A stretch of DNA of 64,000 nt from Octopus sinensis (Eukaryota). Positions 1-64,000 of the stretch are shown here, one piece after another (position 1 is the first letter of the stretch; every line of letters starts with the position of its first letter). The position numbers and the translations under genes were made by a program. Where the stretch lies: contig NC_043003.1 in assembly GCF_006345805.1 (NCBI RefSeq), forward strand, positions 67,208,001 through 67,272,000, in the 5' to 3' direction. The notes under the pieces were generated by a model that saw nothing but the letters and a program-made list of their open reading frames with translations, made no database searches and was not told the origin of the DNA.

Positions 1-167
1 AAATATTTCATCACCTGACAAGTATTGATATTCTACAAAAAAAAAATTATTTTATCCTTGGACGGCGCTGATGCTGCCGCTCGCAAAAACGCAATAGTGT
101 ACAACGAAAAGAGCGTCATTCGAAGATTAGCAAAACCTCGCCCTCAGGCACACTCCAGGTATACTGT

Positions 168-205
168 TTTCTCTCTTATCGTTCCTCTCTCTCTTTCTTT
201 TTCTC

Positions 206-252
<47 letters not shown>

Positions 253-256
253 CTCT
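168..256. repeat. (CT)n microsatellite / polypyrimidine tract
   Basis: Directly visible ctctct run. Confidence 0.9.
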
Positions 257-2229
257 GAGTTTTAATATCTACTGCAATGACTTGTACTCTTCAGAATTCT
301 CTTTCATCATGCCATCTTCACTCAGATATTTCTGAAACTGTCGTATCGCATTTTTCCAACTTTTGTAGCGACTCCCCCGAGCCCGCATAAACACTAAGTT
401 TAGTATTTCTTTCCCAGACCGTGTTCTTTTGAAATTTCCTCTTTTACTCAGGTAATTTCCCCTGGATTTATTGCAATGATCGAAGAGAAGTTTTAATCAA
501 AACACTCTGAACGGTTTGCGAAGGGCGCTAACATCAAGGAAAGACAGTTAGAAAAATATATCTTGGATAATTTTGTTCGTTTTGCCCTTTGATATATGGT
601 CTGATATCCAAATTGTTGACAGTCACATTTTGAACGGGAAAATATTCCATCGATGGAAATTATTTCATAGGGCGTAAATATGGAGACGATGGGAGTTTGT
701 GGACCTATGATATAACCGAGAGAATTATATTTTCTAAGAGATAATATTTTTTAAAGAATTATATCACTGTTGATATTTATTCATTGAAATATTTTGAATA
801 TTGAAAAATAAGTAACATAAAATTTTAACAATCGTGATTATATTGAACAATGTCTTCTCACTTCCATTGTTTTAATGTGATTTGGTTTCATTTATGTCTT
901 TGTACACAATTCTCTGCACTTTATTGAGCGAGTGAATAGGCCCTAGCAGTAATAAAAAATATTAATGTTTCTATTTTCTTCTCTTTAATATATTGTATGA
1001 ATATCATAATATTATTGTTACTAAGTTCATGAGTATAACAAAAAGCTGTCGATGTTGGAGTACCGCTCGCCCTTTTCCATTGTGATATCAAATCCCGCAA
1101 ACTTTGACATTTGAGTCGATAGAATCAAATAACGTACCACTAAAGTATAAGAATCGATTTCATTGATTATATCGCCTGTCCTATAAACCTTTGGTATTTT
1201 GCCAAACCTAGAGATCATAATTCCAATGATTAATGGCAAGTAACTTTGAGGATGGGTAAGCTCTGTGCGATTAGCGTAATGACCTTGTTTGAAGTATTGC
1301 TTATGATTGTCTAAACTTCACTGGAATCTTTAATAACTTTGAGTCATAAACAAGACATAAACTCATAATAACGGACTGCATTCCTCTTCACCATAATTAC
1401 AAAGTGTTATGTCTATGTTAGAAATCAATATATTTAAGTGAGAATGCCACTGAACACTAAGAGAAAACAAATAGTTACACACTTTAATTTTCAACCTCAA
1501 AAAGAAAGTGAAACGAAAATAAACAAGCCTCTTGTGTCAGATTTCCTGCTTAAGAAATCTCTATAGTGCGGCATAAAAATAGTCAATAGGAATCAATTTC
1601 CTATTGATTCCCAACCAAAATACTTCCATATGGTTTCGCTAGAGAACTTTGGCGTTTATGCAAAGTATTATATTGACACTCAGCGTGACAGTGTGCTTTT
1701 AAAGGAGTCCAACAAAGCCATTGACTTTTCGTTTGGTTCTTTGTATTTCCCAATTTTGTCAATAATAATGCTGTTTTCCTTTTCCGTTGGCTACAATAGA
1801 ATAGTTGAGTTTTATGTTCACGAAATCTGCCGAAAGGTGATTATCTGACAATAGCAATATAAAAACACGAAGATCCACAGTCAATAACTAACAGCTCCAG
1901 GCATATGCAAATCACGGCTTGATAGTGTTTCTATTGTAAGGAATAATTGGGTTTCATCTATGTTTCACTTTTAGAATGGTTCTGTCAGTGGAAGTTGGTT
2001 TTAACATTGTCAATTATTCCAAAACTTTGGCACTGTACCTTTCTCCTTTTGTAGATTGCAGATTACACATTGAATATTTATTAGTACATTAGTCTGCAGT
2101 AAATGTTTTTTTAAATTTAAAATAAGGGTAAATATTGTGAGGCACATAATATTTTTTTAACTATTTCACTACATACTTATGACTGGTGTAGGAAACTTTC
2201 TTTGAGGTTACTTCGGAAAAGGTTCCGGT

Positions 2230-2402
2230 TGAGTTTTCAAAACCGCAAAAAAAAACCTCTCATCTTTCGGAAAATGGGTTGTGTCTATAAAAACTTTATA
2301 ATCACAGGGTATTGAAACTTCAGTGAGTTAAGATAAATAATGCAATTTCGAATGGATACTGTCGAAGAATTTGCACATGAATAAGTTTTGAAACCCTTCG
2401 TA
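2230..2402 (+). mobile_element. Possible highly decayed 3' end of a mariner-like transposon
   Basis: Resembles the mariner C-terminal GI..L..RW..C...G.YVE coding tail (gggtattgaaactt...aatggatactgtcgaa) and ends in a TIR-like ttttgaaacccttcgta. No open frame. Confidence 0.3.
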
Positions 2403-2487
2403 CGACAAGGAAATGCAGACAACACACTAACATACAAACACACACCAACTACACACAAACATACTCACTTATACAGATACATTTGTG

Positions 2488-2520
<33 letters not shown>

Positions 2521-4459
2521 CAAGCATCTATATATTACATACGCATGTGCGCTATACATTTTAAAACTATATGTCGATATATGCAGAACTATACCTGTGC
2601 GTGTATAAATCAGGTGTGTTTGAGAAACCTTTTGTGTGATCAAGGTCATATAAACCTACTCATTTTTCTTTTGTCTTTAGCTACCTCTTTGACCACCGCT
2701 GCTTCCATCCTGCTAAAGGCCCCTGTTTAAATTTTATGTTTAAATTGATGCTCCTCATTGGAATATTTCTGATTCTACTCTTTCTTTTTCTCTCTCTCTC
2801 TCTCACCCTCTCTCTCCTCTCTCACTTTCTCTTTTGTCACTCCTGCATGTCTTTTTATTCTCTGTAGCTCTATCATTATACAGTCAACATTTCATTCATT
2901 CCTCTTTTTTCTCTCTCTCTGTTACTCACAGGGCTTTTATTGTTTTTATTACTATCTCTTCTTTGTTTTCTGCTGCGCTAACATTTTAGCTTCACTTCAT
3001 GTCACTCCTCTCTCATATGACCAATCACCACTTCTTTCTCCAAGCCCTGTCCCTATCTTTGTTCCATTCATTTTAATGAACTTAGGCGGGATGATAAATT
3101 GCGTGAGTGTGAGTTCAAATTTTATTCACTAAATTCAACTAAATTAAGCTTTCTGTATTAATATAAATGCAATTGTGAATTAATGAATGCAATTGCCAGG
3201 CATAACAAAGGCGCTGGTTGATTGGCAAAAGTGAGCGCTCAATCAAAAATTCGATGCGGAGAATGTATGGAAATATATGCAAATATGAGGGGAGCAGTTG
3301 GAAAGGGAAGTTAACAGTGTAGAAGATAAACACAATGGGAGTTAGAAAAAGATGATCCATGAAAATTGAATATCTGCGCCATATAGCGGAAGTGAGAGAC
3401 TCTAGCTGCTCTCCTTCATTTAAACGTGGAAGAACAAATTTACAAAAGTGAAGAAATCAAGGCATCACGGCTGAATGCCAGCATCGTATAAGGTATGCCT
3501 ACGCCAATCGATGACTGCATGCTGTATAAGCTGGTCAAAATGAATATCTTTACTTATGGCCTCTTCTCTATAGACTTGTGAGAGACAATAGAATTTCAAG
3601 ATCACGGAAAAGGCAAAGGTAAAGTTTGTGAGGTTACACAGAGTAAAGAGTGTAATGTCTTAGGCAGATACTGCCGTAGTAGGATGTCTATTGGGATATT
3701 CCAGCATCAAGTAATTAGATGTCAAACAGCCAAAAGCCTCAGAATTTTTAACACCATGCCACTGAAATGCTGCGAAGTATGCAATCTATCTTGCCGTTTC
3801 TCAAATATTATGATAATGTTACCAAAGATCCAAACATCAAGATGAATAGACTTACGTCTCTTTGGAATTGGCTACGAACAAGAAATCTGTAATGCAGCCC
3901 TAACTGGAATTGAGAAGACGATCAGGAATATATAAAAATATGGCCTAACGCAACAGAATACCAATGAACACAACAATTAATCCACAGTCGTCTGAAGGAA
4001 ACTCCGTGAAATATAACCCACTATTGACATATTATGGTCATGAATTCTAAATGGCTGCACCTTACAGAGTAGCCTATCATTTTATTTCGCCCCCTTTTTG
4101 CTTTTCTTTCTCTCTTTCTCCTTTTACCACCCAAAACACACACAGCAAATTGTTTCTCGTCTTGTAAACAAAGCAAAACAGCACCGATTCATATAAATGA
4201 ACACCGAAACGTTCTGATTTGACCATTTCCATTCTGTCTTGACGAGATCGATAAACGAACGAAAGTGCTAATAAAGAATTGCCCACAATTCTGACTGCCT
4301 CCTTTTTCTCAATATACAATATCAGCACACCACTTCAAACATTCTATACATACATATATACATATATATATATACATACATATATATATACATACATATA
4401 TATATATACATACATATATATATATATACATACATATATATACATATAGATATATCTAT

Positions 4460-4670
4460 GATTGATTGATTGATTGATTGATTCTAGTTTCAGCTTATGA
4501 GCTGTGGCCATGCTGGGGCACCGCCATTTGGTGTTGCTACTTGGTTTCACTTCATGGAGGCTTTCTAGCAACTGCTATTTGGTGCATGAGAGAGTTCGAT
4601 GCAGCTGCCCTCATCTGCCCCTCCTGCCGTGAAGTTGGTTCATCTGGGACACCTGACAGGAAGAGATCCA
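4460..4670 (-). mobile_element. 3'-terminal fragment of CR1/L2-group LINE (family L-A) with (AATC)n tail
   Basis: Minus strand encodes LDLFLSGVPDEPTSRQEGQMRAAASNSLMHQ*, homologous to the ORF ends at 6473-6718 and 52110-52373. Followed by ggcggtgccccagcatggccacagctcataagctgaaac. Flanked by identical 54-bp repeats at 4406-4459 and 4671-4724. Confidence 0.9.
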
Positions 4671-4764
4671 ATACATACATATATATATATATACATACAT
4701 ATATATACATATAGATATATCTATATATATATTTATATATACACACACGCACATACACACACAC

Positions 4765-4834
<70 letters not shown>

Positions 4835-4840
<6 letters not shown>

Positions 4841-5540
4841 ATATAAATTGGACATGGGCGATCGTTGTATTCTTTCTTGTCTTGAGGTTCACACCCAAAC
4901 GGCTGGGTGGATTCGGGTGAAAAATGACACACATGTGGATACGGGTGTATGCATTGGAATGCGGTTAGTATATTTTTTATAGTCCCCATACTTACAGAGA
5001 AAATCTATTAAAACTTTTCTAATGGAATTCCCCTGTTTGTTCCGCCATTAAAACAACTAGTTGCTCCGACAGCATGCATGTAGCATTTTGCTAGCAACAA
5101 AGGGAGTACAGGATGACAATCAGCCAAAACTTTCTCGCTATGCTGTCTCTCTACTTTCACCTCCTTGTGGGGTTTGCCTTAAAAGACGTCAATCATCACG
5201 ACACACACGTTCACTCACTCTGTCTCTCTTTATCACCTTCTTTCTCTCACACATACACAGGCGCAAGCACAGACGCACGCACGCACACACGCGCACACGC
5301 ACGCACACACGCGCACACGCACGTCCATTTAAAATATCTTCTTTCAATTTCTGCTCTCTGCAAATAAATTTTTTACAGATACAACTGCTTACAGAAATAG
5401 GGATTGATGTATAATTTCTTTCTATGTTCTTAATTAAATCAATGTTTTAATGATTAGACAGAGGTCCAGTAGAATAGCTCTCAGAAACAAACTACGTACA
5501 AATACGTCAATCATCACGACACACCCCTTCACTCACTCAT
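4835..5540 (+). mobile_element. Possible decayed non-autonomous Helitron-like element
   Basis: caaacggctgggtggattcgggtgaaaaatgacacacat resembles the internal motif of the Helitron at 20093-20475. Contains a ~35-bp internal direct repeat (5186-5220 / 5505-5539). No 3' CTAG end seen. Confidence 0.3.
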
Positions 5541-5545
5541 ATATA

Positions 5546-6789
5546 TATGGATGTAATATACCTTGATATTGCAAAAGCTTTTGACAAGGTGGATTATAGT
5601 ATGATATGCAACAAACTGCGTGACCTTGGCATAGCTGGAAAACTTGGAGTGTGGTTACATGACTTCCTGAAAGATAGTGGTCAGGCAGTAGTGGCTAATG
5701 GAACCACCTCTATGAACACACAAATAGTGAGCGGTGTTCCACAGGGCACTGTCTTGGGACCACTACTTTTTATAGTGGCCCTATCAGATATGCCCTCAAA
5801 TGCCAGGATAGCCACTCTGGCAAGCTATGCAGATGTTACGAAAGTCTCGCAGAAAATAAGGAACCCCAGCGATATTGCACACCTGCAGCAGGAGTTGGAC
5901 TCAATTTACAGATGGGCTGAGGATAATAATATGCAGTTTAATGCTGAACAATTCCAGACCCTGTGCTACCAGCATCCAAAACTGAATATCAAACCTACAA
6001 GGTACACCGGTCCACTGGCAATTTCAATCCCAGAGCCTAAGTCAGTGAGGGACCTGGGTATTGACATGAGTGATGATACCTCTTTCCAAGTGCACATTAC
6101 CAGGATGGCGGCAAAGTGCAGACGGCTGGCTGGATGGATCCTAAGAACATTCAGAACCAGAGATAAGCAAACCATGATGGTCCTCTGGCGGACATTCGTC
6201 CTCAGCCGCCTAGATTACTGCTCAGAGCTATGGTCACCTACCAGTGTGAGATTAACAGCGGACGATGAAGCAATCCAAAGAAGATTCACAAAGAAGATCG
6301 TCTCTTTGCAACAGCTCAGCTACTGGGAAAGGTTGAAACAGCTCTACTCCCCGGAGAGAAGCCGGGAGAGGTATGCAGTAATACATATCTGGAAGATCCT
6401 GGAAGGAATTTTGCCAAATTTTGGCATTGAAAGCTACACCAATGCCGGAACAGGACGACACTGCATGGTGCAGTGCCATCACGCTTCAGGACCAGCTTCT
6501 GCAATAGCCTGGGTTTCAAGGGCCCTCAGCTTTTTAATATTCTCCCAAAGAGTATGAGGGACTTGCACAAAGTAGATGTAGGGGTTTTAAAATCAAAGCT
6601 GGACCTCTTCCTGTCGAGAGTCCCAGATGAGCCTACCTCATGGCAAGAGGTGCAAATGAGGGTAGCTATATCAAACTCCATTCTTCATCAAGTGCCGCAT
6701 ATTAGAGGAGGCTCCTAGTAATAACAGCATAGCGCAAAACGGCGGTGCATCAGCATGGCCGCAGCTCTTAGCTGGGACATAAAATAAAT

Positions 6790-6793
<4 letters not shown>
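5546..6793 (+). mobile_element. 5'-truncated CR1/L2-group LINE (family L-A): RT, C-terminus, 3'UTR and A-rich tail
   Basis: RT motifs YLDIAKAFDKV, SGVPQGTVLGPLLF, YADVTK; C-terminal LDYCS.LWSP and GPQLFNILP; 3' motif ggcggtgcatcagcatggccgcagctcttagctg; flanked by (TA)n. Confidence 0.93.
5547..6718 (+). pseudogene. LINE ORF2 reverse transcriptase remnant (frameshift near 6470; YADD mutated to YADV)
   Basis: ORFs 5547-6557 and 6473-6718 join into one ORF2 C-terminal half. Confidence 0.88.
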
Positions 6794-6822
<29 letters not shown>

Positions 6823-6830
<8 letters not shown>

Positions 6831-7827
6831 TTAATAAGGGTGAGAGAATTAGATACTAATTTAATAGCATATCTATTCAACACCAAGTGGCCCAGGGCCT
6901 CGAGAAACCTGGATTATTATAATATTTTATAATATATTATAATATTTTATACAAAAATAAATATAAGAGAATGGTCACTATGTGGCTCATTCTAGAACTA
7001 GAAAATCCAAAAGGTTTCAACCACAAAAATACATGTTTCCTATGAAAGTCAGTACGATTGTTAGCTCACACGAACAGGGCAAATAAAAAATAACAAAAAT
7101 ACAGTTTATTTTGGGACAATTGTTTCGCTATTAATGAATTAAATGTAATTTTACTTACAAAAAACCCACTTGTAGCTCCTCAGCCAAAACTATCTGGATG
7201 AAATCCACTCAATCACACGCCAGATTTTACCATAACGATAAATACCCGTGTGGTTCAATTGATTACATCCGACGTTATAATTCAAATGCCCTTACCAACA
7301 GCGCGCCAAACTTTCACGGAAACAAATACTACATTTAGAAATAAATGTAGCATAATTATAATTAATTAATAAGGGTGAGAGAATTAGATACTAATTTAAT
7401 AGCATATCTATTCAATACCAAGTGGCCCAGTGCCTCGAGAAACCTGGATTATTATAATATTTTATAATATATTATAATATTTTATACAAAAATAAATATA
7501 AGAGAATGGTCACTATGTGGCTCATTCTAGCACTAGAAAATCCAAAAGGTTTCAACCACAAAAATACATGTTTCCTATGAAAGTCAGTACGATTGTTAGC
7601 TCACACGAACAGTGCAAATAAAAAATAACAAAAATACAGATTATTTTGGGACAATTGTTTCGCTATTAATGAATTAAATGTAATTTTACTTACAAAAAAC
7701 CCACTTGTTCGTGTGAGCTAACAATCGTACTGACTTTCATAGGAAACATGTATTTTTGTGGTTGAAACCTTTTGGATTTTCTAGTGCTAGAATGAGCCAC
7801 ATAGTGACCATTCTCTTATATTTATTT
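6823..7827 (-). mobile_element. Non-coding hammerhead-containing Penelope/retrozyme-like element: ~535-bp monomer, partial tandem copy and inverted segment, inside (TA)n
   Basis: 6823-7172 is repeated at about 7358-7708 (period 535, about 5 mismatches). 7706-7827 is the reverse complement of 7490-7611. Complete type I hammerhead at 7109-7189. (TA)n on both sides. Confidence 0.8.
7109..7189 (-). ncRNA. Type I hammerhead ribozyme
   Basis: Minus strand reads ttttgg-CTGAGGA-gcta...(long AU loop)...tagc-GAAA-caattg-TC-ccaaaa: 6-bp stem I, 4-bp stem II, palindromic minimal stem III, GUC cleavage triplet. Confidence 0.8.
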
Positions 7828-7842
7828 ATATATATATATACT

Positions 7843-8750
7843 CTTTACTCTTTTACTTGTTTCAGTCATTTGACAGTTGCCATGCTGAAGCACCGTCTTT
7901 AGTCGAGAAAATCGACCCCAGGACTTATTCTTTGTAAGCCTATTACTCATTCTATCGGTCTCTTTGCCGAACCGCTAAGTTATGGGCACGTAAACACACC
8001 AGTATCGGTTGTCAAGCAATGTTGGGAGGGTGGACAAACACAGACGCACAACCATATACACACACAAACATACATATACATACATACACATACATATACA
8101 TACATATACATATATATACATATACATATACATATATATATACATATATATACATATATATATATACATATATATATATACATATACATATACACATATA
8201 CATATACATATATACATATACGTATACACATACACATATATACATATACATATACATATATATATATATGTATATACATATACATATACATATATATATA
8301 TATACATATATATACATATATATATATATACATATACACATAAATATATTTTTTCACTGCCTACAAGGGGATAAATATAGAGGAGACAAACAAGGATAGA
8401 GAAACGGATTAAGTCGATTACATCGACCCTAGTGCAAAACTGGTACTTTATTTATCGACCCCGAAAGAATGAAAGGCAAAGTCGACCTCGGCGGGATTTG
8501 AACTCAAAACGACAGACGAAATACCGCTAAGCATTTATCCCAGCGCGCTAACGTTTCTGCCAGCTCACCGCCTTCATACATATATACGACGAGCTTCTTT
8601 CTGTTTCCGTCTACCAAATCCACTCACAAGGCTTTGGTCGGTCCGCGGCTATAGCAGAAGACACTAGATTAAGGTGCCACGCAGTGGGACTGAACCCGGA
8701 ACTATGTGGATGGTAAGCAAGCTCCTTACCACAAAGCCACTCCTATGCCT
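7843..8750 (-). mobile_element. tRNA-derived SINE type A with expanded internal microsatellite and a nested SINE B
   Basis: Head aggcataggagtggct...gggttcagtcccactgcgtggcacc (A/B-box-like) at about 8587-8750. Tail ...ggtgcttcagcatggc..ctgtcaaatgactgaaacaagtaaaaga at 7843-8040. Many paralogues in the window. Confidence 0.85.
8355..8575 (-). mobile_element. tRNA-derived SINE type B
   Basis: Head aaggcggtgagctggcagaaacgttagc...gagttcaaatcccgccgaggtcgactttgcctttcat...gtcgataaataaagtaccag; about 9 paralogues in the window. Confidence 0.85.
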
Positions 8751-9601
8751 ATATGTATATATATATATATTTCTATTTGTTGTCTAAACATATGCGCTTG
8801 TGCATACATGTCTAAAGTCACATAAGCGTCTTTCGTTTCATTTTGTAACAGTTGTCATGGAATATATGATGCAAAGGCCTGTGTTAAGCAATATTTCACT
8901 ATACATCGGTGGTGGTGGTTGTGGTGGTTGTGGTGGCGCTAGGGATTCTGATATCAACAACAGAAGCATTGATTATACATCGCTTATCTATCCTTAATGT
9001 TAATTCATAATTACCCTTTTGTTTTGATTATCGATATTATTTTTTATCAGAAATCCTTCAATTGCTTTCCATTCTGCAGAGAGTAGTATATTGTTTATTT
9101 GCTGTTCATATATTTCTAAACGTGTTGTCTTCCTCCAATCAACATTGCTTGTGATTGCTATCATAAGACTGCGTACTTGCTGGGTTTTTTTTTTTGTATG
9201 AATACATGTGACTATGCGTTTGTGCTTCTCCAACAAGAAATCACCGAAAATAAAATAGCTAACATAACTGATAACAACGAAGCCAACACACAGATACACA
9301 TACACCCCTGTCTCAATATACAGAGAAAATATGATAGAAGCACAGAGTTACACCTACACACATGTCCACACGATGTCGGCATAATACATACGCATGTCCA
9401 GCGAAATATCTACTCGGAAAATGCAAATATGAAGCACCACAAAATAGGTCACGGAAAAGGACATTAATTAAAAATGAAATAAATATACGTGACAGATATG
9501 TGCTTTTTCATTATCAGAATAAACGTATTTAAGGGTCGATTCGTTAACAATAAAGGACTAGAACAAATACTTGATTTATAATTAGCAGAACGCCATTGAA
9601 T

Positions 9602-9609
9602 TGATAATG

Positions 9610-9689
<80 letters not shown>

Positions 9690-9693
9690 AATA
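9602..9693. repeat. (TAA)n microsatellite
   Basis: Directly visible. Confidence 0.95.
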
Positions 9694-9730
9694 ACTATTT
9701 ATATATGTGTGTGTGTGTGTGTGTGTGTAA

Positions 9731-9880
9731 AGCGCAGGAGTGGCTGTGTGGTAAGAATTTTGCTATGGAACCACACGCCCCCCAGGCTCAGTCCTAATGC
9801 GTCGTGGCACTTTGGTCAAGTGTCTTCTACTATAGCTTCGGACCGACCAAAGCCTTTGATTGGACTTGAAGCTCGTCGTG

Positions 9881-9930
<50 letters not shown>

Positions 9931-10165
9931 TGTGTGTGTGTGTGTGTGTGTGCGTGTGTTTATGTGTGTGTGTATGCTGGTACTTATATGTGTATGTCTG
10001 TGATTGTCCCCACGCCATGTCTTGACAACCGATGATCGTGTGTTTATATCCCCGAAACTTAATGATTCAGCAACAGAGATTGATAGAAGTACTAGTGATA
10101 CAAAGAAGAAGTCCTGGGGTCGATTTCTTCTACTAAAGTCCTTTACGGTGGTGAGCCTGCATGGC
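9731..10165 (+). mobile_element. SINE type A
   Basis: gcgcaggagtggctgtgtggtaag head, caagtgtcttctactatagc central block, internal (TG)n, tail to gcatggc. Confidence 0.82.
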
Positions 10166-10169
10166 TAGG

Positions 10170-11312
10170 GTGCAAACAGATGGCAGCATACGGTTGTGAG
10201 GGCAATGAGAGCTAGCAGTAACGTTCATGAGGCGTTGTGCCGATTGACATCGATGCATTTACTTGGAAAGTTGCGAAATGAAATTTGTGCTTTCGTGATC
10301 ACGTGTTTGCTGTTATCTGCGATTTTGTAATCGACAGAAGCAATGAGCCAATGTAAAACTTTATGTTGAACTTGCGGTGTCTGCCACAGAGACATTGAGC
10401 ATGCTTTGGCAAGATTACGTCGATGAGACAATGGGTCGTACGCAATATTTTAAGTGGAGTGGGTGATTCAAAAGTGGGCGGGCGTCCGTAGAAGACAATG
10501 GGCGATCTGGAAAACCTGCCACGAGCGTCACCCCTGAAATGTGGTATGGTGCTTCCAAAATTCGTACTTTACGACCAGACTACCGATCGGGATTTCTTCA
10601 GCGAAGCTTTGACGTGTTTGAAGGAGGACATTATGCGAAAGCGACCACAGCTTTGTGAGTGGATTTGGTAGACGGAAACAGAAAGTAGCCCGTCGGAAAC
10701 GCGTAGTCAATTTAATATTTGATTTGTTTTGAGATTTTAGAATAATAATTATAAGATATTTAATTCATTTCTATGTGGTTATTATAGATAATTTCTTTTC
10801 ACCATTGATAGAATAATCAAATAGCGGTTTGTCTCTAAATTCTCTCTCTCTCTCTCTCTCTGTATATATATATAATATATAATATATATTGTGAATTTTG
10901 ATTTAATGTGCCAAATTGAAAGTTTGTGGGACGCGAATAATTGGATTCTTCCCGATGAAAATGCAACGTGTCACCCAGCTTGCCTCACTCGTGGCATTTC
11001 TCGATCAAAGCAGCATGGTATCGCTTCCACACACGCTCTATTTGCCCGATTTAGTACCTACGAACTTCCATCGCTTCCCCAAAATGAAAAGGCAGCAGCT
11101 CAAATGTGCCATTTAAATACCAGAACGAATCACAGAAGGTCTTCGACTCGCTTACGCAAAATGATTTCCAAGCGAGATTCCGAAAGTGGACCGAAAGCTG
11201 GGACCGGTATATTGCCGCGCAAAGTAACTATTTCAAAGATGCTATTAAAACTAAGGTAGATAAGGATAAGTTAGTAAATATAACTAGCCCGGGACCTTTT
11301 TGGTGCCACCTT
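10170..11312 (+). mobile_element. Decayed mariner-family DNA transposon interrupted by other inserts
   Basis: About 10350-10540 encodes SATETLSML..DYVDETMGRTQYFKW...FKSGRASVEDNGRSGKP (mariner HTH). About 10930-11240 encodes WIL.DENATCH, LPHTLYLPDLVP (YSPDLAP-like) and FRKWTESWDRYIAAQSNYF. TIR-like end gacctttttggtgccaccttgt. Confidence 0.8.
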
Positions 11313-11350
11313 GTGTGTGTGTGTGTGTGTGTGTGTATTTATATATATAT

Positions 11351-11672
11351 AGGAGCACTCCGTCGGTTACGACGACGAGGGTCCCAACTGATATGATCAA
11401 CGGAATAGCTTGCTTGTGAAATTAACGTGCAAGTGGCAGAGCACTCTACAGAAACGTGTACCCTTAACGTAGTTCTCAGGAAAATTCAGCGTCACGCAGA
11501 GTGTGACAAGGCTGGCTTTCCGAGATGCACTTATTACGCATTTTTACTGAGTGGATTGGAGCAACGTGAAATAAATTGTCTTGCTCAAGGAAAGAACGCG
11601 TTGCTGGGAATTGCTTTCACGACCTTACGATCGTGAGTGGAATGCTCCAACCACTAAGTCACGCGCCTTCAC
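11351..11672 (-). mobile_element. tRNA(Arg)-like SINE type C
   Basis: Head gtgaaggcgcgtgacttagtggttggagc..ctcacgatcgtaagg then ccttgagcaagac..tatttcacgttgctcc; the head is shared with 48524-48870 but the 3' body differs. Confidence 0.8.
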
Positions 11673-11685
11673 GCACGCACACACA

Positions 11686-11723
<38 letters not shown>

Positions 11724-12022
11724 GTACTACCGAACTGATGAGAGCTGACTCTGTATAGTCAGGAGATCTGCATGCTTTTATTAATGTAGTCACCGTGGAT
11801 TTCGAAATCCATATTGGAAGACAGTTATTTAAAGGCTACGTTTCGTGTGAATCCCTCATGAACCACAAATATGATGACCACCGTCTTATTTGGGGCTGAT
11901 GAGAGATCCAAAATAACAACAGACATTAATTCATTGTCTACAGATACGGAGTTCGAAACCTAAGAAACTCTTAACTGAAAATAGACTATACTAGACTATA
12001 CTACTACTACTAATAATAATAG

Positions 12023-12053
<31 letters not shown>

Positions 12054-12060
12054 TATATAT

Positions 12061-12103
<43 letters not shown>

Positions 12104-12719
12104 TGTGTGTGTGTGTGTATGTGTGTGTGTGTGTGTGTGTGTATGTGTGTGTGTATGTTGTGTATACACAACCCATGTATATATCGTCATATTTGTCTTC
12201 GTTGTAGGTGTTCTCATCAAAGAGGTGGCCATGCCCACTTCTCTTCGACATTTTCTGATATGGATCCTGAAGAGATTGTGTAGTACTAAATTTGTTTGAA
12301 GTATTTGGCGTCATTATTATCAGAATATTCTATTTATAAACCGAACATATTTTGCGACGTAATCTATAAAATTTCGCTAGGGACGTAAGAAATGGCTTTC
12401 CAGAATGCCATTTATCTAACATGAAAACATTTATTTCCATTCGAAGGTGAAACTAAACCGTCATTTATATATTCTTACTAGAAATGGATCTTGATAGTTT
12501 TGCTTATTACAACAAACAATGTGACTATATGTACATTCGACTTTGCAACATCCAAATTGTTGCGTAATCTTGATAAAGCAGTCTTAGACAGAGCTACCTC
12601 CTAGCTTCGATTGTCGGTTTCTTTTAAGAGTGTCTATGGAAACATTAAGATAAATTAACTAAAATGAAGACAGTAATACCTGTGAATTATCTTTTGCCTT
12701 TTTTGTTTTTTGTCCTCTA

Positions 12720-13119
12720 TTTGTTTCAGTCATTATATTCCAGCCATGAATATGAAAATGTTAGTCTAATGTGTAGACCTCAGTCCTTTTTCTTAAAGCC
12801 TGATACATATTTTATCGGTCAGTTTTGCCGAACCACTAACTTACGCGGACGTGGACACACCAGCACCAGTTATCAAGTGGGGTGTGGGAGGAGGAAACAC
12901 AGACACAAAGGTGCACACCCTCACACACAGGTACACACACACACACATATACATATATACGATGGACTTCTGTTTTTGTCTACCAGATCCACTCACGAGG
13001 GTTTGGTCAGGTCGTGGCTAAAGTAAGCAACATTCACCCATGGTGCCACGCAGTGGGACTGAACGCCGAACTAGGTGGTTAGGAAGCAAGCTTCTTACCA
13101 GAAAGCTTCCCCTGTGCCT
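12720..13119 (-). mobile_element. SINE type A (diverged)
   Basis: gtgccacgcagtgggactgaac head and gtttcagtcatt tail on the + strand. Confidence 0.8.
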
Positions 13120-14355
13120 AAATTCAGCTGCTGTTTCTATCATTTCAAATAAATGTGCTGGCTGAAATCACGTTTTGATCGTGGATTATTGTTATTAATT
13201 TGTCAAATACCCTAAAGAAAGAGCTATATTTTCGTTATTTATTCTCTGAATATTTAATTTTCCGATGGAAAAATATTCTCCATCACACACTCTGCAAACA
13301 ATAAACTGAATATCACGAACGTTATAAATCTCAACAGTCTTTCTAAATATTTTGCCTCCAGGGCAAACAGCTAATTAAAGACACCAGCGATTAAATAAGA
13401 AATTATTAAAGAAATATTTACAGCATGTGGTTGTGCTACAATATGTGATGTTACTTCAAAGCGATAAGGTTTCAAAATATCTTTATATATGAAAATCTAA
13501 CAATGAGGTCGAGCACGGTTGTATTATAATTAGAAATGTTGTATATATATATATATAGCATAGAAAATATGAAAATATTTGCGTTTACTATAAACGATTT
13601 CAGTTGTAAAAAGAAATAAGTCCTTAAGAGATTTCAGTTTGCTGCCGATATTAAAACATGCAGGTGATCGTGAAATATCATGTAAACGGATTAAATTCAC
13701 ATGTTCAAGAATATCCGAATGGTAAAGGATTAGGGTGGCGCAGTAGAACAAAGAAAATATAAACGGACGATGAAAGAAGTCTTCCTTGGAATCCTGCAAC
13801 ATTACCAAAAAATCTTAAAAACGCTGTGACATCTAATGAGGGTTTACTGAAAGTCTAAAAGGACCTAATAACCACGCGATATTAAAGTTTCTTGTATGTA
13901 AATTAATCTTTGAGCGTGTTTCTGAAAAAGCTTCCACTGCTTTCGTGATGGGTACGTATACGTATGCGATTTCTGTGACATTACTTCCATTGAGCTTTTC
14001 AATGAAATTTATATTTAATATATTCTATGTAATTAATTTTCAGCTACTCACGGCATTATAACATTATGTATATACTGCATTTAATCAGTTCTTATTCATA
14101 AAGGTCCACTTATTCGCAACCGGTACTTTACACTACACACACACACACTTATGTGTATGTGTTTGTGTATATGTGAGTAGCTAGACAAGTAGGTAGATAT
14201 CTACATAGATAGATACACATATCTATGTACGTATTCATAATCTCTATATTTATATATATATATATATTTATATATATATACATATATAAATATATATATA
14301 AACATATATAAACATACACACATACATACACACATATATACACATACACACATGC

Positions 14356-14402
<47 letters not shown>

Positions 14403-14427
14403 TATATACACACACACACACACACGC

Positions 14428-14458
<31 letters not shown>

Positions 14459-15477
14459 TAGATAGATTGTGGACGCCCACAATATTTTACTCTTAATTTT
14501 ATAATTACGTAAAGATTTTCCTTGATTACACCATTTCTGTATGTGTGCGTATCATCGTCATTAATTAATATTTTCCCTCACCCACTGAGCCGGCACATAC
14601 ACGTTCAATCCATCATCAACACCGCCATAACTAACTGATACATTGCCGTTAGACACGCTGTCATCGGATACTCCATCTATAGCAAATACCCCCACCGCCA
14701 TCTTTTGCGAAAACCATGTCACATTCACATTTTATAGCTCTACATTTTCATGTTCTAAATCTTCATATCCCCTGCCATTTGTATTTTTCTATGTATGACG
14801 CTTTAAGACTGCGGTGGTCGATTTTAATCCGAGTTCTCTTTTTCGATATTCAACTTTCAATCTTGTCCTTATGGGTGGCCCTAATGAAGAATGATGTATA
14901 AGATAAACATAAAAGCAAGAATATTGCACTGCCAATACAAACCTTAATGAAGCTGGTATAATACTATGCTAGTAAAACGAAATATTGTGTACTGCTCAGC
15001 TATTAATATACACGTAGCAATTGCTGCATGGCATGTATTTAATATGTAAATTGATCTATCCATCCGTGTTACATCCTCCAAACTAGGGAATATCTGAGTA
15101 ATGTATTCGTGGATATGTGAGATTTTACATATAGTGCTGATGAAAGAGCAATAACTCTTGAAATATGAATATACACTTATTATTATTTTCTATCTCGATT
15201 GCATATTTTATATAAACATATTCGTTAATGAAATGTCGCAACTTGCGGTGGTGGCTCCGAATTCTATAGAAAATATTTAACGATGCGCTTAAAAGTAACG
15301 TGTGAGTGTGTACACGCGCGCTTGCGTGTGCTTGTGTATGTGGGGGGTGTTTATGTGTGTGTGCAGTTTGTCCCCCAAAGTGCATATAAGCAGTGAATTA
15401 TTATAAAGTTATTGTTTATTAAATTGCATCGCTTTTTTCAAAATTCATTAGAATCTTGCTTTTTCGGCGATCTTTGA

Positions 15478-15645
15478 AAGCGATCTCTCGTTTGTGCCTT
15501 CGAGGCGATCTTCCGTTTGCACCTTCGTGTCAACCTCTCGTTCGCGCCTTCGAAGCGATCTTTCGTTTGCGCCTTCGAGGCGATCTCACGTTTGCACCTT
15601 CGAGGCAACTTTTCGTTTGCGTATTCCAAGCGATCTATCGTTTTG
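15478..15645. repeat. 25-bp minisatellite (about 6.7 units) with 75-bp higher-order period
   Basis: Units start at 15478, 15503, 15528, 15553, 15578, 15603 and 15628; consensus roughly ARGCGATCTNTCGTTTGCRCCTTCG. Confidence 0.9.
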
Positions 15646-15779
15646 TCTCATAAAACGAAAGATTGCCGAATCCCCTAACAGAATGTACATATGACCACCT
15701 TGTTTTCAGACCTTTCTACTTTAGGCATTGTCAATAAAGCGAAGTAATAACCGGCAAATATCAATAAATATTTTGTTCG

Positions 15780-16560
15780 GTTTTTAAATGGCTAATCTCA
15801 ATTCTACGACCGTTGCCATTTTTGCACAGTGAACTTTCTGTAAGTTCATAAAAACAACGTAATAGTGTGAGACCTGGTGAACGCGGACGGTATTGATCAT
15901 CATTTTCCAATATAGCTGTTTGACAATATCTCATTAAGATGGTCCTTAATTAACAAACCTATGGCAGTGAGATGCAGTCCCACTTTGCCAGAAATAAAAC
16001 TCGATATCTTCAATGACCTTTTCAATAATTAACATGAAAGATTGCTGCAGCAAGATAAAGTAAATGGGATCGGTCATATCACTATCAAAAAGCAAATGCT
16101 CTAATTAATTCATATGATGTCCCTCCATTATATGCGGATCCTCAGGTCGCTAGTTGGTACGCTTGTGTCGATTATTTAAGCTATTTAATTGAAATATAGC
16201 ATTATTACTTGAAACTATTTTTGTTGAAAACTATGCATCATCTAACATTTTGCCAAGTACCACACGAAAAACTCCACTCACCGAGAGTTTAAACTATTTT
16301 GGAATATATTTTCAAATGAGGGCGCTTCCAAATTCGACGGACGTTTGATTTTGAATTTCTGTGAATCGACTCGCTTAACACATTGGGGTCGACGATGTTT
16401 GCGGTTTTACTGAACGGTCTCGTGGATATTTTGAACAGTTCCATCGGGTTCAAACGTATCTCAAATTTGACTATGTTTTTCAAAATTTCCGTAGTATTTT
16501 CGTATAAATTTCCTTTCTTCAAAGCTTCATCTGGCAAACTTCTTGATTTCTAATGTGTCT
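15780..16560 (-). mobile_element. Decayed IS630-Tc1-mariner superfamily transposase
   Basis: Minus-strand remnants FWQSGTASH (FQQDGA.AH-like), HLNEILSNSYIG, PRSPGLTLL (WPPRSPDLTP-like), EDPH, and an HTH-like segment in ORF 16289-16537. Confidence 0.6.
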
Positions 16561-16734
16561 ACTCTAGAATAACATGAGAATTAAGTGATTTTATCAGCTT
16601 TTAAAATGTGTAGACATTTATTAGGGTAACCTGATTATGTCTGTATATTAGGGTAACCTGATTATGTGTGTATATATGTGTGTATATATATATGTGCGTA
16701 TATGAATATGTATGTGTATATCTCTACGTGCATG

Positions 16735-16785
<51 letters not shown>

Positions 16786-16809
16786 CAGACTCTGTGATAC
16801 ACACCACAA

Positions 16810-16849
<40 letters not shown>

Positions 16850-17318
16850 AAGGAGAGAAAGAGAGAGAAAAAGGACTATATGAACGATCTCTGTCTACCT
16901 ATATTTCTATTTCCTTATTCCTGATCATTTCATGTCTGATAACGAATTAAATTTGTTTCAATAATTTGATAAAACTAGTCTTTTTACGCGTGCTGATACA
17001 TTGAAGCAGCTGCTCTTATAGAAATACACACTTAGATGAGATAATATCCGATGTACAGCTGAGAACATTAATACTAAAGCGAATAAATCTGTCTAGCACT
17101 TGTTTCATTTTACACTGTAACGAAAAACAATTTCCTTTCTTTTGTTCTGAAAATAGAAAATTAAGCGAAATACCTTTTAAATATCCATTTCGATTAATAG
17201 GTTTATTGGATGTAACATATACCTTTCTATTCTGTGTAACATATGGAGTATGGCCAAGATAACAATATATTTCTTTCACCAAATTACAATATATGTGAAT
17301 ATATATCTATGTATATAT

Positions 17319-17374
<56 letters not shown>

Positions 17375-17729
17375 TATATATAAATTGTTGAGTAGTGTAA
17401 TCAACTTAAATGATATCAGCAAATGGCTTATGATTATTTTATCGTCTGTAGAAACTTAAGATATAGCGTATAAAGCGTCCGAACGGGATTTGAAGGAGAT
17501 GAAATAATGGCCGAGATTTACATTATACATAGGTATATAACTACTTTAGTACATAAATATAAATACATACCAACGTAGTACCTAAGTACATACATATATA
17601 TATACACCTTTACACAAAAATTCAAATACCTATATATGTATACATATATAAGTGTGTGCGTATATATACATACGTATGTATGTTTATGTATATATATATA
17701 TATGTATATATATACATCCATATATATAC

Positions 17730-17839
<110 letters not shown>

Positions 17840-18383
17840 GTTTGCGTGTGTAGACTGATAGATAGTTCAGTAAAACGCCATCAGTAACTACCGCAGGATC
17901 AGGTGAAGGGTGTCATCGGAATTTCTCAGCTTGAACTTTGCACACAGCTGGTGAAAGGCTGATGACCGTTTTTCACAACATCTGCACGTAATCGTGCAGT
18001 GTCCTTTCACAACAAAACAGCCCTTTTTAGGATGACACTGGCTTTCTCCTATGGAGGAGGGACCGAGATGGTGCGAACTAAAAAGTGATTACTCGCATTG
18101 CTCCTTGTTATTACGTGCAAAAGAATGGCATCCAAAACTGCTCCATAAGATTAAGCAAATCGAAAAATCAACCACAGAAAAACAGCCATATATATGGTGG
18201 TTGTCTGCTCCTTATGCAGATGCCAAACACCATCTGTATCTACACCTCAGATCCATCGTAGCGTCTGATGTGGTTTTTTAGAACCAGACGAAGCCTTGAA
18301 AAGACACAAATTGATTTTATCTGATTGGACCACCGAGATCTGTGGTTAAATTCTGTTCTTTGTGAATCTCAAAATGTCTGTTT

Positions 18384-18453
<70 letters not shown>

Positions 18454-18458
<5 letters not shown>

Positions 18459-18650
18459 ATCCAAACGTGAAAACACAAAGAGAAAACACAACAACGCGAG
18501 GACGTGGAACAAATATAGTATTATTGGACGCTCAGGAAGGAATGTTTCGAGCGGAACTCTTTGTCAGAAACATAGGAAACGGAAAGGTCCAGAGAAGGGA
18601 AGACGGAGGAAAACAAATCGCCAACGGTACACACGCGGTCACAGTCATGT
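18454..18650 (-). mobile_element. Short (TA)n-adjacent element with degenerate hammerhead
   Basis: Minus strand CTGACAA-a-gagttccgctc-GAAA-c at 18541-18570; layout similar to 19000-19168 and 53687-53931. Confidence 0.5.
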
Positions 18651-18907
18651 TGTGTGTGGAGTTAATGAATAAATTATATATAAATTCCACACACAACATG
18701 GAGAAAAAAATTATTCTTAAGAAAATACGTAAGTAAAATAATTTTCAGTTTATGATTAGCGAAACCAGTCGACAACCATAATGTAAAGTATATTTTGAAG
18801 ATATATTAAAACTATGTAAGGTGTGTCCATTTTCCTTCTTTAGTTTCTTATATACACACACAGACACACACATATATATATATATATATATACACATACA
18901 CACACAC

Positions 18908-18969
<62 letters not shown>

Positions 18970-18999
18970 TATGTATCTATATATGTATGTATATATATA

Positions 19000-19168
19000 G
19001 TTGGAATTTATAAAAAAAAGCTAAACAAAATGGAAGACAAAACGGGTGTGTAATCAACAAACATATATGTATTAGTATAACGCTCGGAAAGTAAGAAAGT
19101 CTTGTACGTTTCGAGCCTAGACTCTTCAACAGAAAGGAAAGCAGAAATAAGCAGAGAGAAAAGAAAGT
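19000..19168 (-). mobile_element. Short (TA)n-embedded element with minimal hammerhead-like motif
   Basis: Minus strand cttt-CTGTTGA-a-gagtctaggctc-GAAA-cg-TA-caag at 19101-19136; clear homology to 53687-53840. Confidence 0.6.
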
Positions 19169-19189
19169 ATATATATACATACATACATT

Positions 19190-19280
<91 letters not shown>

Positions 19281-19307
19281 TATATGCTTATGTATATATA
19301 TAATATA

Positions 19308-19349
<42 letters not shown>

Positions 19350-20092
19350 TATTATATATATATACACATATACACACACATATACATGCATATGCACGTT
19401 TATATATTCACATGTATCTGTGCTTGCGTGTTTGTGTGTATGAGTGTATTTTTATCCATACTGCACAGTGCATCTGCTGTCTTGCTTTGCGCTTGGATAG
19501 CATCCCGGTTCTTTCCCAGGTGGACTGTTTGCTGGACGTGTATTCAACCTTTACTTGTTTTTGTTAATCTTTTTCTCTGTAAGGTAACATGCAATTTCTT
19601 TCATATACAAATATCCCAAACTTCATCCAGGATAAGAAATTAAAGCACATAAATGACTAAAAGATTTAATGTCAAATTTTTTATCCAAGAACATTTGTAG
19701 AAATGCAATTGTAAATCAGAATCAATATTCCACATGTTTCGTTTGGTACTTCTGTAGTACTAGTTATCATATATTTGAATTCCAATTTATTTCAAGATAT
19801 ACACATCATAAATTGTCGTAATAGACAAATATAAAATAAATCAATTGTTTTTCCATCAACACCAACATCTCTGAGGTAAAGCCAAAACTGCAGGTAGGCT
19901 TTCACGTACATAAAACCAATACCTTCATACGAAACTGCCAGAAAGGAACAGGCAGGAATGTAACATCCATAGGAAGAGAACGTGAACTATAGGATCAAGG
20001 GAAGTTACATGCCCTTGCTAAGATCGAGAAATGTATCAACTCAGTCACCCTGGAATAAAATCATACCAAGGGAAAGATGGAATATTCCTACA

Positions 20093-20475
20093 TCTCTCTA
20101 TATATAAACGGCAGTTTGTCTGTGCGTTTTCTGTGTGTCTGTTTTCTCGTACCCTCACTCTGACCACGGCTTTCAACCGATTATGATGAAACTTGACACA
20201 CACATAGCCCAATGTCATAATTCAAAACTAACGTAGCGAAAATTTTGAAAAGTTCCCCCAGTTCTGAAAAAAATCGATAAATTCGACATGGGGTCGAGAA
20301 TCAGAAACCCAAACCACAGACCGTCTAGGGGACGCAACTCCACCTTTTTTAACTCTCAAAAAAATTTACCATAATTTTTTTTCCATTTTTTTGCTATTTT
20401 TTGGCTATAACTCTCTAAAAATGCTTTATAGTTATTTCCCTTACAAACCTGAGCAACGCCGGGCGATACTGCTAG
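20093..20475 (+). mobile_element. Complete non-autonomous Helitron
   Basis: A|TC 5' end (tctctctatatataaa), 3' GC hairpin cctgagcaacgccggg shortly before the CTAG|T end, inserted at an AT site without TSD. Confidence 0.85.
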
Positions 20476-22199
20476 TAATGCTATAATTTTCAATAAATTG
20501 TCAAAATAATGACGGCATCATGCGCGAAGAGATATGTGGATATCTTCCTTCAAGGCTAAACATCTAGAGGAAGTTTTGATTCTTGCCATACTTATGAATG
20601 ATATAAAATACTATTTTCTTTTCAGATACATTTAAGTCTCCTCCAAAATTATATAATACGATAGCTATATGAGCTACAGTGTTTTATAATATCAATATAG
20701 TGTTTGAGACTGGAAACATTCCAATGACTTCTGCAATCGAAACAGCCTCAACTGTTCAGCAGAGATTTATAACGAAATAAAACTGCAATAAACATATTAC
20801 GAAGATAAGTGTATAGATATCTAAAATCGTATGTTCAATACAGGATGAAACCCATAAAGAATTAGAAGAAATATGTTTGCTAACCGCACATATTGAAACA
20901 GAAGCATTAAAGATACAATTTTCAGACATATATTGACCAAACACTACAAATGTATCTATAAAAAGAAGGAATTGATGGAATAGACACAAATAACTCTTAT
21001 AAACTACAGCTATATACTAGAGCTTTGGTATAAATTGAATGTTAAAGTGAAATCTTAAAGAACCAAAAAAAAAAAAAAACTAGAAACATTTGAACGGATA
21101 TATTTACTTGCTCGAATGGAAGAAAGTTTAGGGAAAGTATTACAATGTAAAAACAAGGGAATCAAAAATCAACCTAGAACAATGCAAAGGGAAACTTTAT
21201 AAGTGTAAGAATGGAGCATCAAGATATGCGTTTTCATAGAAAAAACAATAAAGCACAAAGTGGAAGTTCATTACAGTGAAGAAAATACTTCCAATATGGC
21301 TACAACTTTAGAAAGGAAAGAAAAACTAAAAGAATACAGCATTCCAAAACATAGGGAGAATATAAAGATATAGCAGAGTGGAAGCCAATACGCGAAAGCT
21401 AACAATGACAACAAAATATCTGTAATATAGGAGAAAAAGAAGTGAATTTAGACTCATAGTAAAAAACCCAAAATCAAAATATAAGGAAGAGTCTGACGTT
21501 ACGTATAGAGTATGGAAAGAGTTTAGAGAAAAGATTAAACATAGAATGGTTGATCGTTTCAATATGTTCACTCGAGATTAGGGCTTCCCACTCCCTTGAA
21601 AAGTAAATACTATATCTAATGTATATGGCGTCAAGTGACAAATCTTCGACAGGTAACTTAAATTAAGTTGTTTATATACATTTAATGCACAGTGCATTAC
21701 AACGATCGGGCAAGAATTGATATGGGATATATCTGAGTAATATGACAATAAAATTAAAAGGAGCTTTCCAAATATTATTATCACGAAAGTATTCGAGAAG
21801 CTATCAAAATACGAGGTTATAGAAATAGAAATAAACACAACGTAAGGTATAATATGTGGAAAAGGTGCGGATAATAGTGTGCCACTAAACAATTCAAACA
21901 GGAACAGGTATGATCAGGTATGGGAGTCATGCATTGTTGCAGCGTTGCAGCGCGTCGCTGCATCCGCCGTTTGTTGATAATTCCCTACTCATAACGGTTG
22001 ATACCTTTGCAGTACCCAGCTGACAATCCTCCAACCTTCGAGTCTGTTAGGGCAGTCGTTGCCCCAACTCCTTTTAGTCGCGTTTTCTGACACACAGAGG
22101 AAACGTTGGATTTATTCTATGATATGCCGGCCCACACACATCATGAGCCCAATAGCTATAAAACAAAAACATAACAAACTTTAGATCTCCAAACGCAGC

Positions 22200-22420
22200 C
22201 CAAAAGTATAAATGCCAAGTCAACAACCTATAGAGGATAAATTTCATTCAATGGCTCAAACAACAGTAATATCTCGTAGCCCTCACATATTCAATTTCTA
22301 CCTAATTATAGAACAAAGATATAAAGCATAGACACTATTCAGTCATCTATTCAGAAATAAAACAACATATTTTTAGATAACCGACATCCGACTGTCTAGC
22401 ACATCACTCTCTTAACCAGA
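22200..22420 (+). mobile_element. Very old CR1/L2-group LINE 3' remnant
   Basis: RSPHIFN.LP resembles the GPQLFNILP motif of the younger LINEs here; otherwise decayed. Confidence 0.3.
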
Positions 22421-24480
22421 AGCTCACAAAACTCATATTTTATTACCTAACTATATATTACAGCACACACAGAACAAAATCTGCACAATTATCGGTTCGG
22501 TATTAATATACAATAAAGAACGAACGCAACACATACGAAGCACAATCATAGTCCAACAAAATAATAGAAATTAACACGAAGGAAAGAAGTAAACAAAAAA
22601 TGTAAAGGCAATTAAATATACAAATGTGCCTCTGCACGAGATATCCATCGACAGACTCTAATGAAGTAGATAAGAAAAAACGTAAATGTACAACGTGTGA
22701 CGTTTCTGATTACACAATCAATAGCTTTCTTTCCGACAGCATATTGCGAAGGATAAGCGCATTCACAAATTCGCATGCACACCGCCATACACTCAATGGT
22801 TATGAATATATGTGCGTGTGCATGTGTGTTTGTGTGTAAGCATATATGTAACTATCTATCTATGTATATATACACCATTTTTTCTTTCCTTTCTTTCACT
22901 TCCTCTTTCTCTTCTTGTCTATATATAATATATATATATAAATATAATATACATAATATATTTGTCTGTAAGCATGTATATATATATATGCATGTATGTA
23001 TATATATATGTATATATATATGCATGTATTCGTATATGTATATATACATATGTATATCTATATCTATGTATGAATACGTATATATATCTATGCATATATG
23101 TATATATGTATATATATATATATTAATATATATATATATGCATATTTGTATATATGTATGTATATATGTTTATATATATATGTATATATATACACATACA
23201 CATACACACACAAACACACACATATACATGATGTGTGTGCGTGTAATGGAATAAAGGCGTTCGTATTCTTCAAATTTTCAAGCATTATGTAATAACCACA
23301 AACGGGGAGTATATTCTAACAACAGATTCGAGAGATATAGAGGATGAGGAATTGTGCATGATTTGGGGATTAAACTTAATCCTCTAGATATTATTATGAA
23401 AGAGAACCACGAAACAAAATCTCTCTTTAATGACATAGCAATTTTAATATGACACACACATACACACACACTCAAAGAGACTCGCACATACTAAATACAA
23501 TCGCACTCACGCATGCTCCCACATCTACGCCTTACGCACTCAAACATGCATATGAATAACATCCGCCCTACCTTCTATAAACGTTTCAAGGCATTGAAAT
23601 ACAATATTCGCTAAGTTCAGAGACTTGCTAACACTGATAACAAGAAACTGGGAATCGTAAGCATAACCAGAAATAGTTTACGAATTAATAGTTATGGGCA
23701 AACGATATAAAAATGGAGGCTAATGAATATGCGGAAAAAACAACAACTAAGGATTTACAGATGTATCGATTAATTAGTAGCTCTAGGAGACACTATGTAC
23801 ATATGACATATATAACATACATTATATATAAAATTTCGGAACAAAAGAGATTCGTACATACAGAATTACTCCATGTTAACTAGTTGCAACACACACACAC
23901 ACAGACGCACAAACAAATACACACACATATATACTTACGCGAACACATATACCTTCTGTCCTTTTCTTGATCTCACACTAAAACTTTCTTAATGTATTGC
24001 ATACCTCTCAACTAACAGATTCTGAACAGATTTGCACATAAAAAAAAACTACTTACTACTACTATGAATATTGTTTTCAATTTTTTGTTCACAATTTTCA
24101 CAGCCTCCACATTCCTCTTGTCTTTATTTTTGCTTCATAGTGGCGCAGCTCCCATCTTCCTCTCGTCTAGCTTTCCCGCATGGACATTGTTGTATCATAT
24201 CCAAGCAACGACACTTCACACTCCCACAAAGCTAAACCTCCACAGTCGCACACTACAATTCCCATATATATATACAATCCCCTCCGAAAACACACACCGC
24301 ATATCTGTATGATTATGTCCTAAAACAGATACATTCCTATACAGGTACATTAGCTTTCGTCCCCTATTCCCTTTGAACGCAACTCTTTTTTTAGAAACTC
24401 ATTTCTATCTAGATCCTAATTCCTCGGCGCAAGTTTTCGTTACCGATTTTCCTCTTTTTGACACGTCTATGCTTCCTCTT

Positions 24481-24516
24481 TCTTCTGATGAATAACTAAT
24501 CTCCGAAACGTCAAGA
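24481..24516 (+). ncRNA. Minimal type I hammerhead (PLE-type)
   Basis: tctt-CTGATGA-ataactaatctcc-GAAA-cg-TC-aaga: core boxes intact, stem I tctt/aaga, stem II decayed. Confidence 0.55.
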
Positions 24517-24869
24517 GCAATATCTTTCTTTTTTAAGACTTTGCCTAATGTAATGCTTGATAAGATTCTCCATTCTTGTCTATTTACTTTTACTTTTTGT
24601 TCTTGCCTTCAAAATAATGTAAATCTGGATTGTCAACGATTTAACAGGTTATTAAAATAAAGGAAATATTAATGAAAGCAGGCGGTCAAATCTAGAACTG
24701 ATGTCATGATACTTGTATGAAATCAGCTTTGACCTATGACTAAACACCATCAAGGACTACATGAAATCGGGACAGCAACAATTGTCTGGCAAGAGTAACA
24801 AAACATCTTTTCCAGCAGAAAACTTTAAAAACAATGAGCAACTGTCTCCACTGTGTACTACAGTAGACG

Positions 24870-25040
24870 AAATAGAGTGTAATAGAGTGGAGAATACCAT
24901 TGCTTATATTAGGAACAAATACCCTAGACATGCCCAAAACCACTACAAGTTGTGGCGATACAATGAGGTAGTGAAAGTACTACACTGGAAACTGTGAAAA
25001 TAGTGGGGGTTAGAGAGAGGCAACAAGTGGTTTAGGCACA
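24870..25040 (+). mobile_element. R4/Dong-type retrotransposon fragment (zinc-knuckle region)
   Basis: NTIAYI...PRHAQNHYKLWRYNEVVKVLHWKL matches LAQKEYKRRHDKVALKLHW at 33145-33450. Confidence 0.6.
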
Positions 25041-25699
25041 ATATGTGCAAAACCTGAGTATCTCCTACAGGTTCTAAGTGGGGAAAAACATCTCTGATGT
25101 GTATTTCACCTTTGTGCATGTGGTTGTTGGGGTAAAATTGATGATGGCAATGATGGTGATGGTGGTTATGATGACGATCCTCCTGCTGATGGTATTACTT
25201 TCAAGGTAGCAAAAATGTATAAAACGATTAAAATAATTCTCAAATCAATGGAGAACTTCAGATTTATAGCTAAACGCCATGATCCAGACTAAAGTCGTGA
25301 ACAAGCGTTGTAACGAATGATTTTATTAATACAGACTGTTTGTGAATTGCTTTAATCTATTATATTGCTATTCTTAAAGATATATTCAATTTGTCAGAAA
25401 ATGAAATTGAACGAAAATCTTATTCTCTATTTTGTTATACTATCAATTTTAGTTTACTGTCAATTTTGGTAAATATAAATTACAACATTTTATGTTATCT
25501 TAATGAATAGAATTAGATATATGTGCATATGAATGAATACGTAAATATGTATGATTGCATAATAATTGGTATTTTCACTCTATCTGCCAATCTATCTATC
25601 TCTGTCTATCTATTTGTCTGTCTATTTATCTACCTGTCTATCTGTCTAACCAAACATATATCTAAAAGAATATATATATATATGTATATATATATAAAG

Positions 25700-26710
25700 A
25701 ATAAGGGGGAAATAGAGAGGTAATTAATAGAAGTATTTATTAATTATAAATATGACAACATCTCTGACAGCTGTTTCGAATCGGCCATCTTTCGATGATT
25801 AATTTATAAAATCAAATCATTATAAACTGAATCTCTTTAGAGGTAGTAAAGATCTACCGATTAGAAATACAGGTTGAGGTAACGGGTATAAAATCGTTAA
25901 CTGATATCGTATATACAAAAAGAACCAGTTGCAGAAGGCTTGAATTTTGACATAAGGGGAGAAGGTAATATATTATACGTCTTAAATAAAGAAAAGAAGA
26001 GATTAATATAATATCTTAGGGTATTGAGGATAAAAAGAAAAAAGAAAAAAGAAAAAAGGAAGCAGAAAAAACGCATTTATTTATAAATATATTATACTGA
26101 TGCCACAATCCAACACGGGGAGAAGGTAGTCTATATTTTATGTCTTAAAGAAAGGGAGTGATGAATATAACATCAAAGTGTATTGAGAAGGAGAAGAAAG
26201 GAAGGAAAAAAAGGAAGTAAAAAAATGTATGTATATATAAATAAAAAATGTCATATAATATGAAACTTATCTATAATACAAAAACTTAAAGTTATAAAAT
26301 TTAAGTCAAATAGAAACAAACAGTGGCAAATTATGTATTAACCAATGTTATCAGAAAGGAATAAATAATTTCAAAATATAATAAAATATAATAAAACTTA
26401 TTGTTTATGTTTATAATCATAATGCAATAAAATTTATTTAAACAAATAAATAAATAGCAAGTCTAGAATAATATGGAAAGAAAAAGTATCAAAAATACAA
26501 ACTATATCCGTTCATCCCTTAAGAAAATTTATTCCAAGCCTTTAGGGTAAAAAAAAAAACAATAATGATAAACTATTAGATATCAAAGAATTTTATAAAA
26601 TTTCAGACCTACCGCGTTCCATTAAATAAACCGGAAGTAAATATGCCATTAAGCATGCTTAAGGGGATCTGGGTAATATTAAGGTAATAAACATTATGTA
26701 AGAAGAAATA
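25700..26710 (-). mobile_element. Penelope-like terminal repeat region with degenerate hammerhead
   Basis: Starts after (TA)n with aataaggg like 6835. Minus strand CTAAAGA...GAAA-cagctg-TC-agag at about 25762-25843. Diverged ~160-bp tandem repeat at 25956 and 26117. Confidence 0.5.
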
Positions 26711-26754
26711 TTTATATATAAATACATAAATATAAATGCATAAATACATAAATG

Positions 26755-26935
26755 CTGGGGAAGGGGCCAGTTAGTTAGATCGACTCCAGTACGCAACTGG
26801 TACTTAATTTATCAATTCTGAAAGGGTGAAAGGCAAAGTCGACCCCGGCTGAATACGAACTCAGAACATTAAGACTGATGAAATACCGCTAAGCATTTCG
26901 CTCGGTGTGCTAACATTTCTGCCAGCTCACCCCTT
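26755..26935 (-). mobile_element. SINE type B
   Basis: aactggtactt...gaaaggcaaagtcgacc...ttctgccagctcacc. Confidence 0.82.
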
Positions 26936-28411
26936 TCAGATATCCATTTAATAATAACTGTTGGAACAATGTACTCAATGACACGGTAGAGATTAATAAT
27001 ATGTTATATATTATACATATCTGTATGCATATGTGTTTGTATGGGTGGGTGTATATGTTTGTATGTCTGAAATCTTTGGGTTGTGTACTGCGATGCATCT
27101 AAGCCAGAGAAAAGCGTATTTTTGAACGTCGTTGTTCAAGGTCAGTCATAGGTTTCTGCTTTTCGCTTCTATTGATATACGTTTTGCAATATATGCATTA
27201 ATTTCAACTTAAAACACATTCCGTATTGCTTGGTTTCAAAAACTGTGAACGAAGTGATATTTAAGGAGCAAGTAATGACATTCAAAATTCGATTTAGTAA
27301 GGCAATTCTTTGAAAATATATTAAAATTATGTGACACGAAATTCTTCTGGAGTGGAGAGGCTACGCCATTGTATAGGCCACGAATGGCAACGATCGAACT
27401 GCGACGAAAGAATTTTGATAATTGCCCGATGGTTTAACCAACTGATTAATCAAACAATCGATTAATAATTTGGTTAAATAGCTAACTATTTGGCAAACTT
27501 ATTTATATTAGCTATTGTGAAACTCGATAAAGATCGGAGACTGCTGCTGTTTTCCGAGACATATCAGATATCAGTGGATGTTACGTACTTCAAGATTTTC
27601 AAATTGGGATCGTAAATATGCGCAAATTAGTGTTCTATTATCTTTATAGCTTCTTGCTTGCAATACGTTGTTAATTGGATTCATTACGTTACATTATAGG
27701 ACTTTTGTGAATTCCCTTCCGTTTACGCTTCTGACAATAATTAAGCGTCAAATCTGCTTTTCATCCATTTGGGGGTTGATAAAACATAATACCGGCCAAG
27801 TGCTATTCAAAATTGCCTGCCACGGGAGTAAATTAAATTAATAGTTATTTTATGGCGTGGCAGGATGTCGGGAAAATGTCTTGTGATATGTTTGCATCTC
27901 CTTACATCTCCTTACACGTTCAAATGCTACCAAAATAAACTTTGCTTTTGATCGACTTATTCCTTCCCTTCCAAATTACTGGCCTTCATTATACAGAATA
28001 GTGGATTAGCAGAATCACTAAAATGCATTTCTTCCAAGACATTTTTGTTCAAATTTCCTGAGATAAATCACAGAAGTTCTCTCCTGCTAGAATTTAATGC
28101 ACAATCCTTAAATTCTCCAAAGCGCGTCAAATGATTTCTTAAATTACTAGCTGACCACGTTCCGTCAATAATGACAGCTAATTGTTTTACTTTAAATATA
28201 AATAAGGTGCAAAATAAGGTACATGATAATCACACATACAAACATTCACATACTTCCCTTGTACTCGCACACACATACACTCATATACTCACACAGAGTT
28301 GAAGCGCTGATTTTTTTAAAACTTCTTCCTTCCTTATTCATCTATCACCCCTTCCATTCTCACATTGCTATTATTTTCTCTAACTCCCTCTCAGTCAGGG
28401 CTATTAATCTC

Positions 28412-28442
<31 letters not shown>

Positions 28443-28521
28443 CTTCTTCTTCTTCTTCTTCTTCTTCTTCTTCTTCTTCTTCTTTTTCTTCTTCTTCTTC
28501 TTCTTCTTCTTCTTCTTCTTC
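28412..28521. repeat. (CTT)n microsatellite
   Basis: Directly visible. Confidence 0.95.
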
Positions 28522-28598
28522 ATTGAATTGCTATTTTCTCTCTGCTCCTCCGCGTCCGACGTGATTCTGGATAAATATATATATGTAACTGCCCGAAC

Positions 28599-28870
28599 CT
28601 GTAGAAATGAGTTGCGACGTATCTGGTGCCAAGCTGTATCATCCTTTGCCTTTCTCTTGGATAACACTGGTGTCGTGGACAGGGGAGGCTGGTATGCATG
28701 GGCGACTGCTGGTCTTCCATAAACAACCTTGCCCGGAGTTGTGCCTGGGAGGGTAACTTTCTAGGTGCAATCTCATGGTCTGTGTCGTGACCGAAGCGGG
28801 TCTCAGATAATAAGCATCACTTGGTCCGGGAATCGAAACCACGACCTTGCAATCGTGAATGCAACACACC
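28599..28870 (+). mobile_element. SINE type D 3' body followed by an inverted tRNA-head fragment
   Basis: 28599-28804 matches 48657-48860; about 28815-28870 is the reverse complement of a type C/D head. Confidence 0.8.
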
Positions 28871-29747
28871 TATGCATGTTTACACTTACTGTTTATTAAT
28901 ACTCTATTGCAATACTACTGACACAGATATTTTGATACTTATGAGTTCTATATTCTGTTCTGACGATGAATACAACGGCACCAAAGAAGCGAGACAACAC
29001 AAAAGTTGTTTTATCATTAATCAACAATAACGTTTCTTCTTCTTTGAGATTTTTCATCAATTAATCTGTCATAATGAGTTCTAAGTGAAATTTATGTATT
29101 TTATTGACTCTCGAACAGTGTGTCTTAACCATTTTTTATTATCATTTATAGACCCTCTTCGATTGCTATTCAACCCTCAATTCGATGTTTAATAGATATT
29201 TTTTTTATATTAAATAATATTAAGAATTATTTAAAAAGATGTTGAAATATTTTGTGTACGGAAGAAGTATGACTCATTTATCGCACGTAAGTTTTAACAA
29301 AATATTATATCGACGCCACCTAACCCACGGCTATATGGACCCCGTTTGAAACCCCCTACTATAAAATACAAATGACATATATTTCATAAATCAATGAGCG
29401 TCGGAGCTATATTTAAGTTCCTTTAATAGTGATACGAATCTAATAATTCATAGATATTTAGTCCTTTGTCGAGCAGTTTTACTGCCATCCCGTCACCTTC
29501 AATTCGTTTTTATTGATAGTATTCTATACATTTGTATGAAGACACTGAAAAAAATTTACATTGAAAGAAAATTCAATTGACATTTCTTTTTAGAGAATTC
29601 ACATAAATAATAACACCAGCAAATAAACATAAAAGAATGAAACACATTATGAAAAATGTATTTTGTGATTGTTATTAAAAATAAATATACGTACTTATGT
29701 ATAAGATATACGTATCTATGTATCTATCTTCCTGTCAGTCTCTCTCC

Positions 29748-29838
<91 letters not shown>

Positions 29839-29851
29839 CCTATCTATCTAT
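29748..29851. repeat. (TATC)n microsatellite
   Basis: Directly visible. Confidence 0.95.
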
Positions 29852-29859
29852 CAACATAT

Positions 29860-29906
<47 letters not shown>

Positions 29907-30509
29907 GTCTGTGTATTTATTTATTAACATAGCTATCTCTGTATCACACACACACACACACCTTTGAACTGTCTGGAAACAGTTTCAACAGTAGTGATTA
30001 GGAAACATTTTGATTGTTCTTGTAATATATTGCCTTATTTCTATCTATCAAATTATATATTCATCTTAATCTAAGCGGAATGTGTGTGACAAGATTACTA
30101 AAATACTGTTTATACTAATGATTGGACGCTAAACATTAGCCAAAAATACAGTTACGATTTCATTCTGTGAATCTAATGCATTTGTTATATAACTTTACTG
30201 CACTAATACGTTGTACGAGGATAGCCATCAGATAACGAAAGTGTCTTTTTATATCATAGAAACGCGGAAATGTTTTAGATTAAACCTAACAGAAAAAATG
30301 ACGGACCGCAATAATAAGAAATAGAGAGAGAAAAAGAGAATCTAACTGAATGAGGGAAAGAAAAGTACAAGAGATGTATCAGGATTCATGTGATTAACAT
30401 TTATGTAAAATACTTTGACATTTACAAATACGTTTTATCTACGATATTTTGTGAGCCCTCAAGCCAGGAGGATGCAGATAGCATGGTAGTGAATGGAAGA
30501 TATACACGC

Positions 30510-30542
<33 letters not shown>

Positions 30543-30679
30543 CGTGTGTATGTGTGTGTGTTTGTGTGTAGGGAGAGGTAGGTTAAAGATTGAGAAAGTG
30601 GTGTAGACGCAGAAAACTGGAAGTGCGTGCTATTTTGTATTTCAGGGTGGATATTTTTCAGGCAAATCTTCAAATAACA

Positions 30680-30826
30680 TCGTCGTCGTCATCTTCTTCT
30701 TCTTCTCTTCTTCTTCTTCTTCTTCTTCTTCTTCTTCTTCTTCTTCTTCTTCTTCTACTACTCCTCCTTCGCCTTCTCCTTTCTTTTCTTCTTCTTCTTC
30801 TGCTGCTGCTGCTGATGATGATGATG
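30680..30826. repeat. Compound (CGT)/(CTT)/(CTG)/(ATG) trinucleotide microsatellite
   Basis: Directly visible. Confidence 0.9.
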
Positions 30827-30986
30827 ACAGAAGCACGGTAACGTGGCTAAGTTTGTCCACTGGAGGTTGGGCGAGAAGTACGGCCTCAATAGAGTACCGG
30901 ATGGTGCTTGAAAAATAAGTAGATGTAAGAGCCTTGCACAAAAAGAATACAAGCGCCCCCATGATAAAATGTATGTGCGTGTGTAT

Positions 30987-31532
30987 CTTCACTGGTTCTT
31001 ATGCCGCAAATACCAATATGAAGTAACAGAGAACAGGTATGAGCTTGTACCAAGTAAAGTTATGCAGGAGGATGGAAAAGTAACGATGATTTTCAAACGG
31101 ATCGTGTAATCGAACACCGTCGGCTGGATATTGTTATATTGAGTAAGAGAGACAAATGCTGCCAGATCATTGATTTAGCCATATCAAATGACATGAATGT
31201 TGCAAGTAAAGAGGTTCAAAACTTTGTTAAGTACTCCGAATTGAAAATGGAACTAGCAAGACTGTATGGAATGCGAGAGGGTAATGTAAAAGTGATACCA
31301 GTGATGATCGGAGCGTTGGGTTCAATCCCATTGGAACTCCAAGACTTCTTAAGGTAACTGAAAATCCCATGCACGATTAATGTCTTGCAAAAACAGCCTT
31401 ATTGGGTACAGCGCACATCTTAAGGAAAGTATAATCTGTCTGAGTTCATTGTTGTGACTTGACAGATGACTAAAACTCCGGTGCATTTTTACCTACACTG
31501 TGTTACGAAGGAATAATAATAATAATAATAAT
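30987..31532 (+). mobile_element. 3' end of R4/Dong-type RLE non-LTR retrotransposon ending in (TAA)n
   Basis: HWFLCRKY, FQTDRVIEHRRLDIV...IIDLAI...KE..KY (PD-(D/E)xK restriction-like endonuclease), VIPVMIGALG, LLGTAHILRKV, then UTR and (TAA)n. Confidence 0.85.
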
Positions 31533-31699
31533 CCTTTCTACTATAGGCACCGACCTAAACTGCTAGTTAGTTTATCGACCGTGAAATGATGAAAGGCAAA
31601 ATCAACTTCGGCGGAATTTGAGCTCAGAACGTAGCGACGGGTGAAATATCGGTATGCATTTCCTCTAGCGTGCTAACGATCCCGCCACCTCACCGCCTT
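31533..31699 (-). mobile_element. SINE type B, tail-to-tail with the R4/Dong fragment
   Basis: cctttctactataggcac...gaaaggcaaa...caccgcctt. Confidence 0.8.
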
Positions 31700-31719
31700 C
31701 TACAATAATAGTAATAATC

Positions 31720-33890
31720 GGAATTCAAGGCTACTGGCTCAACTGGTTTCGGTTAATACAGATGAGAATTGCGTTGCAATTAGACTATTGCTTACAGAGC
31801 GGTACAGTTCCGGTGTAGATGGTAGAGAGAAGAACAACATTGGTAATGATCGATCGGTCAAAGGGCCATAAGGATGGCAATTACCGACCAACTGCTTGCC
31901 TTAACCTCCTATGGAAAGTATTAACAGGTTCCTTCATAGGGAAAATATATACGTTACTTGCGGAAAACAATCTTCTTCCAGCAGAAAAAATGGGATGCTA
32001 AAAAGGATCCTAGGGCCCCAAGGACCACTTTGTGATAAACATAATGAAAAACTGGAAACGGTAACAAAATCTTTATGCCTGGCTTGGATAGACTTCAAAA
32101 AGGATTATATGTTGCCGCATTCGTGGATTTTGGAAACACTCGACATGTGTGGAATAGATGAGAACGTGTGTGCACTGATTAAGAGCAGCATGTCTAGTTG
32201 GAAAACGCGTCTTTCATGTAACAACAAGCACTTAGCCGAGGTAACAATCAAAAGGATCCACTTTTTCTTCATGGATAATTTAAAACTGTTCGCAAAAACA
32301 GAGCCTGAAATGGAGAGGCTAGTTGAGACTGTGCAACTATGCAGTAAGTATATTGGGATGGAATTTGATATCTCGAAGTGTACGGTACTTACTTTTGAAG
32401 AGAGGGGAGAGAGTAAATTGTAGAGGCATAGAATTGTCAAACGGAGAGAGAATGTAAAATCCGGATGATGTTGGGTACAAGTACCTTGGATCCTGGAGCT
32501 GGATAATATCTTACACAGAGAAATGAAAGACAAGGTCACCATTGCATATTTCAAGCGACGCAAACTTCTCTTGAAATCAAAACTCAACTCAAAGAACCTT
32601 GTTACTGCCATCAACATATGGGCTGTTGCTGTAGCCCGCTATAATACACCCATCTTCAGATTGACCAACTCAATCGCACTACCCGAAAGACAATGACACT
32701 GCATAATGCCCTCCACTCTAAGGCAAATATATACAGGCTCTACATGAAGAGAGGTAAGGGTGGACGTGAGCTGATTTGTGTAAGCGAGTGCATCAAGAGT
32801 GAAAGAAGAAACATTGTAAAATTTATGGTAACCAGCAAAGAAAACCTGCTACTGTGCAGTAGAAGTTAACAAAAATGGACTTGACTGTGCCCATGAATTC
32901 CGCACAAGATCATCCAATGAGAGAGAAGAAACCCTACTCCGTTTGGAATTACATGCTTGTCAGTTGTTTGAACTTAACCAGTTGAGCATGTCCGATGGTG
33001 GCTGACGACATGTGCATCTCTGATCACGAGCAGAAGTAGTGGGGAAGCATCATAGCCATGTGTAGAGAGGAATTATTTGAGGTTTCCATAATTCACCTCT
33101 GGAAACACATGGTGAACTCCTATGGAATTATATGGTGAACACCTATGAAATTACATGGTCAGCTCCGTCGTGAAACCAACAAATTAAAAGACCAGAAAGC
33201 ATCATGGAGGTGGCTCAACGAGAGTGACCAAAAAAAGAATACTGAAAACCTAATCATCGCGGCCCAGGATCAGGCATGGAATACCAACTCAGTAAAAAAT
33301 AATATATACCACACAAATGCATTAGACCTCTGCAGAATGAGTGGGAAGAGGGTCGAGGTTGTGACTCACATTGTTAACGCTTGTGAAAGTCTTGCGCAAA
33401 AAGAGTACAAGCGTAGGCACGACAAAGTAGCCCTAAAACTCCACTGGTGACTATGCCGTAAGTATGGATATGAGGTTACTCGTGTTTGGTAACAACATAC
33501 ACCGGAAAATGTAATGGAGGGAAAGGAGAGGCAAAAATCTTGATTTCCAGACAGACAAGGTGTTAGAGCACCGAAGGCCGGATATAGTAACCTTTAGGAG
33601 GGATAAACAAGAGTGCCTAATAATAGACGTAGAAGTGCTAGGAGAACAACATATCATCATAAAAGAAAGAGAAAAAGTTGATAAATATGGAGGCCCGAGA
33701 AATGATATCGCTAAGATGTGGCAGCTATGAGAGTGGAAGTATTAAAAGTTACCCCTATTGTCATCGGAGCATTGGGTTCAATACCTCCCAATCTGAAAAA
33801 AGCATCTGAAAACCTTTGAAATACCCTACAATCTAGATGTATTGCAATATCTTCATCAACCATCTCACGATATTGTATACTGTGCGAAGT
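31720..33890 (+). mobile_element. Decayed 5'-truncated R4/Dong-type RLE non-LTR retrotransposon (RT, CCHC-like region, endonuclease)
   Basis: GIQGYWL, NYRPTACLNLLWK, AWIDFKK..LPHSWI, FMDNLKLFA, IGMEFDISKC, LIIAAQDQA, CRM....E..THIVNAC..LAQKEYKRRHD, RPDIV..IIDV, IVIGALG. The QGD motif is deleted and there are many stops. Bounded by TAA repeats. Confidence 0.88.
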
Positions 33891-33891
33891 C

Positions 33892-33938
<47 letters not shown>

Positions 33939-34028
33939 TGATGATCTAAATAATAATAATGATAATAATAATTATTATTATTATTGTTAATATTATGATA
34001 AGGATGATGATGTTGATGATGATGATGC

Positions 34029-34060
<32 letters not shown>

Positions 34061-34068
34061 GTGATGAT
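33891..34068. repeat. (TAA)n/(TGA)n compound microsatellite
   Basis: Directly visible. Confidence 0.9.
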
Positions 34069-34582
34069 GAAACATTAGCACGCCGTGCGAAATGCTTAAC
34101 GGCATTTCGTCTGCTGTTACGTTCTGATTTCAAATTCCGCCGAAGTCGACTTTGCCTTTCATCCTTTCGGGGTCGATTAAATAAGTACCAGTTACGCACT
34201 GGGGTCAACATAATCGACTTAATCCGTTTGTCTGTCCTTGTTTTCCTCTCTGTGTTTATCTCCTTGAGAGTAATAAAGAAATAGGTATTTCGTCCGTCTT
34301 CAAAATCTGATTTCAAACTCCACTGAGGTCGACTTTCGGGATCGATAAATTAAGCAGAAGTGAAATACTGGGGTCGATATAATTGACCAGTCCCCTCCAC
34401 CGAAATTCCAGGCCTTGTGCCATTAGTAGAAAGGCCAGGTTCGTTAGAATGCCGGGTGACATGTTTAGCAGTATTTCGTCTGCCGTTACTTTCGGGGTCG
34501 ATTAAATACGTACCAGTTACGCGCTGGTGTAGATGTAATCGACTTAATCCCATCCTCCAACCTGCGGCGGAAATTTGAACTC
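34068..34582 (+). mobile_element. Head-to-tail cluster of about three SINE B copies/fragments
   Basis: gtatttcgtc/gtcgactt/ggggtcgat blocks recur at about 34100, 34286 and 34470. Confidence 0.75.
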
Positions 34583-34595
34583 ATTATTATTATTA

Positions 34596-34643
<48 letters not shown>

Positions 34644-34675
34644 TATTATTATGATCTATTATTATTATTGTTATC

Positions 34676-34733
<58 letters not shown>

Positions 34734-34926
34734 TAGTAGTAGTAGATTTATTTGAATGAACGCCTGAAAAATGTGTGCCCTGGAATACAAATGCGTATAC
34801 ACATCTGCGTGTCTCTATCCCCATCACACTTTATTTATCGAAACCTATCTCTCCCTACGCACTCTCCCACATACATACACTTACATAATACATGTGTGTG
34901 TATATATATATATGTATATATATATA

Positions 34927-34976
<50 letters not shown>

Positions 34977-35082
34977 ATATGTAGATATTTATACATATAT
35001 ATATGTATATACGTATATATATATATATATATCTATCATATATATATATATATACATATGTATACATATATGTGTATATGTA

Positions 35083-35129
<47 letters not shown>

Positions 35130-35249
35130 ATATATATACATACTCCTTTATATACCATATTAATATACTAATACATACATACACTTATATATAATACATA
35201 CAGACATACTTATATACATATATATATATATATATATATAATACATACA

Positions 35250-35297
<48 letters not shown>

Positions 35298-36391
35298 TGT
35301 AGAATACATATATACTTATATACATATATATATATATATAGGAAGGAGAAATTATATAATGTGACATGACACAGTATTACTGCAACGTTGCTTCAGGGAA
35401 TTTTACGATATTGATACACTTCTAATATTTGTTACATGGAAACTACTACAAAATGTCGTTGGATCTCTTCTGTTTAATTCAATAACGCGAAGTTTGTTTC
35501 AAAAGCATATTAAACTTGCCATTTGGAGAGGATATACGCTTTATCTCACAAACATGTTTTACCCTACGGTAGATATATATTACATGTTTTAAGTAAATAC
35601 CGAACAGAGAAAGCGTAACTTTTGTCATCTCAAAACTAAATTGAATCGTGGAAGATTTATTTGCAATAATTACCAATTTCTCTCCCTCGTTCTTGTTTTA
35701 TTTTATTCTTGCTTTTCTTTCTTTCTTTCTTTCATTCTTTTTATTTATCTTTCTTTCTTTTCTCTTCCTATCAGTTCTCATTCCTCTCTTATTTCGCTGT
35801 CAGTATCTGTCATTTTCCATGAATGTCAATTTGTCGTTCGTTTTTCTTCTCTTCTGTTTCACTTCTCCTAATAACTTTGAGGTTCAATATAGAAACTTTT
35901 AGCATTTGAATCTAAATATGCCTTAATACAGTGAATCACGCATTAGCTATGTTTATGAAGAGTTACCCAAAAGAACGTGATAATTTGTTATCTTTTTAGA
36001 GTAAACATATAAATCAAATGGTCCCTCATATGAATGAGAAATACAGGGCTTGTGGTTCATCTCCTGGTGGTTTCAGCCCTTGTTGTATTCGTAGTAATAT
36101 TATTGGTAATCCTTTGAATTCTATAACCAGCATCCAACTTATTCCAAGATGACAGCTATTTGATTGCTTCTCGATTTCCTTCGGGCAATACTGTAGTCAG
36201 AAATAATTAAAATACATTTCATTGTATACAAGTCTCCATTCCTGTTCTTCATATGTATATTAGCAATTTTCTCTTTAATTTTCTGGTCGAATTGTAAAGC
36301 ATGTTTCATTTAGTTGTAGCAATTTTGCTTTCAGGTCCCGTGTTTTGTTACTCGTTCATAACACTCCTTTCTCGTTTCGTTATTCCTATTA

Positions 36392-36570
36392 CAGTAATCC
36401 TTCACCTTATCGCGGTTCACTTATCGCGCACTCAGTATATGTAAATTTATATTGCGGATTCTTCAGTATATCGTGGATTTCTGCGAACGATATGTGTGTA
36501 TATTTTTTTAGATTTTAATTTTATTTTTCTGTGGGGGGCTTTGGAACGTAACACACGAGATAGTCGAGAA
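36392..36570. mobile_element. pogo/Tigger-like MITE remnant
   Basis: Starts TA|cagtaatcc..ttatcgcgg with repeated tatcgcg motifs; right end decayed (cgagatagtcgag). Confidence 0.45.
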
Positions 36571-36669
36571 GGCGCCCAGAAAAAATATCACGCAAGATCA
36601 GTTCTTCATGATTCAATTCGGTTTTGAGATGACAATAGTTACATATTCTCTCATCATTTACTCTCGCTT

Positions 36670-36865
36670 GTTTGTGTGTCGGTGTTTGTACCTCAACCAT
36701 CGCGTGACAAACGATGTCGGTGTGTTTACGTCCCCGTAACCTAGCGATTCGGTAAAAGATTTGATAGAATAAGTACTAGGCTTACAAAGAATAAGTCCTT
36801 GGGTCGATTTGTTCGCCTAAAGGCGGTGCTCCAGCATGGCCGCAGTCAAATGACTGAAAAAAAGA
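36670..36865 (+). mobile_element. SINE type A, 3' half
   Basis: ggtgtgtttacgtccccgtaac...aaggcggtgctccagcatggccgcagtcaaatgactgaaa. Confidence 0.85.
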
Positions 36866-37917
36866 ATATATAATATAAGAAAAGACCTATTCATCGAACA
36901 ACAAAATGAATCTTCTGAACCGACAAGCATATTTACTCATTCGACGCCTGTGTAGTAGTAGTAAACAGTCTCATACACACACTCTGATAAACACAAACAC
37001 ACTCACATAAACACACACAAACACAGACGCGTGCACACAAACATACAGATATACACTCACGCGCGTGCACACGTGTGTGTGTGTGTATCTGCATCTGTGT
37101 CTGTCTGTGTGAGCGCGACCCTGTGTAAATGGGCCTAATGCATATGTATGTTTGTATTTGCTTTTTTTATTAATTAAACGGATTGAAACCGCTGCACTGA
37201 AATAAGATATTTCCCCTCGAAACTGTAAAAAAATTAGCTATTAGATTAAAAGTAATCGATAAAAAACGTACTAGTCTAAAGTTGTTCGAATGATCGATGT
37301 GATTGGCTGAATCACTTAAAGGATGCTTAACAGCATTGCTACACTCTCAGGACAGAAAGGAAATCTGAAAATAATAAATAATTACGAAAACCAGTAAAAA
37401 ATAAATAAAAATTAGTTTCTATTCTTTAAATTGTTAATCTAATAATCTATATATGACCTCGGAGTGTGATTACTTCATTAAAATATTATTTGTTTTAATG
37501 ATGGTCATTTATTATATGAAACACGAGAATAATTTTCAATATTAATGCCAAGAATTATTAAATACATTCAATGTTTAATTTCTAAATAAATAATAAAATT
37601 TAAAACGCAAACGGAATATTTTTAGAAGCACAGAATGAAGCTATAAATCGGCGTAGCTAGTCGTCGAATATTCTACAAAGATAGTATTTGGAATTGAAAA
37701 TGTGGCTTTGTATTATCATTATTGATGTTTATTACAAATTTAAACACCTTAACCGGAAGAGTCAAACAATTTAATATTCAAAACACTGCTGATGGATTCT
37801 AACTTTAAATTTTTACTGATAGTTCATAGTTGTATTTGGTTTTCAAGATACTTGATGTGAATTTTGTGTGTTGAGAGAAATCTAGTTTCGGATTAGGAAG
37901 ATAACTGCGTAAGCCAT

Positions 37918-38125
37918 AATCCTTTCTACTATAGGCACAAGGCCTGCAATTTGGGGGAGGCAGGATAGTCGATTACATCGACCGCAGTACTCAACTGGTA
38001 CTTATTTACTCGACCCTGAAAGGATGAAAGGCAAAGATGACCTCGGTGGAATTTGAAGTCAGAATGTAAGGTCGGACGAAATGTAGCAAAGCATTTCAAC
38101 CGGCGCGCTAACGATTCTGCCAGCC
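37918..38125 (-). mobile_element. SINE type B
   Basis: aatcctttctactataggcacaagg...aggatgaaaggcaaag...gattctgccagc. Confidence 0.85.
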
Positions 38126-38140
38126 TAATTGTGCCAGTAA

Positions 38141-38377
38141 TAATAACACACGTGCTGGTCCAATGTCACGTCTTTATTGATAGTCAGAGCAGACCTTGAA
38201 GAGAAGGTTAGTCATTGAAATGGTCGCAGATAGTGACGAAAGGACTTCGGCTAACAAAGAACCGATTGATTGTTTAATAGAACATTAAAAAAACAACAAC
38301 AATTAGTTAGTTGGTTAGATATTCAATCAAGTGACTAACAATAAAGAAGTGATATCGTACCAGTGCGTGTGTTATTA
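38141..38377. mobile_element. MITE with 46-bp imperfect terminal inverted repeats
   Basis: 38141-38186 taataacacacgtgctggtccaatgtcacgtctttattgatagtca versus reverse complement of 38332-38377 taataacacacgcactggtacgatatcacttctttattgttagtca; TAA on both flanks. Confidence 0.8.
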
Positions 38378-38944
38378 TAATTTGTATAATGACCTGCGCA
38401 AGAAATAGTAAGTTTTAATGATTGTTTGAATTAAAATATGAAAAGCAGCACATAGGGGTAAAGCACACAGCACCATCCGGATGTCGTTTACTTTATTAAC
38501 ATGAGTGGACTTTTGAAAAAAAAATACAGAATTGATGGCATGAGACAATTTGGACTTCAGACTCGATATTCATCTTGTTTTGGTTAGAACACATTTTAGC
38601 CATGGAGGTACATATGTGCGCGTGGGGAAACGCAGACGTATGCAGAAATATATGCATACATCTAGACAGTAAGGAAGGGAGAGAACGAGAGAATGGGAGA
38701 GAGAGAAAGAAACTGACAGACAGTCAGTCAGAGAGACAGAGCGAGAAAAACAGAGGGGCGGACAGATAGACAAACATATAGAAGCAGAAAGATATTTTAA
38801 ATGTTTGATATCAAATAAGTCATCATTGAAACAGCGATGGCAAGTAGATAGAAACGGCCGTGAAAATAACTCATAGTCTAGAATATGTTAGCATGCATTG
38901 TATATATAAAAGTTTTACATGGTTGATACTGTAGTGACAATTAT

Positions 38945-39398
38945 TTTGTCATTAGACTGCGGCCATGCCAAGAACGGTTGTCAAGCCGTGATGGGTACAA
39001 ACGCAGACAGAAGCACACAAGACACACACACACACACACACACAGACACACAAACACACACACACACACACGAAAGCACACACACACACACAAAAGCACA
39101 CACACACACACACGCGCGAAAGCACACACACACACACGAAAGCACACACGCACACACACGAAAGCACACACACACACACACCCATCACAACATAACAGAC
39201 ACGCATATACATTCACTCACACATATACATATGCGACGGGCTTCTTTCAGTTTCCCTCCAAGAAATCTACTCACTAGTCTTTAGTCGATTTCAGGCAATA
39301 GTAGCAGTCATTTGCCCAATATGCGATGCAGTGGGACTGAACCCGGAACCATGTGGTTGGGAACCAAATCTGTGACCACAGAGGCACGTCAGAGCCTA
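38945..39398 (-). mobile_element. SINE type A with internal (CA)n/cacgaaagca repeats
   Basis: gactgcggccatgc tail; gcagtgggactgaacccggaaccatgtggttgg head. Confidence 0.82.
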
Positions 39399-40032
39399 TG
39401 ACATTAGAACCTCCATAATGATCATGATGGTGAGTCCGGTATCACCTCATCAATTGGCAATACATCAACTGGTTATGGCAACATTGATCGTGGATCAGCA
39501 TCGATAAAAAAAAAATCTACTACCTCAGCCGGCAGACTCAGCTCAACCGAACACACGTTATTTCCATTCAAATCATCAATAACGTGTCTGTTGAAAAAGT
39601 ACCGTACTAATAACGTACTGCATTTATTCCTCCAGAGATTAGCCATCACTGAGATTTCTCAGACTGACCAAACGTTAACCGAAGGACCCCCTTAAACAAG
39701 AATATTGCATGCCACAGCTGCACCTGTCATATGCCACCTGTGCGTATAGGTAATCCAAGGAAGATGCAATATTTATATAATAAAGTATTTCCGGTGCATT
39801 GGAGAAAAATAAGCAAGACTAGAAACGAAATGACGAATTGATATTTCCCAAACATTATTGCATCAGGTGAAGTGGACATCGCTTCAATGAAGTATTGCAA
39901 ATCCATTTCAGTATACCTGTCTATAAGACCGCTCACTGTTCGGGGATTAGGAGAATAATAGGAAATATTCCAACAGTAATTTCTTTTCTAATTTGAATAC
40001 ACACAAACATACACATACACACGCCCACACAT

Positions 40033-40063
<31 letters not shown>

Positions 40064-40064
40064 A

Positions 40065-40110
<46 letters not shown>

Positions 40111-40360
40111 GCATGTAAAAATTTAGATTAAGCTGAGGCACCATAATTTAGTGCGCTATTATCCAAGCAATTTCAAAGTTAGGTGATTCAAATCAAAATA
40201 AGCAACAAGGATATCCAGTGGTAATGCAGTACGAACGTTTCAATGCAATCATTACATCACTTTAAATTGTAGCACAATCTTCGGTTGCACAAAGACATAG
40301 AATTTAATTAAGTTAGAACAAATGGACAATTTACTATAATTATATATGCATGTACGTATT

Positions 40361-40467
<107 letters not shown>

Positions 40468-40470
40468 CTG

Positions 40471-40503
<33 letters not shown>

Positions 40504-40936
40504 ATGTATGTATGTATCTATTTATATGTATGTGTTTGTATATTTTATATAGATATACCGCAGTAAAATTACTAGCAAGTAAAAGAATAAAAGAATATAT
40601 GTATATATTTTTGAGAAGCCATTTTTACTTCTGGTATCCATGTTTTTTTAAAGTACACGCGACATTTGGTGACACACAGAAGAAGGGCTTGTATTTAAAG
40701 AGAAGCAAAATGAGTGTTTCAATTAAGGCTGCCAAGAACTGCTACAAATTCTCTCGGTTCTCTGTCTCTCTGTCTGTCTGATTCTGACTCTTTTTTCTCT
40801 CTCTGTCTGTCAGTCTGTTTCTCTCTCTAACTCTCAGCGTACGCAATTATACACACAAACACTTTATGTGCGTGGGTTTATCTGTATATATTTCTGTATT
40901 TGTAGGGAGATATATATCTGTATATGCACACATTCA

Positions 40937-40968
<32 letters not shown>

Positions 40969-41182
40969 CAAAGATTTATGTGTAGATATGCTGCAGTTAT
41001 ATAATATCTATCTACACACACAAACACGCACACACTCACACACACGCACACACTCACATACACGCACACACAGACACACACACAGACACAGGAACTTAGA
41101 ATTCAATAAGTATAGGATAAATCAATGAATCTTATTTTACATATCAAATAAGTATGTGTCTGTGTTTCTGTATGCGTTCATC

Positions 41183-41208
41183 TATGCGTTTCTTCATTCT
41201 GTATACGT

Positions 41209-41250
<42 letters not shown>

Positions 41251-41276
41251 ACGTATACAGAATGAAGAAACGCATA
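41183..41276. repeat. Perfect palindrome centred on (AT)19
   Basis: tatgcgtttcttcattctgtatacgtcc-(AT)19-ggacgtatacagaatgaagaaacgcata. Confidence 0.92.
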
Positions 41277-41281
41277 TATAT

Positions 41282-41347
<66 letters not shown>

Positions 41348-41701
41348 TGTGTATGTGTGTGTGCGTGTGTGCGTGCGTGCATGTGTGTGTGTGTGTGTGT
41401 GTTTATGTGTGTCTTATACAGTTCTATGAAAGTAATATCAACACAAATGTATTTCATTTCATGAGAGAAGAATAATATTTAACAAGCATTCTATATATTT
41501 TTAAGAGCTACTAATACTTCCACGCGATGAAAACGAATCAGACAGCATGTTATAACATTTCTAGAACCTTCACGCATTATTCATCAATTAGTAGCCCATA
41601 AAAAGTTGTAGAATCGGCTCCGAGGATTGTATAAATGCACCAGGCGTGTTATAAATTATGCCTGAAGTGTTTTTATCACATGAAATCCTTATTAACTGTT
41701 G

Positions 41702-41736
<35 letters not shown>

Positions 41737-41741
<5 letters not shown>

Positions 41742-43310
41742 TAGATAAACTTAGATATGTTTCGACTAAAGATTGGTCCAGGCCATGTCTAACTTAATAG
41801 CACCACCTGATAAGATTATTCGAATCCTGTTTAAGTCAAGTTTTGTTTATGGTCCATTCAAGTAGTGAGTTCTTGTTGGGTGAGTTGTATCCAATTATGG
41901 GTGGCTTATCTGGTATTCTTTGAAGGAATCTATCCAGACTCCGTTTAAAGTTGATGGGATCCTTTTCCTCTTTGATCTCCCTCGGGACAATGTTAAATTG
42001 TGCAGGGCCTGATGATGAAAAGAAATTATGTTGCAGTGTACATGTATGCTGTGATCTTGAATTGGGCAGGGGACGTATGGCCCGTGGTCCCAGTCTTGGA
42101 TGAACCTTGAAGCTAATGTTAAGGTCGTTTGGGCAAAGTTGGCGGTATATTCTCCACATCGTACAAATGATGTACCGCTCACGGCGACGCTGGAGAGAGT
42201 AAAGTTTCAAGGCTTTAAGGTAATCCCAATAATCGAGAGCAGCCATGCCTTCAATTCGTTTAGTGAGTACCCTCTGGGGTGACTCAACCCTGGAGATGTT
42301 TTGTCTTATATGGGGAGACCACAGTGGGCAGCAATATTCAAGGTGTGGCCGTACAAGGGAGGAGAAAAGTGGTATGATGACACCTTGTTCTCTGGACCGG
42401 AAAGTTCTTAAGATCCAGGAACTCATCCTAAGAGCTATATCGACCTTCTTGTTGATGTGTGCACTCCAACTGAGATTGTCATCAACAATTACACCCAGGT
42501 CTCTGATATTGTTAGAGGCTGTGATCGGTTCCCCTGAAGGAAGAGAGTATGGCTGTTTTAGTGAGGAATTTCTTCCAAAATGCATCAGCTCAAATTTTCC
42601 CTCATTCAGTTGCATTTTATTTCTGTCTGCCCATTGACTCACAGCATATAGATCAGACTGGAGTTGAGTTCGGTCTGCTTTTTCATTGACGATTTGCTGG
42701 AGCTTAGTGTCATCAGCAAATATTTTCACTTTGCAGTAATGTACGGCACTGGAAAGGTCGTTTATGTAAATTATGAAGAGTAGCGGACCCAAGACAATCC
42801 CCTGGAGAACACCGCTGGTGACTTTTGCTGGGCCTGAGTGGACTCCATCAACTACAACATGTTGTGTTCTATTCGCCAGGAAATACTTAATCCAGTGTAG
42901 AACTTTTCCACGGATTCCAACATTTGCCAATTTTGAGAGTAGGATATTATGGTCTACCCTGTCGAACGCTTTACTGAAGATATATGACGTCAGAGTTCGA
43001 ACCTGTTTCCAAGGCTTTGAGTACATCTTCAATGTGGTGTAAGAACTGTGTTAGACAGTCCCTGCCACAGCGAAAGCCATGCTGATTTGCATTTAGGAGT
43101 TTGTGGGTCTCCAGGAAGTCAGATATCCTTGATCTTAACACTCTTTCAAACACTTTAATGATGTGGGAGGTGAGTGAGATTGGGCGATAGTTGACTGCGA
43201 GGGATCTGTTTCCCTGTTTGAAAACCGGGATGACCGACTGGGATAGAAATTGTTTCGGTATATAACCTGCATCTAACGAATTTCTCCAGAGGTTGGTCAG
43301 AGGGACTGCA
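41737..43310 (-). mobile_element. 5'-truncated CR1/L2-group LINE (family L-B)
   Basis: NYRPISLTSHIIKVFER, QHGFR.GRDCLTQ, FSKAFDRVDH, SGVLQGIVLGPLLF, FADDTK, LVRPHLEYCCPLWSP; 3'UTR and short repeated tail (tctaagttt) abutting (TA)n. Confidence 0.93.
41836..43310 (-). pseudogene. LINE ORF2 reverse transcriptase, single frameshift near 42975
   Basis: ORFs 42971-43402 (LINE part only) and 41836-43032 overlap at YL(D)FSKAFD; catalytic FADD intact. Confidence 0.88.
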
Positions 43311-44084
43311 TGCCTTTTGGTTTCTATATGCGTAAATAAATATATATATATAGTTATAACCTCTCGGTTTTGTATATATACAAAACATATTAATATATCC
43401 ATATATATATTCGTACTTTATACACACTATATATATACACATGTGTATATCCGTATATATATATTTAAAACTTATGCATATACATACAAGTGCGTACATA
43501 GAATTTTGCTCTCATGCTGACACATGTCAAAGCAGTAACGTATTATCTTCAACAGTCCTCTTGTCGCTAGAAAATGAGTCTTTTTACTTCATGTCAGTTT
43601 TTAATAACGTTCGATCTTTAAGATGTTTTCTTTTGATATGATGTTGACATCTGATATCGGAGTAGCAAATCCAGTAGCAAATAGAGAAATACACTGGCTA
43701 TGGAATACTTATATCCACAGTGTTTTTCTTTTCCTTTGTGTGCGTGTGTGTCTATGGCAAACTAGTTTTTCTTAAAATGAGGAAATATTGCTCTGGGTGT
43801 CATTATTCGATAATGACAGAAATTTATATTCTACGTTACACGGAGTGTTTTCACTCAAGTAATACAAAATCGATTTCTAACTTATCAAACTCGAAATTTT
43901 ATATATCCTAGAATCTATACGCTTGTTTAATCATATCATAGAATTAGCCTGAAACATAAAGGCCAGTGGGTACCCGGATAAGGTAGTTGATACCGGCAGA
44001 ATGAAGACAATAAGCATAGGATAAAAATGAATGCAATGATTACGAAATGCCATGCGGTTCATCTCATCATATTACTTTAATAAA

Positions 44085-44296
44085 GTTCCAAATTTTTGCA
44101 GAGGGCCAGCAAATTCGGTGGACGGAAGTAAGTCTATTACATTGATACCAGTGCTCAACGGTTATTTATTGTATCGATCTCACAAAGGAAAGGCAAAGTC
44201 AATGTCTGCAGCACTTGAATTCAGAACAGAATGAAAGACAAATGCCGCTAAGCGTTTTGTTCGGCGTGCTAACAATTCTGCCAGATCGCCGCCTTC
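44085..44296 (-). mobile_element. SINE type B (diverged)
   Basis: gaaaggcaaagtc...tcagaac...gcgtgctaacaattctgccagatcgccgcctt. Confidence 0.75.
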
Positions 44297-44511
44297 CATA
44301 TTCCTTTGATATAAAATCTAATACAGTCAAGGTGTTACTCAGCTAAGTAAATAGATATTTCCAGTATCTCCAAAAGTCATTATAAAGTAAATTATTCAGC
44401 AGACACATCTTGATTTAAATTCTGCTTGCATGAGAACATCAAAAACTTCATATCATTCATATAGAGAATGAGCAATATAGAAAAGTTTTATTGAAGTAAC
44501 ACCTACGCATT

Positions 44512-44670
44512 TCTACTATAGACAGAAGGCCTGAAATATGGAGCAGCTGCAAGTCGATTACATCGACTTCAGTACAAAACTGACACTTATTTTACCGACA
44601 CCGAAAGCATGAAAATCAAGGTCAATCCCGGCGAATATTGAATTCACAAAGTAAAGACGGAGAAAATTCT
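44512..44670 (-). mobile_element. SINE type B fragment
   Basis: ttctactatag...gtcgattacatcgac...ccgaaagcatgaaa. Confidence 0.65.
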
Positions 44671-45808
44671 GCTAATATTTCTATATTTTTTATCCCTATA
44701 TTAGATTCCCAATATAAGATAATAATGTTTACTGAAATCATTTTGAAAATCGTCTAAAGTATATTTACTTAAATTTCTTAATATGAAATCTGGATTTCAA
44801 ATTGGTAGTAGACATTAAAACATCTAGTGCATTAATAGTATATCTTCCCCTACCCATCTAACTCCAACATACCAGCTTTTTGCTTAGTGCATTCAAATGT
44901 ACCTTGGCTGCGTTCATCTGAAAAAGAATAGATTTATTGGTTTTGACATTTGTTCTATCTCTTCCTATATCTATAAATAGAAAAATTCTATCCAACGAAA
45001 AATCCCCCTCCCTACTGATAGATCTAAATAACAAAGTTAAAATCTACAGTAAGAGAATAGATTTAATACTATCATGTTCTTATGAATGAAAGCAACATCT
45101 CTGTTTGTATATCTACCCTCTTTATAATAATGTTGGCAAACGAAATAGGGATAAGAATGCGCATTGTCCGTTTGATTGAAAAGTCTCTAAAGGTGGCTGA
45201 AGATTGCCCGACGTATTAAAACTGATGTAATGCTTACCGTGTTTAATAAAATGAAGTAGCATGAAACGATCGTACCACATTACCTCGGATATACTTGTTG
45301 CTTATTTTGATTACATATATATATATAAATATATACACGTGCACACACAATTATATATGCATATGTATGTATATATCTGTATGCATAACGAACATGGTTT
45401 CGTAACATTTGTCACCATTGTAGCATCACGTAATTCTTCTAAGAAAATAGACATGTTCATCATCTAATTCAATGCGATTCTATATTTGATGGCGTAACAT
45501 TCGTGCTTCAGCAACAGAGTTGATATTTAGAGAGAAACAGATGAAAAAGGCGATTTAGATTAGAAGAAAATGAGATTGAAATACATGGAAAGCGTTTTAT
45601 TTACCATTATCTATTCTCTTTTGTTCTTTTTCATACGACGTTTCTGTAATTTCGCAAAGTTGTAAAGATTCTTATGGCATGCATCCCCTCCACACGCACA
45701 CAGATACAAACAGACGTAAGTAAGTAATGTTCGAAAAGATACTTAGGTACAAAATCATATACACACACATGTATGTATGAGTAAGTATATACATACTTAT
45801 AATTATAT

Positions 45809-45849
<41 letters not shown>

Positions 45850-46022
45850 TACACACACATATATATATATACATAGATATGCAAAACCCTGGTACACCAT
45901 AATAGCCGCAACTCAGAGATTTTGAAAGAAAAGAGGCTTTGGGATTTTAAACTTTTGTGAATTACTGCATATACACACAGTCACTGCTGCGCCTACATAA
46001 ATACATATATACATATACATAC

Positions 46023-46057
<35 letters not shown>

Positions 46058-46199
46058 TATGTAAATATATATGTATATATATATATATGTGTATATATAT
46101 ATATATGTATATATATGTATATATATGTATATATATGTATATATATATATGTATATATATGTATATATGTATATATATGTATATATGTATATATATATG

Positions 46200-46233
<34 letters not shown>

Positions 46234-46244
46234 AATACCCTTTC

Positions 46245-46446
46245 AGTTTTTCCTTGTTTCGCTCAATTGACTGCGGCCATGCTAGAGCACCATCTATACT
46301 CGAACAATTGACCCCAGGACTCACTCCTTGTGAGCCTGGTACTTATTCTATCGGTTTCTATTGCCGAAACACTAAGTTTCGATGACATAAACAGACCACA
46401 ATCAGTGGCGGAACAAACAGAGACACAAAGGCACACACACACAAAT

Positions 46447-46485
<39 letters not shown>

Positions 46486-46882
46486 GATATATATATATAT
46501 ATATATATAATATATATACATACATATATATATATCTATATATATATATATAATATATATAATATATATAATAATAATAATAGGGAATAAATCCAAACTT
46601 ACAGGTAAAAATTAGATTTAGGATTAAATCCAATTTTATAGTATAAATATATTATATTATATTATATTGAATTAGAGATAAAACCACTATTAGGCAAATC
46701 AAACAGTGAAAAACATAAGTCAATACATAGAATTAATTAAAAAATATAAAAGTTAAAAATAAAAAATTATTTAAATAATTTTTTATTTTTTACTTTTATA
46801 TCTTTAAATTAATTCTATGTATTGACTTATGTTTTTCACTGTTTGAGTTGCCTAATAGTGGTTTTATCTCTAATTAAATATA

Positions 46883-46955
<73 letters not shown>

Positions 46956-47090
46956 GACGGGCTTGTTTTAGTTTCCGTCTACCAAGGCTTTGGTCGGCCC
47001 GATGCTATAGTAGAAGACACTCGCCGAAGGTGCAGCGCCGTGGGACTGAACCCGGAACTAATTGGGAAGCAAGTTCCGTACCACACAGCT
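46245..47090 (-). mobile_element. SINE type A whose internal (TA)n hosts a palindromic insertion
   Basis: Tail 46245-46440 (gactgcggccatgctagagcacc); head 46955-47090 (cgacgggctt...gtgggactgaacccggaac). Confidence 0.82.
46575..46890. mobile_element. (TA)n-embedded fold-back element with a ~236-bp spacerless palindrome (46655-46890)
   Basis: Symmetry centre 46772/46773; ~118-bp arms with few mismatches; starts aataataataggg like the other (TA)n elements. Confidence 0.75.
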
Positions 47091-48084
47091 AATTGCAGAA
47101 AATGCAGAGTTGGTAAAGATGTAAATTAATTTATTTACACAGTTCCAAGGTAAAACCTGAACACAAATAATTTTTTAAAACCTTAGTACTTCTATTCTAG
47201 CGTACATATAAATGCATAATTTCAAGAATTGGATTAAATCCAATGTTGAGAATCACTTATCATTTTGAAAAATTTAGGGTAGAATCTCTTCAGTGTTTCT
47301 TGCTTGTTTGTTTTGTTTTGTTTTGTTTTTTTAAATGAAGATTACATGCTTATGAAAGGGAATGAACATACTAGGAAGAAAGGAAATATTTATCTTATAT
47401 ATATATATGTTAAGAATATCATACAAAAAATATAAATTTATAATAATAATAATAACGATAAAATTAATTAAATATAAAAATGCAAAGATAAAAAGATGTA
47501 AAATTTATGAAAAGATAATACAATAAAAATGTATTAGTAAATACAAATAAAAATGTATTATAATCAGAAAGATAAAATAAAAACAAATAGTAATAAATAT
47601 GTAATACAAATAAATAAGTAAAAATAAAAACGTTATCTATCTAAATTACTATCGGTTTACATAGACAATGTAAATTCTTGACCAAAGTGTCAATAACCAT
47701 AAAACCCTGTCGTATCAAGTTTATCGATCTATGTATATTAGTGTATAGTCAAGTTTGATTTGTATAACCGTGGAGAAATACATCTTTTCATATTTTTATA
47801 TACATCCATATAGACTTTAAGCGTATGTATTTGTATTTGTTTATATTGTAGCTATATGTACTTATATATGAGTGTGTTTGCTTTTATATATACGTGAAAA
47901 TATACTTATATATATGTTATTCGATAACTTAATAAAGTAAAGGAATTAAATTAATATGTTAGAAAAAATTATACACATTAAACTTATATTTAATAAATCT
48001 TATGTATGTATGCATATATCAAATCTTATATCTAGAAATATTTAGAGAAAAGCTGTTTATGTGCATATAGACAAGCTAAAAACT

Positions 48085-48455
48085 CTCTAATTCCGAGAAT
48101 TAAAGAATTTGCACTTGGAAGATGATATTAAGTAAATCTCTTCTGTACAAAGTTGACACATCTTGTCGTTCGAACGATAAGATTTCACATGGATCAGAAT
48201 TTTCCATTTAATTTAAAAACTTTTATTACTATCTTTTAAATTCCAAATGAATTTACCAAAACTCCCGTTGTTAATTTTAAGACGGTTATTAAGGCTATTC
48301 TCATGATTAGCAATTCTACTCTTCATAAAAATTCAGTGGGCCCGATATAGAAATGATTCATACCTTCAGATTCCACAATAGACTGGTATACCCTTTTCCT
48401 CCGTTTACAGAAATAATTAAATTTACAGTTTGCTTATTTCTTACAATCACAAAAA
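48085..48455 (-). pseudogene. Penelope-type GIY-YIG endonuclease module 2 (stops and one frameshift)
   Basis: CDCKK*ANCKFNYFC...VYQSIVESEGMNHFYIGPTE / MKSRIANHENSL...GKFIWNLK...IKWKIL...MCQLCTEEIYLI...FNSR. Confidence 0.75.
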
Positions 48456-48523
48456 TTATTTTCATCTGCTTTAACCTTTACTAAAATATGGGATTTCCTG
48501 TTGGTTATTTCCCTTCTACTATT

Positions 48524-48870
48524 GTGAAGGCGCATGGCTCAGTGGTTAGAGCGTCGAGCTTACGATCGTGAGGTGGTGAGCTCGAATCCCGGACTGGGCT
48601 GCGTGTTGTGTTCTTGAGCAAGGCACTTTATTTTCACGTTGCTCCAGTTCACTCAGCTGTAGAAATGAGTTGCAACATCACTGGTGCCAAGCTGTATCGA
48701 CCTTTGTCTTTCCCTTGGATAACGCTGGTGGCGTGGAGAGGGGAGGCTGGTATGCATGGGCGACTGCTGGTCTTCCATAAACAACCTTGCCCGGACTTGT
48801 GTTTAGGAGGGTAACTTTCTAGGTGCAATCCCATGGTCATTCATGACCGAAGAGGGTCTTTACCTTACCT
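48524..48870 (+). mobile_element. Full-length tRNA(Arg)-like SINE type D with 7-bp TSD, inserted in the Penelope-like element
   Basis: A box tggctcagtggttaga, ACG anticodon-like loop, B-box-like gctcgaatccc, (TTACC)n tail; TSD tactatt at 48517-48523 and 48871-48877. Confidence 0.9.
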
Positions 48871-49589
48871 TACTATTTAAACTAAAGTTTCTACTGTTTC
48901 TCATGGCAGATTTATTAGATTTTCTAGTCGATGAAGAACGATAAATTTTACGATTCTCGAAAAAATAATCCAATTTAGAATTATTTATTGAAGATATTAT
49001 ATGAAATAAATTTTTCGATACACAGAAACCAAATCTAATAACTTTTTGACTAATAATTTCACTCTATTTTTTGTTAGTAAAGTGCTTGCTTATTAATAAT
49101 CTCCGCAAAAATTTAATTAGTTCTTTTTTTAAAAGGAATAATTAGCCAAATAATATTTTCGTTTATATAATTCGGGGTATGATAATTCTCATAATTTCTT
49201 TTTGTGGATTTTACATAAAGTATATATTTCTTAGTTTCGTTCATTTGTGTACTATAATTTCCATTATTATTAACAGATTTCAAATAACTGTACTGGTCAT
49301 TAATTGTATTATTGCGATATTCCTTATTTTGATTATAACTAGTGGATTCAGGGTTAGACTTTAATGTAAGATATATCTCGATTTTTCTTGTAATTATTAT
49401 TAAATTTCTCACGTGGATTTTGGTTAAATTTAGTATTTTGTTTAAATTTATCCATATTTACAATTCTGCTTATGTTATGATCATCCGTGTTTATGACATT
49501 TATATTCTGTTCACTATTACTGTATTTATATTTTGTTTATATATTTGCATTTATATTTTGTTTACTATTATTAATTTCTTTTATATTTT

Positions 49590-49925
49590 ATATTTTAATT
49601 AGATACGATTCCCTAATACATTATTTACATCTATCCGATCTATTACTGAACGGGAGAGCGCTGGCAATTATGAACCATGATAGATCATACCTTAAATGTC
49701 TACCTCTAAGGTAACTCACAAAGGTCGCAAAAGTGGTGGATGTATTGCATTTAGGGTTTGTGAAAGAATTCATATGGAATTTATATCTCCTTTTGAAGTC
49801 GGTCGTGCTTCCGATATATACTTTCAATTGGCCATTAAATACAGTAAGCACCGAATTCTAGAAAACGTTGTGCCGGCGACATGAGCCTGTAAGTGGATAG
49901 GTGCAAGGGACCCTACAATTACATA
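49590..49925 (-). pseudogene. Penelope-type GIY-YIG endonuclease module 1
   Basis: CNCRVPCTYPLTGSC...NVF*...KVYIGSTTDFKRRYKFHMNSF...STTFA..V.YL......LSW.II..A.PF...SDRCK*CIRE. Confidence 0.82.
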
Positions 49926-51234
49926 GTTTATTGGATGTTACGCTAGACTGGGTTTTCTTATTTCTATTCTTATTCTATTCTTATGATTATTAATACTATT
50001 ACACATACTGATACTCTTATTTTTGTCGTCACTGATAATAATAAGATTAAACTTAGGTTTGGCAACTGATTTCAAAATTATATATTTATTATTATCATTA
50101 TTATCCTTAGCCATACACTTAAATCTCTTTCCACCCAATCCAGTGCATAAGGTATTGTTATTAGCTAGAGTATTATGCTTATGAGCAACACGTTTAAAAT
50201 TCTCCTATATATTCAGGCTATTATAATTACTAAATTGAGCATTAGAGTATATAAAAATTTTACAGAGTATCCGTTGCTTATAGAATAATATTTAAGGTGT
50301 TTAGGGAAATTTGATTCTAGAATTTTAAAGTAAATTGCAGGTAAATTTCTAACCCTGAGTAAAAGGGGAGGGATGAACTAGACAACCACACGTATTCTAG
50401 GTTTAGAATTGCTGGTTAGGATTTTCAGGGTAGACGGTTTATAGTTATATTTGTTACTATTATTATATTGTATATGGTTTCTCGAGCTAAACCCTTAAAA
50501 TTGCAGTTGGTTAGTGCTAAGGCCGCTAAAGTGGTGGATGCCTTGCATTTAGGTTTACCCCAAATCTACGGAATTTTCAGTTTCATTTTTTTATTTTGTA
50601 TTTGGTATATAATAAATGCTTTTATCAAATCCGCTTAATTTCAAGGATTTGTTATAAAACAGTGCGTGTTGTTTAAAGATATCTTCGTTATATATACATG
50701 CATGTATACTTACGACCAGCAGACGTTAACATAAATCTGAAGATCAGTGAAAAAGAGAAACCTACGTTAACTATTGAGAAATCTGCACTTACTGTGTCCA
50801 GGCTACAAGTTCAGGTTTTTACCTGTAATTATTGAGGCCTAGAGATATGCAACACACTACCTAATCTTGAGTAATTCGGTTTCTCAAAACCAGAAAGGAG
50901 AAAAATAATTCGAAGACTACAGATACAATTCATCACTGAAACTGTAAATATCTGTAAAACTTTCCAGAAGTTTCTCATCTAAATATATTTGAGCAGATCT
51001 AAATATGCAACTATATGCATCAGAATACTTACATAAAGTAAAACATACAAGTCGGCACATATATATACACACTGATGTTGATGTTCAAATTCCAATGAAG
51101 GGGCCTTGGAATTTGGTTAGAGACCGGCTCTTTCTCCATTGGCAAGAAATCTTGAACTAAAATTGAATAATGACATACATACACACATGCATATATATGT
51201 ACATATTCACACGCACGAACAGATACATACACGA

Positions 51235-51303
<69 letters not shown>

Positions 51304-51656
51304 CGCTTCTATATGAAAAAGTGTGGTAAGACCCAGACTTTGCTTGTTCAGAAAATGAAAAAAATAGTTTCACCACTGCATTTTGTTGGGTGAATAAAAT
51401 CGTAACTCCATTCGTGTATGATATTTTCAGTTGCAAATATTGTTGCAAAACTGTCGCATGTGGAACTTAATACACTTTTGAAAAATGCTAAACCATTGTA
51501 CTACACTTTGACAATTTTCATATTTTGGTATCTGAGGCAGTTGACCAAAATAAGCCAAAGTAAATATTGAAAAACAAAACCGCATTTGGCCAAATTTGGA
51601 CATAAAATTTAACATACTAGTAACGATATTTATATAATAGCAACGATATATATATA

Positions 51657-51995
51657 GCGCAGGAGTGGCTATGTGGTAAGTAACGTACTTATCAACCACA
51701 TGGTTCCTGGTTCATTCCTCTTGGGCAAATGTCTTCTACTATACATCTATATATATATAGATGTGTGTGTGTGCATATTTATGCGCGTCTCTGTTTGTCC
51801 ACTCACCTACCATGGCTTGACCACCGATGGTGGTGTGTTTACCTCCCCTTACCTTAGAGGCAAAAGAGACCGATAGATTAAGTACTACGCTTTCAAACAA
51901 ATAGCTCTGGGGTCGATTTGTTCGATTAACAGGCGGTGCTCCAGCACAGCGGCAGTCAAAGTATTGAAATAAATAAAAGAAGAAAAGAAAAAAGA
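51657..51995 (+). mobile_element. SINE type A (internally deleted)
   Basis: gcgcaggagtggctatgtggtaag head; ggcggtgctccagca tail. Confidence 0.82.
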
Positions 51996-52010
51996 ATATA
52001 TGTATATATA

Positions 52011-52820
52011 TTTTTTATTTATTTTTTATTTATTTATTTATCTAGCTTCAGCTCACTAGCTGTGGCCATGCTGGGGCAACGCCATGTGGTGTTGCAACAT
52101 GATTTTACTTCACGAATGCTTTTTAGCAATTGCTATTTGGTGCATGAGAGAGTTCGATGCAGCTGCCCTCATCTGCACCTCCTGTCGTGAAGTTGGTTCA
52201 TCTGGGATACCTGACAAAAAGAGATCCAGTTTCATTTTAAAGACATCTGCATCCACCCCGTGCAGGTCTCTTAGGTTCTTCGGGAGGATATTGAAGAGCT
52301 GTGGGCCTCGGAAGCCCAGGCTATCACAGTATCTTGTCCTACATCTTGATGGCAAATTTGGAGTCCTTGGCACTATGCAATGGCGCCCAGTTCTGGCATT
52401 TGTGTAACTCTCGATGCCAAAGTTTGGGACAAGTCCATCTAGGATCTTCCAGATGTATATTATAGCATATCATTCTCGCCTACGCTCTAAGGAATAGAGT
52501 CTCAATCTCTTGAGTCTTTCCCAATAGCTTATATGCTGCACAGAGGCTATCTTCTTCGTGTAGCTTCGTTGGATCGCCTCAAGTTCTGTGATTAACTTGA
52601 CACTGGATGGTGACCATAGCTGAGAGCAATAGTCAAATTGGCTTAGGACAAGTGTCCTCCAGAGGACCATCATGGTTTCCTGGTCTCTTGTTCTTAAGGT
52701 TCTAAGAATCCATCCGGTCAGCCGCCTACATTTCATTGCCAATTTAGCAACATGTACATGAAATGTTGCATCATCACTCATGTAAATACCCAGGTCTCGC
52801 ACTGATTGTGCCTCTGGGAT
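52011..52820 (-). mobile_element. 5'-truncated CR1/L2-group LINE (family L-A) with (AAAT)n tail
   Basis: ORFs 52470-52802 and 52110-52373 are close homologues of 5547-6718; flanked by (TA)n. Confidence 0.92.
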
Positions 52821-52861
52821 ATATATATATATATATTCTTTTTCTTTTATTATATATATAT

Positions 52862-53176
52862 ATTAATAAATTTTAGGGTAGCAAAAAAATTCTAGAAAAA
52901 TTCTCCGCTACCAGTGGTTTAGCGAGAAGGAAAAAATAGTCAATAGACTATATAATATACATTTAAACACATAACAGATGGCCATAATAGGACATCTGAT
53001 TCACTAGAAAGATCAGTTAAATTCCAAACCACTAATAGTTGTAATTCTGAAATGGAAAAAGAAATAAAAACGTTTCTCTTTCCATTTCAGAATTACAACT
53101 ATTAATGGTTTGGAGTTTAACTGCTCTTTCTAGTGAGTCAGATGTCCTATTATGACCATCTCTTATGTGTTTAAAT
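52862..53176. mobile_element. (TA)n-embedded fold-back element related to 6823-7827
   Basis: Inverted arms 52961-53064 / 53073-53176 with an 8-nt loop; shares accagtgg and atggcc...cactagaaa motifs with the 535-bp element. Confidence 0.7.
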
Positions 53177-53686
53177 ATATATATATATATATATATATAT
53201 TGTTCTACATATATTTAGAAATAAGATATACATATTTCTATAATGATATAACAGTGTAAAAGTTCCGTACTTAAGATATACGCAGATTTATACATTATTT
53301 CAAAAATATTATTTCAGTACAAGACCACTTTAGCAGGATGCATATGTAGTAATTCTAACGTATATGAATATCATGAGCTTTTTGTGTATATAGCTACATA
53401 GACTCGCAAACAGATAAACATACACATATATATGCAATCGTAATTACGTATATGTAGGTGTGTTTAGAACTAAGTGCTTCAAAAAATGCTTGAACATGTG
53501 TCCACTTGTGTTGTGGTAAAACATAATAATCCTTGTCCATTCGTTTTGCTTCACATACTTGTACATAATATTTCTTCTTATGTGATTTTTAAAACAGAAA
53601 TTCCATTCCGAAAGAGCTTCTCTGTAATATAAATAAATACATAAATTTTTGTGTGTGGGTGGAGCGCTTGTGTAAATGGATATAAA

Positions 53687-53931
53687 GTTGAAGTTTATAG
53701 AGAAACAAAAGACGAAGACAGGTGTATGAACAACAAGCAAGTGTATTATTTTGACGCTTGGGAAAATGAAAAAAGTATTTTACGTTTCAAACCTACGCTC
53801 TTCAGGAGGAAGGAATAAGAGAAAATAAACAGAGAAAAGGAAAAATAAACTTTTAGATTTCAGCATTCTAGCATGGCGAATGAACCGCTGAAATCTAGAA
53901 GTTATTTTCATTCTCTCTCTCTCTCTGTTTA
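53687..53931 (-). mobile_element. Paralogue of the 19000-19168 hammerhead-like element, with a terminal inverted segment
   Basis: Minus strand CTGAAGAgcgtaggtttGAAAcgTA at about 53781-53805; inverted repeat 53842-53864 / 53887-53908. Confidence 0.6.
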
Positions 53932-54099
53932 ACATTATCCGCAGCGTATTATTGTTCTTATTTTATGTACCGTGTGAAGATTAATGTGAAATTACTGCAG
54001 TCCGATGAAGTCTTACCTGGCTGAATCTTCGAAGTCACTGCCAATAATATTTTTGCCTCAATAAATATGTGTGTGTGTGTGTGTTGTTTGTTTGTGTAC

Positions 54100-54177
<78 letters not shown>

Positions 54178-54947
54178 TGATACAATATTTACACAAACAA
54201 ATGTGTGTGTGCGTGTTTGTGTATCTATGTATACAGTTAGTAGTTTGCACGTATTATAACTAATCTAATGTGAGGTAATCCTTCTATAATACATTTTGCA
54301 TTATCGACATGAAGCTATCGGCGCTCCTTTCCATATTATTTGATTTGTCACCCACACAAGTAAAATAATTGTAAATTGTGGCTTGAAAGTAATAACAACG
54401 GCGTTCTTCACACTCACACACACGCGCATTCACAAACACCTGCATTCACACATGCGCGCTTATAAATGTGTGCGTGTGTGTCTGTATGCATATATGTTGT
54501 CATAACTTCCTTATGTTCTTGCAACTTCCGATAGTTTTGGGCCATTATCGATACAAAAAGAAAAAATTAAATTCATTTACAAAACAGAATATTAACAAAT
54601 TTTTATATACTCTTCCTGTTTTGTTCTACAAATTAGATTTGTGTAATTTTCTTTCTAATATATTACGAGATAAATGGGTTATTTGCCGCATATTAAACGA
54701 GAGGAATTGGTTCATATATACAGAAAAAAAGGTAAGTTGCGTAAGATTGTCTTTAGATATGTTTAAAGGAAGGTGCGAGAAAAAATTGATTTTCAGGAAG
54801 GTGATCATAATTATAGAATGTTACCCAAACGAACGATAATCAAATACAACACCCACTCTCAGAAGGATGCGTACGCGTTTGTGTGTGGGAGGATTTGTTT
54901 GTGCGCATGCGTGTGCGTTGTTGTGTGTAGGAATTCTTTTATTATTT

Positions 54948-55060
54948 TACCTCTTTTAGTCATTTTACTGCAGCCATGCTGGAGCACCGCCTTTTGTCGA
55001 ACAAATCGACACCAGGACTTATTCTTTGTAAAGCTACTACTTATTCTATCGGTAGCATTT
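54948..55060 (-). mobile_element. SINE type A tail fragment
   Basis: agtcattttactgcagccatgctggagcaccgcc...ggacttattctttgtaa. Confidence 0.78.
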
Positions 55061-55249
55061 GTGAAGTGATGGTGGGGGGAGTAACACATAAAAATAAGTA
55101 CATACATATATATGTGTATATATCTATAAGCACATATATATATATACATACATACATGTATATATAGATACATAATACTCTATTGAATTAAGTACTCAAG
55201 CATTAAGTCAGACAAGTATTATCCGCATAACTTCAAGGTGAATAAAATC

Positions 55250-55282
<33 letters not shown>

Positions 55283-55457
55283 GCCTGGAAGTTGTTCCTC
55301 TTCGATTACTATTGCAAACAGCAGTAGCTTTTTTCAACCGAATACACGTCGTTGATTGATTGGTATTACCAAAATACGACAATTTTAACACGAAATAACT
55401 TCTAAAATATCAAATTTTGCCTAAAACGTTCAGAGTAAACCGTGGGAGGATTTCTAC

Positions 55458-55487
55458 AGATAGATAAATATAGATAGATAGATAAAT

Positions 55488-55573
<86 letters not shown>

Positions 55574-55574
55574 G

Positions 55575-55661
<87 letters not shown>

Positions 55662-55665
55662 TGAT
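55458..55665. repeat. (GATA)n microsatellite
   Basis: Directly visible. Confidence 0.95.
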
Positions 55666-56389
55666 AGACAGATATCCGTTATGCATAACGACATTGATAA
55701 CTTGCTGCTAGATCTCAGTATACATGTGCATCGATATATGAAGTTTGCCGAGGACATAGCGTGTTACGAAATAAAATAAATGAAAGAGGAACAAGCAATA
55801 ATGAAATGAACATCATTAGTGAACAGTTCTTTCTGCTATAACATGCACCATTAGAGCTGAGTACTTGTGAACAAACGCTTAGCTCTGAGTGCACCCACCG
55901 TGTATGCTTTCCATGTAAAATGCAAGAAGTGCAAGCTCTCCTCACGAGCCGATTTGCATTGGCTTCATTGCCCCTCCCCCATCCATTATCATAGAATATT
56001 CTTTTGCTATATCTTCAGAGGTGAAAAAATATACCTGTTGATGTTTTATATGTGTTTATGAATTCATTATAGCAGACTGAAGATATTATTCTCAGGTCAT
56101 ATAAATTTAATATTTACTTAATATTTACTGAGCATTAATTGAAACAGCTGTAAGGGATGATTCATTTGATTTTAATAACAAATAATTATTAACTTCCCAA
56201 TCTCTATTTTCTTTTTCTTCTGTTATATGAATATAACCTATGCTTATATATATATATATACTTAATAGTTTAAGGAAATTAATTCCCCCCAAGTACTAAG
56301 TATTGAACCAGTATTTCCTTGAATATTGATATAGCAAACGCAAGCATACAAACAGATGTTTCATGAGGTAAAAATAGTCCCTAATAGAA

Positions 56390-56435
<46 letters not shown>

Positions 56436-57765
56436 GTGTGTATGTATGTATATATGTCTATGATTGTGTATGTATATATCTGTACATATAGAGAATATAT
56501 AACATAACATAGTATAACACATTATATTATATTATAAGGAGAGACAAAGAAAGTGAAACGAGACGGAGAAACTACTATTAATATCAGTTGAACGGATGAA
56601 TCCGTATTCATCATCCACCTTTGAATATTTCTTCCAACGTTTAAGAGAAATGTTGTACATTTCTGATTTCAAATCACTGCAGTTGAATAATCGCTCTTGA
56701 ACAGATAGTTATTACTTTTGTCTTAGAAGGCACACTGACTAAGTGATTGAAAGAATGGCTGGATTTCTTCTTAACACTGCTGGACTCACATTAATTCTGT
56801 ATCTGCAAAGTTCATTTTTTTCCCTCTTGTTACATGGCACACCGATTTACAACATTCAATTACATATTCTGTTTTACTTTTTAGAACGGCGTATAACTAC
56901 AGTTTGTTAATATATATTTGGTTATAGAATGCATACCTCCAAGCATATTATTGTAACTAGATCCATCAATGTCATGAAGACAATAGTCATTTTATTGACG
57001 TTAATTTTCCTTTTTTGCTTTTTGTTAACATATCCTATTACAGAAACATTAATTCCGTAGAGGATCGTATTAGTCTGTGGAAAAAAAAAAAGCATTCCTT
57101 TTTTTTTTCTTCTGGAACATAATGAATATTTAATTGATTCAGAAGCAAGATATAGCTTTCCAACTGAAATAAACCAGTCGGTCAGAAACTAGAAACGGTC
57201 AGTAAACTAGAAAGTACGATTGATTGTATATCAATCACGGAGGTATATTTGCTTTGCGAAATACACAAATATAGTGTTTTTGTTGCCATGTTTTCTTTTC
57301 TTTCCTCTACAAAGGATCAAATCAAGAAAACGCGCGTGGTTAATAGATTTTGAGCCTAACAGGAAATTAAATTTTTATAAATTGTCAAGGATATTGCTGT
57401 TTTCTAACTCTGTATTGAAAAGGAATTACTTATAAGCTTATTTAAGCATTAATGCATACACTAGAGATATCACTAAAATCCATCTATCTATCTACCCACC
57501 TACCTATATATGGAAACATGTATACACACACAAGCATGCACACGCGCACCCTCCTACACACACATACAAGCACGCACCTGTATAAATGTACATACATATA
57601 TATATGTGTGTGTGTGAGAGAGAGAGCGAGACAGCCACTCAGAAAGGGTGAGTGAAAGAATTCGTGAGGGAGAGATGTTGATATAGCAAGCACAAGCATA
57701 CAAACAGATGGTCATATATATGTGTGTATATACATATGTGGCATATATATATATATATATATATA

Positions 57766-57860
57766 TGCCACATATTGGAGAAGGGTCTCTGTAATAACAG
57801 TGTAGCAAAACGGCGGTGCATCAGCATGGCCGCATCTCTGAGCTGAAACTACAGCAAAAA
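57766..57860 (+). mobile_element. ~95-bp 3' tip of LINE family L-A inside (TA)n
   Basis: Matches 6692-6790: tgccacatatt...aaaacggcggtgcatcagcatggccgca.ctc..agctgaaac. Confidence 0.82.
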
Positions 57861-58255
57861 ATATATATGTATGTATGTTTTGTATATCAACTTCTTTCTC
57901 TTAGTATCCTATTCTTTGAATCTATACAGAGAGAGAGAGAGAGAGAGGTGGGGAGACAGTGAGTAGAACAATATATATATATATGCATTTATTTATATCG
58001 AGTCAGCAAGCATTGTTCATGTCTATAGCTTACGTGTCTATTGTGAGAAAGATCGATAACTTACTATCTTATATTATTTTCTCTGTAAATGCCAAAACTG
58101 TCGACTAATATGTACGGGGATATTGTCAGTTGGTTCTGGTAGAAAACAATTTGCGAGAATATGGAATATGTTACTATGTAAATCTATAGTGAAAATCATT
58201 GGTGCTGTTCATATAGTCGCTTCACAAGCACTACATATCCTAGAGTCAATTTTAA

Positions 58256-58295
<40 letters not shown>

Positions 58296-58355
58296 GGAAC
58301 ACACACACGGACACACACACACACACGTATATATATATATATATATATAATATAT

Positions 58356-58389
<34 letters not shown>

Positions 58390-58973
58390 ATATATAATAT
58401 AATTAATTATTTATTATATATACCGCACATGTACACATGCTTATTGGGTATGAAGGACTAGTGTATGTTGTGTTCCAGTGTCTGTAATTATTTCAGGATC
58501 TCAACTCTGAACATTATCAAATATTAAGACGCATTCATTGTCATAGAAAATTCAGTGTCAGGCTCATCTTTCTGATTTTTACCCTATAGAAGCCTCCTGT
58601 ATATGTTATTGTCAGTAGGAATTTTCCAGTACTTGAATCTCACTATACTTGATATGTAGTATCACATAAAATTATAAGGAAATCAACATAATTATACAAA
58701 GGTAAGACGGCATGAAATATGTTTGAAAGATATTTGAACCAGTAAAAACATTTCAGAGTAGTTTCATAAGACGTTAAAACCTCCTATTCATCTCAGGGTG
58801 CACACCAGCGGATTGAAAAATGCATTTCAAACTCGTGACTTCAGCAGCAGATACCAAGATAGGCAACTTTGAGCTGGCAACCACATTTTGCTTCCTTTGT
58901 CGAAAATCAGTTAATATATTTTTCGATATTTATTGTATTTACTATAATTCTATATACGTTAATATATATATAT

Positions 58974-59012
<39 letters not shown>

Positions 59013-60604
59013 ATTCTATTTATTCATATTTCCTGTATTTACTACACTTATTTATGATGTTTACGTTAAACATACTCTGTTGTTTGTATTCTGATAATTA
59101 ATATCGAAGTAACTTATAAAGCACTTGAGTCTCTCCTCGTTTCTCGTTCTGCCTCATGAAACAAAATATGACAGTTTTAAAACACAAGAAAAGTCAATAC
59201 AAATCATTAATTATTGATGCATCTTGTGTGCTTTATATTTACTTGAAATGTCTTATTAGATTATATGGTTTCGTTATTAGAAGTGAAAACGGAAGAAACC
59301 AAATTTTCTTGATGCTGTCATTAGTGTTGTTTACCTCCATATCATCTCCGATCGAGTTGTTTCATGGGAAGAAACTTTCCAGTCAGGACATAACAGACTG
59401 CATTGATATGGCTAAGCTCGCTTTCAATAGGTACTACCCTTGATTTGAACGGGATATGGTTTCATTTGAGGGAGATTTTAGCTACCATATCTAGTCGGTT
59501 GAATTAACCTGTACGGCTTCCACGCTGGTTGTAAACGCTTGATTTCAGTCTAGTGACCAAGTGACAATATTAGTGCATCGTGAGATCTCGTTTGCTCTTG
59601 GCTTTTTCCTAATTTAAACAAATCCGTTTTTTAACGCCTACACATTTATAGTTACGAAAAATGAGACCACGTATCCTCATTGCTTTTCTCTGCAGTAGAA
59701 ACATAGTAATTTCATTTCATTTATCTAATAACTTTATACTTATGTCTTTATTTAGGTAGCCATTATCACAATGTCAAGAGACGAAAATAGTCAAATTTAG
59801 CTAACAACAATATAATTACATTTCGTTCTTATTCTCTTTGAGGAAGAGGGTATTCAAATATATAGTGATAATGAACCAAAGTTTTAATGTACAATAAGCA
59901 TAAGACTAGTTATTCCGTTACATTTAACCCTGCTTTTGCTTGCATCTGCTAACACATTACCTGTGACAAATACATCTTGAATTACAGTAGAAGCACACTA
60001 CAATGTTTATATTCTAGATTGGGAATATTTTTTAAACTGTTGTTGTTTCTTAGTTAACCCGCGCGTGAGACCGGATCAAACAGTTCTATGATACATGGAA
60101 TAATTTCCAGGCCATGAGCATAAATATCTATTTTTCGAGTAAATCTTTGTTCCAAGTTGTAATATTAGGAAGATGTGACTAATATTTGGCGAAGCTCAAC
60201 TGTAAACGTCCAGGCTCTCAAATTTTTTCCCGAGTAAGAAAGTATCTACACAATTGAAAGTGTTTATTAATTTTTTACTGTTATATGTTGAGTTAATGTC
60301 AAATTTATTAATTTTACTGAGAACAAAATTGATTTGTATCGGAACATGTTTTCATTATATCTTTTACCATAGAAAACCAACTGTAATCTCGATACTGAAA
60401 TTTTACAGAAATTTTAAGGAATTTACATGGATTCCTATTGATTTTAACTTACTCCTAAGTCCACATTATGAAGATGTGTTCACAAATATTTCCACATATA
60501 TCACGTACATTCACAAACACATGAAAACATACACGATGAAAAATACATTCTCAGACAAACACACAAATAAACAAATACATAGACAGACAGCAGACAGACT
60601 GATC

Positions 60605-60610
60605 GATAGG

Positions 60611-60695
<85 letters not shown>
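60605..60695. repeat. (GATA)n microsatellite
   Basis: Directly visible. Confidence 0.95.
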
Positions 60696-61371
60696 TTATA
60701 GATATTCGAAACATTTACTAGAGGAAATAATTCTGACAATAGTCTTGATGAATATCTATAAGGCAAAACGTAAATTTCCAGTCAACAAAAATTTTTTAAT
60801 AAATTCTTGATACCATTGCCAAGTGATTCCATCCATATAATATATTTTATTTTTTCTTCTCAAAACGAGATATACTTCAAAAGTTTATATTACATCAAAC
60901 ATTGTTACATTTATTTTATGAAATAGCTTCAAGGTTTCAAACCTAAATAAAGAAGGTTAATGAAACATTCCCTCAGAATTTCATAATTTTATGATGAGTG
61001 TATAACGGTATTAAAGAAATGAAGTATTTAGACGTCTAGACAAAGTGCCTTTGGATGGAATTTTCAACTTGTAATGTATCTCCCCAATACAGACATCCAA
61101 GTTCAAACTAGTGAAATTCTGCATGGTTTGGATGGAAGCGAAAAAAGTAGTGAGGACATGGCGAGTGAGTGATTTAACAGCACCGGGTGCAAAATATAGT
61201 TTGTTTATAGATTGGAACACGGCAAATGAAACATCAACGTGTGAACTGCATCAAAATCAAAGAACAGTTTTCTTGTTACACTGGCCCCTATGTTTTACAA
61301 TTTATTTGAAACACACACACACACACGCGCGCGCGCAAACACTCACACATACATACATAGACTACTCAAAT

Positions 61372-61864
61372 AACTTAGATACGTTTCGACCAAAGATTGG
61401 TCCAGGCCATGTCTAACATGAAAGCACCACCTGACAGGATCAGCTAAATTCCCTTTAAGTCAAGTTTTTTATCATGGTCCCTTCGAGTATAGAGTTCTTG
61501 TTGAGTGAGTTGTATGCAGCTTTAGGGGGTTTATCTGATATTCCTTCAAGAAATTTGTCTAGATTCCGTTTAAAGATGGTAGGATCCTTTTCCTCTTTGA
61601 TTTGTTTTGGGATAAGTTTTAATATGGTAAGGCCTGTTGAAGAAAAGAAATTGTATTGCAGTGTATTTATGTGTTGTGATCCTGAATTAGGCAGAAGAGA
61701 CGATAGGTACGTGGTACTAGCCTTGGGTGAATTTTGAAGCTAATGTTGAACTCGTTCTGGCAATGCTGGTGGTATATACTCCACATTGTACAAAGGATGT
61801 ATCGCTCACGGTGGCGCTGGAGAGAATAGCGTTTCAATGTTTTAAAGCAGGTGCCAATAATCGA
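61372..61864 (-). mobile_element. 3' fragment of LINE family L-B
   Basis: Colinear with 41748-42236 (YSLQRHRERYI.CTMW...ISFKIHPRL; same 3'UTR). Confidence 0.88.
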
Positions 61865-62112
61865 AATCATTCATTAAAGAACTCATATACGTTAAAAACA
61901 CGAATTTTTTTATCTGCCTATTGGTTCACGAAAACTGATTTGCAAGAGAAAACTCACAATATAATCAGACACCATGAACTGCATTTTGAAAAGTGATGAT
62001 GTAAATATTCAATGTTGTAAAACAAAGAATTGTCAGAGTAAAACATTAGAGTTAACGACTGTCAAACTTGATGCATAAGAAAATCGGGCATTTCAGTCAT
62101 AATGACCTGATA

Positions 62113-62195
<83 letters not shown>

Positions 62196-62196
62196 G

Positions 62197-62390
62197 TATA
62201 CCAGTCCGTCGGACGTCCATTTGACACCGCTGGTCACAGCACACTGTCCACTCCTCTCTGGATCGCGCCTTTTCCATCCACGTGATCCCAATCGCCCTCC
62301 TGAAATCGTAACTCCACCGTCGTTGACGCCTTCCAAGTGGTCGTTTCCGCTCGCGCGGATACCACTCGACAACCACCTGGGTCAACCGAT
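62197..62390 (-). mobile_element. 3' end of an RTE-clade LINE
   Basis: VVEWYPRERKRPLGRRQRRWSYD...ITWMEKARSREEW is the typical RTE C-terminal W.PR..KR..GR...RW.D...W...A..R..W; lies between microsatellites. Confidence 0.78.
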
Positions 62391-62405
62391 TATATATATA
62401 TATAT

Positions 62406-62437
<32 letters not shown>

Positions 62438-62989
62438 ATATATATGAGAGAAGGTTTGAAAATGCAATTTTAAAGACGTTTATTCACTTGACCAGTTTCT
62501 CTTTTTTAGAAGAAGATTGTCAAAATAAAATGTAAAGCTTTGTATGAGCTTTGTTGTGTTAATTACTGGTTATCACAAAATTATTAAAATACAGATATAC
62601 ATTCTTTGATAATAATAAGAAAATGTTAAAAACACTTTACAAGGAAGTATTTGAGAAAGTATTCAGAACGGGGCTCCAAAAAGCATTTTGAGTTCAATAA
62701 AAATCATGCTTGTTTGGTAGTATATATATATATACCCAAAGGAGATATATTTAAGAATTTACAAAAACTTGTAGTGGAATACCTGACCTGTTTTCTGGCA
62801 TTTTGTTTTATGTGTAGCTAAGGAATGCTTGCTATGTTAAGGGACAGTGTTGGAGGTCGGTTGGGGCGGGAGTAAGAGCAATGTGGAGTCAAGAGGATTT
62901 TTTTGTTTCTGGGCTAGTCTGTCATGGTTCAGTGGTTTTCGGGACTGGTCAGAATGGTGTGAGTGTGCGTGTCTCTCTGTGCACGTATT

Positions 62990-63200
62990 ACTCCAAGATA
63001 TTCTTGTAGCCATTATCACGTAGAATGGAAAATATGAATATAGAAGCGAAAAAATATTATGTGACTTTGACGAACAAAAAGTGTACGAAAAGTGTAATAC
63101 AATTCCTAAGAATGAGACAACAATTGATCCGAAAGTGACAGAATTGGATTCCATGTCTTGTTTTTTTGTGGGGCGGTGTATAGCTGTATAGGTTATAGCG
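62990..63200 (-). mobile_element. Possible highly decayed Penelope-like RT C-terminal remnant
   Basis: Weak IHRPTKK...NGYK spacing reminiscent of the PLE YRKPT...NGY region; no intact frame. Confidence 0.25.
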
Positions 63201-63632
63201 TGTTCCAAGAATTAAACAGTTTCAGAAAAATAGAAGCAATTTTAGTTTATGGTTCAATAAAAAGATAAATATTGCTTGATCAGCAAAATATTATTCCACG
63301 TTGCCGAAATTTTTCTCTAACGCTTGCCAGTGGTGTTTTGCAAACGGTTAATATTAGGGAGGTACAATCGATTTGGTTAGAACTTCAATGTTATTTTTGT
63401 CAATAGAGAATTGTTTGACTTTATGCCAGTATATTAATAGTTCTTATACTTTTGACCCTGAGCAGAAAGTAAATTAAAGTTGGCTTCGTTGGAATTTAAA
63501 CACGCGAAAAAGAAGAAATAAAACACAGAGGAGAAAACTCCGTAAAGCATTTAATTAAATCCGGATCTTCGTAATAGCTTTTCAATGGCGTTTTCTCTCA
63601 TTTTGCTTTCTTGCTCATACTCTTTGTCTCTC

Positions 63633-63745
<113 letters not shown>

Positions 63746-63882
63746 TATGTGGTGTGTGTGTGTTAGTGTGTGTATATGTATATATATATATACATATACA
63801 TATACGTATGTGTGTGTATATATATACATATACACGTATGTGTGTATATATATAATATATGTATGTGTGTATATATATATAA

Positions 63883-63932
<50 letters not shown>

Positions 63933-64000
63933 AAGAAAGAGCTACACGCATACAAAAACACGAACGCACACACATATATATATATATATTTATATATGAG

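Follow-up and report, generated by a model that had tools for sequence, protein, structure and literature searches.

In this study, we analysed a window of 64,000 nt from Octopus sinensis (contig NC_043003.1) and found that the feature at positions 6823 to 7827 is one insertion of a young dispersed family, here called family A, which occurs far beyond chance in the genome. We propose that this family, a non-coding hammerhead retrozyme, is likely inserted into (TA)n through the reverse transcriptase (RT) and endonuclease of a Penelope-like element (PLE), with a circular 535-nt RNA as the likely template, a reading to which we assign a probability of roughly 0.6. It is favoured by two fixed start sites, the lack of arm stops at the cut site, one template per site, constraint on the ribozyme and intact PLE open reading frames (ORFs) in the genome, while no matching parent PLE among 43 loci, the spread of the U4C core variant and local array changes count against it.

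The insertion in the window

Arm 1 comprises a full non-coding monomer of 535 nt (6823..7357, minus strand), delimited by the repeat and by family comparison, with base 6823 as the first fixed start and RNA-sense 3′ end, and a partial second unit (7358..7708, minus strand, monomer 1–351). The 535-bp period with about 5 mismatches over some 350 bp, from which the sequence-only reading had set out, is recovered as a direct repeat at lag 535, where 6822–7173 and 7357–7708 differ at 5 of 352 bases (6881, 6896, 6996, 7078 and 7105). Arm 1 ends within the ribozyme of the second unit, and the truncated second hammerhead (7644..7708, minus strand) retains GAAA, stem III and GUC but lacks both CUGAGGA and the stem I 5′ strand, as expected from the earlier description of a second copy broken inside its ribozyme. 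The described switch at a 3-nt microhomology into an inverted copy is likewise present, since the inverted arms 7483–7611 and 7706–7834, of 129 nt each and 98% complementary, overlap by 3 nt at the inversion junction (7706..7708). Arm 2 (7706..7827, plus strand, monomer ~133–254) begins at a second, tail-less start site. The same reading took ctagcactag in the inverted arm for a variant of copy 2; it is the family-common allele and copy 1 holds a rare one, so that it does not prove an origin of the inverted arm from copy 2.

The element lies inside (TA)n, as had been noted, with the target microsatellite at 6793..6825 marking the start of arm 1 and a further (TA)n at 7826..7840 the start of arm 2. 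A tail of about 130 nt between the two fixed start sites (6823..6954, minus strand), defined by mapping of start sites across the family, is present on one arm only. Two hairpins on the minus strand, one just 5′ of the second start site (6968..6993) and one beside the unit junction (7327..7353), hold the two compensatory pairs of family A, 6971/6990 (A–U/G–C) and 7331/7348, and double changes are seen in these 2 of 158 pairs; a hairpin related to the former is found in sister family B. The fold z-score is equally strong on the opposite strand (−7.1 vs −6.9) and thus does not distinguish between strands. The monomer has 31.6% GC and, in line with the earlier statement that no ORF is present, its longest stop-free frame has 66 codons; when the ribozyme strand is taken as circular, the longest has 42. 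With one whole hammerhead only, the window copy is likely a dead end. To its left lies a broken LINE-type RT frame (5478–6790) and to its right a common short repeat (from 7842), with the (TA)n that holds the element between them.

Dispersal in the genome

The first-look genome search for the monomer gave 1,167 candidates, 39 of them scored. Exact 20-mers at monomer positions 141, 287 and 372 occur 2,362, 1,667 and 1,499 times with controls at 0, where 1,667 is the count of the exact hammerhead 20-mer and its reversed control likewise gave 0. From 44 sites in the first 116 Mb of one contig (C1), about 1,000 sites are extrapolated for the genome, and the copy-number check that had been suggested thus returned a dispersed family. 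We examined 99 sites, namely 23 best hits or chance finds, 37 consecutive sites on C1 that contain the cut-site 20-mer, 19 on C1 that lack it and 20 chosen for U4C, which do not constitute a random sample.

That the locus might be single-copy or an assembly duplication had been named as grounds for rejection. Indel noise in the assembly and some duplicated loci (L047, L052/L053, L209/L224) would fit duplication, and some of the within-site differences may be assembly errors. At the family level, duplication or chance is refuted and practically without any probability left, given the extrapolated ~1,000 dispersed sites with differing flanks and structures and a unit junction that is bridged by contigs from independent public sequencing runs. 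In one of these runs (X11) a single contig of 565 nt is self-closing at a period of 535, which tandem DNA would give as well, and the RNA status of the run is guessed. The contigs of the four runs guessed to be RNA show presence, not expression, strand or ends.

Two-start anatomy of the insertions

Among the 99 sites, 66 are two-armed and 33 one-armed. The arms stand head-to-head in 64 of the 66 two-armed sites (59 of 61 assigned by script; in a further 5, which spurious short hits had broken up, the arms were paired by inspection), one arm starting from monomer base 1 and the other from about base 133, directly after the conserved hairpin; the exceptions are L022 and L064. The starts are fixed, whereas arm ends are scattered along the monomer, with a median arm of 563 nt and a longest of 9,231 nt. 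Inversion junctions overlap by 1–4 nt in 20 of 39 cases and unit junctions are exact in 101 of 106. The suggested targeting to (TA)n holds at family level, (TA)4 being found within 30 nt at 155 of 166 arm starts, and target-site duplications are unreadable in such targets. At one site (L185) the last ~18 monomer bases are repeated three times where an arm ends, and TATTT slippage is frequent at second starts; both resemble repeated re-priming.

Purified PLE protein, as described by Frangieh et al., cuts both strands of AT-rich DNA, and its RT initiates at two sites within the RNA, the distance between them corresponding to the tail unique to PLEs (PMC11167929). Craig et al. reported inverted arms, a one-sided tail and a (TA)n bias for PLE insertions (10.1101/2021.04.23.441226). 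Since two starts, a tail, an inverted arm and (TA)n occur here as in these reports, PLE-type mobilisation of the family, as the sequence-only reading had suspected, is well supported by the insertion sequences and appears highly probable.

Structure and constraint of the hammerhead

A complete type I hammerhead with a palindromic stem III is located exactly where it had been placed (7109..7189, minus strand); cleavage is predicted to follow GUC, between 7115 and 7114. It consists of stem I UUUUGG/CCAAAA, the core CUGAGGA and GAAA, a 2-bp stem III with the palindrome ACAAUUGU and the GUC site. What had been described as an unusually long AU-rich stem II loop folds instead into an interrupted helix that extends stem II (4+8+5 bp), the active fold lying 2.8 kcal/mol above the minimum in the folding calculation. 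The recommended check with covariance models was negative, as an Rfam scan of window positions 5000–10000 gave no hammerhead family at E≤5, probably due to the long stem II.

Column-wise conservation of the core in 60 sites (0/12 vs 35/455 columns) is too weak alone, and we therefore used genome-wide core counts. With one flanking pattern, these amount to 1,459 intact cores, 110 U4C, 2 G5 mutants and 9 G8 mutants, where the G5 and G8 search patterns allowed three letters each. G5 and G8 mutants have barely spread, whereas U4C has; three N7 backgrounds carry it, and most of the 20 U4C sites examined have it fixed across their arms, L212 and L223 being mixed. The units of L223 alternate between U4C and the intact core, which would point either to a dimeric template or to duplication of a two-unit block at a later time. 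Nearly all units have unaltered cut-site columns (138 of 148 whole cores), and at least two intact cores stand in one arm at 24 of 60 sites. U4C is reported to lower activity in vitro while viroids carrying it stay infectious (PMC3088659), and a 2-bp palindromic helix III to favour dimer cleavage and spare monomer circles (PMC4209133). The core-variant counts, taken together with the viroid tolerance of U4C, suggest that cleavage likely matters in the source lineages. An RNA-editing signature was also considered and dropped, the excess of A/G changes on the RNA strand being of mixed direction.

Continuity of the template

The arms cross the predicted cut site 250 times, with 56 arms crossing it at least twice, and none of the real arms terminates there (monomer 290–295), including those of the 19 sites picked without the cut-site pattern. 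The template was therefore continuous across the cut site, either as a circle or as an uncut multimer. The earlier proposal of copying from a circular or multimeric RNA of about 535 nt thus stands with regard to a continuous template, whereas for the circle the evidence is favourable but falls short of proof.

At 33 lineage columns, the arms of a site are discordant in 72/3021 comparisons (2.4%), compared to 74658/184846 (40%) between sites. Within arms the discordance is 404/7672, or 73/3078 without the long array L054, which is less uniform (2.5%); at L069, 0 differences were found over 5,990 compared bases. Fourteen private alleles, meaning alleles seen at one of 60 sites out of about 1,000, are fixed at their site, 9 of them across both arms and one in 7/7 units. 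Unit-specific alleles are common to close relatives no more than to distant ones (5/2785 vs 53/21195). One haplotype per site and the lack of inherited unit-specific alleles fit a monomer bottleneck at each insertion. In addition, 23 of 227 within-site differences (without L054) are common to several units, which together with the alternation at L223 shows that arrays also change locally after insertion.

We therefore weighed the circle against three other sources of tandem arms. PLE insertion could have proceeded from uncut linear read-through of a young uniform array, with the hammerhead acting elsewhere or trimming. In vitro, PLE insertion is independent of the hammerhead, takes uncut RNA as its main substrate and proceeds normally with hammerhead mutants (PMC11167929), and the good spread of the weakened U4C lineage as well as the 23 variants common to multiple units would follow from such a template. 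We nevertheless consider it less likely than the circle, as new alleles fixed in every unit of both arms need a monomer bottleneck, close relatives do not inherit unit-specific alleles, and G5 and G8 mutants did not spread.

The bottleneck and the need for an active ribozyme could equally be accounted for by a hammerhead-cut linear monomer, with tandems arising from repeated end-to-end template jumps. Stops and ragged joints should result from such jumps, in contrast to the 250 crossings with no arm stop and the cut-site columns intact in 138 of 148 whole cores, which leaves this route very improbable. We give equally little credence to solo PLE terminal repeats that were inserted singly and then expanded as a minisatellite by local unequal crossover, a model put forward in the preprint 10.64898/2026.07.22.740005. 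Local duplications and variants common to adjacent units do exist, but both arms are often multimeric, begin at two RT sites and end at random, and across the 99 sites no arm runs into an ORF or a common upstream body.

Rolling-circle copying by a PLE enzyme therefore is, in our estimation, the most likely mechanism. Tandem arrays would be transcribed on the hammerhead strand, and neighbouring hammerheads, likely paired via the ACAAUUGU palindrome, would release monomers for closure by a host ligase, as suggested by the core constraint and the retrozyme papers. A PLE enzyme, presumed from the insertion anatomy, would cut both (TA)n strands and prime at AU-rich internal sites, base 1 and ~133, at which the arms are seen to start. 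Each cDNA would then round the circle 0.1 to ~17 times before the two cDNAs join by microhomology, a presumed route to the head-to-head arms of one haplotype that are found at the sites. For the more specific notion that the PLE enzyme acts directly on a viroid-like RNA circle, priming at two fixed internal sites of one and the same circle and rolling round it from both ends of the (TA)n break, we see an even chance. If this is true, the insertions would document rolling-circle target-primed reverse transcription in the genome, and a retrozyme clade (families A and B, 61% identical) would have long evolved without a matching parent element.

Coding capacity and search for a parent element

The inference of a non-autonomous element is in agreement with the 99 sites, at which no arm continues into coding sequence. 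PLE coding sequence lies nearby at 7 of them, always beyond the 3′ start of an arm and never as an arm continuation (at L069 by coordinates only). Comparison of the 5′ flanks at 36 single-strand sites revealed no common body, no LTR-like layout was seen at the 99 sites, and no tRNA gene was found. At none of the 99 sites does the family show the RT plus GIY-YIG ORF between pseudo-LTRs that marks an autonomous EN+ PLE. That the monomer is merely the terminal repeat of an ORF-bearing PLE, which was considered a possible refutation, is thus not what these sites display.

Intact RT plus GIY-YIG ORFs of 781 and 775 aa with a CX4CX2C linker are present in the genome, and judged by their sequence they are Neptune- or Nematis-type under the definition given in 10.1101/2021.04.23.441226. 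The GIY-YIG family search gave 5,029 candidates, of which 150 were scored, and the 43 loci compared with families A and B, a small part of these candidates, showed no repeat matching either family. Young Neptune-type PLE families with intact ORFs that end in (TA)n were observed at L131–L135, L138 and L140. In the 3′ region of the L140 PLE lies a hammerhead in sense orientation; in the L131 family no canonical hammerhead was found.

Relation to known systems

By sequence definition (as worded in PMC7229834), the family is an animal non-LTR retrozyme. The sequence-only reading had seen in it the best candidate for an undescribed system, which does not hold for the kind of element, as animal non-LTR retrozymes are known (PMC7229834) and a derivation from PLEs has been argued in a 2026 preprint that already calls them non-autonomous PLEs (10.64898/2026.07.22.740005). 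Family A shares with them non-coding tandems of low GC (<50%) with one type I hammerhead per unit, a host genome that also holds autonomous PLEs, and a predicted self-paired RNA. It differs in its extended stem II and in its unit of 535 nt, which exceeds the 150–450 bp of PMC7229834 and falls within the 51–972 bp of 10.64898/2026.07.22.740005. Moreover, no parent pLTR was found for it, whereas 24 of 57 Xenopus retrozyme families have TE matches (PMC7229834; 10.64898/2026.07.22.740005). We came across no description of dispersed short two-armed (TA)n insertions with fixed starts for retrozymes, nor any start-site or two-arm analysis, in these two papers, in which circle-templated copying is proposed, not demonstrated. 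According to a review, animal retrozymes carry no motif that points to their helper (PMC7761336). We found no account of the present family in the literature, although the supplements of PMC7229834 and 10.64898/2026.07.22.740005 may list it.

With EN+ Neptune-type PLEs, as far as these are portrayed in PMC11167929, 10.1101/2021.04.23.441226 and PMC4209133, the family shares two RT starts, a tail at one end, an inverted arm and (TA)n as well as a type I hammerhead with a palindromic helix III (PMC4209133). In contrast to them it has no ORF, its tail is ~130 nt instead of 30–40 nt, and its repeat unit is the entire element, of which one arm can hold up to ~17 copies. Its hammerhead has the canonical metazoan form (6-bp helix I, 2-bp palindromic helix III; PMC4209133) and not the minimal PLE form. 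Hammerhead viroids display the same core tolerance, with U4C propagating (PMC3088659), but family A integrates as DNA, has its ribozyme on one strand only and shows no sign of RNA-to-RNA replication.

While the retrozyme kind is known, the evidence from insertion anatomy, i.e. the two-start tail, the mapped starts and one haplotype per insertion, is new. With the PLE two-start tail, one-haplotype insertions, a natural series of core variants and intact candidate enzymes in the same genome, the family renders the question of circular or linear template and the role of PLE hammerheads directly testable in vitro.

Related hammerhead elements in the same genome

Sister family B (L072–L100, e.g. 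L078:1290–1800) gave 2,916 first-look candidates and is colinear with family A, with 256 of 419 positions identical (61%). It keeps the core and the ACAAUUGU palindrome, while its paired stem I sequences differ from those of family A. A U–U pair is found at the base of its stem II, and it has the same hairpin and the same two ends as family A.

A short-stem-II hammerhead pattern, which was aimed at the parent PLE, returned the non-coding family C (L144–L173) instead, which accounts for most of the 574 matches and has the same palindrome as family A. Family C is non-tandem, has two 3′ ends ~85 nt apart and was inserted both in intron-retaining form (L172/L173, ~0.9 kb, GT..AG) and spliced; its intron ends just before stem I, as described for Drosophila Penelope (PMC4209133). 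The genome seems to hold many families of hammerhead elements. The window itself contains a second candidate type I hammerhead (45197–45290, plus strand), which has a long stem II and the palindrome ACGAUCGU, and L104, L133/L134, L138 and L166 comprise additional hammerhead-like elements whose palindromes are different, together with a family B relative.
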